A stretch of 64,000 bases of DNA, taken from assembly GCF_000315625.1 (NCBI RefSeq), contig NW_005434613.1, forward strand, positions 404,441 through 468,440, read 5' to 3'. Shown piece by piece: positions 1 through 64,000 of this stretch (positions are counted from its first letter, which is position 1; each line of letters starts with the position of its first letter). The position numbers and the translations under genes were made by a program. Source of the stretch: Guillardia theta CCMP2712. Taxonomy: Eukaryota > Protista > Cryptophyta. The notes beneath the pieces are model-generated. The model made no database searches and was not told where the DNA came from. It saw nothing but the letters and a program-made list of their open reading frames with translations.

Positions 1-1363
1 CTCTAGCTCCTCCAGTCGCACCTGCAGCAGCCATCACGGCGACGTCGGGCAAACAAACTCTTCCTCACCTGAAGGGTGTTGAGGTTTTCCAGCGTCAGTT
101 TGATTTCCTCCACCGCCAGCAGCTTCTTGTCAACCTCGCAAACTCCCTCCTCCTGCACGTCTCCATCACTTTCTCCAACGGACAAGGTAGAGTCTGTCGT
201 CACCGACTGAGTGTACATGCCAAGTTCGCACCACAGGGCCTGATGTATCAATCAAGGGCAGCACAGCAAGAAGCATCGCTCAACCTGGATCTCTTTGATC
301 AATGTCTCTCTCTTCTGGGATCGGTTTTGCTGCTCAACAACATCATCGCGAGCAAGGCACGCTTGACAGCCTTGCCTTCTCCTTCTTCATCTCCTGGATC
401 CTCGACTCAAACTGCTCGATGCGGTTGAGAGTGAAGTCCGACAGAACCTGAAGGCCCCAGGGGTCAGCGACAGGAGACCTCACGACAAATCGACGGCATC
501 TGCATACCTTCAAGAACTTTGTTTGCTCTGTGGTAAGAGTATCATCCAGGTCATAGTACAAAGCACTCAATTCCTCCGCCTGTCCCCAAGTCAGGATCAT
601 TCTCTCGCTCTCTTCGGATTACCCTCGACGACAAGATCGCCGCTCGTTCAGCCTTCTTGGCCTCCAAGACTTCCAAGTACTCTGCCAATATCACTTCACC
701 GATCTCTCACCATCTCATCTCTCCCCCACCTTTGTGTGCCGTAAGGCAAGCTCGTAGGGTATCATGAGCTTTCAGCTCGTCGATCTTCGACGGCTCCCCT
801 ACCTCCAGCTCGATCGTGCAGACCCGAGCTCCGACAAGGCGCACCTGACTGACCAGGTTGCACTTGACCTCTTGCGTGCTGCTCAGCTTCGTCTCGAAGA
901 CTCGCTTCACCTCCGCAAACATCTCAGCCTTCGCGTTGTCGCACTCGTAGTCTGTATAGCCGATCTCGTTCCACAACGACTTGAGGGTCGTCAGAGCTGC
1001 TTCTGAAAGCCGAACTAGATCCTCGGGTTGTCCACAAGCTTGAGTTGCACAGAAGTTTTTCAGATCCTGGGGTGTTGTCTCATGGACCTGCATGATTTCT
1101 GGATCATTACACACAGCAATTGCTTCCTCCGAGCCTGCAAGACCATCTGCTTGCTGTGAAATATCATCCTTACAATCATCGCTTGCGCCTTCAGCTCCAT
1201 CTTCCTTGTCGTCAACCACCGTTTGCACAACTTCCTCACTGGGCTGAACAGCCTCGGTTGTGCTATCTTTGTTTTGATTGTCGAGTATTGGAAATTTCCA
1301 CTCCACTCTTTCAGAGTCTGTCGCAACACTGGGACTCTGATTCACTATATTCTCCATCTCCAT
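1..1363 (-). CDS. MAP65/ASE1/PRC1 microtubule-bundling protein (spliced, 3' end outside window)
   Basis: After an acidic N-terminal extension: LTTLKSLWNEIGY...MFAEVKRVFETKL, LTLNRIEQFESRIQEMKKEK, ALWCELG and LTLENLNTLQ, matching the repeated 'LW..lg' helical pattern of MAP65/Ase1. ATG at 1363; exons bounded by GT/AG. Confidence 0.75.
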
Positions 1364-1554
1364 CCGTCTGATTTGCCAAAATAACTTCTGCAAAGAAAGG
1401 ATCAGTGAATACCTAGATGTCACACATAGGATGAAAATAAATCATGTCTGTCTCGTTCCAATCTACGACAAATGTCTATGAAGGGTAAAGACATCCAAGA
1501 GAAAGCAGAGTAGGAAGCGCAGAGGAAAGCAATACACCGTGATAAATTTCTGCC

Positions 1555-1910
1555 CTATCCCTCCTAGTCTCTCCTCTCTCCCTCTCCCTTCTAGTCTCTC
1601 CTCTCTCCCTCTCCTCTCCCTTCTAGTCTCTCCTCTCTCCCTCTCCTCTCCCTTCTAGTCTCTCCTCTCTCCTTCTCCCCCCTACTCCCCTCCTCCCTCG
1701 CCCAGTCTCCTTGCTCCCTATCCTCTCCCTTCAAGTCTCTCCTCGCTCCCTCTCCTCTCCCTTCTAGTCTCTCCTCTCTCCCTCTCCTCTCCCTTCTAGT
1801 CTCTCCTCTCTCCTTCTCCCCCCTGCTCCCCGCCTCCCTCGCCCAGTCTCCTCGGCTCCCTCACCTCTCCCTTCTGGGCTCTCCTCTCTCGCTCTCCTCT
1901 CCCTTCTAGT
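1555..1910. repeat. Pyrimidine-rich tandem repeat (~32 bp unit ctagtctctcctctctccctctcctctccctt) with higher-order duplication
   Basis: Unit directly visible many times; a related ctagctcctctcctctccctt array lies at ~30940-31040. Confidence 0.85.
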
Positions 1911-2569
1911 CGTCTCCTCCCTGCGCCCTCCACGTTGCGGGGTGGGTCTCGTGTGGGGGGGGGTCGGGTACGGCTCGNNNNNNNNNNNNNNNNNNNNNNN
2001 NNNNNNNNNNNNNNNNNNNNNNNNNNNNNNNNNNNNNNNNNNNNNNNNNNNNNNNNNNNNNNNNNNNNNNNNNNNNNATAGTTATTTGCTTTAAAGTATT
2101 TTTATAAATGTGAACGACCCGGGAGGGAAGAGAGGGAGAGGGAGAGGGAGAGGGAGAGGGAGAGAGAGGGAGGGGGAGGGGGANNNNNNNNNNNNNNNNN
2201 NNNNNNNNNNNNNNNNNNNNNNNNNNNNNNNNNNNNNNNNNNNNNNNNNNNNNNNNNNNNNNNNNNNNNNNNNNNNNNNNNNNAGAAAAAAAATGTACCC
2301 CATTCTTGGCCCCATTGTAAGAAGGCCCCATTGCATCGTCGTGTTCTATTTTAACCCCCAACCTTGTATGTACACTCAACTACAAAAATGACGATCTTTG
2401 TGTTTCTCTAGTTTTGAAACCCAAAATCATCGCTCGATCGTAGAGCATTTTCCCTATTCGCATTCAAGACGGGATGTTACGATTGATTCACTCAGGAGAG
2501 AATGTATTGTTTGTCTCATTTTTGTCCATTTCCATCGTACAAAAGGAAATAAAAGGAAATGAAATCGTA

Positions 2570-3845
2570 TCACTTTGAAAGTTCTTCCAAGGCTCTTGCG
2601 ATGGCTCTTTTCTTTTCCATCCGAAACATTATCGCAGTTCGCATTTTATGGGACATCTCTCCCTGCAAACCAAAAAAGAAAAAGAAAGAAAAAGAAAAAA
2701 TCAACATCAGCATTCTTATAGTTCACTGCTGGAAATCAGATCATGTCACCAACCTTTTGCAGAAGGATTTCATCATCATCCAAAGTCGTGCTGAATCTCT
2801 TCAATGTTGCCTCGAGGCCTTGAGCATCGAGGCCCATGCACACATATGGAATCCCTTGGACTGGCTCGGACGTTGCAGGCAACAAGAGCTGTTTCACATC
2901 ATGGCTATTGCTGGATTCGACAAACCCGTAGTCTTGTATGATCCTGTCATTGTTGAGATTCCCACCACCGTAGGGGAAATTAATTTGCTGTCCCGCAAAA
3001 ATTTTCTTCCCAGCAATAATCTGAAACAATCCATCACGCGTTGCCTTCAACTGGTGAGGAGAGGCTGCATCGTGGTTGAACATGTCAATCATTGGAATCA
3101 GGTACTTGACAGCACCATCTTCATTCGTGTAGATTGTGAGGACTCGACTGACAATCTGGTACACACCCCAAAGAAACTCTTCCCACGTGAACTTAATGTC
3201 GTTCGAAAGCCCAACCTGGCTGGCTTCATACGTGCTTCGCAACATTGCAACCCTCGACTTGGTTTCCTGTATCACTGCATCCCATTCCAGCGCATTCAGC
3301 TCATTTTCACTGTAGAACTCTGTTGTGTCGCATTGCTCATACTTGGGCAGCATATCAAAGAAAGGTTGAAACCACCCGTTTCTCCTCCGCTCTTCGTCCT
3401 TCTCGATCCTAACTAGCTGAGCAGCAGCATATCCAGGGTTAACGCCATCAGATCCAAGATTCAAACAGATATCTCTAGGGATGGATACTATCACTTCTCC
3501 TTCCTCAATGTTTTTCTCGGCCGCTACTCCTCTCAGGCCATCGAAGTCGGCTATCGCAACCTTGGAAACCGAAGCACCTCCCGCCTTGAGCCACTGAAAG
3601 AATCTCTCGCTATCCGCAGAATCTATCCTGCTCGCTTTCCCCGCCAACGTTGGCTTCGCACCGAAACCCTTTGCGACTGGAGCTCCCTTCTTCGGACTCT
3701 TCTTCGCCATCATGAGCGGTGCCATATTGCTCTGCCGAGGAACAGTCTTGCCGCATCTCAGAGGGAGTTGGCAATGAAATGCGCTTGTAGTCGTCAAGGC
3801 CTGGATGAACAGTACAGACAGTGTCGTCAGAGTGCAAGATGGCAT
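2570..3845 (-). CDS. SET-domain lysine methyltransferase (Rubisco LSMT-like) with bipartite plastid presequence
   Basis: GLRGVAA...IVSIP, LIPMIDMFNHD, INFPYG..NNDRIIQDYGF. Intron 2753-2663 joins a last exon GEMSHKMRTAIMFRMEKKRAIARALEELSK* (TGA at 2572-2570). N-terminus MPSCTLTTLSVLFIQALTTTSA-F is a signal peptide plus Phe. Confidence 0.88.
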
Positions 3846-4383
3846 CTTCGATCAAGCCTCTCCTCCTCTCCTCCTCCTCTACTATTCCCTTCCTCCGACG
3901 TACATGTCGGCCTCCAAAGTAACGGGTTCGTAACGAATCAACCTGAGAGTTCACGGCGGGGCGGACTCGGTGAGTCGGCTTTGCCACGGTACTATTCAAA
4001 GGCTTGAACCGGCCCGGCCGCGGCGAACTGGGTACCGTACGTGAATGCCCGGCGCGTGCGGAGGCGGCCGGGGCCCGGGCATCAGGAGAGGCTCGGGGAC
4101 AAGGCTAACGTCGAAAGTTCGGACCAACAGACTCTGTGACTCCGAGCCGCGACTGAGTCACTACTACGGTATCTCACTGCCACTGAGCCTGCTATTTCCC
4201 GCCGGATTCGGCATCATGCCCATCACTACAGACTGGAAGGCAAAACAGAGACTGCAGGTTGGCTTTCAATAAACAAAGTTTAGAACATCGACTGGCAACA
4301 TGCCTCGCTACAGTGTGGCGTCAGCATGGGCAAGGAAATGACAACTTGTAGAAATCTGAAGATGGCATTGTCCTAAGATTGGC

Positions 4384-5432
4384 TTAGTGAGCGCTTTCCT
4401 GGAGAAGACATGTAAGCTGCAGGTTTTCTGAGACACACAACAAAGGGGGAAGAACCTTGACGTATTCATCGTAAGCTTTCTGTAAGAGAGAGGTCAGAGC
4501 TAATTCGAACGACATCAAGTCAATTGTGCACCTGGTCCATGAGATCCTTGAAAGGAGCAGAATCTCCGACCTCAATCTGCATGAAAGGATTACCGTACAT
4601 TCAGAGAAGGACGAGTTGCAGTCAGCAACAAGATCAGTTGTTTGTGAAAGGAAACGTGAAACTGGCAACGATTGGTGAAGTGATGATGACGGGGAGATCA
4701 GCTTCGAACCTTGATCATCCAGCCCTTGTCGGTAGGGGAAGAGTTGACAAGGCTTGGTTCGGAAGAGAGGGTGTCATTGACTCCGATGACCTTGCCTAAA
4801 AAATCCAAGTCACCAATGCAAATCTCGGGACTCTGATGTAAACGGAACCTGCCAAAGGGCTGTAAACATCGGCAGCAGCCTACCATCGACATCCATGTCA
4901 GCAGAACTGTAAGATCAGGAACATTGAAAGCACCTTGACAGATTCCACAGCTCCGAAGCTGTCGCCCGCCTTATACTCAGATCCCTGATGAAGCCATCAA
5001 CAACACACCAGCACCTATATGCAGAACTCACCACTTCTGGGAGGTCAACATATACAATTTCGCCGAGTTCCTGTTATTACTCTCGTTACCCTCTCAACAA
5101 CTCCGATCAAGGTTCTGCATCGCCACGTCACCTCCTGCGCATGAGCAGAGATCCCCAGAGTGGCAGTCTTGTTGTCAAGCTTAACCCATTCGTGCGACTT
5201 GGTGTACTTGAGTTCGGCGGCCTTTAGGGAAGCTGTACTTTCAAGTCAGAACACTGCAAGTTTGAAACTCTGTTGCACTCACACACTGAGAAGCATCTGA
5301 ACTGCTGGCGCACAGCGACTGATCTGGCGAAAGCAGGTGCGCTGCGACACTGATCAGCCTCTTGCCACTTGTCGTTGATAAGAGTCACCGTCTTCCGATG
5401 GAGCGGGCAAGAACAGGAAGGGATTGAAGCAT
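4384..5432 (-). CDS. GCSH: Glycine cleavage system H protein, mitochondrial (~10 exons)
   Basis: Exons read [20 protein letters not shown] / [12 protein letters not shown] / [11 protein letters not shown] / [10 protein letters not shown] / [29 protein letters not shown] / IEVG..LMDQ / KAYDEYVK / ESAH*. Lipoyl-Lys motif VESVKAA present; Arg-rich presequence [15 protein letters not shown]. Confidence 0.93.
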
Positions 5433-8051
5433 GATCTGCATTACAGATACATTGTCATCATGAGACCAAGAGCATTTCGTATTGGAACGTTCGGATTGAA
5501 ACATACTTCCTCGCCCCGACAAAAATTTTACAGCAGCAATCAAGAATCTGCTCATCATCTAATGCCGTAGAACAGCAAACGAGATTGTTTAGGACAAATC
5601 GTTTCGGATCTAGCTATATCATCTTGTCCAGCGCCAAGATCAATCTTCTTAACCCCAGCAAATCCTCTTACTACTGGCAAACACGCAATCCATGAGTGCA
5701 TGGGGGAACCAAATACATCTCAAACACCAGGTCACACATTGTCGTTCAACTGGAAAGCATAAGACGGGCAAGCGATCTTGCGGCCATTTAAACACTGGCT
5801 CAACAACATTGCTCATCATTTTCTTCCATCCCCCTTTCTCTCCGCTCTCATCCCGCGCTCTCCGGATTTCCGTACGAAGCCGCCATGATGAGAAGGATCT
5901 AAAGGGGCTCTGATGGGGTGGGGGGTCCTCTTTCGATCGTTATTAACTCGAAACATAGTTATATAAAATGTTATTATTATTATTTTCATACAATTGTTTC
6001 ATAAAACATTTCTAAAATAACAGTAGAATTTACTAATAAGCGATTAAAGCATTACTAACAGTCAAAGATAGCCAATGCGCGGGGTGGGTGTGGAAACGTT
6101 TCTCCGGGGTTACTGCAATTCACAGTACTGAATTGCTTTCATAAAAATATTAGTGAGAAAGGTTTTGTAGACTAAACTTATTGTAATACTATATATTACA
6201 AAGACATGGGGTAAACACTGGTATTTCGAAAACTTCTTTGGGACTTTACAGCTGATCCACAAATTCTTTGGTAGCAACCTCTTTCCGCGGTTTTTCAGAC
6301 TACCCTACCTTATCACCCCATTTTTCAATGTACCCTATCAGAGGATACATATACCCCAACAATACTGTGCGATTTGGTTTCAAAAAGTACCCCTACTTTT
6401 CTACCTCTACCCCCTTCAGATATTGTTCACCCCCAGTTCCCCCACTGGCACTATGCGTGTGCTTTTCTCCCCAACACTGCAAGTCCAACCACCCCCACCC
6501 CCATCGATATCACCCCACCCCCGCAAATTCTGTCTGAACAATGAAGCTGATGTCCCCACCCTCCGCTATCATACGAATACCACCCCTGATTTCTTCAGGA
6601 AAACCAAAAAAATTACCCCTACCCACCTATTTAAAACTTGTGCACCCTACCCCCCATTACATCGTTTACACCGAGTTCGCCGGGCTTTTGACTTGGTGAG
6701 GTGGCCCGGGCGCCCGGCGCCGATTCAAGTTTATTCAGTGTGCCCGGGCCCCCGGCGGCGGTGGCCCCGGCGTCTGGCCCGGCCCGGGCCAACCCGCTGA
6801 GTAACGTGGGACACACTACCGTACTGTTCTGGGAAACTTGAAACGTACCGTAGGCTCACCGTGTGGCACTGAGTCCTTCAACGGCCGCGAGCCGGCGGCC
6901 GGGAGAGTCACATCAGTGATGGGCCCCAAGTTCACACCGGCGGCGCGCCGCTGCCGCCCACTGCTCACTGTGCGCGGCCCGCCTCTGGCAGTGGCACCGT
7001 GCCAGACTGAGAGTCACTGAGTGACTCGCTCACTGATCGGACGGTCAGCGCGGCAAGTGGCACCAGTTCTGGCAAAGTGCGCCCGGAGTCTGTGAGTTTG
7101 CTTTATTCAAGGAAATACAACTCCGAACGGATCTTCGAATGACTGCAATAGTTCTCCTTGATGCCCCTGAGCACTGGCATGAAGAGCCCGCAAATGTTCG
7201 AAACAAAGTGTCATCCTTTGTTAGAAGTAGAGATGAAAATTTATCCAGGGTAGTAGCGGACGCCGCAGCAGGACTCACCATCGGGAGGGTTCCAGACCTG
7301 GACAGGGTTCGACGAATCAGGAAAGGATGTCTACACCATCAGGAAGGGAAAAGGCATTACCTCTCCAGAGCTGGTGTTGTCCGGCATGTCAACAATGGCA
7401 CCCAACTGCGCAGTTCCATCACCTTTGAACATTGATACGTTGGGGGATCCTCCGTACAGGCACTGGGTGATTTGCTTTCCAAACATCTGTCACCCAAGAG
7501 GTCAGCAAGGCAGAGGACGTTCGGTAACTACAATCAAATAAAAAAAGGGGGTAGAAGAAATTCCTCGGAGTTGTTGCCGATTTTTCTGACTTTCGAACAA
7601 ACATCCACTCTACAGAATACCTTTTCTTTGAAACAATTTCACTGTATCACCGCTACATCGAAAGGGAAGAATTATCACATCGAGAGCACAAAGCCTATCC
7701 ATCTCATGTGCAACATTGAGTGTCTACGGATAAACGATTCTCTTGTAGGAAAACCCTGTGCCTTCGTTTTGGCAATTTTCAGCAACTGTCAATCCACACT
7801 ATCACAAAGTGATTTTCACAGACTTTGAACTTCTGCAAAGATTCATCAATGTCCTCGGACACATTGAACAATTGGGATCAAGTATCGAATATCAACTGAC
7901 CACTACATCCTACAATTTTTCCGATATTGACATTCTTTGGATAACTAGACTGACGGGTCTTTCCTTCCGCACAGTTCACTCCAAAACCATCTCTATAGCA
8001 CTCGTTTCAGCACTGTTGTCTTCCTTTACAGGAAATTTCTACTCACAATTA

Positions 8052-8170
8052 CATCTCATCTCATCTCATCTCATCTCATCTCATCTCATCTCATCTCATC
8101 TCATCTCATCTCATCTCATCTCATCTCATCTCATCTGATATGATATGATCTCATCTCATCTCATCTCATC
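8052..8170. repeat. (CATCT)n microsatellite
   Basis: About 20 copies with one short interruption. Confidence 0.95.
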
Positions 8171-8434
8171 GTCCTCAACCCGCTCCCGCTCCCTGTTGAT
8201 CCGAGATATTTCCTCTCCTCTCACACCTCCTGACTGCTCTCCGCCATCATTCCGGGAAACTCGCCGCCATCCTCCGTCTTTAATCACTGCGCCATTGGCT
8301 GCCCCTTCGCACACTAAAAAGAACCGTTACAATCACAATCGGTATATAACGGATATTATACGGGGGTAAATCAACTAAACTTTATTAGTCAACAGAGCCG
8401 AACTGAGGGTCTTGTGGAATTCGACGCGAGGGCG

Positions 8435-9323
8435 ATGGCGATGAAACTGGTTTACTTCGACCTGAGGGGGAAGGCAGAGGTCCTTCGCCTCATGCTCCAT
8501 GTCGCAGGGCAGGAGTTTGATGACTGTCCTGGGGGTGAGTCGTCTCTGTTTCCCTGCATGCTGTCTGTCTTGTGCGCGCGCGTTGAATCCGTGCCTTGGG
8601 ATCTCCGGAGGATCGCACGTGAGGTGGGGAAATTGTGTTTTGAGTCTGTGTATGTGCATGCAAGGCGGAACTGTGTATTGTGATCAAGTGGAATCATGAA
8701 TGTCAGATGCTAAGTACGCCGGATTGGTCTGATCTTCTTGATTTGTCAGGGGTGAACAAGGCAGATTGGGATTCTCAGTTGCTGTTCGGGCAACTTCCGC
8801 TGCTCATCGATGGGGATCGCAAGATTGTCCAGTCTGGAGCGATCGCTCGCTACCTTGCCTCCAAACTGAACTTGTGCGGAAGCACTGAGGATGATAAGCT
8901 TCTGTGCGATCAGTTGTACGAGGGGGCTGAAGACGTGTTTCAAGCCCTCTGGCCGGCATGCACAAAATACCGCGGCGGAAGTCCTGAGGCCCTGGAGAAG
9001 GTGCTTGCGGAGGGGGGCAATGTACACAAGTACTTGACAAGGTTCAACGCCATCCTTGAAGGAAAGAAGTTCTTCCTTGGCGAAACTTTCAGCTATGCAG
9101 ACCTTGCCCTTTACAACGTTTTGACACTCTCCAGTGCCATTGACGTGAACAATTACATAGCGCCTAACTTCCCTAACATCAAGAAGCACTTCGATGCGGT
9201 CGAAGCTCATCCTAAGATCGACGCATGTAACTCACAGACTTTTGCTTCCATCGGTCTTCTGATCTTCACACAGATAACAAGTCGGGGAAGCGACGCCCTC
9301 CATTCGAGCCCTTCACGTTCTAG
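8435..9323 (+). CDS. GST: Glutathione S-transferase (Tyr-type, sigma/alpha/pi-like), 3 exons
   Basis: MKLVYFDLRGKAEVLRLML, FGQLPLL..GDRKIVQSGAIARYLA, FFLGETFSYADLAL. Introns 8535-8749 and ~9227-9273; last exon YNKSGKRRPPFEPFTF*. Confidence 0.93.
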
Positions 9324-10040
9324 AAAGTGTCAATTCCTAGAGCTCGTTGCTTCGTATGCTGTAGGTAGCAGCGTAGCATTGATGCAAAACAAGTACAATT
9401 GGGTTTTGAAGAGCAAGCGGCACTGTCACTCACACTACATTACATTAGTACGATGTAATTGCCTCGCGGCTTTTTGGCTAGGCAAGTTGGGAGCGTGCGA
9501 GACTGAGTGAAATTCAGCCCGCACGCAGATCACATGAAAGCACATCGAGACGGGCCTCACGTTATTGCTTGAGCCTGAACTGACGCCGCGAGTTTGATGA
9601 CAAGACCGGCCCATGCACTGAACAAGAACTTGATGTATTGCTGCACGTACGGGAGTACCCGTGGCAGTCCGATCCTACTTGCCGCGCGGCCCGGCGCAGT
9701 CACGCTGCCCGGCCGGTGCACTCAGCGGTGCCGGCGGTCTCGGAGGCGGCTCTGCCACTGATTCCCGGAGGCACCCGGGCCTTCCGCTCTCCGCTGAGGC
9801 GGACTGGAACCATTTCAATTGAGTAAAACTTCAAGAGCGGCAGCTCCAGTCCGCCCGCCACCTTCCCAAAAAGGAAAGCAAACTCGCCCGACGACCGTCT
9901 GCCCCAAATTGCTCAATTAAATTTTTCATTAAATTTTGAAATTTCCTCCCGGTTTATGAAATGTACATCACGATCTGAAATTACCCCTCCCGCCCTCTCT
10001 TACTCCGCTCCTTCCCCCGCCTTGCTATCACCGCCAAGCC

Positions 10041-11272
10041 ATGGTACGTCGCCGCCATGCACAGCTCGCGCAAATCTCTCATCTACACCCTCCTCCTCCC
10101 TCCCTCCTCTCCTCCCCCCCGTTCTCGTAGTGCAATGCTATCGTTATTAGAAGCTCTTCATTCTTCCTGCTGCTCCTTCCCCTTCCCATGCCACATCGTC
10201 TCTTGATACCCCCTCCGCTTCTGTTGTTTGTAAGCCCTTCCTCAAGCTTTCCCTCTCCACCTTTCCATAGCTTTGCTGCTCCATCTTATCTCCTCTCCTT
10301 TTCTCGAAACGGTTGTCCTCGCATAACATCTCACCTTCGAGTTGCTTTTGACTTCCTTCACAGAGCTCTAGGAGACCCCGTAGACGAGTACAAGCTGATG
10401 ATGATTCCGAGCCGCCTGCGAGCTCGCCAGCAGCCGCGAGCTCGCCAGCAGCGGCCCAATCTAGCTCTAATATGCCGACTCCAGCAAGCGAGCCAGCGAT
10501 AAGCCAAGTGAGAAGACTTGCGAGAGGAGATGCAGGCGGCTGACTTGCCTTGTCTGCGCAGGACCGTGTTGAGAACAGCGATGATGAAGGAGAAGATCTC
10601 CATGACGAGACCCAGCTGGCAAGGGACTACATGCCCGTGCCGGAGTTGGATACTTACGACCAGGAGGACCTCGATGGGTCGGAGTATTCACCCATGTCGC
10701 CTTCAGCTCGCATTGCAGCTGAGGCTCAGATGCGAAAGAGAGATCGAGATACACAGAAGGCAGCCGGCAGAGTCCCCCGAGCTCTTCGTGGGTTCGATGA
10801 CGACGACGAGCGCCCGTCGCGTCGCCGCCGCAGGGAGAGGGAGGAGGCGGCTGGGCTGGAGTCTGCAGATGTCTCGGTGAACATTGAGGACCTCCCAGAG
10901 GGAGTTTCGCTCCCGGACTTCATCCAGACGGACATCGCGAAGAGGGAGATCAAGAGGCGATTCGGAGTGTTCCTGCGCACCTTCACGGACGAGCAGGGGA
11001 GAGCCGTGTACCGTGACAAGATCAAGCGGATGTGCGATGCGAACAAGCAGAGCTTGGAGGTCAGCTACATGCATCTCTCAAATGCTCAGCGCATCTTCGG
11101 CATCTGGGTGGCGGACGCCCCCGAGCCGATCCTCGAGGTTCTGAACGAGGCGGCGATGGACGTGGTGCTGCAGCTCTACCCCAACTACGAGGACATCCAT
11201 AGCGAGATCTTCGTGCGCATCATTGAGCTCCCTATCACCGACAAGCTGCGAGATATCCGACAGGTCGATCTT

Positions 11273-11324
<52 letters not shown>

Positions 11325-13245
11325 TCCCTTCCTCTCCCACCCTCTCCGTCTACTCTACTTTCCTCCTCCACCACGCTTTCCGCATTATCTGCTTCCTCCG
11401 TGCTGCTTCATACTGGGACTGAATCGCTCTGCGCAGGTTCACCTCAACGTTCTCGTCAAGGTGGGAGGAGTCATCACAAGGAGGACGGCGATCTATCCGC
11501 AGCTCAAGCTCGTCATGTTCGAGTGCGGCAAGTGCGGCCTCGTCTTCGGCCCCTTCTACCAGCAGAACGCTGCCAGTGACGTCAAGCCCGGGTCCTGCCC
11601 GGAGTGCCAGAGCCGGGGCCCGTTGAGCGTGAACCAGGAGAGGACGGTCTACCGCAACTACCAGAAGATGACGTTGCAGGAGACGCCCGGGACGGTCCCA
11701 GCTGGGCGTCTGCCCCGATACAAGGACGTGATCCTCGTCGGTGATCTGATCGACTGCGCGAGGCCCGGGGAGCAGGTGGAGGTGACGGGCGTCTACAAGA
11801 ACAACTTTGACTCCTCCCTCAACACCAAGAACGGCTTCCCCGTCTTCGCTACCATAATCGAGGCCAACCACGTGAGCAAGAAGGACGACATCTACTCGCC
11901 CTTCCGCCTGACTGAGGACGACGAGACCAAGATCCGTGAGCTCTCCAAGGACCCTCAGATCGTTCAGAAGATCGTCTCCAGCATCGCTCCCTCCATCTTC
12001 GGGCACGAGGACGTCAAGACTGCCCTCGCGCTCTCGATGTTCGGAGGGCAGGCCAAGGACATCTCAGGCAAGCACAGGATCAGAGGAGACATCAACGTCC
12101 TCCTCCTCGGTGACCCGGGAACGGCCAAGTCTCAGTTCCTCAAGTACGTAGAGAAGAGCATGCCTCGCGCCATCTTCGCCACGGGCAAGGGAGCGAGTGC
12201 GGTCGGTCTGACCGCCGGAGTTCATCGGGACCCGATCACGAGGGAGTGGACACTGGAAGGAGGAGCGCTGGTGCTGGCCGACACAGGCGTCTGCCTCATC
12301 GACGAGTTTGACAAGATGTCAGACCAGGACAGGACCAGCATCCACGAGGCGATGGAGCAGCAGAGCATCTCAGTGTCTAAGGCCGGGATCGTGACCAGCC
12401 TGCAGGCGAGGTGCGCGGTGATCGCAGCCGCCAACCCCAAGGCAGGACGGTACAACTCGTCCATGCACTTCCACGAGAACGTTGAGCTGACTGAGCCCAT
12501 CCTCTCTCGCTTCGACGTGCTGTGTGTGGTGAAAGATACTATCGATCCCATCCTGGACAGCCAGCTCGCGGACTTTGTGGTCCAGTCGCACGACAGGAGC
12601 CATCCCGGGAAGCGAGCGGAGGCGGAGGCAGCAGGAGAGGAGGCGAGCGACGAGGGGGAGGGGCCGATCCCTCAGAGTCTTCTGAAGAAGTACATCGTGT
12701 ACGCCAAGAAGCACGTCAGGCCCAAGATCAGCCAGATCGACAGCGACAAGGTCACGAAACTTTACGCGGAGCTGAGGAGGGAAAGCGAGGCGGGGGGAGG
12801 GATCCCGATCGCTGTCCGCCACGTCGAGAGTATTATCCGAATGTCCGAGTCGTTTGCTAGGATGCACTTGCGTGAGATCGTGAGGGACGACGACGTGAAC
12901 TTGGCGATCCGAGTCATGCTGGACTCCTTCATCTCCTCCCAGAAGTACAGCGTGCAGCGCAACCTCCGGCGCTCCTTCCATCGCTACCTCGCCTTCCAGA
13001 AGGACAACAACGAGCTTCTCCTCTACATCCTCCAGGCCATGGTCAGGGACGAGCTCCAGTACACGCGCTCCCGCAACTTCCTTCGGCTGCAAGAGGAGGA
13101 GGAGGTCAAGGTGGAGCAGCAGGACTTTGAGCAGAGGGCCAAGAACATCGGCGTCCACCAGTTCCACGACTTCTACGCTTCCCAGCTCTTCAGCTCGAAG
13201 TTCCGCCTCGACAAGTCGACCAAGATGATCGTTTGCTCGTCCTAA
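10041..13245 (+). CDS. MCM2: DNA replication licensing factor MCM2 (4 exons)
   Basis: DEGEDL..RDY..PELDTYD histone-binding region, Zn finger CGKCG..CPECQS, Walker [17 protein letters not shown], arginine finger SRFD. Exons 10041-10043, 10364-10507, 10562-11263, 11437-13245. Confidence 0.97.
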
Positions 13246-13337
13246 GCTGGGGCGTTCTAGAGGCCCGCGAAGATTTGTACTTGTTTCAAATAAATCTACA
13301 AGATGATATTCCACCTGCTCCCGCTCCGGCTGCTGCC

Positions 13338-13376
<39 letters not shown>

Positions 13377-13706
13377 TCTCCTGCTCCTCCTTCTCCTGCT
13401 CCTGCTCCTGCTCCTGCTCCACCAGCTTCTCTTCCTCCTCTCCCTTCATCCGCGCAACTGTTACTTGTCGAACTCCACCACCTGATCCGTATGCTCCTGT
13501 CTCTGCTGCCCTTTCCCCTTCCCTCCTTCGACTCATCCTCGCCCTCCGCTCGTGGTTTTCTCTTGCGTTTCGCTGAGGTTCAAGGACGCGGGGGGGGGGA
13601 GAAGAGAAGGAAATTTATATAGAGGTGGACAAGCGAGGGAAACGAGAAGGCAGGAGGAGGAGAGGGAGAAGGAGGAGAGGGAGGAGGAAGAAGCGGATGA
13701 GTGTTT

Positions 13707-16700
13707 CTAGTCAGTCAACTTGTCTTGACTCAAGAATTGAGAAAGAGCGTCATGAACTTGGTCGAACAGCCTGCAGATCATTATTTCAGTCGCTGCCGTA
13801 GGAGGAGCAGAGGAAGGGAGAGGAGGAGGAATTGTAGAAATGACAAAGGGAGGTGAGGGAAAGTGGAGAGGGGAGAGGGGAGAGCAGGGGACGAAGGGGA
13901 GGAAGAAGAACAAGGAGGAGAATTGCAATGGAGGGAGGGTTGAGAGAGGAGAGAGCGAGGAGAGGAAGAACAGCAGAGGGGAGAAAGCAGAGGGGAGGAA
14001 GGGGAGGAAAGGGAGAGAGGAGAGGGGAGGGAGGGAGGGAGGGGAATAGGAACTATGTAGGAGGGCAAGGAGGGAGGATGTGGATAGGAGAGTTAGGAGA
14101 TATTTCAGACCCAGTGGCTTCCGCGTCGAAACCTCCAGCGAACTGCACGAGAGTGAGAGGAGGAGCAAGTGAAGTTGCTCGACCTGATGCACGCGGAAAG
14201 AAAACTTCAAGGCGGAGTTGAGCAGATTCTGAACCTGAGAGAGCGGCAATTTCAACGAGAGACGATGGACAGGGGGGCGAAGAGGGAGAGGGAGAAGGAG
14301 AGGGAGGGGGGAAGGAGGGGAGGGGGGAAGAGGGGAGGGAGGGGGGTAGGGGGGANNNNNNNNNNNNNNNNNNNNNNNNNNNNNNNNNNNNNNNNNNNNN
14401 NNNNNNNNNNNNNNNNNNNNNNNNNNNNNNNNNNNNNNNNNNNNNNNNNNNNNNNNNNNNNNNNNNNNNNNNNNNNNNNNNNNNNNNNNNNNNNNNNNNN
14501 NNNNNNNNNNNNNNNNNNNNNNNNNNNNNNNNNNNNNNNNNNNNNNNNNNNNNNNNNNNNNNNNNNNNNNNNNNNNNNNNNNNNNNNNNNNNNTGTTCGT
14601 CAGCTGATTGTGAACTCCGAGCGGCAGCCAACGATCGTTCTCCTTCCCATCTCTTCCCCGTATCACTGCGTCTCCTTGCAGCGCCACTAGAATTTGCTTG
14701 GACGCTCCCTGGTTTACAAGATCTGCAATCGTGATGGGCGCGCGAATGCCGTCCATGAAGATGCAGAGAACCTGTGCTCAGAATCATTTGCTCTGCTCTG
14801 CTCTGCCTCCCGAAGGCCGTGAGCGACATCTGCATGGCATACTTGGCAAGGCCAACCGTTGCGATTTGAACATTCTTGACAAGCTGGGAGAAACTTCAGC
14901 TGGGAGATAGCAAGGCAAAGGAGGGGACAAGGTGGGGAAGTAAGAGGTCGAGCAGGAGGGTAAGGGAGGCAGAGGAAACAAGAAGAGGGAGGGGGAACAA
15001 GGGAACAAGGGAGGGCATGTGAGGAGAAACGAGAGGTGGGGGGAGGAGGGAAAGGGGGAAAGGTGGGCAAGAGGGATTACGGGAAGGATGGGGAGGATGG
15101 GGAGGATGGGAAGGGGAGGAGGGCAACGGGGGCATGGGGGAGGAAGGGGAGGGGAGGGAGGGGCAGCAGCAACCTTGAAGTCGAACGGAATACTGTGTGT
15201 CTTGTAGTTCCGCATGATCTCCTCCTCAGATCGGATGTACCACTCGACCGTCGGTTTGACAGACTCGAATTTGTCAACGGCCTGCTGGAGCTCCTCGTGG
15301 ATCGCAGACTTTGCTATCCACCTGTCGTCCTCGGGGTCCATAGAGGCGACCAAACGCTCCAGCTCCTGCTTCCTCCCTGTCACCTCCCGGAGAACTTCCA
15401 GCTTCTTCTCCGGCCAAGCAGCGAAGCCCTGGAGGACAATTGAAGCGGGTCAGGGTAAGTAGGGAAGGGAGCGAGGAGACGAGGAATGCATGCAATGGGA
15501 GGGGAGGGGAACTGAGAACGATGGAACAGGAGGCAAAGCCAAAGGAGGAGTGGAAAAGGACGAGGAGGAGGAGCAGGGGGAGGAGGAGGAGGAGGAGGAG
15601 GAGATGCTTAGTTGGTTTGACTCACCTTGAGCACCATCCTCTCATCAGAGAGGAGAGCGAGCCGGCGATCGACCTCCGCAACGAAGATTTCGACCTGGGT
15701 AAGGTCTTGAGGAGCAAAGGATTGGATCTGAGGGATGAGGTCCAAGATCATAGGCTCGAAGATGCTCCTGTCGCTCATAACTTGCTTCATGTAAGAGCTT
15801 CTGCCTTCCAGCTCCTCCTTCACTCCCTTCTGTGCGTTGCCAACGTCTGCAGAGCCTGAGGAGGACTCGTTCTCCTTGTTGCCTTCTTCTGTATTCGCCT
15901 CCGACTGAGACGAGGACACTTTCTTCCTGACCACCTGGAGTACAGCTGAGCTTGACGAGGAAAGAGGAGGGGAAAGAGGAGGAGGAGAGGAGGGAGAAAG
16001 GAGGGAGAAGGAGTGGGGAGGGGAGTGGGAGGGGAGAGGAGAGAGGGGAGGGGAGGAGGAGAGAGGGGAGTGGGAGGGGAGAGAGGAGAGAGGAGAGAGG
16101 AGAGAGGGGAGGAGGGAGGAGGGAGGGAGAGCAAGGAGGAGGGAGGAGGGAGGAGGGAGGAGGGAGGAGGGAGGAGGGAGGGGAGAGAGAGGAGGAGGTT
16201 TCTCACCTTTTGCAAGGGTTTGTCAACTCGTTCGATGTTGCGGGTCAGGTCTTGGTACTTCTTGATCACCTCCCATGACTTGGCGATGCCTGACGAGCTC
16301 GACGTTGCGGCGCGTCCAGCAGGCGATACCTTGGAGGCCTCCCCCGACAACCCTTGAGGAGGCGGCGGTGGCGGTGGCGGTGGTAAGGGAGAAGCAGGGT
16401 GTGGTGTGCCCTTGTTGTGAGGTGAGGAAGCAGATAGCAAGAGTGGGGGAGGAGGGGGAGGGGGAGGGGGAGGTGGTGTTGTACAGGGAGAATTTGAGCT
16501 TGAAAAGTTGGGGGGAGGAGGAGGAGGAGGAGGAGGAGGAGGAGGAGGAGGAGTTCCGACTGAAACGTCGGTGGCAGGGCTCTTAGAACTGGGGCTGACC
16601 ATTGCAGCATTTCCATCTCGCTGACCACAGCCAGATGCATGCTGAGCTTTTGGCACTTCTGGGACCAATATCTGCCCGAGGATTGGTTCCCGTTGACTTT

Positions 16701-18730
16701 GGGTTTCTGATTGTTCCTGGCCTGATGTGCTTGCCATAACAGGAGTTTGAACTACCTTTCTCGGAGTTTGGACTTCTTGACCGTTCGCCTTGATAGGATC
16801 GGCGACTTTCAGCTTGGAAGTCTTCTTCGGAGTCCAGGCAAAGAGATTGCTTCCTTTTGTCGGAGAGGAGGAAGAATAAGTACTGTGAGAAGGAGCCTTT
16901 GCATGAAGCGGATTCATGTCAGCATGATATGGGGTTCTCGATAAGGACATCTTGGCTTTCTCATTCTTGGTCATCGCCTCGATCTGCAGCCTGAGCTTCT
17001 CGTTCTCCTTAGCCAAAGCTTCTTTCGATGCGTCGTCGGACTTGCGGGCCTTGAGTTCTGATTCTACTGGGCTCTTCTGTCTATCTATGGGCGATGAGTT
17101 GACACTGCGAGGGCTCGAGCTTCTGTCATTGTTCATGTTGGAAATGAGCCAATCGGCCCCTAAAACCGTATCGGGTTTGTTAGCTGGCGAGAGGCTCTTT
17201 CGGAGAAGCTTGTCTGATCTGTTTGGTGTGATCCTTGGGTGCTCTGCGCGGCTTACGTGACGGTTTCTTCCGTTACTTTCATTGTTCTCCTTGTCGCCCT
17301 TCGCCTCGTCGATGACTTTCTCAGCATTCACAATCTGTGTGTCGTCCGAGTCTGTTGAGACAGGAGTAGTTTCCTTCTGATCTGTCGATGATGCTGACCG
17401 TGGGCTGGACTGTTCATCACTTACTTCCTTCTCCTGATCCTTCTCTTCAGATGCTTCATCTTCTTGACCTGTTTCTTCCTTGGGCTTTGGATCAGCTGAG
17501 AGTTCTGTTGCCTTTGTTAGCTTCTTAACTTTGAGGCTTGCTACTCTGCGTGCATACACCCGCATAGCCAAGAGCGTGAAAATATAAACTACGGAACAAG
17601 CGATTGTGAAGTAAAGTACCACGGTATTGGGAAACAATTGCAGGCCAGAACTGGAGAAGTATTGAAAAGGAAAAAGAGAGTCATTTGCACGATGACTTTC
17701 AACATTCAGCGTCTCTGAATCCTCTCTTGCAATCTGGGAATCTCTCATGAACGACTTGGAAACATCTTCCGACGGGTCAATTCGCTGAGATGCGGCAATG
17801 GCGAATTGATACAAGGCCCTTTCACTGCAGAGCTACGTTAGATCGACTCTCTCACACAGACATTCATGAAGACTACCGAACATCCGCATGCCATCGCTCT
17901 TCCGTCACACCAGTGCGGCCTTTGAGCATGTTCTTTCGGACAGTCAATGATACACCAATCTGACACCTGGCGCTCGAGGGTATGAGCTTCGTTGACTTTC
18001 AGCACGGACGGGTTCTCACCTCGATGACAACCAGTCTTCGTGAGTGCGCCCCATCTGGCAAGCATTGCACTCTTGATAGAGACTCGCATCGGAACAAATG
18101 TCGATCGCACTCTGAAAATCGCAAGATCTGAAAACACCGTTCATTCAGGTCCAAACTGGGCTTTTCAAAACTCACCTGCACCAACACGCAACACTCTCTT
18201 CAATCGTTGGAGCCCAGAAGCAACGAGAATTGTTCGGAATCGCATTTTGATTCCCTGTGGCTTCCAAGCATCTGCGAAGTAGATGTTCGATTTCCCAACA
18301 TGGGTTTGCATTTTTCATCTCCATCTTCAATTTCAGAACCCCTTTCATTTGGTCGTCAATCGGGTATTGATTGGAAATTAACCCTGCAAGAAGCTCAAAT
18401 GCTCTCACGCGCTTCAACCTCAACCCCCTGATCAGAGAAAGTCAAGAATGAAAACACTTCACAGGGACCGACTTGAGGTCTTCGTTGTGAAGATGTACGT
18501 GACTTGCTTGACCAACATCATAAGATTTGAAACTTGGGGAACTGCTTATCTGTGGACGACATCACTCTGGTTTCGTACACAGAAGAAGAATAAACCTCAT
18601 TCCAGTGCTTTGGCGTGCCATCAGAGTTGTATCCCCATCGAAATTCATACGAGGAGAGTAGGTTATCTACAGGAGACAAACACAATAGGAGTAGGAATAG
18701 ACAGGACACACTGGGCATCGGGCTAGGCAT
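13707..18730 (-). CDS. CHUP1/IPGA1-like protein: predicted signal peptide, Cys-rich region, TM helix, coiled coil, polyproline, CHUP1 C-terminal domain
   Basis: Spliced motifs SWEVIKKYQDLTR, ELEGRSSYMKQVMSD..FVAEVDRRLALLSDERMVLK, WPEKKLEVLRE, YKTHSIP, IATVGLAKYAMQM, FSFRVHQ/FAGGFDAE match the plant CHUP1 C-terminus. TM VVLYFTIACSVVYIFTLLAM at ~17630-17560. The 5' exons (17830-18730) are less certain; an N-gap lies inside the gene. Confidence 0.8.
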
Positions 18731-19824
18731 GAAGCACTTGTCCGACCGGCAGGTATAGAGATGTTATGCTCTTGCAACTTTCAGTCTCCGAGCGTCATCA
18801 CTTGAGTGAATTATGAATCTTATCCAGAGTTTTTCCTCCAGACCTCTCGATTCCCAGCATGGACATCGTCTACCGATGTCGTTGCATTTTTACCTGTTCT
18901 ATGCCTATTTGCATATTCTTCTTCCCCCTCCTCTGCCGCCTTCTCTTGCGCCTCCTCCTCCACCACCTCGCTCTGAACGGATCCTTCCCGCCATGCCCGA
19001 CCAACTCCAACCACCCCCCACCCCTCATTGAAATTGTCAAGTCAACTGTTGGGTTGGTAATGTACCCCTACCCCCATATCATACCCAAACTGACCCCTTA
19101 TGTAGTCAATTTCCAGGTCCAACCCACCACGGGGTCGCCGACTACCCCTTGCATATTCACCTACCCCCTCGCATAGTCGCTCGATTTCATATCACCCCTC
19201 CGTTCCTCATCAAAAGAATAGGTGGAGGGGTCTGACAATGCATGAACCCCACTTTCCTTAGTCCGCATTATGCATAAGTGAGGGTGGGGTACTAAGTACC
19301 CCTTATTTCATCATGAATTTGGATTGAAATCACGGGGTAGGTACCCCCGGCCCTCCACCACTTGGCGGCTGATCGCCGTTCTGAGCATGGAGGAATGAAG
19401 CAGGAAGGAAAGGGAGGGGGGGAGGGGGGGGGGGGAGGAGAGAGGGAGAGAGGAGAGGGAGAGAGGGAGAGAGGGAGAGAGGGAGAGAGGAGAGAGGGAG
19501 AGAGGAGAGAGGAGAGAGGGAGAGAGGCGAGGGAGAGGAAGGAGAGAGGAGAGGGAGAAGAAGGAGAGAGTGAAAGAGGAGACATGAGAGAGAGAAAGAG
19601 GAGAGAAAGAGGAGAGAGAAGACAGACGGGAGATGAAAGAGGGTGGAGGGGGGGAGAAAGGGAGACAGGGAAGAGGAGAATGAGGAAGTCACAAAAGGTG
19701 CACATGCAACAAAGTTGAAAACATTCATCTGCATTCTCTGACAGTTGTCGTTTGTTCTGTTTTGCAGGAAATGGCAAGTCTGTTGAAACATACCCCGCAG
19801 ACTAGACGAGACTGATTCAATGAT

Positions 19825-22800
19825 ATGAACTGTAATCTCGTAGCTCTGGTTGTCCTGACCACCTGCATCTGGCATGTAGATGCTCAATCCTATCAGTACA
19901 GGGGAGGATCAATCAACTGGCTCCCCAACCCTGCTGGTTCGAATTATGTACAGATCATCATCCATACTGTATGGACTCAACCCCCTGGCTCTGAATCTCT
20001 CAAAGTTGAAGATGTAGTTCCCTTCCGCAGCAAGAGCTCTACTCCTCCTCTCCTCATCATCTCCAACGGAGTACTCCATCAAGAACTGCAGGTTGTGGTC
20101 GCGTCCGTGAACGTAAAGGTAACTTCTTCCTATCGTTGGGTTTTGTCTTCTGAGTGTTGGTTTCTCCGCTAGCTTGCCAACACCTTGGAGGGGATCAGCG
20201 TCGTGAACGTGTCGCTGCCTCTACGGAGTCGCGGCTACATAGCGGAAGTGCAAGGATGCTGTAGAGAGAGCCCAGTGAGCTGTGATCAGACAGGCTCGGG
20301 CCTCTCACAGTACTGCGGGACAAAGTTCTTCCTGCGAACACTTGTTAAGCTAGACAGAGACCCTCCTCCGTTCTCATACCTTCCTTTCTTCTTCCCCTAC
20401 GACCTTCCCTCGGATCCCAACATGGGCATGATCTTGCCGATCGTAGACTTCCGATTGACATACGCTGGGATCAACAAGGTCCCGATGCCTGAACCTCATT
20501 GGCCGAAGAAGATTCAAGACAGGATACAACATAGACCTCAAGATACTTCTCCTCCGATACTCAATTGGGTGAAAGTCTCGAACAGAATTCAAGCAATCTA
20601 TCGTGCGATTCAAAATTTGACGTTCAACAACAACTTGAATCAAAATTCCGCAATCGTAATCAACTCCTTGAACCAAAATTCCGCAATCGTGAATAACTCC
20701 TTGAACCAAAATTCGACAATCGTGAATAATTCCTTGAACCAAAATTCGACGTCGTTCAATAACAGCAACTTGACAACAGACCATTCGTTACAAGATGGGT
20801 TAGTGAACATCAGTTTGACAATAGACCTTTTATTGCAAGATGGTTTCACTCCAGAAGAAGCTTTTCAAGTGATGGAAGTCTACGACACAAACAAGGATTC
20901 CATAATCGAAGGTGAAGAGATTCGGATACAGGAGGCGCTCAAAGGATTTGATGTGGTGCCGTCTTTGCCTAAGGTATTCGAGGGACAAACTTATGAGACC
21001 ATCGTCAAAGTTCACTCGATAGGAGGCTCGGTCCCCATGCTGGGTGGTAATGAGAGCGAGACTTTGATGCTCTATCAGTTGTCTAATTGCTCAGGCTACA
21101 GTGCTCCTCTACCTCCAGGAGCGGACATCTGCCGAGACAGCTTCGTTGAGTTTTCTTCATGCCCAGATGGTTCTGCTGGCTGTTACAAGGGCACTTCGCT
21201 TCCTGTCGTCAACAATTTCCAATCTCTGCAGATTCCAGCAGGTTTTGTTGTGGACATAGTATACTCCTGCGAAGTCTCACAGACGGATTTCTCATCGTAT
21301 CACACCTTTTCTGAGGGGAGCATCCTTCAAACTTGCGATGGCAGCACAAGCACATGTTGCAACCTCAAGCACCCAGCAGCATCCTTGACATTCAGAACTA
21401 TCAATAGGAGTATAGCCAGTAGTCCGCAAGAGTATTGCCAAGGATGCACCTCTAACAGCGAGGACATAGCTACGATGCTGACTTTCAACCAATTCATGTC
21501 CCACTACACCGGTGTCTATGAGGTATGCAAATCACTGAAAAAAACGTTTTTTCATTGATGTTGAAACTCAGACAAAGATGAGTCTCAAATCCACCCTTCT
21601 GCCGGTTGGAAATTATCCCGTACTGATGCAGATTCAATCTGCGACATCGGCCTACACCTTCATTGAATTCATACTGCATAAAATGACAGGCTCGCAATTT
21701 TCCATCGAATTCTACTCAGATCTGCAAAACGAGCCGGTAGATGTAGAAAATGGTTTCAGCATGTCATTTTGATGTGATTGGTAGGCATTCTTCTTTTCAA
21801 GTCTTCATAGCAACTCGTCATGGACTTGCACTCAAGGCAACTGTGAGGTGGAGCAACTCAACCCGTTGATTGCATTGGAGTGACTGGAATTACACAGGCT
21901 TCGTTACAACTCACGACAAACTTGGCGTTGTTCACAACGATGACTTACAACAATGATACATTGCAGAATCGGACAGAAAGTCCAACCATTCAACCAGACT
22001 CGTTTTTATGGACCCCGTGCTACGATTTTGTAGGGATGCATTACTTTTGCTTGTTTTGGGGAGATTCAACGTCTGGACAATGGACAAACCTGGTGAGCAC
22101 TCCACTTACCCAATGCAGCATCTGACATCTTGCAAAGAAATGCATCTTTATCCGGGTTATAGAAAATCTGCCACCAAAGATACATGTGAATATTTCCAAC
22201 ACAACCTCTGAATACTTGCTGGATGCAACTGCATATATGGGTCAAAAAGTACATATTGTGTTGGCTTTGTTAAATCAATACCAATCTCGCTTCAAGTATA
22301 GCGGGATATCTCAGGTTTGATCTGTCATCAAGTCATAGGACGACTGAAATTTTTGAGAGTAGATCTTCATGAACAATGGCGAATCTGCGTTCGCCAGGAC
22401 GACCTATCGAGCGGCAAAGGTTGGGTCGTCACGATATTACATTCAAGAATTCGTCAACGCGACTCCGCCGAAGATTGTGAACATCGAGTGGACACCGATA
22501 AGAAACATCTTGATCAACGAAGGGAGTATGGAGATCAGCGGCTTGCAGGATTATTACCTGAAGCCAAACTACATGAACTCTGGGTTTGTGACTTGAGATG
22601 TCTTCGTATCTTGGCGATAACCTCTGAACAGGTTGAACATCACCGTGTGCTTCATGGTGATCAATGAGATGGGGACTGACGGTCAGTGTGGCTTGTATGG
22701 GCCATGGACCGAGCATTGCATCCGCATCGACGTGTTGAAGTGCAAGTACAGTTTGTCGCCAGGACAGAGTCTCGTGCACATTGCAGGATTGTTCAAGACC

Positions 22801-23130
22801 AACTGGATACAACTTTACAGCCTCAACCCGCACTACACACGGGCTGATGCCATCGTCGTCAACAACAGTGTGGTTGTGGATATAGGCAAGCTTTACAATG
22901 TGAGCTTTGATCTGGTGTGTTAGGAGCCATGCTGATGTCGTCATTTCCTGCAACAGGTGACGGAAGGCGAAAATATCTACACGATCGCAAGGCAGTTAGG
23001 ATTCGACATACAGCAAGTGATGTTCTTAAATGCCGAGCTTTCTAGGGTCCGACTTGCACAATGGACCTCATCGCTGCCACCACGGCAGACAATTTGTTTG
23101 ATACCAAACTCATGCAATTCAAAAGTGTAA
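19825..23130 (+). CDS. Large secreted protein with EF-hand-like loop, Asn-rich repeats and two C-terminal LysM domains
   Basis: Signal peptide MNCNLVALVVLTTCIWHVDA; YDTNKDSIIEGEE; C-terminal YSLSPGQSLVHIAGLFKTNWIQLYSLNP and VTEGENIYTIARQLGFDIQQVMFLNAEL...ICLIP; TAA 23128-23130; short GT-AG introns. Confidence 0.75.
20635..20760 (+). repeat. 33-bp coding tandem repeat (LNQNS[A/T]IVNNS x~4)
   Basis: ttgaaccaaaattc.. repeated four times in frame, giving many N-x-S/T sequons. Confidence 0.9.
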
Positions 23131-23263
23131 ACTAATTTCAATCAATGTACAGAAAATCCATCGTTCACTGAGATGCCAAGGTTGCAGGATTTCCTCTTGA
23201 CATGATAACATGAAAACTTTTCCCTGGAGGAACAAATCAGGACGATATCAAGAGGGAAATATC

Positions 23264-25991
23264 CTATGTATGACCTGCCCTCTCTAACTTGAGCTGGACC
23301 GGAGATCCTTTGGGGCTGTTGGCAAAACTCACGGCGAGGAGGGAGTCATATCGAGAGCTCACCCCAAGATATAATGCGAGGCCTCATCAGTCGTGCGGAC
23401 TTTCTTGCCATCCACCTCCAGCAATACATCGCCGACCTGCTCCCACGTCACTGTGCCAGATGGGCACGAGGATCACTGGAGTTTCGATTACCTCAATCTT
23501 GCCAGTCACCTTAGCTGGACCATCAGGGGATAAGCTCTTGACCATGAGAGGGTTTCTTCCGTCGGGCAGCTGGACGGCCTTGAAGATAACGCCTATGCCA
23601 GCCTTGGCTCGAGGATCCGTTTGCCTCATCTCTTGCCCATCATGGTTGGCAACGACGTATCCGAAGGTTCCAGTTGGCTGCGGGCGATTTATCATTCAGC
23701 TCCTGTCCTGCATCACAGCGATTCACGCTTGTACCGATGCGGCTTGAGCGAGAGCCTCCAGCACAGAGTTTCTCTCCTGATGCGAAGAGTCAAAAAGGAC
23801 AAAGGAAGGAGAGAGCGAACCTTTAGCTTGTCGTTCTCTTGCTGAAGAGGCCAAGACTGTCGCTGTTGACAAGAAGGGTCAAAAGGAAACAAGTGAAGTC
23901 TCCACAGGGAACCCGTTCGTCGTCTAAACCTTGCTGGGCCGCACGAAGCTTTGCCTTGATACAGACTCAGTGGTGAAAGAGACAGGTGCATCTGCTCACT
24001 TTGGCGTCATCCAGCTCTATCTCCAGTATGCTAATCCGAGACTAGAAGTCGGTGAGGAAGAGAGTTCACTCGCATTGCAACTTGCCTTCAAAACATTCAG
24101 CTGCCTCGAAGATTCTTCATCATGGATGCGACTCGCGTCGGACAGAGCAATCTTCGCCGCTTCTAGTTCTTTCTCGATGTCTCTTGCATGAGACTAGATG
24201 GTACATCATTCATTATCTTGCATCCCCAAAACATCGCAACCTTCCAGATGTCTCTTTCTTCGCACGCGTTCTCTAATCTCTCTGTGAGTTCCTTAATTAG
24301 CGTCTCGTTCTTCTACGAGTACAACAAGTCAGATACAAGAATGACGGTGAGAACATGTAGACCTGGTCGTTTCTGTTTTGCTTCTCTCTCTCAACAAACA
24401 GTCTTTCAGCTTCTTGCAGCTAAAAATACGCTCGTTAATCGGCATCTTGCAGCTACGAAAGTGGTCGTTAATTTCGTGCTCCACGGCAACTTACCTTGGT
24501 TTGAGCTTCACACAAGATCCTTGACGCTTCATCCTCTGCCATCTGTCGCAGATGACTCGCTTCTGATCGTGCCTGATCTATCAGCTTTTGTGCTTCCAGC
24601 TCAGCTTGACTCAAGATGTGTCGTGCTGTGTCTTGGACCTTCAACTGCTGAGTAGTGGGAGTGATGACCTTCACCGGGAATAGCCGTGTCTTCACACTGC
24701 GAAGATGAAAGAGAAGCTTGAGGAAAGAAGGACGAGAGCTGGGGTCGAGCTGCATACACATGGAAGCTACATTCCAGGTCACTTCATCCGCTCCCATGGG
24801 TTTCTCTAAACACAACTTTCCGTTTGCAACCTCCTCGATCACTCTCGAATCCTCCTGCACTTGCCAGTAGGGCATGCTTTCACCGAAAGACAAGAGCTCC
24901 CACACGAGGACTCCAAATGAGTAGACATCGCTCTTCTCCGAAAACTTGCGGCGGTTGCGGAGAACTTCAGGGGCCGTCCAGCGGCAAGGAATCGATAGGT
25001 CGTTATGCATCTGAACACTCATCGCTTGGCTTGTACCGAAGTCTGAGACCTTCACTAGAACTTTCTTCTCGTTAACATCTAGATGCACTACAAGGATGTT
25101 TCTCAGCGACAGATCGCGATGGAGCAGACCAGCATCAACAACACCATGCATTCCCGACGAAATCTGGTGAAGGATGTCCAGGAAGATGCTCTGACGACCT
25201 GTCTCATCCGCACGGAGCTCCTGCGCGAGGTTCTCTGCAACAACATCCAGGGAACCTAGCGGTGCCAACTCTTCGATCAAGAACTTGCTACCAAATGCAT
25301 CTGTTGTAAATCCATACAGAGTGATGAGATGCGGATGCCTGCTCAGCCTCAGCATCGCTCCAGCTTCTGTATCGATGTTGCCTGAACGGAACCGAACAAT
25401 GGCCACATCCCTGGAGCCCCACCAGCCTCTGTAGACCGACTTGTCTTGCCCTACTCCGATCTGCGCAAGGCGAAGATCGTCGTCACTGTAGTTGTCAAGA
25501 GTTGGGTTCGAGTCCCGCTCCTGTTGAGACAGATTCCTTACTTGCCTCCTCGGACGCGATGTGTTGAAACGGATGTCAATGGAGGGGATCATGTCAAATT
25601 TCAGCTCCTGATGTCTCTTTTCTTCCCAATCATCGATTGCCATCTTGAGTGGGGCGTTCTTTCGCAAGCTGAGATCGGCGGAACCGTCCCTCGACATCGG
25701 CTGATTGGTCATCGGGCTCACTTGGTTCTCGTGTAACCATAGCTCTATGAACTTGCGATCGTAGATGAAACCGTCGGCAGCAAACACAGGTTCCTCCATG
25801 ACCTTCAAGGAGATGGGGCATTGGAAGATGCTCGGAGCAGTGCTGAAGTCTACTTCAGATTCCATCGTCAATTTCCATCCAAGAGCCAACAGTTCCGATT
25901 TCAACAAACTCCTTTCGAAGTGCCTTACAATGTACGATGTGTCATCTGTTTGTGCTGCACCAGTCGAACAGTCATGGGAAACAAACACCAT
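23264..25991 (-). CDS. U-box + tyrosine-kinase-like domain + coiled coil + probable C-terminal PDZ
   Basis: U-box FQCPISLKVMEEPVFAADGFIYDRKFIELWL..SPMTN; kinase HRDLSLRN, SDFG, PCRWTAPE, SDVYSFGVLVWE; coiled-coil exons 24430-23990; PDZ AGIGVIFK..VKSLSPDGPAKVTGKIE/VGDVLLEVDGKKV..ILG/PKGSPVQLKLER. The kinase-to-PDZ join is inferred. Confidence 0.8.
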
Positions 25992-27039
25992 ATCATGTCA
26001 AGTCTATCTTTTAGCTAACTTCTCACCTACAATCACAAATGCTAAAACGATCTCGATCATTACGCTCCATGGTTCAGTGCTTTAGATCACACTTCGTAAC
26101 TTGATTCCTCGCTATTCCTGATCGGAACAAAATGGGTTGATAGTCATGATCAAGCTTGATAGTTATTTGTCCAGATGTCCTTGGATCTCTCTGTCGTTGT
26201 CTCAACTCTAAATGTCTTTCTTCCCCTTCTCCCCACCTCCCTGCATACCCACAAACCAACCGGACGTGTCACTGACATCTCCTCTGTTACCTATTCTGTT
26301 TGCTCTTCTTCACCTGCTCCCACCTCTTCTTCTGACATCTGCATATCTATACCAGCATTCCTTCCCTATGTCTGCCTCTACCTCTCCTTCCCCCGCCCCC
26401 CATGATCGCTCCATCGCCTCCTTGAAGGTTTGCATTCGCTTTCCTACCGAAGTCTCCTGGCGGGGAAGTGGTAGTACCCACCTCGACAAACAACCGATCA
26501 AATGGATGGGTGGGTACTATAACCCCTACCCACATTTTTACAACAATGTACTGGGAAGAATACGGGTCATAAAAGTTTTATGTACATGTTTGGGATGTTT
26601 GGGGATGGTGGGGTGGAGTACCACTACCCGGATATTACAGGAAACAGTACCGGTACTGACAATGAGTTTGGGATCTGTGTTGCACCCGTCCTAAATATAG
26701 ATTTTCATGGGGTGGGTTAGTTTTTAGCAATGATGATGAGACCGCAGCCTTGACGAAACATTGAGCGAGTCTCCTCCTCCTCCTCCTCCTCCTCCTCCTC
26801 CTCCTCCTCCTCTCCTCTCCTCTCCTCTCCTCTCCTCTCCTCTCCTCTCCTCTCCTCTCCTCTCCTCTCCTCTGTTGCCTTCTCTTTCTCCGGTCCCTGA
26901 CCTACCTTCGCTTCCTCTACCTACTTCCCCTCCATGCCCCTCTTGCTCTACCTCTTGATCATCTCCCTCCACGCTGCTTCTCCCGTCTTCTTGAGCCCAT
27001 CCTTGTCTGCCCTCAACGGATCCACGTGTCACGCCCAAA

Positions 27040-28795
27040 GTCAAAAGTGCACGACATCCTACGTATTGGATCGCTTTGATACGAACCGGTGAGTAAGTCT
27101 TTACCCACCGTGACCCCTTACTCACCTTCCATCTTTGTTGGGTTGAACCTCCAGCTTCGGGAATGTCTGTGCGCTAGACTGGAGAAGCAGGCAAGCTCTA
27201 AGTCGCCATGCTCTCGCTGGCTAACTGGCCGTATAGACTGAGATGCTTTGGAAGAGACCTGAATGGTTTGAGCGGGGAAGAAGATGTGACGATGACGATG
27301 ACGATGACGATAATACCAATCTGACTGCTCGCTTCTGAACAGATCAAGTGGGCCAAGATCGCACTTGGTTACCGTCACATGTGTGGGATCTTGGCTGAAG
27401 ACTCCGACTCTGACAGAGGAGTTGTGAGATGCCAGGGTGAGGCTGATGAGAAGCAAGTCGCTCTCGGCAAATTGGTCTGATAATTGTTGCATGCAGGCAA
27501 CAACATTCACTTGCAGGTTTGTTGGGAGAGGAGAATGTCCTTGGTTCAAGGTTTGTTGTGATTGTGTTGACTTGACAGGCCCAAGTCCCGTCTGATTACA
27601 AGGACGTGAAGTTCAAGAACATTTGTTCCGGAGCATACTTCTCTTGTGGAATAGGAAAGTGGAGGGAGGGAGAGAATGAGGCGGCGGCAAGGGAAGGATG
27701 GGAGTAAGGGAAGTGGGAAGGAGACAAGAGAATGGTGACAGGAAAGGAGGGTGTGAGAGCAGAGCGGAACAGAGGAAGGAAGGCGGAGCATGACTCGCTA
27801 TGTTTGATAGCTCTGTTTTCTTTCAGTGTCTTCGCTACCTCAAGACTCTCCTCTGAGTCAGCTGGTATGCTGGGGTGATTCTCCGATATCTCATGAAGCA
27901 GAGCAAGTGTTCAGAATGAAATTCTCCAAGGTGATCGAACCTCTAACCCTAACTTGCTTCCTTGCGCTGTTCGTCCAATTTCTTCTCCTCCCCCGCTCTC
28001 CTCCTCTCTTTCGCTCTCTTCCCCCCCTCCCTTGGTGCCTATCTCGGTGATTCACCAGCATAGTTGCTGTGCTCTCCCCTGATTCCTGGAACAGCTCTCT
28101 TGTTCGCACTTCAGCTTGTGCGCCATCGAAGAGGGGATTGACAGACTCCATTGCTGGGGAGATGAAGATATCATGAGGAAAAGTGTTCACCTGAGAGAAA
28201 GACGGCTGAGGAATGTAAGTGTCGGATACGACCACGCCTGTGCGATCGAGGTCGATTCTTCGATGAATGTCTGCTGGGGATCAAATTCCAAGATTCTAGA
28301 GGATGAAGATGGGCATGGTGAGGTTGATTTGTTTGCATGGGTTTTCGTGAAAGAAACATGAAATGATGATGGCTGGGGAGGGAGGAGGAAGAGGAGAAGG
28401 AGAGGAGAATTTGTTGAAATGATGAATGTTAGACAGTTGAAGGTGTAAAGATGGATGAAAGAGGAGGTCTGGTAAGACAATGGCTTGAGGAGGTGGAAAG
28501 CGGGAATCTCATGTGGATTATGATTAGCATCAAGTCACTTGTTGTGTTTCTTGTTTTTTGAATGACCACCGTTTGACGGGTTGTGCAACAGTTCAAACGT
28601 TTGTGACTGAAAAATCTCGAAGCTTTCATAGGAAGATTGAACAGGTGAGGAGCAGGGGGGGGGAAGGAATGTGAGGAGGAATGAATGGAATTTGAAAAAT
28701 CGAAAGGACGAGTAAGGAGAGCAGAAGGAGGGAGTGAACGAAAAGGAGAGAAAGCGGACAGGGAGAAGAGAGGTATCAAGGCAAAAGGACCCAAT

Positions 28796-28843
<48 letters not shown>

Positions 28844-29110
28844 ATGCAGGGAGTTGACGTGAATGTTGGAATTGCGCAGGTTTCAGCAGGTTGGGATCAT
28901 TCCTGTGCGGTGGATGCTTACCGGAGGCTGACTTGCTGGGGGGATGTTGGGGTGGGAGGAAAGGGAATGCAGCGGGGAGGAGGAGGGGGAGGGGAGCCAG
29001 GAGGAGAGTTTCTTGCTGTGAAAGCAAGCACCCACTACTCTTGTGCTGTTCATGTCAGTGGAACTTTAATGTGCTGGGGAGAGTCGCTCCCAGGAATGGA
29101 GCAGGTGAGA
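27040..29110 (+). CDS. RCC1/BLIP-II-like (crinkly-type) beta-propeller repeat exons; start unresolved
   Basis: Repeated motif: IALGYRHMCGI, GAYFSCGI..LVCWG, LCAIEE..LHCWG, VSVGYDHACAI..VCWG, VSAGWDHSCAV..LTCWG, VKASTHYSCAV..LMCWG. Confidence 0.75.
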
Positions 29111-29669
29111 TGAGGGAGAGGGCAGGGGAGGAGGAGGTGAGAGGAGGAGGTAGAAGAGGAGGTGAGAGGAGGAGGAAGAGGAGGTCTTGGTGGATGGAGA
29201 GAGGGTGGTGGTGGAGGGAAGGAGGAAAGAGCGGAGGAGGAGAGTTACTGAAGGATTGATACCCTGGCAGACCAACTGGGAAAGACTACAAATGTGCGAT
29301 GAAGGCAACACATTGCAGGTTCGAGTAGAAAGAGGGTGGATGATGAAGAGATTGGAATGCAACGAGGAGGGGGGGAATGAACTATAGCAGAAATGATGTC
29401 TAGGTTTATTGGCATTGAACGATGAATGAGGGAGGGAGAAGGAGCGGGAGCGGGAGCAAGAGCATGAATGGGAGGAGAAAGAGAGAGAGAACGAGCAATA
29501 GCAACAGAAAAACTTCTGAAGAAGGGGAGGACGAGGAGGACGAGGACGAGGAGGATTGTTGGTGAGGGCGAGCAGGTGGCTCATTTCGGTCCGATGTTAT
29601 CTTCCATCACTCACATCGACGGGTCTTGGCTGCTGTTTGTCGACAAGGTGAAAGATCAATAAGTTGTTG

Positions 29670-29802
29670 CTTGACTTGTCACTTTTGACTTGTCACTTTT
29701 GACTTGTCACTTTTGCCTTGTCACTTTGACTTGTCACTTTTGACTTTTCACTTTTCACTGGTCACTTTTGCCTTTTCACTTTGACATGTTAATTTGACTT
29801 GT
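29670..29802. repeat. 14-15 bp tandem repeat gacttgtcactttt (intronic)
   Basis: About 8 degenerate copies visible. Confidence 0.9.
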
Positions 29803-31842
29803 CATTTTGAATTGTTTCTTGACTTGTTGCTCACGGCAGGACGTGAACTTGTTCGAAGATGAGTTCGTGATGATTGAGAACCCGTTGGGTGCGAACTCTC
29901 GGAGAGCAAGAACGTGTTTCTTCCTCTGATTCTCTTCTCTTCCAGCAAACTCTTTCCACCTGCAAACACAAGGGAAGCTGCAAGTAGATGTTGTCGTCGC
30001 TCGTATTCCGAAGGGAGTCGAGAGTCTGGTGATGACTTGATCGTTCTTATCTGCTGCTTCCTCCCCTCCCCCACCTCCAGTTGTCTTCCACTCTCCTCCT
30101 CATCCTCAGCCTTCTTCTCCTCCTCTCTCTCCTTCTCCTCTCTCTTCTTCTCCTCTCTCTCTCTTTCTCTCTCCTTTCATCCCTTCCCCTTGTTCCTCTT
30201 CGTCAGTGCGTTTTTCTTCTTCGATGGCCTGTCGTGATTTGCGCGCAGGATGTGATGCTATTTGTGGACGAGAAGCAAGTGACGTCGAAAACAATTCGAC
30301 GGCAAGAGCTTGGAGCAGAAACTCCGACTTTGTGCGATTACAACAATCATGATTGTATTGAAAGGAGGGAAGAACATTTGTCGTTTGAGGTTGATGGTTG
30401 TGTTTGCCGAAGGTTTCTGAATTCTTCCAGGTCAACAATCTGAGTGAAGGATTCCATCTTGTTGAAGCTGCTGCCTTGATTGACGGTGACCCAAGATTCA
30501 CTTCTTTAGAACTCGAACCTTAGATCTGTCTTTTTACATCTCTTTTCTTTAAGTTCACATCCCTGCCCTGTCTTGACGACATGTTTTTGTATCAGGCTCA
30601 GCAGCTATCAGTCATAAAATCCCCTTCACCCTGCTCTTGCCGGCAAGGAGCACTCAGGATAATCCGCCGTCGTATCTCATACCTCAAGTCGCCGTGGTGA
30701 AGAAGGAGATCGTACCGAGAGGAGAAGTTTCTGAGATGATAATATGGCTAGCGCTCTTCGCTTTTGATGTGTGTACACTCCGTACCTTCCTCCTCCTCCT
30801 CTCTGCTTCCTCCTAAATCGCCGCCTCCTTCCCTCTCCGCCGCCTCTCCTCCTCCTTCGTTGTTCCTCCTCGTCTGCTCTATTTCTCATCCTCCCTTCCA
30901 CCTCCTCTTCCCCGAGCTCATCTCCTCCGCCTCGATTCCTCTTCTAGCTCCTCTCCTCTCCTCTCCCTTCTAGCTCCTCTCCTCTCCCTTCTAGCTTCTC
31001 TCCTCTCCTCTCCCTTTTAGCTCCTCTCCTCTCCCTCTCCACTGTATCCCCATCTCGCTCTGCTCCTCTAGCTGTCCCTTCCCTCATCTGCTAGCCTTCA
31101 ATCCTCATGCTTCACCTTCACTCATCGCCTTCTCTTGCCCTCCTGCTCATCTCGTTTCATGTGGTCAGGTCGGCACTAACGGATCTGTCATTCTCAACAA
31201 CATCAACGCCAAGGAGCTTGTCTTCTTCTCCTCCTACAGCAAACATCACTTGACGGTTCGTTCTCTCTCTGCGTCTTCTCGCTACCTTGCGCTCTTTCTC
31301 CCTCCTCCTTCCATATCCTTCGCCTTATCTTCCACCTGTTCATCATCAACGACATCGTCCGATTCCTCTACCTCCTTACCTCATTGCTTCAGGATGTTTC
31401 TTGGCCTTCTAAGCTCTGGCCTATCGCAACAATTTCAACGCTTGAGGTAACGAGACGACGAAGTATCTCCGACCCATCCTTGCACCTTTTCCATCTACAA
31501 AGCTCTTCGAATCTTGTACCCTCCCTGCCTTCTCCCTTCTCTCACCTTCGACCATCCCCTTGTCTTATGCATCTCGTCCTCCTCCCCCCCTCCTCCTCCC
31601 TCTACTGTTCCTCCTCCTCCTCGTCCTCAGCCTGCTCTTCATTGCTTCTACTCTCCTCCTCCTCCTCCTCAGCCTGCTCTTCATTGCTTCTACTCTCCCA
31701 TCTTTACTGTGATGTTCTCACAATTGCCAACAGCAGCGCAACACCTTCCGTCTCAATCGAGTCTTGGATGCAGAAGTAAGGGATACGTAAGAGGAAGTTC
31801 GCAGGAGGGGACAAGGTCAAGGATCAAGATGTGAACGAAGAG

Positions 31843-32060
<218 letters not shown>

Positions 32061-33219
32061 CGAGGACAGGAAGCAGGAGCAGGAGCATTAAAAACACAAA
32101 CGGAATTTTCTGTTCCTGAGTTCTTCACTTGCTCGCAGGAATGTCTACTCCATTGCGAAGAAGGAATGATCCTACATCGTCTCGACAATCATGCAGGCAA
32201 GATGAGGAGGGTAGGGCAGCAGAACAGGAGGATGTTGGGTGTGGGGGGTGTAAGGAATGGAGGAGGAAGCGGAGGAGGAGAAGCAGCAGCTGCAGCATGA
32301 GCAGCATGAGCAGCATGAGCAGGAGCGGGTGCACAAGGCGGGGGAGCAGGAGGAGGATGCGAAGGGTGCTGATATTCCTGATGGTTTGCGTTCAGAAGAC
32401 GGAACGTCGACGCTGCATCATCCGCAGGAGGGGAAACTAGTTCAACTCGCCGTGTTGATCTCCTCAACGATCCAAGACTGCGAGTACAACACCTACACGA
32501 TCTCACTAGAGAATGTATCCTCCTCCTCCTCCACCACCACCACCACCTCCCTCCTCCAATTCCTTCTCCTCCCTCCTCCCTCTTCGGTCTGCTCCCTCTG
32601 TCTCCTCCTCCCTCCTCCCCTCCTCCTCCTCTCTTTTCCTCCCTCACGTTTGTGAACTCTTGCTCACCCACTCTCTGACTTTCTCTCTCAGGAGAGAGGT
32701 CTTCCGTTCGAAGAAAATTCAGCTCTGTCCCAGCTGGAATTTTCGTCTTCTTGCCGCCTGCTGGAGGTCAGCTGGAAGGAGGCAGTCTTGTTCTTCTCAG
32801 CTTCTCTAGCAGCAAGAGATCAGCCGCGAACTCCTTGCGAGGTCGATCAACCGCCGCATTCTCGAGGCTCCTCTCCTGCGACACCTCCCCCCGCTCTCAG
32901 GGTATTGATCCTCCTGCGCTCGATCCCCTTCTTCCTCCTTGCTCCCTGCTCCCTTCTTCCCCTTTTCTTCCTCATTGCTTCTTCCTACCTTCTCCCAATC
33001 ATCATCTTCCTTCCCTGCCCCCCCCACCCCACTGCCCCACGCCCTCCTCCTTTTCCGTCCTCCTATTCATCATCACCCTTCCTCCTCCTCCTCCTCCTCC
33101 TCCTCCTCCTTCTCTTCCTCCTCCTCATTCCTCGCTTCTCCTCCTCCTTGTCGACTTCGTTCTTAAGCCTTGCTGTTGCTCCCTTCTAGAGCCTCCTCCT
33201 GAATGCTCTGACCCGCTGC

Positions 33220-35522
33220 AGGGAGAACGAAAACTCGCGTCTCTCCTGCTACTACCTGGCTGCTCCGCTCGACGGTGAGAAAGAGAAGAGGAGGGGAGGA
33301 GGACGTTGAAGATGAAGAAGAGATGAGACGAAGAGAACAGGAGAGCAGATCAACGGGAAGGGGAACGGGAAGAGAGAGGAGAAGAGAGGAAAGGGGAAGA
33401 GATGAGAAAGTAGGGAAAGAGAGAAGAGAAACGAAGAGAAAACAGAGAGGAGAGGACAGGAGAGGTGAAATGAGAGGAGAGGAGAGAAGAGGCGAGGAGA
33501 GGAGAGAAAAGATGAAAAGGAGCAGGACTAGGTCAAGTTTTCTATTCATCACTCAAGCTCAGATGCTCTGCGAACTCTCAACCTCTCTTTTCCTCCTCTC
33601 CCACTCCCGGAGACAACTTCACCTTGCAAGACAGAGGTCGACAATAGGATTGTCGGATTCTACCATGGTTGTCGTCTCCCCTCCTTCCCCTCCTCTTCCT
33701 TCTCAGACTTCCTTGTCCTTCTCCCCGGTTCTCTCCTCTGCCTCTCCTCCCCTCCTGCCTGCCCTTCTCCCTCTCTCCTACTCTCTTCTCCTTCCACCCC
33801 TCTCCCTTCCTCCTTCCCTCCTCCTTCTATCGTTATATCTTCGTCCTTTTCCTATCCCCTTCCATATTCCTTCTCATACTCTTCCCCTCTATCCTCACTT
33901 CCCACCTGCAGTCTCTACTGTAGGTGAGCGTTGGATCACCACGGTGAAAAGGCAGCTCAAGATGCTGAGGGAGAGTGTGACATACGAGGTACAAACCCCT
34001 TCGCGCATCTCCTCCTCCTCCTCCTCCTCCTCCTCCTCCTCCTCCTCCTCCTCCTCGTCTTCCTCCTCCTCGACTTCATCATGCTTCTCCTCCTCCTCCT
34101 CCTCCTCCTCCTCCTCCTCCTCCTCCTCCTCCTCGTCTTCATCATGCTTCTGTCCTTGCCCCGTCTTCTGCCCTCCATCCTCCTGACTGCACTCAGTTGG
34201 TGGACAAGATCGTTGTTGGCGTATCGGGATTCTTCTCCAACGTGACTGGCAGCGGAAGAGAGATGGTACCTGACGTCGAGTGCAGGCAGTGCGGGGCATG
34301 ACAACAAAGATGGGATGGGAGAAATTTGAGTTTGTTGACCACAATGATAAGGTTGAGTTGTTGGAGGGAGAGCAGATTGTGATTGTGGAGAACAGGACAT
34401 GTACAGAAAGCTGGGAGGCTCGCATGTGGCAAGGTGATGATACAAAGGGAAGAAGCGGAAGGGAGAGGAGAGATAGTCAAGGAAGGAGAGAGAGACAGAG
34501 GAGGAGGGTGAGAAGGTGGGGGGGTTGGGAAGGGAGAGGAGGGGGAAGACGGAGAGGAGGAAGGAGCGGGACAGGGGAATGAGGAGGAGTGTATGATGAT
34601 GGTTGCAGAGAGGTGCCGACATTGCAGCTCATGTACGAACATTGCAAGCGGGCGGAGCAACAGGAAGATTATGTCTTCTACCTCCATTCGAAAGGAGTTG
34701 GACATCGTTAGTGACTTTTGAACTACGTTTGACCTTCCTCCTCCTCCTTCTCGTCTTCCTTCTTCTTGCCCCTTTCTCCCCTTTTATCCTACTCGCCATG
34801 TCTCCTCCTCCTCCTCCTCCTCCTCTTCCCTCCTCTTCCTCCTTTCTCTCCTTCCTTCTCTTTCTCAGCCTTCTCCGCCTCATCCTCATCCTCATCCTCA
34901 GACGCATCCTTCCTCCACTCCATCTTCCTCCTCTTCCTCCGCTGCATTCTCCTCCTTCACCGTGCTTTCATCAATCCCACTCGTCCTTGACGATTTATCT
35001 GCAGCTTGGCCTAAGTTTAAGTGGACACAAGATTGGACCATGTATCCTCCTCCTCCCCTCCCCCAGCTGCCAACATCGTCCGTTCCCTGCTCCTTCCTTG
35101 CTGTTCCCTCCTCCTTCTCTCTCATGATCTCCTCTGTAGGTACATGGAATCCGCTCTCTTCGAGCATCCGCACTTGTGTCTTCACGCTCTCAGCACCGGA
35201 AGGTCTGCTCCGCTTCCTCCTCCTCCTCCTCCTCCTCCTCCTCCTCCTCCTCCTCCTCTTTCCTCACCACCACCACCACCCTCCTCCTCCTTCAAACTGC
35301 TACTGTATCCTCATGCTCCTTAACCTGACCATCTTTGGCTAGCGACGCGTGTGGAACGGAGCTCTACCAACGCCCTCACTTGCATTATGCTGGGAATTTC
35401 TGGTGGACAACTTGCGAGCGAGTGAAACAGCTGCAGGCATGTTGTGCTTGCGAATGAGACAAACCTAACGAGATTGCAGGAACCGGATAGTATGCTACCC
35501 ATGACAGTGAGACAACCAACAC

Positions 35523-35601
<79 letters not shown>

Positions 35602-36155
35602 GTTCTCCTCCCCCCTTCACTATCATTCCTCTTTCACTGCTACTATCCTCTCCTGCGTCGTCTCCAACCCTTCCTCTCCTCCTCTCTCCCTACTTAACCT
35701 CCTCTTCAGCTCTCGACGTGGGGCAAGCCGGAGAACTGGATTGGAAGTATCCCCAACAGCTCGGTAAGGCGGGAAGAGGACGAGGACGAGGACTGACATG
35801 AAACAGATGATGAGCCTCTTGACCGCCTACTCCTCCAACCCCTACTCGGCCACCTCGGTCGGACCCCACCCCCCCTCCGCCCCCCCCTCCCCTCCGCCCC
35901 CCCTCCCCTCCGCCCCCCTCCCTCCCCTCCCGTCCCCTCCCCTCCCCTCCCCCTCCCCTCCCCTCCCCCTCCCCCTCCCCTCCCCTCCCCTCCCCCTCCC
36001 CTCCCCTCCCCTCCCCCTCTCTCTCTCAAGTCTCAAGTCTCGTTTTGCCCCTCAGGGGCTGGAGGATCTGCTCAAGCAACGAGCAAATGACGTGCAGGAG
36101 GCGGTGAGCACGAGAAGAACAGCACAGGTCATTGCCCTTCTCCTCCTTCTTCCTC

Positions 36156-36191
<36 letters not shown>

Positions 36192-36557
36192 CTCCTCCTC
36201 CTCCTCCTCCTCTCTCCCATTCCCCATCTCCCTTTCCCCCCAATCTTCCTCCTCCTCTCATCGCAATCTTNNNNNNNNNNNNNNNNNNNNNNNNNNNNNN
36301 NNNNNNNNNNNNNNNNNNNNNNNNNNNNNNNNNNNNNNNNNNNNNNNNNNNNNNNNNNNNNNNNNNNNNNCCCTCCCCTCCCTCCCCACCGCATCCTCTT
36401 CCTCATCCACTCCAGCTCATTCGTTGGTTCCTCACGCTCATCGACAGACCTGCCGCGCTACAAGTACGAGCAAGCACTCCATCACATTCCCCGCGTCTTC
36501 GGATGTCCATCCTGCGTGCAAACGCGCGATGCGACACGAGAGCTACGACCAACCTAG
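33220..36557 (+). CDS. Spliced uncharacterised HxKG...GNFWW domain (putative glycosyltransferase-like), possibly the C-terminal part of the RCC1-repeat gene
   Basis: Small exons give CYYLAAPLD/GERWITTVKRQLKMLRES, LVDKIVVGVSG, EVPTLQLMYEHC..YVFYLHSKG (34609-34700), QDW/YMESALFEHPHLCLHAL, DACGTELYQRPHLHYAGNFWWTTCERVKQL (35343-35436), WGKPENWIG. Confidence 0.65.
35522..35600. repeat. (CAT)n microsatellite, intronic
   Basis: About 26 uninterrupted copies. Confidence 0.95.
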
Positions 36558-36657
36558 AGCTTCACAATGAAACAGGAACAGTCAAGTGAGAGTCGTGAGC
36601 CCTTCGATGTACGTCAAGTGTATCCCAAGAGCTATCGAGCAGGTTGGCAGAACTTGT

Positions 36658-38556
36658 CTATGCAGAGCAGGCGGCCACGAGGTTGTCGACGAACTGAACG
36701 ACGCTGCCGACCGCGGAGATTTCGTTGTCGTACTGCAGTCGAAGTCAGAGATGCTCGGAGCTACCGACCTGGTTCACCTGCTGCAGGTCAGTCTGCAGGC
36801 TGGAGGCCTGGTCGTCGTAGGTAGACTTCTTGACCTGTGTGGGGAGACCTCACATGAGAGCAAAGAGAGGGGAACGATCTCACCTCGTACTGCCCGCCCA
36901 GTTGCTGGCGGTGAAGGTCTGCTGAGTTTTCTTCTGCCTGGGAGCGGGAGACTTCAGAATGGAGGAGGCAGAGGCAGGGGAGCGGAGGAGAGGGAGAGGA
37001 GTGACGAAGCAAGAAGTAGAGGATCAGGGACCAGGGACATAGGGGAGGGCAAGGAAAGTAATGTATGCATTGACTTACTTTCGCCCTGTCCGCTGTGTCC
37101 GACAGCTCAACCAACTTCACCATCCACTCTTCTTTCTTGGCCTTGTTGTTTGAGATCTCTTCCTGGGAACCAGCCATCTGAGCGTCGATCGCTTCGATCC
37201 TGCTGCTGATTTCCATGCTCATCTCGTTCAAGATAGCGAGTGAGTCGGCGATCGTTGCTGCCGTCACATCCGACAAGGACGTAGTAGCCTGCAGCACAGC
37301 TGCTCAGCTGACAAATACGAGAGGAGACAAAGAGGTCGTCAAACCTTCTGGAGTCTCTGCAGCTGAGCTCGAGCTGGAGCAGGCAGGGAAAGAGAATCCT
37401 TCTCCAACTTTGCAACGCTGTCCTCAACCTGCTTAAGCCTGACATCGTTGCTTGTCCCCTTTGCGGCAGATGTCGTCATAGATTGAATCAGGCCGACGAT
37501 GTTAGTAATCATCTGCTGCTGGGCTGCGAGGTTCTCTTTCTCAGCTTTGACCGGGGCGTTGTTCTTCAGGAAGTTTTCTTCAGCTGTGCACAAGCTCGTT
37601 GTTACCAACGACACTATAGCGTCATCTTAGATTCATTCCAACCTTCCTTCAACGCAGAAGTGTACTTCTCGAGTTGTCCCTTAGCATATTCAGCTGCAGA
37701 CACAGCACTGCTCCTGGTCGACTGCAGCCTTCTAAGAATGACAACAAGCACGCTCCCTGCATCACCTGGGCTGAGCGAAACGCAGACTCGGATTCAATCC
37801 ATTGCTGGTAGGCATCATCCTTATCCTTCTTGGTCTCACTGTCACATGAGAAAATCAAACATTCCAGAGCACGCGCAAGAGCAAGGCATACTCATCAAGC
37901 TTCACTCGCTCATCCTTCTCCGAGGTAAGGTTGGCCTTCAAAGACTGAAACTTCTCCTGCGATCTTGGCGTAAGAATGTGACTACTTGTGACTTATCAGA
38001 CCTGAATGGTCAGGTAGGTGTCTTTGCGAGCACAATCAGCCTGCTGCAGCTTGGTAGAACGGAAAGCAGCGAGAGTCTGGTGGTTTTGAAGACGTCTAGC
38101 AATGCTCTTTGCCAGCATCTATCCAAGAGACTTACACGGTCGTACATGACAGAGTTGACAATCAACCTGAGCCTTGACTGGTAAGCTTGCCACAGCTTCG
38201 TGGATGGTCTTCAACAAGATCTCACGCCTGGAGTAAACCTTCTCCATGTTCTTGACACGATGAGCGTTGGCGTGTTTCATTGCCGCCATCTTCTGAGCCA
38301 GCCCAGAGCCCTGCAACAGCAAACTTAGTGATCAGGAGAATGCAAGAGCTGAGAGCTGAACCTCATCGTTTCCAGACAGAGCTACTGCAAGCAACATTGC
38401 AACGGCGATGGCTCCGCCTACCAAGAGGGCTTTCCTTCCGAAAGTCTGCTGGAAACCTTGGTTACCACAATCCTCTCTCCCCTCTTCTTCCTCCCCCTTG
38501 CTTACCTTCTTGTCCCTCCCGTTCACTTCCATGTATACCACGAAGCTTTCCGCCAT
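36658..38556 (-). CDS. Hypothetical type II membrane/signal-anchored coiled-coil protein
   Basis: Anchor RKALLVGGAIAVAMLLAVAL near the N-terminus, followed by several heptad-rich exons (EKENLAAQQQMITNIVGLIQSM; ISSRIEAIDAQMAGSQEEI); last exon YDNEISAVGSVVQFVDNLVAACSA*. Confidence 0.6.
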
Positions 38557-39302
38557 GACTGCTCCCGAAATAGAACTCGGAACACAATGACTATTTAGTT
38601 TGATCTAATTTACTCAACTTTGATGAGTAAATCATAGTATGAGCTGACCGTGCTCCCTCTCAGTCATGCCCTACCGTCAAGTCACAGGCTCATGGTGATT
38701 GGCAACTGACCCGCGGCCGCCGGGCCCGCAATCATCGGATACTGAGCACACTGAGCGGCACGGCCGTGAGATCGGACGCCGCTTGACCCGACCGTGCCAG
38801 GATGATCATCCATTTCTCTTCAAGCGCCGTACTAGGTATGCGGCTTCAATGTCCGACTGTTCAACGGCAACCGCGGCCCGCCCGGGCCGGGCCCGGCGGC
38901 CCTGCAATCTGACTGATAGTAACTTGATAACCGTCAGTCGACTCTTCACTGCTCAGATCTGAGTGCCGTTCACTGCCGGCCGTTGCCGCAAATCTGGACG
39001 GGACTCGGCCCGGGCCGACTGAGACTCGCTGCCCGGCGGCCCGGCCCGGCCCCGGGCCACTGAGGCTAAAGCTACAGAAATGTCAAGCCTTCTACCACCC
39101 CTCTATAGTGGCAGAGGTCCTTTGCAAGGCCCCTACCCGCTCTCCGTAGTATTTGGACCCCTCAATCTACCTCGGCCTGGCATCCACCGAGCTGACCCAC
39201 CCACGCTATGGAAAATAAAGGCCCTATCTGTCTCTTCCTTCATACCGCCATGCCCCCGTAGCCAGTTGCTTGAAGCAAGGGAGGAGCGCGTCTCAAGAGA
39301 GC

Positions 39303-42300
39303 ATGGCGCAGCCGTCTTTCGTAAGCCACATGCTGCCGCCTCCCTCCATGTCCCTGACGCCCATGCAGGTCACATCCGCGCTGGAGATCACCGGAGATGT
39401 CGTCGAGCTTCCACGAACCCACGCGATTGTGCGAGCAGTACCAATCTCACAGGTTGGCAACTCCATCAGCATGCCAGGAGACCGAGACTGGAAGTATGCA
39501 AACATCATGTCACAGAAGGTCAACGATGTACAGAAGGTCTCCTTGGACGTGTTTGATTGTTTCCAATGAGTCACATGATTTGCACGACAGATTCAAAACC
39601 CTCCTGATGACATTGCTCTACATTGCAAGGATGGAGAGGTTCAGATGACATTATACATCACATGGGATATGTCTTGGTCAGATGTGAGTCTACAACTTGA
39701 AATTCTGTATATTGGCCCCTACTCAAAATTTGATGCAGATTCTCGACCTCCTTAAACAGAAGTTCCATCGCGCTTGCGTGTTTTCGTATTATGACCGAAC
39801 GTCAAGGACAGAATTTCTGATCAACAGCGAAGTATTTTGATCATTCAGCATCATCCAACTTTTGGAATAAGATCCTTTGCAGGACGACTTCGACTTCTTT
39901 TGCAGCAAGATAGAGAAATTCGGGGAGGCTACGGTACACATCAAAAATGCAACATTCATGCCGTCAGGTATTGAGACATCTTTTATATGAATTTTGAGTC
40001 ATTTGAATGGTATGCAGATTTTGTCACTGATCAATTCCTTGTACCTTCACAACCCTTCGAAGAGGAATCGTCACAAACAAACACATCCGAACTCGAAATT
40101 GGAGATGGTATGTGCTTGCATGGTTTTGAATCCATTATCTCACTCCACAAAAAGTAGGTCTGCTTGAAGAAAAGATGTCATTCCATCGGAGATCATGGTT
40201 TTCAAGATTTAGTGACTGTCCAATACCTCTCGTCTACATGATTCTCTTCGGGGGATCTGGTTTCGTCTTGTCGGTCCTGGCTGTTGTGTTGGGTTACATG
40301 TTCGACTTCAACAACGTCGCTGCCATCGCTGTAGCTCTGCCATGCAATATCTTCTTTCTAAGTTTCTGGGTGAAAGAGGTACGTGTCCACATAGCAATCT
40401 TCATAGAAACTTAATGTCAAGACAGGTCGAATCGGGATTTGCTTTTCTGTTTCGTTTGGGTGTAGGATTTCTAGGATTTTACAGCTCTTTGGTCGCTATG
40501 GTCTCATTTGGGTGATGAGGCTGCTTGTGTCAGTGTCACATAGTACTAATCCTTTGACAAAGGATTACCAAGCAATTCTTCGTGTTGGCCATTTGCTTCC
40601 TGTACCTTCTTTCTTGCTTTTGGTATGTCGAGATTTGTATAAGAGCTCTCGGATGGGAGAGGTAAGAAAACTGTTACCTACATTGTCGGAATTAACATTG
40701 CACGACTAGCTGGTTTCAAGGGATTAGAAACCTGTATAATTGGGTCATTGGGGGATGTACATTAGGTGAGTGACTCTAACATTCAAACATTCGACCCTGA
40801 TATCTGGAATCAGTCGGATTTCGGCAACCAGAAGACGTCGAGGAGATTCAAATCCTTGGGGAACCTCCACCGCCGTCGATCTTCAATGCATTTCAAACAG
40901 TTGAAGAGCGATTTCCCGGCGCTCAGTGGATCAGACCGGTCGAGTTTTCTTCCCGAATCGCGAGTTCTCTGAAATTTTCAACAGAAAGTTGGCCAAAGAG
41001 TGAAACATATTGGAACCTGCCTTGCAAATTTGTCTGAAAAGATGAGCCCGTTGGGGCCATGGGAAGAAGGAATCATAGAAAAGAAACTAGCACGACAGCT
41101 ACGAAAGTGGTTGGTCCGTCTAGGAAACAAAACAGACGCTGACTTCAAGAAGTTCTCAACTCTTCCTTGGGGCACTGTGACATATGTCGGTTCGATTGGC
41201 ATCAAAGTAGAGTGGGACATTGAAACGATTCCTGGCATCAAGGATGCGGGATATTATGCTGATGGAGAGGATGGATTCTATGAGTTGGTTCTGTATCAAG
41301 AGGACGATACTGCCAAAGATGAGCTGTACGAGGACGGAACTAGAATTCACTCTGGGGGAAGGTAAGTGCTACTGATGATTTGTGGACATATAATTCAATT
41401 CACTTACAATTGCTTTAGTCGTGTCACGTCGGTGACAACTTTTCTTCTCTACTTTTCGAGACGATTTTGTATGCTGTTTTGGTATTGGCTGGCTTTCTTT
41501 GCATACTTCGGACTGCTGTATGCTCTTGAATACAGTCTCACGCGCTACGCTGTCTTTCAAGCAATGGGAGGAGTGCAATACGTAGCGAAAGGGCAGATGT
41601 TGAACGCGCGGCCTGGAAACAATGTCAACCTTCATATGTACTGCAAAGGACCAGCAATACTCTCTGATTATGATGGAAGACCTGCGATCGTGACAGAGGC
41701 CATGGAAGGTGAACAAACTGTCAAGAATCACTGACGATCATCCTGACTTTCTGTCAGGAATCGGCCAAGGAATCTCAATGGCTCGACTGCAAGATTATGT
41801 CACCACTAAAGGAATCTGCTGCGTAAGTATCTGCATTTTCATTTTACCTGTTTTCTTTACTCCGCTTGTTTGTGATTACATTGGCAGGTGTATGATAGAG
41901 TAGGATTTGGGTGGAGCTCAAACCTGAACGATGGTCCACGAACTCCCCGGAACATTACTAACTTGTTAAAATATGCGCTGCTGTACGGCACAGATTCAGT
42001 TAGCGGCAGTCCTCTCTCCTGGACTCTATCATATCAGGGAGCAAACAATGAAACGCTGACGAAGAGCATTCCTATCAAACCTCCGTTTGTGCTACTCGGA
42101 AACAGCGCAGGTGCTTTGTATGTCAGGCAGTTTGCACACGAAAATCCAGAGCTGGTTGCTGCCATGATACTGATTGACCCATTGCCAGCGATGCCAACAA
42201 CCCAGGGGTATATCTTATCGCCTCAGCAGAAATTATTGAGTCCCTTCTGGATGAACTTGTGTTTGAGATTTCTTCAACCCATGGGTTTGGTATACACTCT

Positions 42301-45300
42301 ATTTCCAAACATAGTTTACCAACTTTTCAATCCCTCGACAGCTTTTCTGTTCAACGGAGGTCATTCAGCAAGCTATGATTCTTTCCAGATCATGACTAGC
42401 TTCATGTTTGTCAGCAGCTGGTGTCCGGCTGTGTTGAACGAGTATCAAGGTCTGTACAGTAATCCGCAAGTTGGAATTCAGACAGTTGAACAGGCAGACA
42501 AAGCTGGCTACAGCATGCCTACGGTGATTTGGATTCGAAATGTAGACAATTTAGCTGGAACAAAGTCTACAGACAAGATTTACCCTCCCCTGCAGAGTTC
42601 TGTGTCGAGCAGACGAAATTCAAATGCAACAAGCTGCACGAATAACTGCCTTAGCTGGCAAGACGTGGGCAGGTCCCTGGTTCAATACTTTCGGAATCCT
42701 TGGATAGATCCTTTCACGGCAGCGCCAGACATCATGCTCGGCGATAGCACTGGATGCGTTGTGAACAATTGTGATGAATATACTGCGATGGAGAATGCGT
42801 TTGAGATCAACTCTGCGGTAATTGATGATTCAAAAAATCCGAAATTTTGAGACCTGACTTTGTGTCGTAGGTTTTGGACATATACAATATGCTTGGATAT
42901 CGAGTGAATATTTCGAGCACACAATGGAAAATCCGAATGGCTGGAATCGCATCCAATTTCTCCGAAGCAAAGTTCAAGGATGACCTCGGCGTCGTTCTCC
43001 GTCAAATAACAAGTGAGTTCATTTTCGTCACAAGCCCTGTCCAAGTCATTCGTCCCAACGTCGGTGCTACAGTGCCGACTCCTCCAGCAAACAAGGATCA
43101 ATACGTCGGGTTTTCGGGCACGGAGTTTGGAACTCCGAATTACGTGCCCATTAAGAATTTGGGGACGTTTGAAGTCGAAGTCTATTTCTATGGACACAAG
43201 CAACTGACTGTAGAATGGGCTACAGGGAATTTGAATGGAAATCAAAATGCCTTGGATACTACAGCATTGTCCAGACGAACAGTGTTCTTGCATCAATGGC
43301 AGGTCCTGGAAATACAAGAGAAAAGCTGCATTACAGTGTCAAATCTATCTTGTTCGTTCCAGAACATTGATATCTTCTCCTCAACGTTTGCTCTTCCCAT
43401 CTATGGATGCCCTCAAAACTCGTACAAGACTGGTAGCTTTTGTACAGCTTGCCCCATCTCAACCACTTCGATCAGCGGGGCCACGAGTTTGGTTGCATGC
43501 TTCAAATGTGATTCTAATGGGACGTCGCCAACATCTGGAATATATCAGTACCTGTCCTGTGATGGAAAGACCTGTCAGAAATGTCCAGCAGAAACTCTGA
43601 GCAGTGAGGGATCTCTTGGACTGTCAGATTGCACGCCCATCCCTGTCATCACCTTCTGGTTGAATGGACCGATCGGAAATACTTACACCGCCGACAACGT
43701 TACTGCACAAGGACTTGGACGGCCATCTCACAACCCGTTCAACAAGAGCAAGTTTCGAGAGATGTTGACCCTTGTTGCAAACATCTCTTACGATCGAATA
43801 ACATTCCTTGGTGAACCACAAGAAATCAGCAATTACCCAGAATCCCGCTGCGAACAGTTGCGAGGTGCTTGCATATTTCAGTTTTCAGTCATGTTTTATG
43901 CAAGCTCAACGGAGCTTCTCAAGACTTCGGTTGCGAGAGTCACGGGCGATGAGTGTAAGAAGTATGACCGAATCACTTGCGTGTATCCGGATGTGAATGG
44001 GACGGCACAGCTCTGGCGAACAAAAATGATGTACGAGTATCAAATTCTCAAGATCTTCACAGAAACCAGACAGAGCAAAGCCGCCGGGACTTGTCCCGAC
44101 AAATGGATCGTGGGACCAAAACTCCTCATTGATGTGGATCTTTTCAAGAGCAGCTTTCTTTCTGTCACTTACGCCTGTCCGAATAAGTACTACCAATCTT
44201 CCAGTGGATTTTGTGAACCTTGTCCTGACATGACAACCTCTGATCAGGGAGCCACTGATATCGCTCACTGCATCCCTTACAACAGCTTCTTTCTCACCGC
44301 AAAGGATGCTTCGCTGACCTACGATTCTCGGACTAGAATTGCATCCGGGGGTCAGACCTCGGCACAGCCAAACGCCTATGACATCAACAAGAACCCGGTT
44401 TACTACATCATTCGCGGATACTCTCTACATCCTTACCAGATAGCCTCGCCTGCGAGCCCTGCGCTTGGGAATCAGATAAGCTACTGCTCGAATCGTTTGA
44501 ACTGCTTCAACGAGAGCGAGTTTCGTGTGAACCTGAGCACTGTTCTGCAAGGAAAGGTCACGGCCAATGAGATTCGTTTGGTCAAAGCAGACTTCTGCAA
44601 TTCCACAGATATGTACCAGAAACGTCTCTGCGGTCCATGGCCGGGAGTTGCACCGTACAACAAACAGTGTGTCTGTGCCAACATATCAAACTCGTCGATA
44701 TGCTACGAGACCAGGGGATATCTCCATCTTTCTTTGTACATCGGCAAGACTGCAAATGTGAACTCACCGTTCCAGTCTAACGTGAAAACAGCATCTGATT
44801 GTGCACAAATCTTGCAGACTCCAGACTATTTGAACTTCAGTGCAAACGCATTCCTTTACAATCCTAACTCCTTGACATGTTGGCCTCGTGTTTTGGATCT
44901 GAAAAGCGAGAATCTACATTCGAATCTCTTCTGCTACTCGAATAGTCCAGATTGTCGGGACTTGGTCGCAAACTTTGCACAAGATAAGGTCGTTGCTGCA
45001 GACAAGCTGGCAGGAACTCAGTTGTACTGGATCAACACTAGCTCCTGTATGATGAACAATTCGTTTGTCCTGGAAGATTCTTCGAAATGTGACCTCAAAT
45101 CGAATCTCAATTCAAACCCGTTGGACATCCACCACTACATCATCAGTCTCCATGCGGACAACGCAAGTAATCTGAGAGATGCTGTGAGCATCCTGACCTC
45201 AGCGGCTGGAAATGAAAACGAGTTGAAGTATCAATTCTTCACGAATTACGCCATCTTGCAAGTGATGGAGGCTGAAGACAAGTCACTTATCAACGGGACG

Positions 45301-47559
45301 TCAGCGGAGAGGAGTCTGATCCAGTCGAACAACTTCGATCCCCACATGCCTTACCTAGTAGAGACCACTGCTCTCTGCAACGTTTCTGGTTGGGCTCGAG
45401 GTGCTTCTTGTCTGTCGACCGCATCTGCAATGGTTTCGTCTGGGTACGCAGCATGTGTCTTCAACGCGACCCTGCAGAAGGTCGTGCAGGTTTGCCCTGC
45501 GGGATATGCCGCTAGCTGCGGTGAAGGTTTGCCTCCTGAATGCATCAGCCAAAACTCTTCTCATCGTCAGGCGTCCCTTGCATTCTTGTTACCCTTCGAT
45601 TCCTACGCTAAGCTCTATTTCAAAAGCAATGCGCAGCTGAGCCTTTGTCAAGCAGCAACATGCAAATACCTACCTGCAGATGTTCTGCTGACCCGAGTTG
45701 ATATCGGATGGTCGAGCACAGCAGGTGTGCCGTCTGAGTTAGTTCTGCTGGTGTTTAGCGATGGAAGCTCTCAAACTCTCAACCTGACGCATCCGGATCA
45801 AGTCTTCACCTACTACATCCAGCCGGTGGTCACTCAGTCCCTGTCAATACAATCTCCGACGGCGTTGTATGATCTTTCCGTATTTTGGTTGGAGCCTTTC
45901 GGACAGCAGTTTTCCGAGACCAGGCATAATGAAGCCATGAAGGTCGCAGACATCTTACAGCAAGACTTCATGGCGAGAGATTACAACTTCTCTTGTCCCC
46001 CCACCACCTTCAGATCAGGAAGATATTGCACCGCGTGCCCTTATCCGCAGGTCAACTTTGGGCCCAACGGCCATGAGTGCCGTTGCCCTGTATGCGGCGA
46101 TGGTGCAGTGCAATGGCAGGCGAGGGAGCAGTGTGACGACGGCAACCTGATCAACAACGATGGTTGTAGCTCGGAGTGTACCATCGAGGTCTCGCAAGTC
46201 TGTCAGGGCCCCAAGAATCCTTTCACCTTGGTCGGGATCCCATCCGAGTCTTACTACATCAAAGATCAGTGCAACCGCCCCGGCGCCTTCTGGACGGACT
46301 TCGGCACTGCGTCGTTTGCGCCGCGTTTCGGACTGACGGCAACCTATCACCGCAACTACACGTGGATCTTCGGAGGTGATGCCGCTGGTTCTATCGCTCC
46401 CTCCCCTCCTGACCCGTTTGCAGGCATCGGCTCCAACTTCGCCAACTTCTACAACGACATCTGGATCATGAACGAGACGGACCTCTGCGTCCCCAGGAAA
46501 GAGTCTCAGTCTTGCGCGAATGCCGGGCCCAACGGAGGCTCTCCGGTGATCTATCACAAGATCACATCGATAGGCGACACACAACCCAGCGCGCGGGGCC
46601 TGCACGGAATGATCTCCTTCAAGGGGAAGCTGTATCTTATCGGGGGAGCGATAGCCAACAACGAACAACAGAGAAATCTGAATCAAAGTTTTGATGATGG
46701 TGATGCCTGCGTCTGTTGCTCCCGCACACTGACGATGATCTTCAGTATTTCAATCGGACGGAGTGCCGTCAACAGGAGGAACTGTCACCTGGACGCGTGT
46801 TGGACGCCTTCCGCAGGCTCGATGTATGTTCAGCCTCATTGAGTTCAACAACACCATCGTCATCATGGGAGGATTGTACGTGACAACTGCAGGAGGCCTC
46901 GTTGCTAACCCGATCAGCAACGTGCTGGCGGCGGACCTGCGAGACCCGCAGTTCGGCAGGTCCTGGGCCCTCCTGACAGAAACGGCGAGATGGGGGCAGC
47001 GATACGGTCACACGGTGACGATCCGGGAGAATCTGCTCTACCTGTTTGGGGGGATCGTGGGTAAGAACGCGATGAACGACGTCTGGAGGTCTGCAGATGG
47101 AATCACTTGGATACAGCTGACGTCGTCAACGAGATGGTAATCGCAAGTGTGTCGGACAAGTTGCGATGTGACTCGCAGTGTTCAGGGGACGACGAGGGCT
47201 GCTGTCAAGCATCTACTACAAGCAGAGCTTGTGGGTGCTTGGAGGGTTCAACAGCACCATGAGCTCGACGATAGAACCCAACAAGTTCTACAGCGACGTC
47301 TGGGTGTCGACGGGGCTGGAGAAGAGAGCCGATGGCTCGTTGGCTGATCCTGGTGAGATTTGGCAGCCGGCGACTGAGAACGCAGCGTGGTTGAAACGGG
47401 GAGCCTTCGGTAAGGAGATGTTGCTTCGTGCTTGTTTGATGGTTGGGTGCAGCCCTAGCGGTGTACGAGAAAGGAGCGACAAACAACCTCTGGCTGTTTG
47501 GCGGGATGGACTCGCTGATACAGGGACGTAGCGACAGCTTCCGGGCATATGTGTTGTAG
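39303..47559 (+). CDS. Giant membrane protein: PB1-like domain, several TMs, alpha/beta hydrolase, Cys-rich (GCC2/3-like) repeats, DUF4215-type repeat, Kelch repeats
   Basis: FSYYD..INSE/DDFD; hydrophobic helices 40220-40650 and 41420-41540; LHMYCKG, YDRVGFGWS, LLGNSAGALYVRQFA..PELVAAMILID; CTACP..TTS..GAT; CGDG..EQCDDGNLINNDGCSSEC; WIFGG, LYLIGG, RYGHTV..LYLFGG..NDVWRS. An in-frame intron joins NSA|VLDIY at ~42818-42870. Confidence 0.75.
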
Positions 47560-47689
47560 ATAGATAGTGATGTATCGATAGAGAGGAGGAGATTGGACAT
47601 GGGAGAAGGAAAACAAGGACAAGCAGTTGAACATGAAAGATGTGTTTGGTTGCATGTAAACATTTCACGGCTCCTTGGCATGTTAGAGC

Positions 47690-48347
47690 TCAAAAAATTA
47701 TCCCGCGCTCCAGTCGCGCTCGTTCTAGTCGCTCCTCCTGGTATTTGTCCTTGGCTCTCTGAAAGGCGATAGCAGTAGCCTCCTCCCAGACCTGAACCTC
47801 CGTCAGACCACCTGTAGCTCAAGTACAGCTGGGGGGTTACCTGGGTGGGGATGTATTCCTCCATGAGCTGATCTTCTAGAGATTCTTCCCACATGTTCCC
47901 GCTGCTCTCAAGACGAGCTATCGCCGCCTCTGCCTCCATCACAGTCATCCTTCGCANNNNNNNNNNNNNNNNNNNNNNNNNNNNNNNNNNNNNNNNNNNN
48001 NNNNNNNNNNNNNNNNNNNNNNNNNNNNNNNNNNNNNNNNNNNNNNNNNNNNNNNNTCTCCTTCTCCCTCTCCTTCTCCCTCTCTCCTCCTCCTCCTCCT
48101 CCTCCCTCCTCCTCCTCTTGTGCAGACCGCAGGCAGCTCTCGAGTCATGTGGCGAGTGATGCCGATGGCTTTGTCCCTGCGAGCCGTAAGGAGCGGGAGA
48201 GCGGAAAGACGCTGACTGACCTCTGAACCAGGAGACCTCTCACCCTCAAGCCGGGTTCCGGTAGCCTCACGAGGTTGACAACGGCTCCTGGATCTACAAG
48301 TCAACGCACTTGCTGCATCCTCGTCGTCCTCGTCCTCGTCGTCGCCT

Positions 48348-48389
<42 letters not shown>

Positions 48390-51300
48390 TCTCTCGTCCT
48401 CGTCCTTCCAGTACGTCTTCTTCCCCTCTCTCCCTCCTCGCTCTCCCTCTTCGTGCTTTCTCCCCCCGATTTCCTCCCTTCCCCTCTCTTTCTTCCGCCC
48501 ACCTGACTCTCGCTGAATCTCCCTCACAACGGAACCTCGCTGCAGACGCATCAGCCGAAGCATGCACATCGGAAGAGGGGAGGGACGAGAGGCAAGAGAT
48601 GAGAACGGGGAGAGGAGACGTGTACCGAGAGGGTGAGAGAGCAGGAGGAGAGAGCAAGAAGGGGAAGGGGGCAAAGGGGGAGGAGGGGGGAAGGAGAGGG
48701 AGGGAAGCGAGAGGGGGGGGAGGAAGAGGAGGAGAATCAAAGAAATCACCTTGCCGATGATCAACCCATGAAACTTAACTGGAATAGGCAAAAGCTCCTG
48801 CTCCTGCACACGTTCCCATGAGTCACTGACTCCTCTGCACTCATTCCTCGTCCTTCCTTCCTCCTCCCCCTCCTCCCCCTCCCTCTCCTCTTCCTCTTCC
48901 TCATCTTCCTCCTCCTCGACCGGCACCTCCTCCCCCTCCTCCCCCTCGCTCTCCTCTTCCTCTTCCTCGTCCTCATCTTCCTCCTCCTCGACCGGCACCT
49001 CCTCCTCCTCCTCCTCAACCTGCCGGTCGAGGTGTGAGCGAACAATCTTGAGCGCCTCTCGTCGCTGGCTGTTAGTCCCGGAAATCTGCCCAGCTTGTCA
49101 GAGGCGACACAAGACCCCAGCTAGTGTTCAGCTGAGAACTACCTGCAGGAAGGAGGTGTTGCCTTCCTCAATCAGCTGAAGCTTGGCTCCTGTGTCCTTC
49201 TCGATCTGACAAGAGCAGCGTCAGAGGAGGAGGATGTAGGGGAGGACTAGAGGAGGAGCTAGAGGTGGAGCTAGACGAGGTAAAGGAGGAGGAGGTAGAG
49301 GAAGGAAGGGAGGGAGTAGAGAAGTGAGAGGAGGAGGAGGTTGTGATGGTGGTGGTCGAGGAGGGTTCAAGCGTTTCTCCTCACCCCTCGGATTCTCGCG
49401 CCCTTGGCACCTACGGGGAGCATAAGAAGGCAGGCAAGGACGAGAAGGGCATGCAGGACGAGAAAAAGGAGAAGAGGAGGGGGGAAATGCTGGAGAGAGA
49501 GCGGGAGGACAGGGCGGAGAGGAGGGAGACAAGATCAGGGAGAGGAGCAGAGGGCACGGAGGAAGAAGAGTGAGATCTTCAAGAGGGAGATGGGTACCTA
49601 TCACGACTGACCACATCTCCTTGGCCAGGTACAACTTCTCCTTCCCCATGCTGTTGAGAATCCCTTGCGCAGCCTGCATCTCCTCAGCCTCGTTCCTGCG
49701 CGACTCCTCCCACCTGATACGCGGCTTTGCGCTGCGATGGCGTCCCCTGCTCGACACGTGAGCGCGGGCTACAGGTAGCAGGCAGTGGAAGGACAAGAAG
49801 GACAAGAGGAGGAGGTGTGGAGAAGGGAGGAGGGGAGGGAGGGAGGGAGGGGAGGGAGGGGAGGAGGGGANNNNNNNNNNNNNNNNNNNNNNNNNNNNNN
49901 NNNNNNNNNNNNNNNNNNNNNNNNNNNNNNNNNNNNNNNNNNNNNNNNNNNNNNNNNNNNNNNNNNNNNNCGATAGGGAAATGTACGTCCGCCCACCAAT
50001 ATTGTTTCTTTTTGCGGCCAACGTGTAAAACCCTGTATTCTTTTTTGGGAGACCTCGCGCTCCTCTTCCATGGCGAAGTGCCATGGCAGGGGGGGGCGAG
50101 GTGCAAGGTCAGCATGCGCTAATGTCATGAGGCGTAGGTCACTCTTACCCTTTCTCCCGCCCCCCGTGCCTTTCGTGATAAATACTCGATAGCATCCCCA
50201 TTCCTTCTTGATCATCGTTCGGAGAGCTATCTCTTTCCTCCTCCCCCCTACCAAGACCTCCTGCAGCATTACCCCCCTCTCCTCTGGTATGTCTCAATCA
50301 GGCATCCCAAGATGTGTTTCAGCACAAACTGGCTGCACCCATTAACATTGTGGGAGGAGGGAGGAGGGAGAGAAGGAAGAAGAGAAGGGAAGGGAGGGAT
50401 GCCGAGGAAGAGGCGGAAGCAGCAAAAAGAGAGGAGAGGAGGAGTATGATCAGGAGGGAGGGGGGAGGGAAAAGGGAAGGAGAATGGACGATAACGCAGA
50501 GGACGGGAAGAGACTGCGGATGAAGGATGATGTACCTATCCTCGCGACTTCCCTCAGGAGCGAGATCGACTGGAAGTTTTCTCCTCCCCCAGCTGAGAAG
50601 GTGACGATAGAAAAGCGACGGGGTGGGCGAACAAGAGCAGAGCAAGTCAGAAGAGGCAGGAGTGAGNNNNNNNNNNNNNNNNNNNNNNNNNNNNNNNNNN
50701 NNNNNNNNNNNNNNNNNNNNNNNNNNNNNNNNNNNNNNNNNNNNNNNNNNNNNNNNNNNNNNNNNNTCTCAGTCGGTGCATCAATCATACTTCCTTACTT
50801 CCTCCTTTTTTCGTTTAACCTTTTGCTTTCCGCGTTCCCCCCAGGCAATAGGGTTTAATCCAAGGCTTTTACCTGACGCTTATCAAAGCTCTACCTGACG
50901 CTCGACCTGAAGCTCCGTCATCCTTCCATCATCGTCTCTTGCTCCTTCCTCATTTCAATTTGTATTCCCTACCCCCTCACCCTCCCTTCTCCACCTCACT
51001 GTGATGTTGTTGTTGCTGTTGTTTTGTCTTTGTCTTTGTCTTTGTGTTTGTTTTTGTTGTTGACGATGATGATGATTACCATTCTGACCCCTTCTCCTCC
51101 TCTTCCTCAAGATTTGCTTGTTACCTGCTGAAACATTCCCTGCACTTTGACTACTTTGCCGAAGCTTTCCTGCAGGACTTAGTTAGCCTTTCCCTTTCCA
51201 GCTTCCCTCCTCATCCTCCCTCTTCCCTCCTTGATCTCCATCTCCTCCTCCTCTTCGTTACCATCAAGTCAACAACGTCAGCTGGTCGAGCACTGTAAGG

Positions 51301-52233
51301 CAGTCCACGCAGGTAGACCTGCTCTGGTCATCAGGCGAGCGAAGGGAGAGAAGATGGAGGAGGAGGAGGAGGAGGAAGAGGAGGAGGAGGAGGAGGAGGA
51401 GGTGGGATGGGGGGTTGCAGGAGGCAAGCAGGTTCGAGCATGAGACGGGCTGTGATAGACAAGATGTGTATGAGGAAGAGCGAAGGAGCACGCGCACCTT
51501 GGAGTTTTCTCCCATCTCCACCTCAGCTAGGGGGGGAGCGTTGAAGCTCAAGTCGTAGGTCCGAAAGTCCTCCTCCCTCTTCGCGCCCTTCTGTGACGGT
51601 GCTGGACGAGGGGAGCCGCTTTCTACCAACCCGAGAGCCTCCAGCAGACGATCTTGAAGCTCCGCTTTCACTCCTCCAACCTTCAACGATCCATGTCACT
51701 ACTCTGTTTCTCCTCCTCCCTCCTCCAATCATCCTTCCCCCTCCCTCCTCCTCCTTCTCCTTCCCAACAACCATCCCACATCCTGTCCTCACCTTGAATC
51801 CCCTGTCCTTCAGCTGCTCCTTCAGCTCTGCTACTGTCATCCGCAGAACTCTCTCCCTACTGATCTCTTCTTCCCGAAAGAACTCTTCCCCCAGTTTCTC
51901 GTCTTCTTCGTCGAAGAACGATGAGCCCTTGTCATCAGTGCTGGTATCAACACTGCTCATCATCATACATGCGCTCTTTTTTATCCCTCTCCCCGTCATT
52001 CCAGTCATCTTCTGCCTCTGGACACATGTCGTCCCGCCAAGGGTTCTGACTTCTCGGGCGAAAGGGGAAAATGGTAGGGTTCCGACGAATCCGAGGAGAG
52101 ATGCGCTTCCAAGAGGCGACCTGGCATTACCTCCTTCTGTTCTGACCTGGACCATCTTCACGTCTCCTGCTTCCGCCATCGCCATCGCCATCGCCATCGC
52201 CATCGCCATCGCCATCGCCATCGCCCTCGCCAT
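47690..52233 (-). CDS. SAP-domain + two KH-domain nucleic-acid-binding protein with possible organellar presequence
   Basis: SAP MTVAELKEQLKDRGFK/VGGVKAELQDRLLEAL; KH1 WSVVIG/AKGARIR/IEKDTGAKLQL/ISGTNSQRREALKIV; KH2 IPVKFHGLIIGK/RGSVVREIQ; last exon VWEEATAIAFQRAKDKYQEERLERARLERGIIF*. Three N-gaps lie inside. Confidence 0.65.
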
Positions 52234-53078
52234 CTTCCGGCCCCTCGACTTCGGCCCCCGAACAACCCACCCTTCTATCAAGCGGACCCCTACCCTCTAT
52301 CTATCCCTGTAGTACCCACCTAAAAGAACAGACTTTCTTCACCCCCACCCTGACCCGGGGCTCCGACTCGTGACTTCGGGCCCGGCGAAACTTGACTGAG
52401 TCCGGAAACCGACTGACTCGGTCCGAGGCTTTACTCAAAGGTAAGTCACTAGTCACTAGTCACAGTGTCAGGGTCTCCTCTAAACAAACGATTTACTCCT
52501 CTACTCTCCTGATTGTCCTCGTACTGATTTTCACTTAACTAAGTCACTGCACTAGTCAACTTACTGCTTCCTGAACCTCTGAGAGTGAAGGCTGCCGACA
52601 TCTCCCTGTGTGCCGCCGCTCAGGGAGGTGGCGATGCCGCAGACCGTCATCATATTAGATGTGCCGGGCCCGGTCCGGGCGGCCCGCGGCGCCGCCGAGA
52701 CGAGCCGCCGGGCCCTGCTATCATCCCCCTCATTCCCTGATATTCCCCTCATCCCCCACCTCAGGCTCAAATTGGTTCCTCTGGATGTCAAATCGGGCGA
52801 ATATCATGTTGGGCCAGATGGCGACGATGAGGGAGGGAGGGATGGAGAGAGAGAGAGAAGGAGAGAGAGGGAAGGAGACAGACAGAGGGAGGGAAGGAGG
52901 GAGAGAGAGGGTGTGTGAGAGAGGGAAGGAGACAGACAGAGAGAGGGAGGGAGGGAGGGAGGGAGGGAGGGAGGGAGAGGAGTGACCGAGAAGCGCCTGC
53001 TGCTCTAAGTCAAAGCTGAGGCCGTCGCATCATTCCTACAGGATGACCTGAGAATCTTCTTCGCCGGGCTCGAGCGGC

Positions 53079-56000
53079 ATGCCTCGCTGCAAATGCTGCC
53101 AAGAGAAACGGGAGGAGCAAGACAAACCTCCGTCTGCTTCCTCCCTCACTCTCGAGTCTCCAAAGGTGAGGGAGGGAGAGGGAGGGGAGCAGTAGCTCAA
53201 GAGCAGAGGTCGCGATCGTGTTGAGCTCACTGTGATGCCCTTACGGCAGGTCGACAACAGCATGAAGTTCGATCCAGAGCCGCCCCAGGGACGGCCGGCC
53301 GCTCATGCGAGCGATCCAGGCGGAGAAGGGGAGGAGGGCAATGGCAAGAGCAGCCCCCTGCAGTGGCGGAGAATGCGAGTAGCCAGGAATGGGGTACGGT
53401 TTTCTGCTGCTGCTTCATCCGTCTTGGCTGACTCGCCTCCCCTTGCAGTCATGGAGAAGTTTCTTTCAAAGCTCCAGTCGAGGTGGACCCCAGCCCGTGA
53501 TGCAGAGGAGCCGATCTGAAGGATCGTTCAAGAGGAGGGAGGAGGTGGTAAAGGGGAAGAAGGCGGTGAAGGTGGAGAAGGTAGTAGTGGAGGAGGAGTT
53601 AGTGAGAGACAAGGGGGCAGTGAAGGTGGAGGAAGTGATGAAGGTAGGGAAGGAAGGGGAGGATGAGGCAAGAAGGGAGGTGCAGGAGCTGGTTTCAGAG
53701 AGAAGCATTGAGGAGAGCAAGATCGGCAGAGACCTGAGTCATCAAAGTGAGGATTCTGAAGAGACGTTGAACTCAGAATGCGACTGGTCGGTCAGGATCC
53801 CACCAGGAGATAGCAACGAACTTCACGAGAACCTTTCAGAGCTGTCGGAGCCGGAGGAGGACGAGACCTCAATGTCGTTGACTCAGGTGCTTGCCTGCAC
53901 TCCTCCTCCTCCTACTACTACTACTACTGATGAACTTGGCCAGACTTCGAGTCACTGGATGAGTCAGCATCTGCGGGTCGTCGCACAGCAGCAGCTCCAT
54001 GCTGCATCCTCGGCCATGACTCCTCTCAAGGTGACCGACGGGTTGGTCACGAGCAAGAACGACCCAGAATACAGGTAAGCGTTGGAAGGAGGAGAAGCAC
54101 GAGGAGGAGGAAGGTGGGGGAAGAGGGAGGAGGAAGGTGGGGGGATAGGGAGGAGGAAGGTGGGGGGATAGGGAGGAGGAAGGCAAAGGGGGGGGGGGGG
54201 CGGGGGAAGGAGGAGGAGGAGGAGGAGGAGGAGGAGGAGGAGCTTGATTCTACCGTAGACTCTCAGCCGGATGGATGGACAATCCTCCATCGCCGTACCG
54301 AGAGCAGGATGACACCTCTCTCGCTCTCTCTGCTGCCTCCTATGTGGTCGACACCAGGTCACACGCACTCTTGTCCACCTTCTCGTCATCTTCTCGCAGC
54401 TGGCGAGAGAGCCCGAGCATCAGAGGTCATGCCGCGATGATGTACTGGAGGATCCTCGAGGAGAGATGTAGTCCATCTCCTCCTCCCCTCCTCCTCCCCT
54501 CCTCCTCCTCCTTCTGCTCCTGCTCCTGCCCTCCTGCTCCCGCTCCCGCTCCCGCTCCCGCTCCCTCCCTCACCCGGTTAGCAGCCACTGGCAACTTGAG
54601 TCGGAATAAGAGGATCAGGTTTGTGCTCGCTCTCGATGCCTCAGCCGACCCTCCTCTAGATCATCTTACTATTCTCCTCGTACCTCACTTCCTTGCATCC
54701 CCCCTCTCCCTCCCTCCCCCCCTCCTTCTTGTAGAGCAGGCGTGACTGGCATCTGCAGGAGCAGCCGCAGGCGCGGAGAAGGGAAGGAGCAGCCGGGATG
54801 GCTCACGATTCCGAGCAACATCGAGGAGCGCAGAGTTGCCCTCATCCAGCAGCACAAGGTGCAATTGGAGGAGGAGGAGGAGGAGGAGGNNNNNNNNNNN
54901 NNNNNNNNNNNNNNNNNNNNNNNNNNNNNNNNNNNNNNNNNNNNNNNNNNNNNNNNNNNNNNNNNNNNNNNNNNNNNNNNNNNNNNNNNNNNNNNNNNNN
55001 NNNNNNNNNNNNNNNNNNNNNNNNNNNNNNNNNNNNNNNNNNNNNNNNNNNNNNNNNNNNNNNNNNNNNNNNNNNNNNNNNNNNNNNNNNNNNNNNNNNN
55101 NNNNNNNNNNNCAGGAGAGGATATCGATGCAGGAGTCGGAGGAAAGCGAGCAGCTGGTTGTCCTCAAGGGTGAATGAGAAGGCATCTACTCTCGGGCACT
55201 CGCGCAGCAAGGAGCAAGACAAGCCTTCCTCTCCCTTTTGTCCTGCTGTGAAGAACACAGCACTACAACGCTTGCTGCAGAAGCAGGTTGAGGCTACTTG
55301 CCTCCCTCCCCTCCCCTCCTCCCTAAACCCGTCCTTCCCTTCTCTGATCTCCCTTCCCTCCCTCCTCCCCTTCTCTGCTCTCCCTCCCCCCCCTCCTTCC
55401 CCTTCTGTTCCTCCCTGTCGGCCTCCCATCCTTATCCCACACTCCCCGTCTGAACTCCTCTTACGTCGAGCGGGTTTCTCACACAGTCAAGCAGCAACAA
55501 GTCTTGTACTCATCGTCGCCTCTCTCTCCCGGTCGACTCGTCCCTGCTCCTCCTCTCCTGACCCTCCCGCAGGAAAGATGGAGCCTTCAGCTTCCACCAC
55601 CGCCGGGTGGTCGTTGGTTCACCATCAGATCAGCATGAAGGTGTTGGAGCGGCAGGAGGGTCCACTTGTCCTGACCGCTTTCAGCTCGACGAGGACGACC
55701 AGCCATGGCCCTCTCCTCTCCAGCCCGGCCTCGAAAATACTGTACATCTCCGCTCCAGCTGAATTTCAGCTGAATCCTCCGTGTTGCAGCCGACCCCCGC
55801 CAAGAGCCTCAAGAGCAGGAGGACCGCAAAGGTCTGCTCTGCTCCAGCTGGGCTGGGACGCTTGCATCTCATTCGACTTGTCTTGCAGTGCTCCGTGTCA
55901 GAGCTGCCGAGCTCCGAGCAAGGCATGTCGATGCTCCGATCCATTTCCTCCTCCCTCGCATGCAGCAAGGTAGAGCAGCTCCTGCCTGAGCCCGTTGACT

Positions 56001-56104
56001 CTTTCCGCAGGTGCAGCTGGACTTCGACGAGTCTTGAAGCTCGCCAACCCCCCCCCCCTCCCCCTCCCCCGTCCCGCCCTTCCCCTCCTCCCCCTTTCTC
56101 TTGA
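53079..56104 (+). CDS. Hypothetical intron-rich protein, low complexity
   Basis: ATG 53079 (MPRCKCCQEK...), a long acidic exon ~53520-54075 and several small GT-AG-bounded exons; no family recognised. Confidence 0.4.
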
Positions 56105-56120
56105 CTCAGCTCCTCGTCCT

Positions 56121-56339
56121 TCACTTCTGCTGTAAGACATCTCAGCGAGGACAGACAGCTCGCCGCCTCCTGCTCACAGTGCGAAGTTTGTTCTCGAGCA
56201 TCTTGAGGCGGAGGAGGGTGTTGTTGATCTTGGTAGATACCCCAACGTGCTCCTGTGAAGCATCAGAGGAGGCAGCAGAGATGGTGTGGGAGCGTGAAGG
56301 CTTGAAAGACACGGAGAAGGTTGTCGACGATGTTGATTC

Positions 56340-56416
<77 letters not shown>

Positions 56417-59400
56417 AGGAGTATTTCAGACCTCGATGTCACTGGTTGTCTGTATCTTCATGGTTCGAATGTCATGGCCTATCAGCCGGATGTTCTGGAA
56501 CCTGCGGCTCTCAATCAGCTGGTGACGTCAGGAGCTCAATCAGGGACGGACTTGTCCTTCCGCCGTGTCTTCCCCTTCCTCCTCCTCCAGAACAACTGCA
56601 GGAGCTGAGCGCTCTTCTCTTGGAGATGGTTTCGGAGGATCTCGCGTTCAATCAGCGCCTGGTCGTGCTGCATCAGACATCTCTTCCCCCGCCCCTTCCT
56701 TGGCATCCCGCCTGCCACACCCAATACTCCTCTCCTCCTCTGTCTTCTTCTCCATCCTCCTCCTACTTGTCATTCTCTTCCTCCTCTTCCTCTCCCCCTT
56801 CTCCATATCCTCGTCCTTTCCATCTCCTCCTCCTCCTCGCCCTCATCGTCCACCCCTCCACCCCCTCCCCCTCCTTTGGTCCTCCTCTCTATCTCCTCGC
56901 CCTCGCCCTCGCCCTCGCCCTCGCCCCCCCCCGCCCTCTGGTCACCTTGGCTGTCGTCTCGGAGCTGCTGAATTGGAGGAGGTTGGTGAGGGCGGCAGTG
57001 AGGAGGGAGGCCGCCACCAGGCCGATCTGCGAGCTCACCTCAGCCGCTGCTGCTGCTCTACAAGACAATCACCATGGCCGCCAGACAGGCTACGAAGCGG
57101 CTGACGGAGGTGGTGGGGACGATGTCACCTGAAGGAAGTGATGATGATGATGATGATGAGGAGGAGGAGGGCAAGACCGTAACCGACGGTGGTTGAGGTG
57201 ATAAGGATGAACCAGATGGCTGTCGTCATGCGCATGTGGCTGCTCTTGTTGAAGTCCATCCCATGGATAACCCAGTGCTGTAGCAGACAGTCAGCAAGGA
57301 GACGAGGACGAGAGGAGCAGCGACGTACCATGGCGTTGGGGTTCGCGCATGCTGGGACTTCTTCTCGGATATGAGGTAGAGTACAGGCGGTGGTCTCAGC
57401 CGCTCGGAACCAATAGGCTGCAGCAGCGTCACGAGAGGCGTCGGAGCCTGAGCACTTGCCAAGGAGGACGATGGCGATCATCCACACGAGGGACATGTAG
57501 ATGGCTGCATACCAACTGGCAGCAGGTGAGAGAAGGAGGAGGAGCGACGGGGCAGATGGCACCTGTGCATGATATGCTTGATGGCAAACGATGAGCCGAT
57601 CTTGGTCCGCTGGAAGCCAGACAGGGTTTGATGTTTGGGGAAGACGGAGAGGATCCAATCCCTGAGGACTCGCCAGCAGAGGTAGATGCGGATCAGGTTG
57701 CAGCCGCAGAGGATCGTCTCTCCACAAGTGACGTAGATGTTGTTCTCTCCGAGGTTGTCCGTCACTGCGCACACGATCGTCATATGGTCAAGGCCCCCAG
57801 CCTCTGCTGCTCACCCAGCACGAATCTGTATGACGGGGGGTTGTGGACGAGGACGAGGACGAGCTCCAGCCACAGGGACGGGTCCAACAGCCACCACACT
57901 CCAACGTCGGTGATCTGTCATAGGCATCGGTTAGGAGGAGGTGCCGGGAGCAGGTTCTTACCAGGTCAGTGAAGCAGTGAACATGGAGGCTGACAGCTTC
58001 CAACAACCGCGCGATGTAGTACATACGCAAAATGAAAGCTGCACATGAAAGAGTGCAGATGCTGTTCATGGCCTTGAGCGCGTTCATGGTGACGTCGCTC
58101 TGTCCTCCTCCTTGCATCAGGTACTCGTTCTGTGCCACCGCAAACAACGTGCCCGTCATCCCAAGCAGAGCTGCCCACTGCCTGTACGACTGCTGCGCGC
58201 CATGGAGGGCCTTGAAGTTGTGGTGCCATTTGCCCGTTCCGTCCCTCTGCGTCATCGCCTTCTTGACTCGCATCTTGAAGCTGCCAGATCGTTTGGACCC
58301 CTGCATCGAGGGAAACGTTTGACCGTCTTTAGACAGCTGGTTGATATCCCTCCTCCCTATGCTGTTCATGGAAAGTCTCCGCACCAGCGGAACTTTGGCT
58401 ACTGTCGCTTCCTCCTCGATCGTTTCAAGCATCCCCTGCAGATTCTTGACACGGCTGAATATGATGTCCACCTTGTTGTTGTCTGAGCCGGATGTTTCGA
58501 TGTCAACGTACATCTTGTCTTTCATGTGAATCATCGCAGTCAACGACATCTTGGGTGAGTTCAATAGAATCTTTATCCACCAATACAAGTTCTGTAAACA
58601 ACAAGGTCAGTGCGTGCTTGCTTTGCTGCCGATGCTTGCCTTGAAACGGCTTGTGCTGCCTCTTGCTATTTTCTTCATCCACCACATTCGGATTCTACCG
58701 TCACTATCAGTCGCCTCAACCTCTGACGCGAACACATTACCGCTTGACAGCTTCAGACTGTACATGTCTCCTTGCTCGCTCCCTCTCAAAGATCGCCAGC
58801 GTCCGTGCTTCTTCAGGGTTCCATTGGAACGCGTTGCTGGAGGAGGACAACGTCACTAGCCGCACGAGGGTCCAGCTGAGTCTCACCTGATGGAGGCTGT
58901 CATGAGAGACGCGAACATGAGCCCGAGGAACGCCATGAGGATGCTCGTCATGCGGCCCAGCAACGTCACGGCGTAGATGTCGCCGTAGCCGACCTGCAGG
59001 CACGTCAGCTGCACTGGGGCCGAGGGGGCATGTCAGACCGAGGTGGAGGTGATGAACATGGCCCAGAGGGCGTCGGAGTATCGCACGAGAATCGACTCTT
59101 TCTCTAGGCTCCCGCTGTCTATTTGCCACAGAACGGCCTCAGGCAGGAAGCAGGAGGGGTGGTCGTGGAAGGGGAAGAGACATGCTGACGTCTCGAAGGC
59201 ACGGAAGAAATATCCGAGGACGAGCATCGAGAACATCCATGCAAAGGTCACGAACTGAAAGCCTTTCCATCCTTCGAGCAGCGACTTCAACACGTAGAAG
59301 CTCCCAATGTTGATCTGTGTGAAGGCCTCGATCGTGAAGTGTTTGGGCATCGTTTTGATGATGAAATCTCTGATGCATCTCCACAGCAAGTAAATCCTCA

Positions 59401-60301
59401 AGATGTTGTAGACACAGAATATTGTCTCTCCCCTGTACAAGATGAAGTTCCCATTCTGAACCTCCATGCCGAACTCTGGAGAGAAAAAGGGGGGAAGATG
59501 AGGAACGCAGATCAGCAGTTCGAGCCAGAGCCCTCGGCTTGCAAGCACTTGTAAGAATCCGACCTCTTTGATCTTGGTATTCTTTGACGATTTCACCCGC
59601 AGCCTCCGATTCATCGCAACCAGACGCAGCTGCATGCGGTACATGTAAAAGATCCAGACTGCACACACGAAGCTGGAGAAAGAGTTGAGAGCCTTCAAGA
59701 TGTCGATCTTCCCTGATTTAGGATGCCACCGGTAGATGAGCTCGTTCTGAATGATTGCAAGGAAGGTCCCAAAGATTCCACTGCAAGCTGCCAACAGGCT
59801 GTAAAACCTTCTCTGGGAATCAATATCGTTGCGACGCACTTTCATCTCCACAGCCTTCTCGACGCCCTTGGAGGTGATGCGATGCATCTCTATCATGCTC
59901 TGCGAGAAGTTGGGAGCTGCATACTTGCGATCCTTCAAGCGCGCTCTTCTCTGGTTGGGCGTCTCCCTTCCATCCTCATCTTTATCCTCCCTTTCTTGGG
60001 GTTCTGCGGTGCGGTCCGAGCTCAAGGTCTTGCTGCTCTCCATGTCAGGCATCAGATTGCGCAGCGACTGGCGGCGGACGAGGTCTTCAAGGATCGAGAG
60101 CCGCCTCTCGATCTCCGGAAGAACCTGCGGGGGGCTCGCCACAACTTTAACTCCAAACAATGTCTCGACCTGTTCGATCTCCAACCCAATCTCCTCATCT
60201 TTCATACTCTCCCATCTCCTCCAGAGGTGCGAAGGGCGGGATGGGATGCACTCTGCGGTAGCTGCGCCCATAATTTTCAAGCGAGGAATCATCCAGGTCA
60301 T
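56121..60301 (-). CDS. SK/KCNN-type Ca2+-activated K+ channel with two tandem 6TM-pore repeats
   Basis: Repeat I: GIFGTFLAIIQNEL, LWLELLICVPHLPP, LRIYLLWR, ALWAMFITSTS/VGYGDIYAVTLLGR. Repeat II: GMTGTLFAVAQNEY, LWLELVLVLVHNPP, IRIYLCWR, AIWFILITSTTVGYG/DIVPTTSVSR. Each has a CaM-binding-like helix (EAVKRIRMWW; KSAQLLQLFWRR). Start may lie further upstream (~60455). Confidence 0.88.
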
Positions 60302-60659
60302 GCGCGGTTGTCTCTGTCCACTTCAGCGAAGGGTATTGCTCCGGCTTTCCACCTCTTGCCATCTCCACCAGTCGCTGTGATCCCTTCTCAGCTATAGAGA
60401 CGCTCGTCGTCCATCTACCTCTGGCTCCAGATCTTCCATCGCCTGCATCAAGCATTCACATCCCCTTCAGTTCTCCTCATACCATACCTCCTCTCCATCC
60501 CTTCCTCCTCCTCCCCTCCACTTCTCACTTTCTCGCCCCCCTGTGATACTGCCAGGTTGCCCTTTGAAACCCTGCACCCTCTTCCCTCTCATCATTACCC
60601 TGTCTCTCATGTCTTTCTCTTTCCATTCCCTATCTTTCAGTCTCTTTCTGAATCTGTCT

Positions 60660-60816
60660 GGTGCTAATCATCTCTTCCAACGGCCTTTGTCTGTATCTCT
60701 CTCTGTCTCTGTCTCTGTCTCTGTCTCTGTCTCTGTCTCTGTCTCTGTCTCTGTCTCTGTCTCTGTCTCTGTCTCTCTGTCTCTGTCTCTGTCTCTGTCT
60801 CTGTCTCTCTCTGCTG

Positions 60817-60865
<49 letters not shown>

Positions 60866-60881
60866 GTCTCTCTCTGCTGTC

Positions 60882-60940
<59 letters not shown>

Positions 60941-60988
60941 GTCTCTGTGTCTCTGTCTCTGTCTCTGTCTCTCTCTGGTCTCTCTCTG

Positions 60989-61026
<38 letters not shown>

Positions 61027-61047
61027 ATCATCTCTTCCAACGGCCTT

Positions 61048-61140
<93 letters not shown>
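60660..61140. repeat. (CT)n/(CTGTCT)n microsatellite with a duplicated ~30-bp unit taatcatctcttccaacggcctttgtctgt
   Basis: Direct sequence; unit at ~60665 and ~61025. Confidence 0.95.
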
Positions 61141-61142
<2 letters not shown>

Positions 61143-61926
61143 TGATCTCCTCCCTTGCTTCAATAATATATCTGCTTCCGTGCACCACCCCAATGTAATA
61201 AGGTCCCCCACCACCCTACCCTTCCATCTTACACCCCATAATTACCCTCAAATCACCCACCCCTTTTAATCCCTGTAAACCCACCCACATCGCACCTCCC
61301 AATTACCAATTATTCGTTTTTTGTACCCCTACCCAACCCCACCTTCCGGAAGCCGACACCACTCCCCCACCCCCAACACGAAAGAATCCTCTTTACCTAC
61401 CCTATAGCTTACCTCAATATACCCCCTATTTTCCCTCAGGGGTCATGGAATATCTTCAGTCCGGTGAGTTACTACCGGCACCCTCATCATCCCACCCCCG
61501 GTCAAGAAAATTAAAACGTTTTAATCTTTTAGAGCTGAAATCATCAACTTTTTCATCAACTTCGACTTTCAACCCCAAGGCCTCAGGGGCAGCAAGAGGC
61601 ACCATCGCCCTCCCAGCTATATACCCTATAGTCGAAATCTCCTACCTTCCCCCCTTCCCCCCAGGCTCCCTCTCAGGGTCCTGGCTTCCTGCCCTCCCCG
61701 CTCCTCACCTTGCAGAGCATCGAAAAGTTGATAAAATCTCCCCACATTTTACAAATGCACATACGGTCATTGTTTGAATATAAACGTCAAATCTTCATGT
61801 TAAATTTCAAAGCTGTAGGTGCAGAACAACATCATTTCACTCTATCGGAATGACCAGCGCGAAAGCCCGAGGCCCGGTCACGTTTAGCTGACTAGTAGTA
61901 CCCCTCAATATCAGCATCAGGGTCAC

Positions 61927-62053
61927 TTTACTCAAAGTTGAGTTAAAGATCAGTACCAGGACAACCAGGACACCGGGAGAGTCGAGGATCAGAGTAATAT
62001 CAGCACCAACACTGACGGCACTGATACTGATTTTTAACTTAACTTTGAGTAAA
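61927..62053. repeat. 33-bp imperfect inverted repeat (MITE-like or hairpin)
   Basis: tttactcaaagttgagttaaagatcagtaccag (61927-61959) versus ctgatactgatttttaacttaactttgagtaaa (62021-62053); 3 mismatches. Confidence 0.8.
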
Positions 62054-62597
62054 TGCTGATATCAGAATAGTGTCCGAACTTGAAGGCCTATATCAAGGCG
62101 GGGTGTATCTACGAGATGATCTGACTGATTGTCTCAGCGATCTTTCGCCTGAGTCGTCCGGTCGTCAGCTCAAGGGCGCTGAGGCCCTGTCTGAGGCTTC
62201 GCGGCCCGGGGCCGTACGGCCTAGTACTACTAGCTAGTAGTGCGTCACTGTGACGGCCCGATCCGAGTCTCGCCGCGATCCGATCATTTCGTGACTGCCA
62301 TCCTGAACCGGGGCATTATTCAAGTTCTAATCCGATCAGCGTCGGAAAGCATCAGCCTACTGAGAACTCGGAAACTGAATGCATCCTAGAGTGCAATAGT
62401 GAAGGAGGAAAGCCAAGTTGGGAGTCGGGGGCCCTAGACGGTAGCACAAGGACGTAGCCATCGACTCCGATCACAGATCTGTGTCATCAGTCTCATTGCT
62501 AGGTAAACTGATCCGGGACTGAAAGCCGGAGGCTCGACCCGCCGGGTGACCAAAACCGTGACAAGCGGCGGGCCGGCCTCATTCTGAGCGCGGCCTA

Positions 62598-64000
62598 TCA
62601 GACCTCGCTCACCCGAATGTTCAAATCTGCAAGATGGGGCTCCAGCAGTGAAAGGACCTGACAACTGGGTAAGAAGAGCGAGACTCGGGTATGACGCTTA
62701 CATGTTGCTTCACTGCACTCGACAATCTTGACAGCAGCAACCTCATCTGCCTCCCTGTCAGCTCCCCTTCCCAAGTGACTGCCGCATGATCGGACCATCT
62801 CAATCCGACGAGTCCGTTGTGCCTCCTCGAACCGCTCACGTCGCGAAAACACGTCCTGCAGTGAACTCGATATCAGAAGGAGGGCAGTTGGGGCAGAACT
62901 CGCAGGAGGAGCGAAACTAGGAGGGTGAAAACGACCAGAGTCGAGTAGGGAACTTGATGCAAGGATGATGAGCGATATGATTCCGATGAGGGAGAGGAAG
63001 TAGAAGAGGCAGATATGATGATGCTCATGTCCACAACGACGACGATGATGTGAGCAATGACCTTGCGTGGGTTCCACGGACACCTTGCAACGTGCGCATG
63101 CGCATCGGAGGCGCAATCTTCAAGGCAAAAAGCGCAGAAACCACATCTGAAGGAAGGAGGGTCAGCAAGAGAGCGGGAGAGGAGCGCATCACTTGCCCGC
63201 ATCTCGTGCACTTCAAGGCGCTGCATCCGTCATAATCCACGAAAGCCTGCGAGCACCGAGGACAGGCCAGCGTGAGGATACGGTCTACTGTGAACTTGAC
63301 GAGTCGGGATGCCTGCGACACACCTAGTCAGCACAAAGTTGAAGTTGACACTGATGGTCAGCACGTTGTCCTCGCTCAACTTCCCGCTCTTCTCATCCTT
63401 GGCTCTCTTCTCGTCGTCCAACCGCAGGTCTTCAAGGACGCGAGTTTCATGCGCGAGCTCCCGAGCCCTCAGGTACCTGGAGGAGCGAAGTGAGCAGGAA
63501 GTCTCCACTCTCGGCCTAGCGAGACCGTTCGAACGTATCATGGGAGACATGCAGAGCGAGGTCCTTGTGCGAGAACGAGGAGGAGCAGCCTTCTGCTCCC
63601 ATCGGACAAACTATCTTGGCCCCGCGAGCCCGAAAAATGTCATTCTCCTCTGACTGCGAGCGAACGTAGGGGTCCAAGCAGTCGCAGCAGACGAAGTGAG
63701 CTCCTCCCGAGCACCGAACGCCCTCCTCCACCCCTTCCTTCACACCCGCTCCCTCCAAACAGATGACGCACTCTCCTCGGACTGTCCAAGATTGCACGTT
63801 GCCTCCTCCGCTTGCCTCGGCGTTCACCGCAGCCGTCGGCACGACCCCCGCAGCGTCAACTTGTGGCCCTTGAGCGTCTGAGACTTGCTTGCTTGCTGCA
63901 TCGTCTGGCACTCGTTCCTGATCGTCGTCAGAGCGACAGGGCACACATGATTGCTGCCGATGCTCCTCCAGCTCTACTCCGCGAACCGGCAGGAGACATC
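62598..64000 (-). CDS. RBR-like E3 ubiquitin ligase (RING1 + Rcat), 5' end outside window
   Basis: ECVICLE..RCSGGAHFVCCDCL..IVCP..GC; helical linker; LTLACPRCSQAFVDYDGCSALKCTRCG/CGFCAFCLEDCASDAHAHV. Confidence 0.8.

What the first reader, a model, noticed from the sequence alone, without database searches (positions are those of the whole stretch)
24700..25470. Tyrosine-kinase-signature kinase with WNK-style lysine relocation
Seen: the beta3 motif reads DVAIVRF (Val at 25397-25395 where VAxK Lys is expected), while the Gly loop reads IGVGQDKSVYRG (Lys at 25442-25440). Established: WNK kinases use this GxGxxK position (GRGSFKTVYKG) as the catalytic lysine. The rest is TK-type (HRDLSLRN, PCRWTAPE) with DFG intact. 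Inference: convergent 'with-no-lysine' architecture in a TK/TKL kinase rather than a dead pseudokinase.
Basis: partly seen in the sequence, partly recalled or inferred. Interest (0 to 1): 0.75.

Follow-up and report, generated by a model that had tools for sequence, protein, structure and literature searches.

The report
Algal kinase with WNK-style relocated lysine
This gene from a cryptophyte alga fuses a ubiquitin-ligase U-box to a tyrosine-kinase-type domain whose ATP-anchoring lysine sits in the glycine loop, as in human WNK kinases. The swap is fixed across a large protist family that I did not find described, so the enzyme is probably active rather than dead.

Summary
On the minus strand the Gly loop reads GVGQDK (Lys codon 25442-25440) and the beta3 motif reads VAIV (Val codon 25397-25395). 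The alphaC Glu, HRD Asp, catalytic-loop Asn and DFG are all intact.

The gene is U-box + TK-type kinase + coiled coil + PDZ. The genome is most likely Guillardia theta.

The swap is a family trait:
- About 55 paralogues in this genome and over 45 distant clusters elsewhere (including the green alga Tetraselmis) have GxGxxK and no beta3 Lys.
- About 75% of them carry a U-box or RING.
- Across about 450 kinase domains the two lysine positions exclude each other. The one exception is an unrelated tandem kinase.
- Two U-box kinases nested inside the clade have switched both sites back together (GRGSFG / IAVK; AU test p = 0.009).
- Members with no basic residue at either site have all lost other catalytic residues as well.
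- The Arg next to the beta3 position is not conserved.

The family is not related to WNK; its best sequence and fold matches are ABL, SYK and CSK.

My reading is a convergent, probably active, WNK/POMK-style lysine relocation. No biochemistry supports this yet. The scan had already noted the same family on two other pieces of this genome (s1-441194, s1-446769).

The parts
23270..25865 (-). Whole gene (approximate): U-box, TK-type kinase, coiled coil, PDZ. Start Met at 25865. Several short introns downstream of 24495.
   Evidence: tblastn of the Hanusia orthologue P0002 (703 aa) against the window. P0002 carries U-box, kinase and PDZ by Pfam.
24495..25865 (-). Exon 1: Met, U-box, linker, complete kinase domain and the start of the coiled coil. 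It ends at ...acc aag, followed by the donor gtaagt.
   Evidence: Open frame 24468-25991. Sequence read. Collinear with P0002 residues 1 to about 455.
25614..25835 (-). U-box domain (E3 ubiquitin-ligase module).
   Evidence: Pfam PF04564, E 6.8e-14, 52 bits against a cut-off of 21.4, ORF residues 53-126. dN/dS against Hanusia is 0.060.
24711..25463 (-). Protein kinase domain, tyrosine-kinase-type.
   Evidence: Pfam PK_Tyr_Ser-Thr E 3.3e-43 (148 bits), against Pkinase 92 bits. Best PDB sequence hits are EGFR, ABL1, CSK, ITK and BTK. AF2 pLDDT 91.2. Best Foldseek hits are SYK, ABL and EphA2. dN/dS 0.064.
25440..25457 (-). Gly loop GVGQDK. Lys codon 25442-25440 (K142 counted from Met 25865) sits at the third-Gly position, which is the first residue of strand beta2.
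   Evidence: DSSP on the model puts residue 19 (this Lys) at the start of strand 19-26. The Lys is invariant in alignment A1 and present in 84 of the 100 beta3-Lys-less rows of the family clade, 102 rows in all.
25395..25406 (-). beta3 motif VAIV. Val codon 25397-25395 (V157) stands where the VAIK Lys is expected, followed by Arg at 25394-25392.
   Evidence: In the family this position is L 56, Q 9, V 5, C 4, M 4, S 3, I 2, Y 1.
25365..25367 (-). alphaC glutamate (E167), the usual salt-bridge partner of the ATP-anchoring Lys.
   Evidence: Invariant E44 in A1. It lies in helix 41-50 of the model.
25098..25121 (-). Catalytic loop HRDLSLRN (D251, N256), TK-type with Arg at D+4 and no Lys at D+2.
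   Evidence: The family consensus is HRDLAARN.
25035..25043 (-). DFG motif (D275).
   Evidence: The Asp is invariant in A1.
24966..24989 (-). P+1 loop / APE motif PCRWTAPE, TK-type (PxxWxAPE).
24489..24494 (-). Splice donor gtaagt ending exon 1.
   Evidence: The Hanusia protein continues in the next exon from about 24419.
23270..24419 (-). Downstream short exons encoding the coiled coil and the C-terminal PDZ domain. Boundaries are approximate.
   Evidence: tblastn segments at 24312-24241, 24193-24083, 24041-23913, 23868-23806, about 23695-23520 and 23439-23362, at 55-81% identity to P0002. Scanned exon by exon, Pfam did not reach threshold for PDZ. The PDZ is inferred from the orthologue.

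Best explanation
The gene encodes a cytoplasmic U-box E3 ligase fused to a tyrosine-kinase-type kinase, followed by a coiled coil and a PDZ domain. In the kinase, the lysine that normally anchors the ATP phosphates and pairs with the alphaC glutamate has moved. It has left strand beta3 (VAIK is now VAIV) and sits at the third-glycine position of the Gly loop, at the start of beta2 (GxGxxG is now GxGxxK). This is the same position used by WNK kinases. K142 is therefore the working ATP-anchoring lysine, and the domain is most likely an active kinase. The relocation arose independently of WNK at the base of a large protist family of E3-fused TK-type kinases, and it was reversed at least once by a concerted double change.

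Shown here: the sequence facts, family-wide mutual exclusivity of the two lysine positions, the nested reversal, and purifying selection.

Inferred: that K142 reaches the active site and supports phosphotransfer, and what the substrate specificity is.
For: 1. Position. HMMER alignment to ABL puts K142 on the third Gly and V157 on the VAVK Lys. The WNK signature is Gly-X-Gly-X-X-Lys-X-Val (PMC10708218), and the query reads G-V-G-Q-D-K-S-V. WNK1 uses a beta2 Lys in place of the beta3 Lys and is active (PMC4718504, PMC10211241).

2. Conservation. The Hanusia orthologue keeps both features. About 55 paralogues in this genome lack the beta3 Lys and most have GxGxxK. Among the best 150 representatives of a search of 1.84 billion proteins, 46 domains have the loop Lys without a beta3 Lys, 130 have G plus K, and only 1 (an unrelated tandem TKL) has both.

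3. One clade. With the trait columns removed, all K-loop rows fall in one clade.

4. Concerted reversal. P0232 and P0261 (U-box + kinase, GRGSFG / IAVK) nest three nodes deep inside that clade (SH-aLRT 94/86/94). Forcing them outside costs 39 lnL (AU p = 0.009). Both of their lobes are closest to K-loop members.

5. Coupling to the catalytic core. Of the K-loop rows, 62 of 84 keep E, D, N and D. Of rows with no Lys or Arg at either site, 0 of 13 do, and these represent about 3 independent losses.

6. The adjacent Arg is not the compensator. It is basic in only 42 of 84 rows, and reads R, R, L, L, E, F in the query's subclade.

7. Selection. Kinase dN/dS against Hanusia is 0.064.

8. Structure. 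The AF2 model (pLDDT 91) has a normal kinase fold, with the Lys at the start of beta2, V157 in beta3 and E167 in alphaC.
Against: There is no biochemical data for any member of this family.

A beta2 Lys can be purely structural. Human GCN2 pseudokinase K294 pairs with the activation-loop Asp and the domain is inactive (PMC12867742).

The query's subclade has Asp at the Gly-loop tip (QDK), where most kinases and most family members have Phe or Tyr. An acidic residue there might hinder ATP binding, as D289 does in the GCN2 pseudokinase domain.

Many paralogues keep the loop Lys after losing other catalytic residues (22 of 84). So retention of the Lys alone does not prove catalysis.

The covariation rests on only two independent events, one gain and one reversal. 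The AU group was named after the tree had been seen.

Confidence: 0.68

Rival explanations
1. Pseudokinase. The domain no longer transfers phosphate. The Gly-loop Lys is kept for structural reasons (a salt bridge to the DFG Asp or alphaC Glu) or for nucleotide binding only, and the domain acts as a regulatory or scaffold module for the fused U-box ligase.
For: It lacks the beta3 Lys, the formal sequence criterion for a pseudokinase (PMC4718504). The GCN2 pseudokinase domain has a beta2 Lys with a structural role and no activity (PMC12867742). Many paralogues in this genome are clearly degenerate (GYG, HRELAARS, HRDLAARH), and some still keep the loop Lys. The query has Asp at the Gly-loop tip.
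Against: The query and 62 of 84 K-loop family rows keep every other catalytic residue (alphaC Glu, HRD Asp, Asn, DFG Asp) across clusters below 50% identity. That is unusual for a long-dead active site. Loss of the loop Lys always comes with decay of the core (0 of 13 intact). A lineage that regained the beta3 Lys dropped the loop Lys at the same time, as expected if one catalytic Lys is needed and either site can supply it.
Confidence: 0.22
2. The neighbouring basic residue (Arg 25394-25392, VAIV-R), or a one-residue register shift in beta3, supplies the catalytic positive charge. The Gly-loop Lys is incidental.
For: The beta3+1 position is basic in 50% of family rows against 22% of canonical rows. 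Some members read VAVLK.
Against: The +1 residue is V, Q, E, T, A, L, I or N in the other half of the family. In the query's own subclade it is R, R, L, L, E, F, while the loop Lys is kept in all of them. In a beta strand the +1 side chain faces away from the ATP pocket, which follows from strand geometry; DSSP shows an unbroken strand 29-36. Arg in place of the beta3 Lys is typical of inactive kinases such as KSR and EphB6 (PMC12599244).
Confidence: 0.04
3. It is a true, diverged member of the WNK family, so the shared lysine position is inherited and not convergent.
For: Same GxGxxKxV signature. Some relatives even have Cys at the beta3 position (VAVC), as WNK does.
Against: The best 60 PDB sequence matches for the whole domain, and for a family N-lobe taken alone, are TK and TKL kinases (ABL, CSK, ITK, BTK, EGFR, CTR1, A-Raf, ACK1, KSR2), with no WNK among them. 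Best Foldseek hits are SYK, ABL and EphA2. The catalytic loop is HRDLxxRN and the P+1 loop is PxRWxAPE, both TK-type. The motif is DFG or DYG, not the DLG of WNK (PMC12867742). In the tree the family sits among canonical HRDLAARN kinases.
Confidence: 0.02

Closest known systems
WNK (with-no-lysine) kinases
   Same: The beta3 Lys is absent. A Lys sits at the third-Gly position of the Gly loop / start of beta2 (GxGxxKxV). All other catalytic residues are present. Some family members even have Cys at the beta3 position.
   Different: No specific sequence or fold affinity to WNK. The catalytic and P+1 loops are TK-type. The motif is DFG/DYG, not DLG. The kinase is fused to a U-box or RING, and no WNK accessory domains are present. 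No evidence of chloride sensing.
POMK / SGK196 (protein O-mannose kinase)
   Same: A second known case where the ATP-positioning Lys migrated to beta2. Swapping it back to beta3 is tolerated experimentally (PMC10211241). Nature has done the same in P0232 and P0261 of this family.
   Different: POMK also lost its canonical HRD and DFG motifs and phosphorylates a sugar. The present family keeps HRD, Asn and DFG, and looks like a protein kinase.
GCN2 pseudokinase domain
   Same: A beta2 Lys replaces the VAIK Lys (PMC12867742).
   Different: GCN2 has a degenerate, acidic P-loop and a bulky Tyr at the beta3 position that block ATP, and it is inactive. The query has GxGxxK and a Val at beta3, with an intact core. 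It does share an acidic residue in the loop.
Cytoplasmic tyrosine kinases of animals and their relatives (ABL, CSK, SYK, TEC family)
   Same: Best sequence matches (E 1e-25 to 1e-29) and best fold matches. HRDLxxRN and PxxWxAPE motifs.
   Different: No SH2 or SH3 domains, no activation-loop Tyr, a relocated Lys, and an algal host. Tyrosine specificity is untested. No SH2 was found in this genome, although that search was inconclusive.
Plant U-box kinases (the PUB class with a kinase domain; from my own knowledge, not tested here)
   Same: A protein kinase and a U-box E3 domain in one polypeptide.
   Different: In the plant proteins the kinase is N-terminal to the U-box and is a canonical RLK/Pelle-type Ser/Thr kinase with a beta3 Lys. 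Here the U-box comes first and the kinase is TK-type with the relocated Lys.

Membership tests
WNK kinase family | Lys in the Gly loop (GxGxxKxV) and no Lys in beta3 | tested here: met
   GVGQDKSV and VAIV. The WNK motif is quoted from PMC10708218.
WNK kinase family | Specific sequence or phylogenetic affinity to WNK catalytic domains | tested here: not met
   No WNK among the best 60 PDB sequence hits for the whole domain or for a family N-lobe, nor among the top Foldseek hits. The family clusters with HRDLAARN kinases.
WNK kinase family | DLG in place of DFG, and a Ser/Thr-type catalytic loop (HRDLK..N) | tested here: not met
   DFG and HRDLSLRN. The DLG of WNK is taken from PMC12867742.
Tyrosine kinase (TK) group | Catalytic loop HRDLAARN / HRDLRAAN (criterion used in PMC4342544) | tested here: inconclusive
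   The query reads HRDLSLRN, with the Arg at D+4 kept but the two Ala changed. The family consensus is HRDLAARN.
Tyrosine kinase (TK) group | P+1 loop PxxWxAPE, and a higher score for the TK profile than for the Ser/Thr profile | tested here: met
   PCRWTAPE. PF07714 scores 148 bits against PF00069 at 92 bits.
Tyrosine kinase (TK) group | Phosphorylates tyrosine | not testable with these tools
   Needs an enzyme assay. The activation loop has no Tyr. SH2 was not detected in this genome, but that search is inconclusive.
U-box E3 ubiquitin ligases | U-box domain above the Pfam cut-off | tested here: met
   PF04564, 52.2 bits against a cut-off of 21.4. Under purifying selection.
Pseudokinase (sequence definition: lacks the VAIK Lys, HRD Asp or DFG Asp) | Absence of at least one of the three residues at its canonical position | tested here: met
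   The beta3 Lys is replaced by Val. This is the same formal status WNK had before it was shown to be active (PMC4718504).
E3-fused K-loop TK-type kinase family (defined here and in scan notes s1-441194 and s1-446769) | GxGxxK + VAx[non-K] + HRDLAARN-type loop + D[FY]G, with a U-box N-terminal or a RING C-terminal to the kinase | tested here: met
   The query lies in a 99-100% supported subclade inside the family clade. 39 of 52 K-loop proteins carry a U-box or RING.

The most novel reading that the evidence does not exclude
The whole E3-fused family may consist of working kinases with a tyrosine-kinase-type active site outside animals and their relatives. In it, moving the lysine to beta2 would create, as in WNK1, a pocket for an anion or another small ligand behind the ATP site. 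Each protein would then be a self-contained ion or osmotic sensor that switches its own ubiquitin ligase in marine algae. The natural back-swap in P0232 and P0261 would be a built-in control for testing this.
Probability: 0.08. Interest if true: 0.85.

Novelty: new variant of a known kind. Interest (0 to 1): 0.62.

Why it matters
Only a few lineages are known to have moved the ATP-anchoring lysine to beta2: WNK (active), POMK (active) and the GCN2 pseudokinase domain (inactive). This would be an independent, family-wide case in a tyrosine-kinase-type scaffold, and it includes a natural concerted reversal. That would show the two lysine positions are evolutionarily interchangeable and mutually exclusive.

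It also warns against annotating hundreds of algal and protist kinases as pseudokinases, or as "c-Src" or "JAK2" as current automatic names do. And it points to an unstudied class of kinase-E3 ligase fusion proteins in marine phytoplankton. The hypothesis can be tested directly with a handful of point mutants.

Tried and rejected
- WNK homology was rejected. Neither the whole domain nor a family N-lobe carrying GSGSFKTV retrieved WNK among the best 60 PDB sequences, and Foldseek gave TKs.
- The adjacent Arg as compensator was rejected on conservation.
- An N-lobe chimera as the explanation for the canonical-Lys members P0232 and P0261 was rejected. Both lobes are closest to K-loop members.
- A Pfam scan of single downstream exons for PDZ or coiled coil gave nothing above threshold. 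The PDZ is inferred from the Hanusia orthologue.
- Six-frame searches of this genome for SH2 and PTP domains, to ask whether pTyr signalling exists here, were inconclusive.
- Literature searches found no description of this family. The library is limited to open-access papers.
- My first MAFFT run timed out and one frame error had to be corrected.
- Model coordinates are not exposed, so the lysine geometry could not be measured.
Full report
**1. Observation**

Reading 24300-26000 on the minus strand and listing ORFs shows one open frame, 24468-25991.
- IGVGQDKSVYRG, with Lys codon aag at 25442-25440.
- DVAIVRF, with Val codon gtt at 25397-25395 followed by Arg.
- An alphaC Glu at 25367-25365.
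- HRDLSLRN at 25121-25098.
- DFG at 25043-25035.
- PCRWTAPE at 24989-24966.

phmmer against PDB sequences aligns the query's Gly loop to GGGQYG of ABL1, so the Lys falls on the third glycine. It aligns VAIV to VAVK, so the Val falls on the catalytic Lys.

**2. The gene and its organism**

Pfam finds a U-box (ORF residues 53-126, E 6.8e-14) and a kinase domain. The kinase scores far better with the Tyr/dual-specificity profile (148 bits) than with the Ser/Thr profile (92 bits).

The closest protein in the word search is from the cryptophyte Hanusia phi (81% identity over the kinase). Its full-length form, P0002, is U-box + kinase + PDZ.

tblastn of P0002 on the window places the start Met at 25865. 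Exon 1 ends at 24495, before a gtaagt donor. A series of short exons down to about 23270 encodes a coiled coil and the PDZ.

I scanned downstream exons singly, and Pfam did not reach threshold.

The assembly has 87.1 Mb in 669 contigs. Together with the Hanusia hit and the earlier scan notes, it is most likely Guillardia theta. This is an inference. Nothing here resembles human DNA.

Counted from Met 25865, the key residues are K142 (loop), V157 (beta3), E167, D251, N256 and D275.

**3. It is a family trait**

A six-frame search of the genome with the kinase domain gave 62 matches at E <= 1e-10. A search with a family profile gave 79 at E <= 1e-15.

I cut out 61 of these loci and aligned them. 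With the exception of one canonical TKL control (L056: GSGSFG / VAVK / HRDLKSDN) and a few remote kinases, every paralogue lacks the beta3 Lys. Typical readings are VAIQR, VAVLK, VAILR and VAILL. Most have GxGxxK, often GSGSFK, which differs from the WNK loop by one residue.

In a mixed alignment with the 120 word-search hits, the counts were:
- Loop Lys with no beta3 Lys: 30.
- Loop Lys with beta3 Lys: 0.
- Loop Gly with beta3 Lys: 87.

**4. Wider distribution**

I searched a profile of 19 family members (A1) against 1.84 billion representative proteins. I chose those 19 for having the Lys, so its invariance in A1 is by construction. Note, though, that A32, E44, H126, N133 and D152 are invariant too.

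In the 305 kinase domains of the best 150 hits, the counts were:
- Loop Lys without beta3 Lys: 46.
- Both lysines: 1, an unrelated tandem TKL.
- Canonical G/K: 130.

These K-loop representatives are all below 50% identity to each other. They include proteins of the green alga Tetraselmis sp. GSL018, automatically named "C-src tyrosine kinase" and "Janus kinase 2".

Pfam scans and local U-box and RING HMMs show that 39 of 52 K-loop proteins carry a U-box just N-terminal to the kinase (21) or a RING C-terminal to it (18). Their tails vary: ARM, PDZ, ubiquitin, Sel1, WW, LRR. Several of the rest are fragments. Of 53 canonical-only proteins in the same hit list, only two carry a U-box.

**5. Phylogeny and a concerted reversal**

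All trees were built with the Gly-loop and beta3 motif columns removed.

- A FastTree of 215 domains puts all 84 K-loop rows in one clade of 102-110 rows.
- An IQ-TREE (LG+C20) tree of 85 intact domains gives a 55-row clade (SH-aLRT 83). It holds 52 K-loop rows, one K-to-R row, and the two canonical U-box kinases P0232 and P0261.
- P0232 and P0261 read GRGSFG / IAVK. They nest three nodes deep (94/86/94), next to the AHGSFK / IAVLR group.
- Forcing all K-loop rows into a clade that excludes them costs 39 log-likelihood units (AU p = 0.009). The caveat is that I named this group after seeing the tree.
- Outside the motif columns, both the N-lobe and the C-lobe of P0232 are most similar to K-loop members (52% and 59%, against 34% and 42% for the best canonical rows). 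So it is not a chimera.

The simplest reading is one gain of the relocated Lys at the base of the family, and one reversal in which the loop changed Lys to Gly and beta3 changed Leu to Lys together. I saw no intact intermediate, meaning both lysines or neither.

**6. Does the loop Lys behave like a catalytic residue?**

In the 102-row family clade:
- 62 of 84 K-loop rows keep the alphaC Glu, HRD Asp, catalytic Asn and DFG Asp.
- Both canonical revertants keep them, as do 2 of 3 K-to-R rows.
- 0 of 13 rows with no basic residue at either site keep them.

Those 13 rows come from about three independent losses:
- The amplified SAGSSQ group, which also has alphaC Glu to Gln, Asn to His and DFG to GYG.
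- L051.
- The first domain of P0131.

The residue after the beta3 position is basic in only 42 of 84 rows. Within the query's own strongly supported subclade it is R, R, L, L, E, F, while the loop Lys is kept throughout. The adjacent Arg therefore does not explain the pattern.

Against Hanusia, kinase dN/dS is 0.064 and U-box dN/dS is 0.060. dS of about 1.7 is near saturation, so these ratios are rough.

**7. Structure**

AlphaFold2 with A1 gives a confident kinase fold (pLDDT 91.2, pTM 0.89). DSSP places residue 19 (K142) at the first position of beta2 (strand 19-26), residue 34 (V157) inside beta3 (strand 29-36), and residue 44 (E167) in alphaC (helix 41-50).

The best Foldseek matches are SYK, ABL and EphA2 tyrosine-kinase domains.

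**8. Comparison with known systems**

WNK1 uses Lys233 from beta2 in place of the beta3 Lys, and it is active (PMC4718504, PMC10211241, PMC13519141). The WNK signature is GxGxxKxV (PMC10708218), the same register as here.

POMK also moved the Lys to beta2, and it tolerates an engineered back-swap (PMC10211241). The human GCN2 pseudokinase domain has a beta2 Lys but is inactive, with an acidic P-loop residue and a bulky beta3 Tyr blocking ATP (PMC12867742).

The present family is not WNK:
- The whole domain, and even an isolated N-lobe carrying GSGSFKTV, retrieve ABL, CSK, ITK, BTK, EGFR, CTR1, A-Raf, ACK1 and KSR2, but no WNK in the best 60.
- The catalytic loop (HRDLxxRN) and the P+1 loop (PxRWxAPE) are TK-type. 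PMC4342544 uses this catalytic-loop criterion.
- The metal-binding motif is DFG or DYG, not DLG.

So it works like WNK at the lysine, but it is not a member of that family. Whether it phosphorylates tyrosine is open. The activation loop has no Tyr, and I found no SH2 and only weak PTP-like matches in the genome (both inconclusive).

**9. Caveats specific to this gene**

The query's subclade has Gln-Asp-Lys at the loop tip, where most members have Ser-Phe-Lys. An Asp beside the Lys could interfere with phosphate binding, or it could take part in metal binding.

Many paralogues in this genome are clearly degenerate, so the family also produces pseudokinases. The query, however, keeps every other catalytic residue and is under strong constraint.

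**10. Novelty and prior notes**

Seven literature searches found no description of this family, or of a WNK-type relocation in TK-type kinases. The library holds open-access papers only.

The scan itself had already flagged the same family on two other pieces of this genome (s1-441194, s1-446769). My results agree with those notes and add the nested concerted reversal, the coupling to the catalytic core, the dN/dS figures and the E3-fusion tally.

**Verdict**

It is a new variant of a known kind: a convergent beta2-lysine kinase within an undescribed family of E3-fused kinases. Confidence that K142 is the working lysine of an active kinase is about 0.68.

Noticed in passing
Own genome, outside the window: C67 2643-3347 and 6583-7389; C300 20532-21233 and 24346-25149; C122 77074-77664 and 81141-81785 (loci L026/L042, L028/L039, L044/L050): A two-gene module of degenerate family members recurs on small contigs. 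A long ORF reads SAGSSQ / VAVLKL / alphaC Gln / HRDLAARH / GYG. About 3.9-4.1 kb away lies a short ORF (~355 aa) reading GSGSSK / VAILRI / HRELAARS / DYG. It looks like recent segmental amplification of a pseudokinase pair.
   Followed up: partly
P0121 (2911 aa) and other representatives: Metagenomic proteins with up to 10 tandem TK-like kinase domains. Most domains have lost the catalytic residues, and only the last domain is canonical.
   Followed up: no
P0261 (1019 aa): The natural revertant with a canonical beta3 Lys combines a U-box, the kinase and a PARP catalytic domain in one protein.
   Followed up: no
window 26724-27125: A low-complexity stretch that encodes GEERR-type repeats and poly-Gly on one strand and poly-Pro / SSPLL repeats on the other (ORF list). 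It lies just upstream of the gene.
   Followed up: no
Own genome: The six-frame search found no SH2 domain and only weak partial matches to the classical tyrosine-phosphatase profile, despite dozens of TK-type kinases. The search is inconclusive.
   Followed up: partly
L002 = G000:C120:67841-71641: The closest paralogue (45% identity, GAGQDK / VAILL) is a U-box + kinase + armadillo-repeat protein (P0003, P0157). It is probably the gene in scan note s1-446769.
   Followed up: partly

Follow-up and report, generated by a model that had tools for sequence, protein, structure and literature searches.

A Guillardia theta gene for a predicted tandem SK/IK-like potassium channel and its two-unit relatives in cryptophytes

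Does one nuclear gene of Guillardia theta, a cryptophyte, encode two complete SK/IK-like (KCNN-like) channel units in one polypeptide, or do two single-unit genes lie side by side? The question arose from a 64,000-nucleotide stretch of the G. theta genome (i.e., the window), in which the original prediction recognized two SK-like units on the same strand, each with S1 to S6, an intact filter loop, a calmodulin-binding-like helix, and a paralogous tail. We consider it probable that the locus is one gene that yields one mRNA and a concatenated pair of SK/IK-type subunits, with the assembly and gating proposed below.

The coding span lies on the minus strand (60301 to 56121, with the stop codon TGA at 56123 to 56121). 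Spliced transcript contigs from two independent studies (X1 and X4) define 16 exons, which join into 3096 nt encoding 1031 amino acids (aa) with no internal stop. The introns are present in the genome (the DNA contig X11 rec 7 is unspliced), and both GT-AG and GC-AG introns are spliced out in the transcript contigs. The gene and its exons are as follows, all on the minus strand.

56121 to 60301, minus: modeled two-repeat channel gene, 16 exons (transcript joints, stop-free translation, identity to A0A7S4KUL3; true 5' end probably upstream of 60301)
59039 to 60301, minus: exon 1, N-terminal cytoplasmic region, S1 to S5, and pore helix of repeat I, ending ...ITSTS (open frame; joint 58990/59036 in X1 and X4, where a cut of +3 gives the GT-AG intron 58994 to 59038)
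58887 to 58993, minus: exon 2, VGYGD of filter I and S6 of repeat I (transcript joints; Pfam Ion_trans_2, E = 1.6e-7)
58741 to 58836, minus: exon 3, HA-like helix (the first after S6) of repeat I (joints 58836/58887 in X4 and 58694/58741 in X1 and X4)
58640 to 58694, minus: exon 4, 55 nt, ...RIRMWWMKKIARGSTSRFK, end of HA-like helix I (joints 58694/58741 and 58591/58640, the latter GC-AG, in X1 and X4)
57962 to 58591, minus: exon 5 (the fusion exon), 630 nt, HB-like helix and coiled-coil tail I, 54-aa linker, and S1-S2 of repeat II (open reading frame 57788 to 58588; X1 rec 2 and X4 rec 11)
57815 to 57914, minus: exon 6, S3 region of repeat II (transcript joints in X1 and X4)
57563 to 57764, minus: exon 7, hairpin, S4, and S4-S5 linker of repeat II (transcript joints in X1 and X4)
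57460 to 57515, minus: exon 8, N-terminal part of S5 II (joints 57515/57563 and 57417/57460, the latter a GC-AG intron)
57329 to 57417, minus: exon 9, end of S5 and turret of repeat II (transcript joints)
57178 to 57277, minus: exon 10, pore helix and TTVGYG of filter II (joint 57277/57329; 3' boundary placed at the GT at 57177, in agreement with A0A7S4KUL3)
57073 to 57128, minus: exon 11, the D residue of filter II with the N-terminal half of S6 II (joint 57026/57073; A0A7S4KUL3 identity)
56946 to 57026, minus: exon 12, second half of S6 II and start of the post-S6 region (transcript joint; 3' boundary from contig arithmetic and A0A7S4KUL3 identity)
56552 to 56658, minus: exon 13, HA-like helix of repeat II, ALIEREILRNHLQEKSAQLLQLFWRRRK... 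(X1 rec 2 piece 56550 to 56657; joint 56499/56550, cut +2; A0A7S4KUL3)
56432 to 56501, minus: exon 14, HB-like helix and start of tail II, MKIQTTSDIE (transcript joint; A0A7S4KUL3)
56178 to 56252, minus: exon 15, coiled-coil tail II, KINNTLLRLKMLENKLRT (joint 56129/56178 in X1; 5' boundary placed in agreement with A0A7S4KUL3)
56121 to 56129, minus: exon 16, QK and stop TGA (joint 56129/56178)

The intron after exon 10 is a simple repeat and was passed over in the read comparison. Three short introns (58837 to 58886, 58695 to 58740, and 58592 to 58639, the last of the GC-AG type) connect the exon of S6 I to the fusion exon (exon 5), and the 55-nt exon sits between two of them. They had been expected to link the repeats in frame, and all three are removed in the transcript contigs. 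X4 rec 11 (2856 nt, depth 687) covers the 5' region and repeat I and extends into repeat II, and X1 rec 2 (1756 nt) covers the post-S6 region of repeat I to past the stop. The public G. theta transcript protein A0A7S4KUL3 (UniRef; P0023 in our set) agrees, being 100% identical to residues 415 to 1031 of the window protein (i.e., from filter I to the stop). The fusion exon is a single open frame, covered without gaps by both contigs and identical in A0A7S4KUL3. The spliced contigs, the stop-free frame, and A0A7S4KUL3 together place both units in one gene and one mRNA.

Read-through, chimeric assembly, or a gene-model error could make two adjacent single-repeat SK-like genes look fused; a contig across two genes is no proof of a single transcript, and X1 assembles the locus as two contigs broken at intron 58837 to 58886. 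However, there is no stop between the repeats, the end of one and the beginning of the other share exon 5, the X4 contig passes over the X1 break at depth 687, A0A7S4KUL3 is an independent record, and the same two-unit layout recurs in other cryptophyte transcriptomes and at 4 to 5 G. theta loci. The two-gene explanation is thus largely refuted, and we regard it as very improbable. Raw RNA reads at the locus (run X19; n = 9) are too sparse for transcript ends or strand, and shorter extra isoforms (e.g., from an internal start for repeat II) may exist alongside the single-gene transcript, being compatible with the transcript contigs.

GenBank already holds the locus as one gene spanning both repeats (GUITHDRAFT_142197, hypothetical). 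This model is mis-spliced in four places, including the missing exon 58640 to 58694 and the retained GC-AG intron at joint 57417/57460. The mis-splicing needs correction before the gene is cloned, and the 5' end requires similar care. Two features bear on it.

60140 to 60215: aberrant assembly stretch within exon 1 (joint 60139/60216 with 84 letters between, in the DNA contig X11 and the transcript contigs X1 and X4)
60443 to 60487, minus: GT-AG intron of the 5' region, 45 nt (joint 60441/60487, cut +1, in X1; loose end at 60444 in X4)

The aberrant stretch comprises 76 letters in the window, where every contig crossing it, DNA and RNA alike, has 84 different ones, and 60136 to 60215 is a 100% copy of a segment of another contig (G000:C119:49226-49305). 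It puts the frame out relative to the upstream open reading frame, and the related protein P0001 spans the defect with about 28 in-frame residues from an ATG near 60455. The intron is spliced in X1, while X4 joins different upstream sequence at its acceptor, which places the gene's beginning, one exon or more, further upstream. Because the local stretch disagrees with all crossing contigs and copies another contig, the start ATG originally placed at 60301 is doubtful, and the true N terminus is probably further upstream. This foreign 80-nt piece in the reference assembly should be mended before cloning.

The protein divides into two units and a linker, delimited as follows.

58409 to 59863, minus: repeat (unit) I, aa 147 to 568, S1 to S6, TSVGYGD, HA/HB-like helices, and coiled-coil tail (family HMM envelope; elements mapped from the AF2 model of P0003)
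58247 to 58408, minus: inter-repeat linker, aa 569 to 622, basic and Ser-rich (mapped from the AF2 model of P0003)
56124 to 58246, minus: repeat (unit) II, aa 623 to 1031, S1 to S6, TTVGYGD, HA/HB-like helices, and coiled-coil tail (family HMM envelope; P0003 mapping; half-versus-half alignment)

In the alignment of the two halves, the similarity is far beyond chance (31% identity over 420 residues; E = 4e-56). All of the motifs by which the units and their paralogous tails were first recognized fall in one spliced minus-strand frame: the filters TSVGYGD (aa 420 to 426; 59044 to 58979) and TTVGYGD (aa 895 to 901; 57193 to 57124), each split by an intron, the tail I motifs MKDKMYVDIE (58525 to 58496) and KVDIIFSRVKNL (58474 to 58439), and the tail II motifs MKIQTTSDIE (56461 to 56432) and KINNTLLRLKML (56231 to 56196). 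S4 carries three arginines in both units (LRIYLLWRCIRD and IRIYLCWRVLRD). The cytoplasmic linker is predicted to be disordered in the homologue P0003.

The two filter loops are nonidentical and intact, as had been proposed, which bears on whether a single repeat supplies the conducting loop, its partner being a pseudo-repeat (degenerating or regulatory), in a pore that is not symmetric (2 x 2). Several paralogues do carry a noncanonical filter in one unit (LTIGFGE in P0172, LTIGFGD in P0191, CTVGFGD in P0006, and TALGYGN in P0004), and the low identity of the repeats would suit such a division of labor. Nevertheless, both filters of the window gene are canonical, the family HMM gives its two units similar scores (468 and 397 bits), and a K+ pore takes four P-loops, which is exactly two chains with two loops each. 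We consider a pseudo-repeat improbable and retain the reading of two pore-forming units.

Both profile and fold support an SK/IK assignment of the units. The family profile, searched against the PDB, matched KCa3.1 (SK4) best (E = 1.6e-27), followed by SK2 (E = 6e-24) and KcsA (E = 1e-13). Its alignment with KCa3.1 spans S1 to HB, and the post-S6 region is colinear with SK4 residues 288 to 378. An hhalign comparison with a mollusc SK gave 99% probability (E = 2.3e-18) over 343 columns, from S1 to the C-terminal coil. The units have the S4 pattern of SK channels (LRxYLxxR), unlike the charge array of the Kv type. Where SK carries its LRETW motif, they have a conserved W-W/basic motif. The identity of the units to SK is only about 17 to 26%; a phmmer search of the PDB with repeat I alone found no match at E values of ≤1, SK being reached by the family profile only. 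The original prediction anticipated two sets of Pfam matches, each to SK_channel and Ion_trans_2. The latter was found in repeat I (E value as given for exon 2), but SK_channel (PF03530) reached 21.7 bits there, under the cutoff of 31.8; the paralogue GUITHDRAFT_106691 exceeded the cutoff (35.4 bits), and other members scored 26 to 28 bits, so that matches to SK_channel recur in the family but lie close to the threshold.

For the fold, an AF2 model of the homologue P0003 stood in for the spliced window protein (pLDDT 69; transmembrane cores, 75 to 93). The top 20 Foldseek matches of this model were all SK2 or SK4 (E = 4.5e-9 to 2.4e-4); KCNQ came next, at E values of >3e-3. The model contains two short S4-S5 helices per unit (residues 183 to 190 and 196 to 203 in unit I; 696 to 703 and 709 to 717 in unit II). 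In SK4, such a two-helix linker (S45A/S45B) is the docking site of the calmodulin N-lobe.

The animal SK/IK channels (KCNN1 to KCNN4; KCa2.x and KCa3.1) are thus the closest known systems and the sole strong PDB matches of the family, by profile (E on the order of 1e-27) and by fold. Examples among their structures are 6CNM/6CNN (human SK4-calmodulin) and 8V2G (SK2). Shared features are the colinearity from S1 to the C-terminal coil, GYGD, the S4 pattern, the two-helix S4-S5 linker (in the P0003 model), and the HA/HB/HC-like post-S6 helices. The cryptophyte family differs in having an extracellular beta-hairpin before S4, conserved turret cysteines, and no Pfam match to the calmodulin-binding domain (CaMBD). 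It also has two units per polypeptide instead of one, and a dimer is therefore expected in place of the SK/IK tetramer.

From homology to these channels, we infer dimerization, K+ selectivity, and Ca2+/calmodulin gating for the window protein. Two chains would form a pseudo-tetrameric K+-selective pore with P-loops I and II alternating, and tail coils I and II, two copies apiece, would bundle below it like the HC helices in SK4. Intracellular Ca2+ would trigger opening by way of calmodulin (or a calmodulin-like protein) seated on the HA/HB-like helices, and two nonequivalent sensor sites would make asymmetric gating possible.

As to the calmodulin-binding-like helix predicted for each unit, post-S6 helices occur at the HA and HB positions, but Pfam CaMBD (PF02888) matched no family member tested, and the similarity of the post-S6 region taken alone is not significant. 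Searched by itself against the PDB, the post-S6 profile retrieved generic coiled coils first (reovirus sigma-1 and GCN4) and SK4 only at an E value of 1.8; against the mollusc SK, the hhalign probability was 4%. For G. theta calmodulin (L020:1495-1935:-) paired with post-S6 segment I (P0023:40-125), complex prediction scored 0.13, 0.38, and 0.07 (mark, 0.34), which speaks neither for nor against binding. The silent CaMBD model and the insignificant post-S6 similarity would suit a tandem K+ channel in which the helices and coils serve assembly only, and in which gating depends on voltage, on Ca2+ or lipids bound directly, on phosphorylation of the basic, Ser-rich linker, or on another EF-hand protein. 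The three S4 arginines kept in both units would fit as well, as would the EF-hand matches in G. theta (at least 146), which imply many alternative Ca2+ sensors. Against this, colinearity with SK2/SK4 extends over the entire unit, HA, HB, and HC positions included, the W-W/basic motif occupies the LRETW site, S4 follows the SK pattern, and the P0003 model has the SK-type S4-S5 linker. We judge gating independent of calmodulin to be unlikely, though a serious contender, and favor calmodulin-type gating.

The two-unit design is not peculiar to this gene but family-wide in cryptophytes. At least 19 proteins have two near-complete units. The algal transcriptomes, proposed earlier as a place to look for two-repeat homologues, contain them in at least three other named cryptophyte species (Hemiselmis tepida, H. 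rufescens, and Teleaulax amphioxeia) and in one further MMETSP organism, and G. theta itself has at least 4 to 5 two-unit loci (with paired matches on contigs C25, C27, C19, and C423). All named members are from cryptophytes; the profile searches of the protein database covered 8000 candidates, added few members, and are uninformative on absence outside this group. A protein-atlas feature search tagged the nearest cluster as "Ciliophora" from one member, and no ciliate relative was confirmed. Apparent "single-unit" database proteins were rejected as single-repeat members; they nest inside the unit I or unit II clades and were treated as fragments because they come from unspliced metagenome open reading frames.

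In the tree, 20 of the 20 cryptophyte units tested fell in one clade (support, 94/89) apart from canonical SK; animal SK, like one single-unit SK-like gene of G. theta, was placed outside. This clade supports the predicted independent internal duplication, i.e., one separate from those of the TPC and Nav/Cav channels. Unit I and II labels were clustered on the tree (4 changes versus 6.9 to 7.1 for shuffled labels), and monophyly of all unit I sequences was neither recovered nor rejected (p-AU = 0.18). The single-unit trees were star-like and poorly resolved, and units I and II of H. tepida paired together; a single ancient duplication is therefore not proven, and we claim neither a date nor a single event. 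Most likely, a whole SK-like gene would have been duplicated in tandem and then fused within the cryptophyte lineage, and the fused form would have spread afterwards by further gene duplication.

The original view of internal duplication as a hallmark of only the TPC and Nav/Cav channels was overstated, given the protist tandems on record (PMC7576140; PMC2234077). Two-repeat, 12-TM Kv-like and CNBD channels were published in 2020 for dinoflagellates, oomycetes, and chlorarachniophytes, with repeats about 30% identical, and were read as products of independent internal duplication/fusion followed by coevolution of the halves (PMC7576140). That survey was without KCa channels. The cryptophyte proteins resemble these tandems in their S1-S6 plus S1-S6 layout, two P-loops per protein, and repeat identity; however, those are Kv-like or HCN/CNG-like and occur in SAR hosts, whereas the present ones are SK/IK-like, have coiled-coil tails, and occur in cryptophytes. 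Pfam found no CNBD in the members tested, and Kv and HCN structures ranked far below SK. Two-pore, 12-TM K+ channels, their type unstated, were also mentioned as unpublished data for the Paramecium genome (Kuo et al. 2005, PMC2234077); they share the S1-S5-P1-S6-S7-S11-P2-S12 topology, and no ciliate protein was among the named sequence-search matches.

TPC1/2 likewise have 2 x 6TM per chain and a pore formed by a dimer, but their repeats are Cav/Nav-like with non-K+ filters, whereas GYGD is present in both repeats here; the TPC fold matches were weak (E = 0.016 with TMt 0.18 and E = 0.16 with TMt 0.13, versus 4.5e-9 for SK). The K2P (4TM/2P), plant TPK, and fungal TOK1 (8TM/2P) channels share two P-loops per chain, a dimeric K+ pore, and nonidentical filters, but unlike the cryptophyte channel they lack two full S1-S4 domains and SK-type cytoplasmic helices. 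Literature searches on the locus tags, SK-type tandem channels, and cryptophyte K+ channels returned nothing specific, and a tandem family of the SK type appears to be undescribed so far. What is new is the SK type; tandem channels as such had been known from other protists.

Calmodulin gating of a channel with four-fold symmetry is classically exemplified by SK channels, and how many of the four calmodulin sites must act is usually probed with engineered concatemers. A natural SK-like protein of two diverged repeats sets the stoichiometry at 2+2 and would be a ready system for studying asymmetric gating, selectivity with nonidentical filters, and heterotypic coiled-coil assembly. We suggest, tentatively and as a proposal that could well fail, that the family is a cryptophyte-specific natural "concatemer" of SK type: a two-chain pseudo-tetramer with alternating nonidentical filters, two kinds of calmodulin-sensor/coiled-coil modules, and asymmetric (2+2) Ca2+ gating. 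The KCa/SK branch and the cryptophytes join the independent internal duplications of 6TM channels, so far comprising Kv-like, CNBD, TPC, and Cav/Nav channels, and the SK-type tandem supports the view that such fusions arise easily. If the proposal is true, the family would preserve in a ligand-gated K+ channel a living instance of the first one-to-two-repeat step on the way to TPC and then Cav/Nav, and it could provide the Ca2+-triggered repolarizing conductance in a flagellate dependent on channelrhodopsin-driven photobehavior.

The channel gene of Guillardia theta CCMP2712, identified by database matches as GUITHDRAFT_142197, lies on the minus strand (60301-56121), where K+ channel fragments with GYGD filters occur in two sets among the six-frame open reading frames (ORFs). 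Four public runs were aligned to positions 55900-60600. One of them (X11) provided an unspliced DNA contig (57177-60515). The contigs of two others (X1 and X4, from different studies) skip short minus-strand stretches bounded by GT..AG or GC..AG and therefore represent spliced RNA. Three further introns, located in simple repeats, were placed on the basis of canonical splice sites and the exact length of contig 2 of X1.

Coding introns of the two-repeat gene (all minus strand)
58994-59038, skipped in X1/X4 contigs
58837-58886, skipped in X1/X4 contigs
58695-58740, skipped in X1/X4 contigs
58592-58639, GC-AG, skipped in X1/X4 contigs
57915-57961, skipped in X1/X4 contigs
57765-57814, skipped in X1/X4 contigs
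57516-57562, skipped in X1/X4 contigs
57418-57459, GC-AG, skipped in X1/X4 contigs
57278-57328, skipped in X1/X4 contigs
57129-57177, in simple repeat
57027-57072, skipped in X1/X4 contigs
56659-56945, in simple repeat
56502-56551, skipped in X1/X4 contigs
56253-56431, in simple repeat
56130-56177, skipped in X1/X4 contigs

Most of these introns are very short (42 to 51 nt), and all have GT-AG boundaries except the two GC-AG introns. The three simple-repeat introns are packed with gene-strand microsatellites (i.e., (CTCCTG)n, GAGGGC- and GGAGGA-type runs, and (TCA)n/(CTC)n) and mimic low-complexity ORFs once translated. When joined, the 16 exons form 3,096 nt without internal stops, encode a 1,031-aa product, and end with a TGA at 56123-56121. 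Residues 415 to 1031 are 100% identical to the G. theta transcriptome-derived protein A0A7S4KUL3 (UniRef; P0023 in our comparison; 617 aa), which covers filter I and all that follows it up to the stop (S6-I, post-S6 helices, tail I, linker, and the whole of repeat II), and which provides independent support for the 16-exon model. The key fact for the fusion of both repeats is exon 57962-58591 (630 nt), a single open frame in which the HB-like helix and coiled-coil tail I are followed by a linker of 54 residues and then by S1-S2 of repeat II. In X4, contig 11 (2,856 nt; depth, 687) extends from the 5' region across the repeat junction as far as the repeat II pore helix. Both repeats are carried by one ORF and one mRNA. 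Aligned with each other, the two halves share 31% identity over 420 residues (E = 4e-56). The original observation of two SK-like units in one gene is thus confirmed; the motifs quoted there are all present in their places, and its three introns linking the repeats are real and are removed in the transcript contigs.

The predicted gene span holds for the two-repeat part and needs one correction, at its 5' end. The 76 nt at 60140-60215 are represented by 84 other letters in the X11 DNA contig and in the X1 and X4 transcript contigs. A stretch of 80 nt inside exon 1 (60136-60215) is a 100% copy, on the opposite strand, of a piece of another G. theta contig (G000:C119:49226-49305), and it is therefore a foreign patch in the assembly. 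This patch disrupts the reading frame at the N-terminus and probably reflects faulty gap filling or assembly of the reference. A 94%-identical relative (P0001) is in frame from an ATG matching position ~60455, via a bridge of ~28 residues, into ASPPQV..., and 60443-60487 is spliced out in X1, while X4 joins other sequence at the same acceptor. Together with the patch, these observations indicate that the true N-terminus probably lies upstream of 60301. The two-repeat finding is unaffected by this defect. Upstream of the gene (60600-61200), a long microsatellite block of the (GA)n/(CT)n type contains spurious ORFs of ~200 aa in several frames. N runs marking assembly gaps occur at 1978-2077, 2184-2283, 14356-14593, 36271-36370, 47957-48056, 49871-49970, 50667-50766, and 54890-55111, the last being the closest (~1 kb downstream of the channel stop codon).

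GenBank (2012) already presents the locus as one gene (i.e., a "hypothetical protein"), with four errors. The model omits 40 residues in the first post-S6 region, exon 58640-58694 among them, and leaves the GC-AG intron 57418-57459 unspliced; its filter-II and S6-II exons are mis-spliced, giving VGYGLALLLL...; and its final 27 residues are absent. Both GC-AG intron regions are mishandled in the public gene model.

Pfam searches, expected to yield two sets of SK_channel and Ion_trans_2 domains, returned Ion_trans_2 matches and a weak SK_channel match (21.7 bits). Among 1.84 billion representative proteins, searching with a single sequence recovered only 187 relatives at E <= 0.001. We searched a profile of 18 aligned single units against all PDB sequences. 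KCa3.1/SK4 ranked first (E = 1.6e-27) and SK2 next (6e-24), followed, after a gap of at least 10 orders of magnitude, by pore-only matches such as KcsA (~1e-13). The alignment to SK4 extends over S1-S5 and then over the pore, S6, and the helices after S6 as far as SK4 residue 367-382. Comparison by hhalign with a mollusc SK (P0225, which has Pfam SK_channel and CaMBD domains) gave 99% probability (E = 2.3e-18), the 343 aligned columns beginning at S1 and reaching the C-terminal coil. As a stand-in for the window protein, we modeled the complete two-unit homologue of Hemiselmis tepida (P0003; mean pLDDT, 69; pTM, 0.61; membrane cores, 75 to 93). Each modeled unit contains S1-S3, a beta-hairpin, S4, two short S4-S5 linker helices, S5, a pore helix, S6, and three long cytoplasmic helices. 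The best 20 Foldseek matches were all SK2/SK4 (E = 4.5e-9 to 2.4e-4; TM-score by target, 0.53 to 0.78), followed by KCNQ (>3e-3) and TPC (0.016 and 0.16). The profile, hhalign, and fold matches therefore support the predicted SK/KCNN type at the level of the whole unit.

The original assignment is weaker in its calmodulin-binding part. PF02888 (CaMBD) matched no family member searched with Pfam. The post-S6 profile alone was colinear with SK4 288-378 at a nonsignificant level (E = 1.8), its hhalign probability against the mollusc SK was 4%, and the distal tail resembles a generic coiled coil. G. theta has a calmodulin gene (L020:1495-1935, on G000:C26, minus strand) with a 147-residue open frame starting AEQLSEEQIAEYKEAF...; one exon holds its entire coding sequence except the initiator ATG, which sits in a separate exon. 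Another locus (L018, contig C32) encodes a centrin ending in ...KKTSLY.

Searching G. theta with repeat I revealed same-strand paired matches 1.4 to 2.2 kb apart on three contigs (C25, C27, and C19), and a short contig (C423) carries a two-unit remnant.

Further tandem SK-like loci of G. theta
C25:705500-715499 (L014), both units on one strand
C27:511000-520000 (L015), both units on one strand
C19:826500-836000 (L016), both units on one strand
C423:1-7000 (L017), both units on one strand

Two of these four loci correspond to GUITHDRAFT_106691 (996 aa) and GUITHDRAFT_137762 (1,111 aa) in GenBank. Among the proteins fetched, 19 contain two near-complete units. They include, as the originally proposed look at algal transcriptomes would seek, transcriptome-derived proteins of Hemiselmis tepida, H. 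rufescens, Teleaulax amphioxeia, and one MMETSP organism; partial members come from Proteomonas, Rhodomonas, and Hanusia. All members with a named organism are cryptophytes. Some paralogues elsewhere in the family have a noncanonical filter in one unit (i.e., LTIGFGE, LTIGFGD, CTVGFGD, or TALGYGN). An intron-free 1,064-aa homologue with two units (P0007; L030:8001-11195, GCA_031546385.1), which adjoins an asparagine synthase gene on a gene-dense 15-kb contig, suggests that the family is also present in an intron-poor genome.

On contig C42, G. theta also carries an SK-like ORF of more conventional form, with a single unit (L001:439-2013, minus strand; 524 aa; PF03530, 32 bits, plus Ion_trans_2), which clusters with animal SK, not with the tandem family. 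In the maximum-likelihood tree, the 20 cryptophyte units all group in a single clade (94/89) that excludes animal SK and this single-unit gene. The duplication thus took place inside the cryptophyte clade and is independent of those in TPC and Cav/Nav channels, as had been proposed. It may have occurred once or more often. Unit I and II labels are clustered on the tree (4 changes versus ~7 when shuffled, equalled in only 5 to 9 of 500 shuffles), and the data do not reject a tree uniting all unit I sequences (p-AU = 0.18), on a poorly resolved backbone. Unlike those of other members, the two units of the H. tepida protein, 44% identical, pair together (98/96), which points to gene conversion between the halves or a separate re-duplication.

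A K+ pore needs four P-loops. In K2P, TOK, and TPC channels, two chains form a pseudo-tetramer in which the two kinds of loop alternate. Two chains of the cryptophyte protein would likewise form a pseudo-tetrameric, K+-selective dimer in which P-loops I and II alternate; since both filters are canonical in the window gene, both should line the pore. Because the S6 end and the S1 start are both cytoplasmic, head-to-tail concatenation is topologically neutral. In SK channels, helices HA and HB hold calmodulin, and HC is a coiled coil. By position, the post-S6 helices match HA/HB and the tails the HC coiled coil. Ca2+ binding to calmodulin would then be expected to gate the channel by pulling on the S4-S5 linker.

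The finding is real and well supported at the gene, transcript, and family levels. A single ORF, a single mRNA, the resemblance to SK in sequence and fold, and the conservation of the design are all demonstrated; dimer formation, K+ selectivity, and Ca2+/calmodulin gating, and hence channel function, are inferred. No publication on these locus tags or on SK-type tandem channels turned up in full-text literature searches, but the tandem two-repeat 6TM architecture is already published. Kuo et al. (2005) referred to unpublished data on 12-TM two-pore K+ channels of Paramecium (PMC2234077). Pozdnyakov et al. (2020) described two-repeat tandem Kv-like and CNBD channels in dinoflagellates, oomycetes, and a chlorarachniophyte, and concluded that internal oligomerization arose many times (PMC7576140). 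Those channels share the two-repeat 6TM layout with the cryptophyte gene, whereas their units are Kv-like or of CNBD type and those described here are of SK/IK type. What is new is therefore the SK/IK type and the cryptophyte host. The tandem SK-like channel of cryptophytes is not a categorically new design; it is one more independent case of repeat fusion and, as a natural concatemer, is attractive to channel biophysicists.
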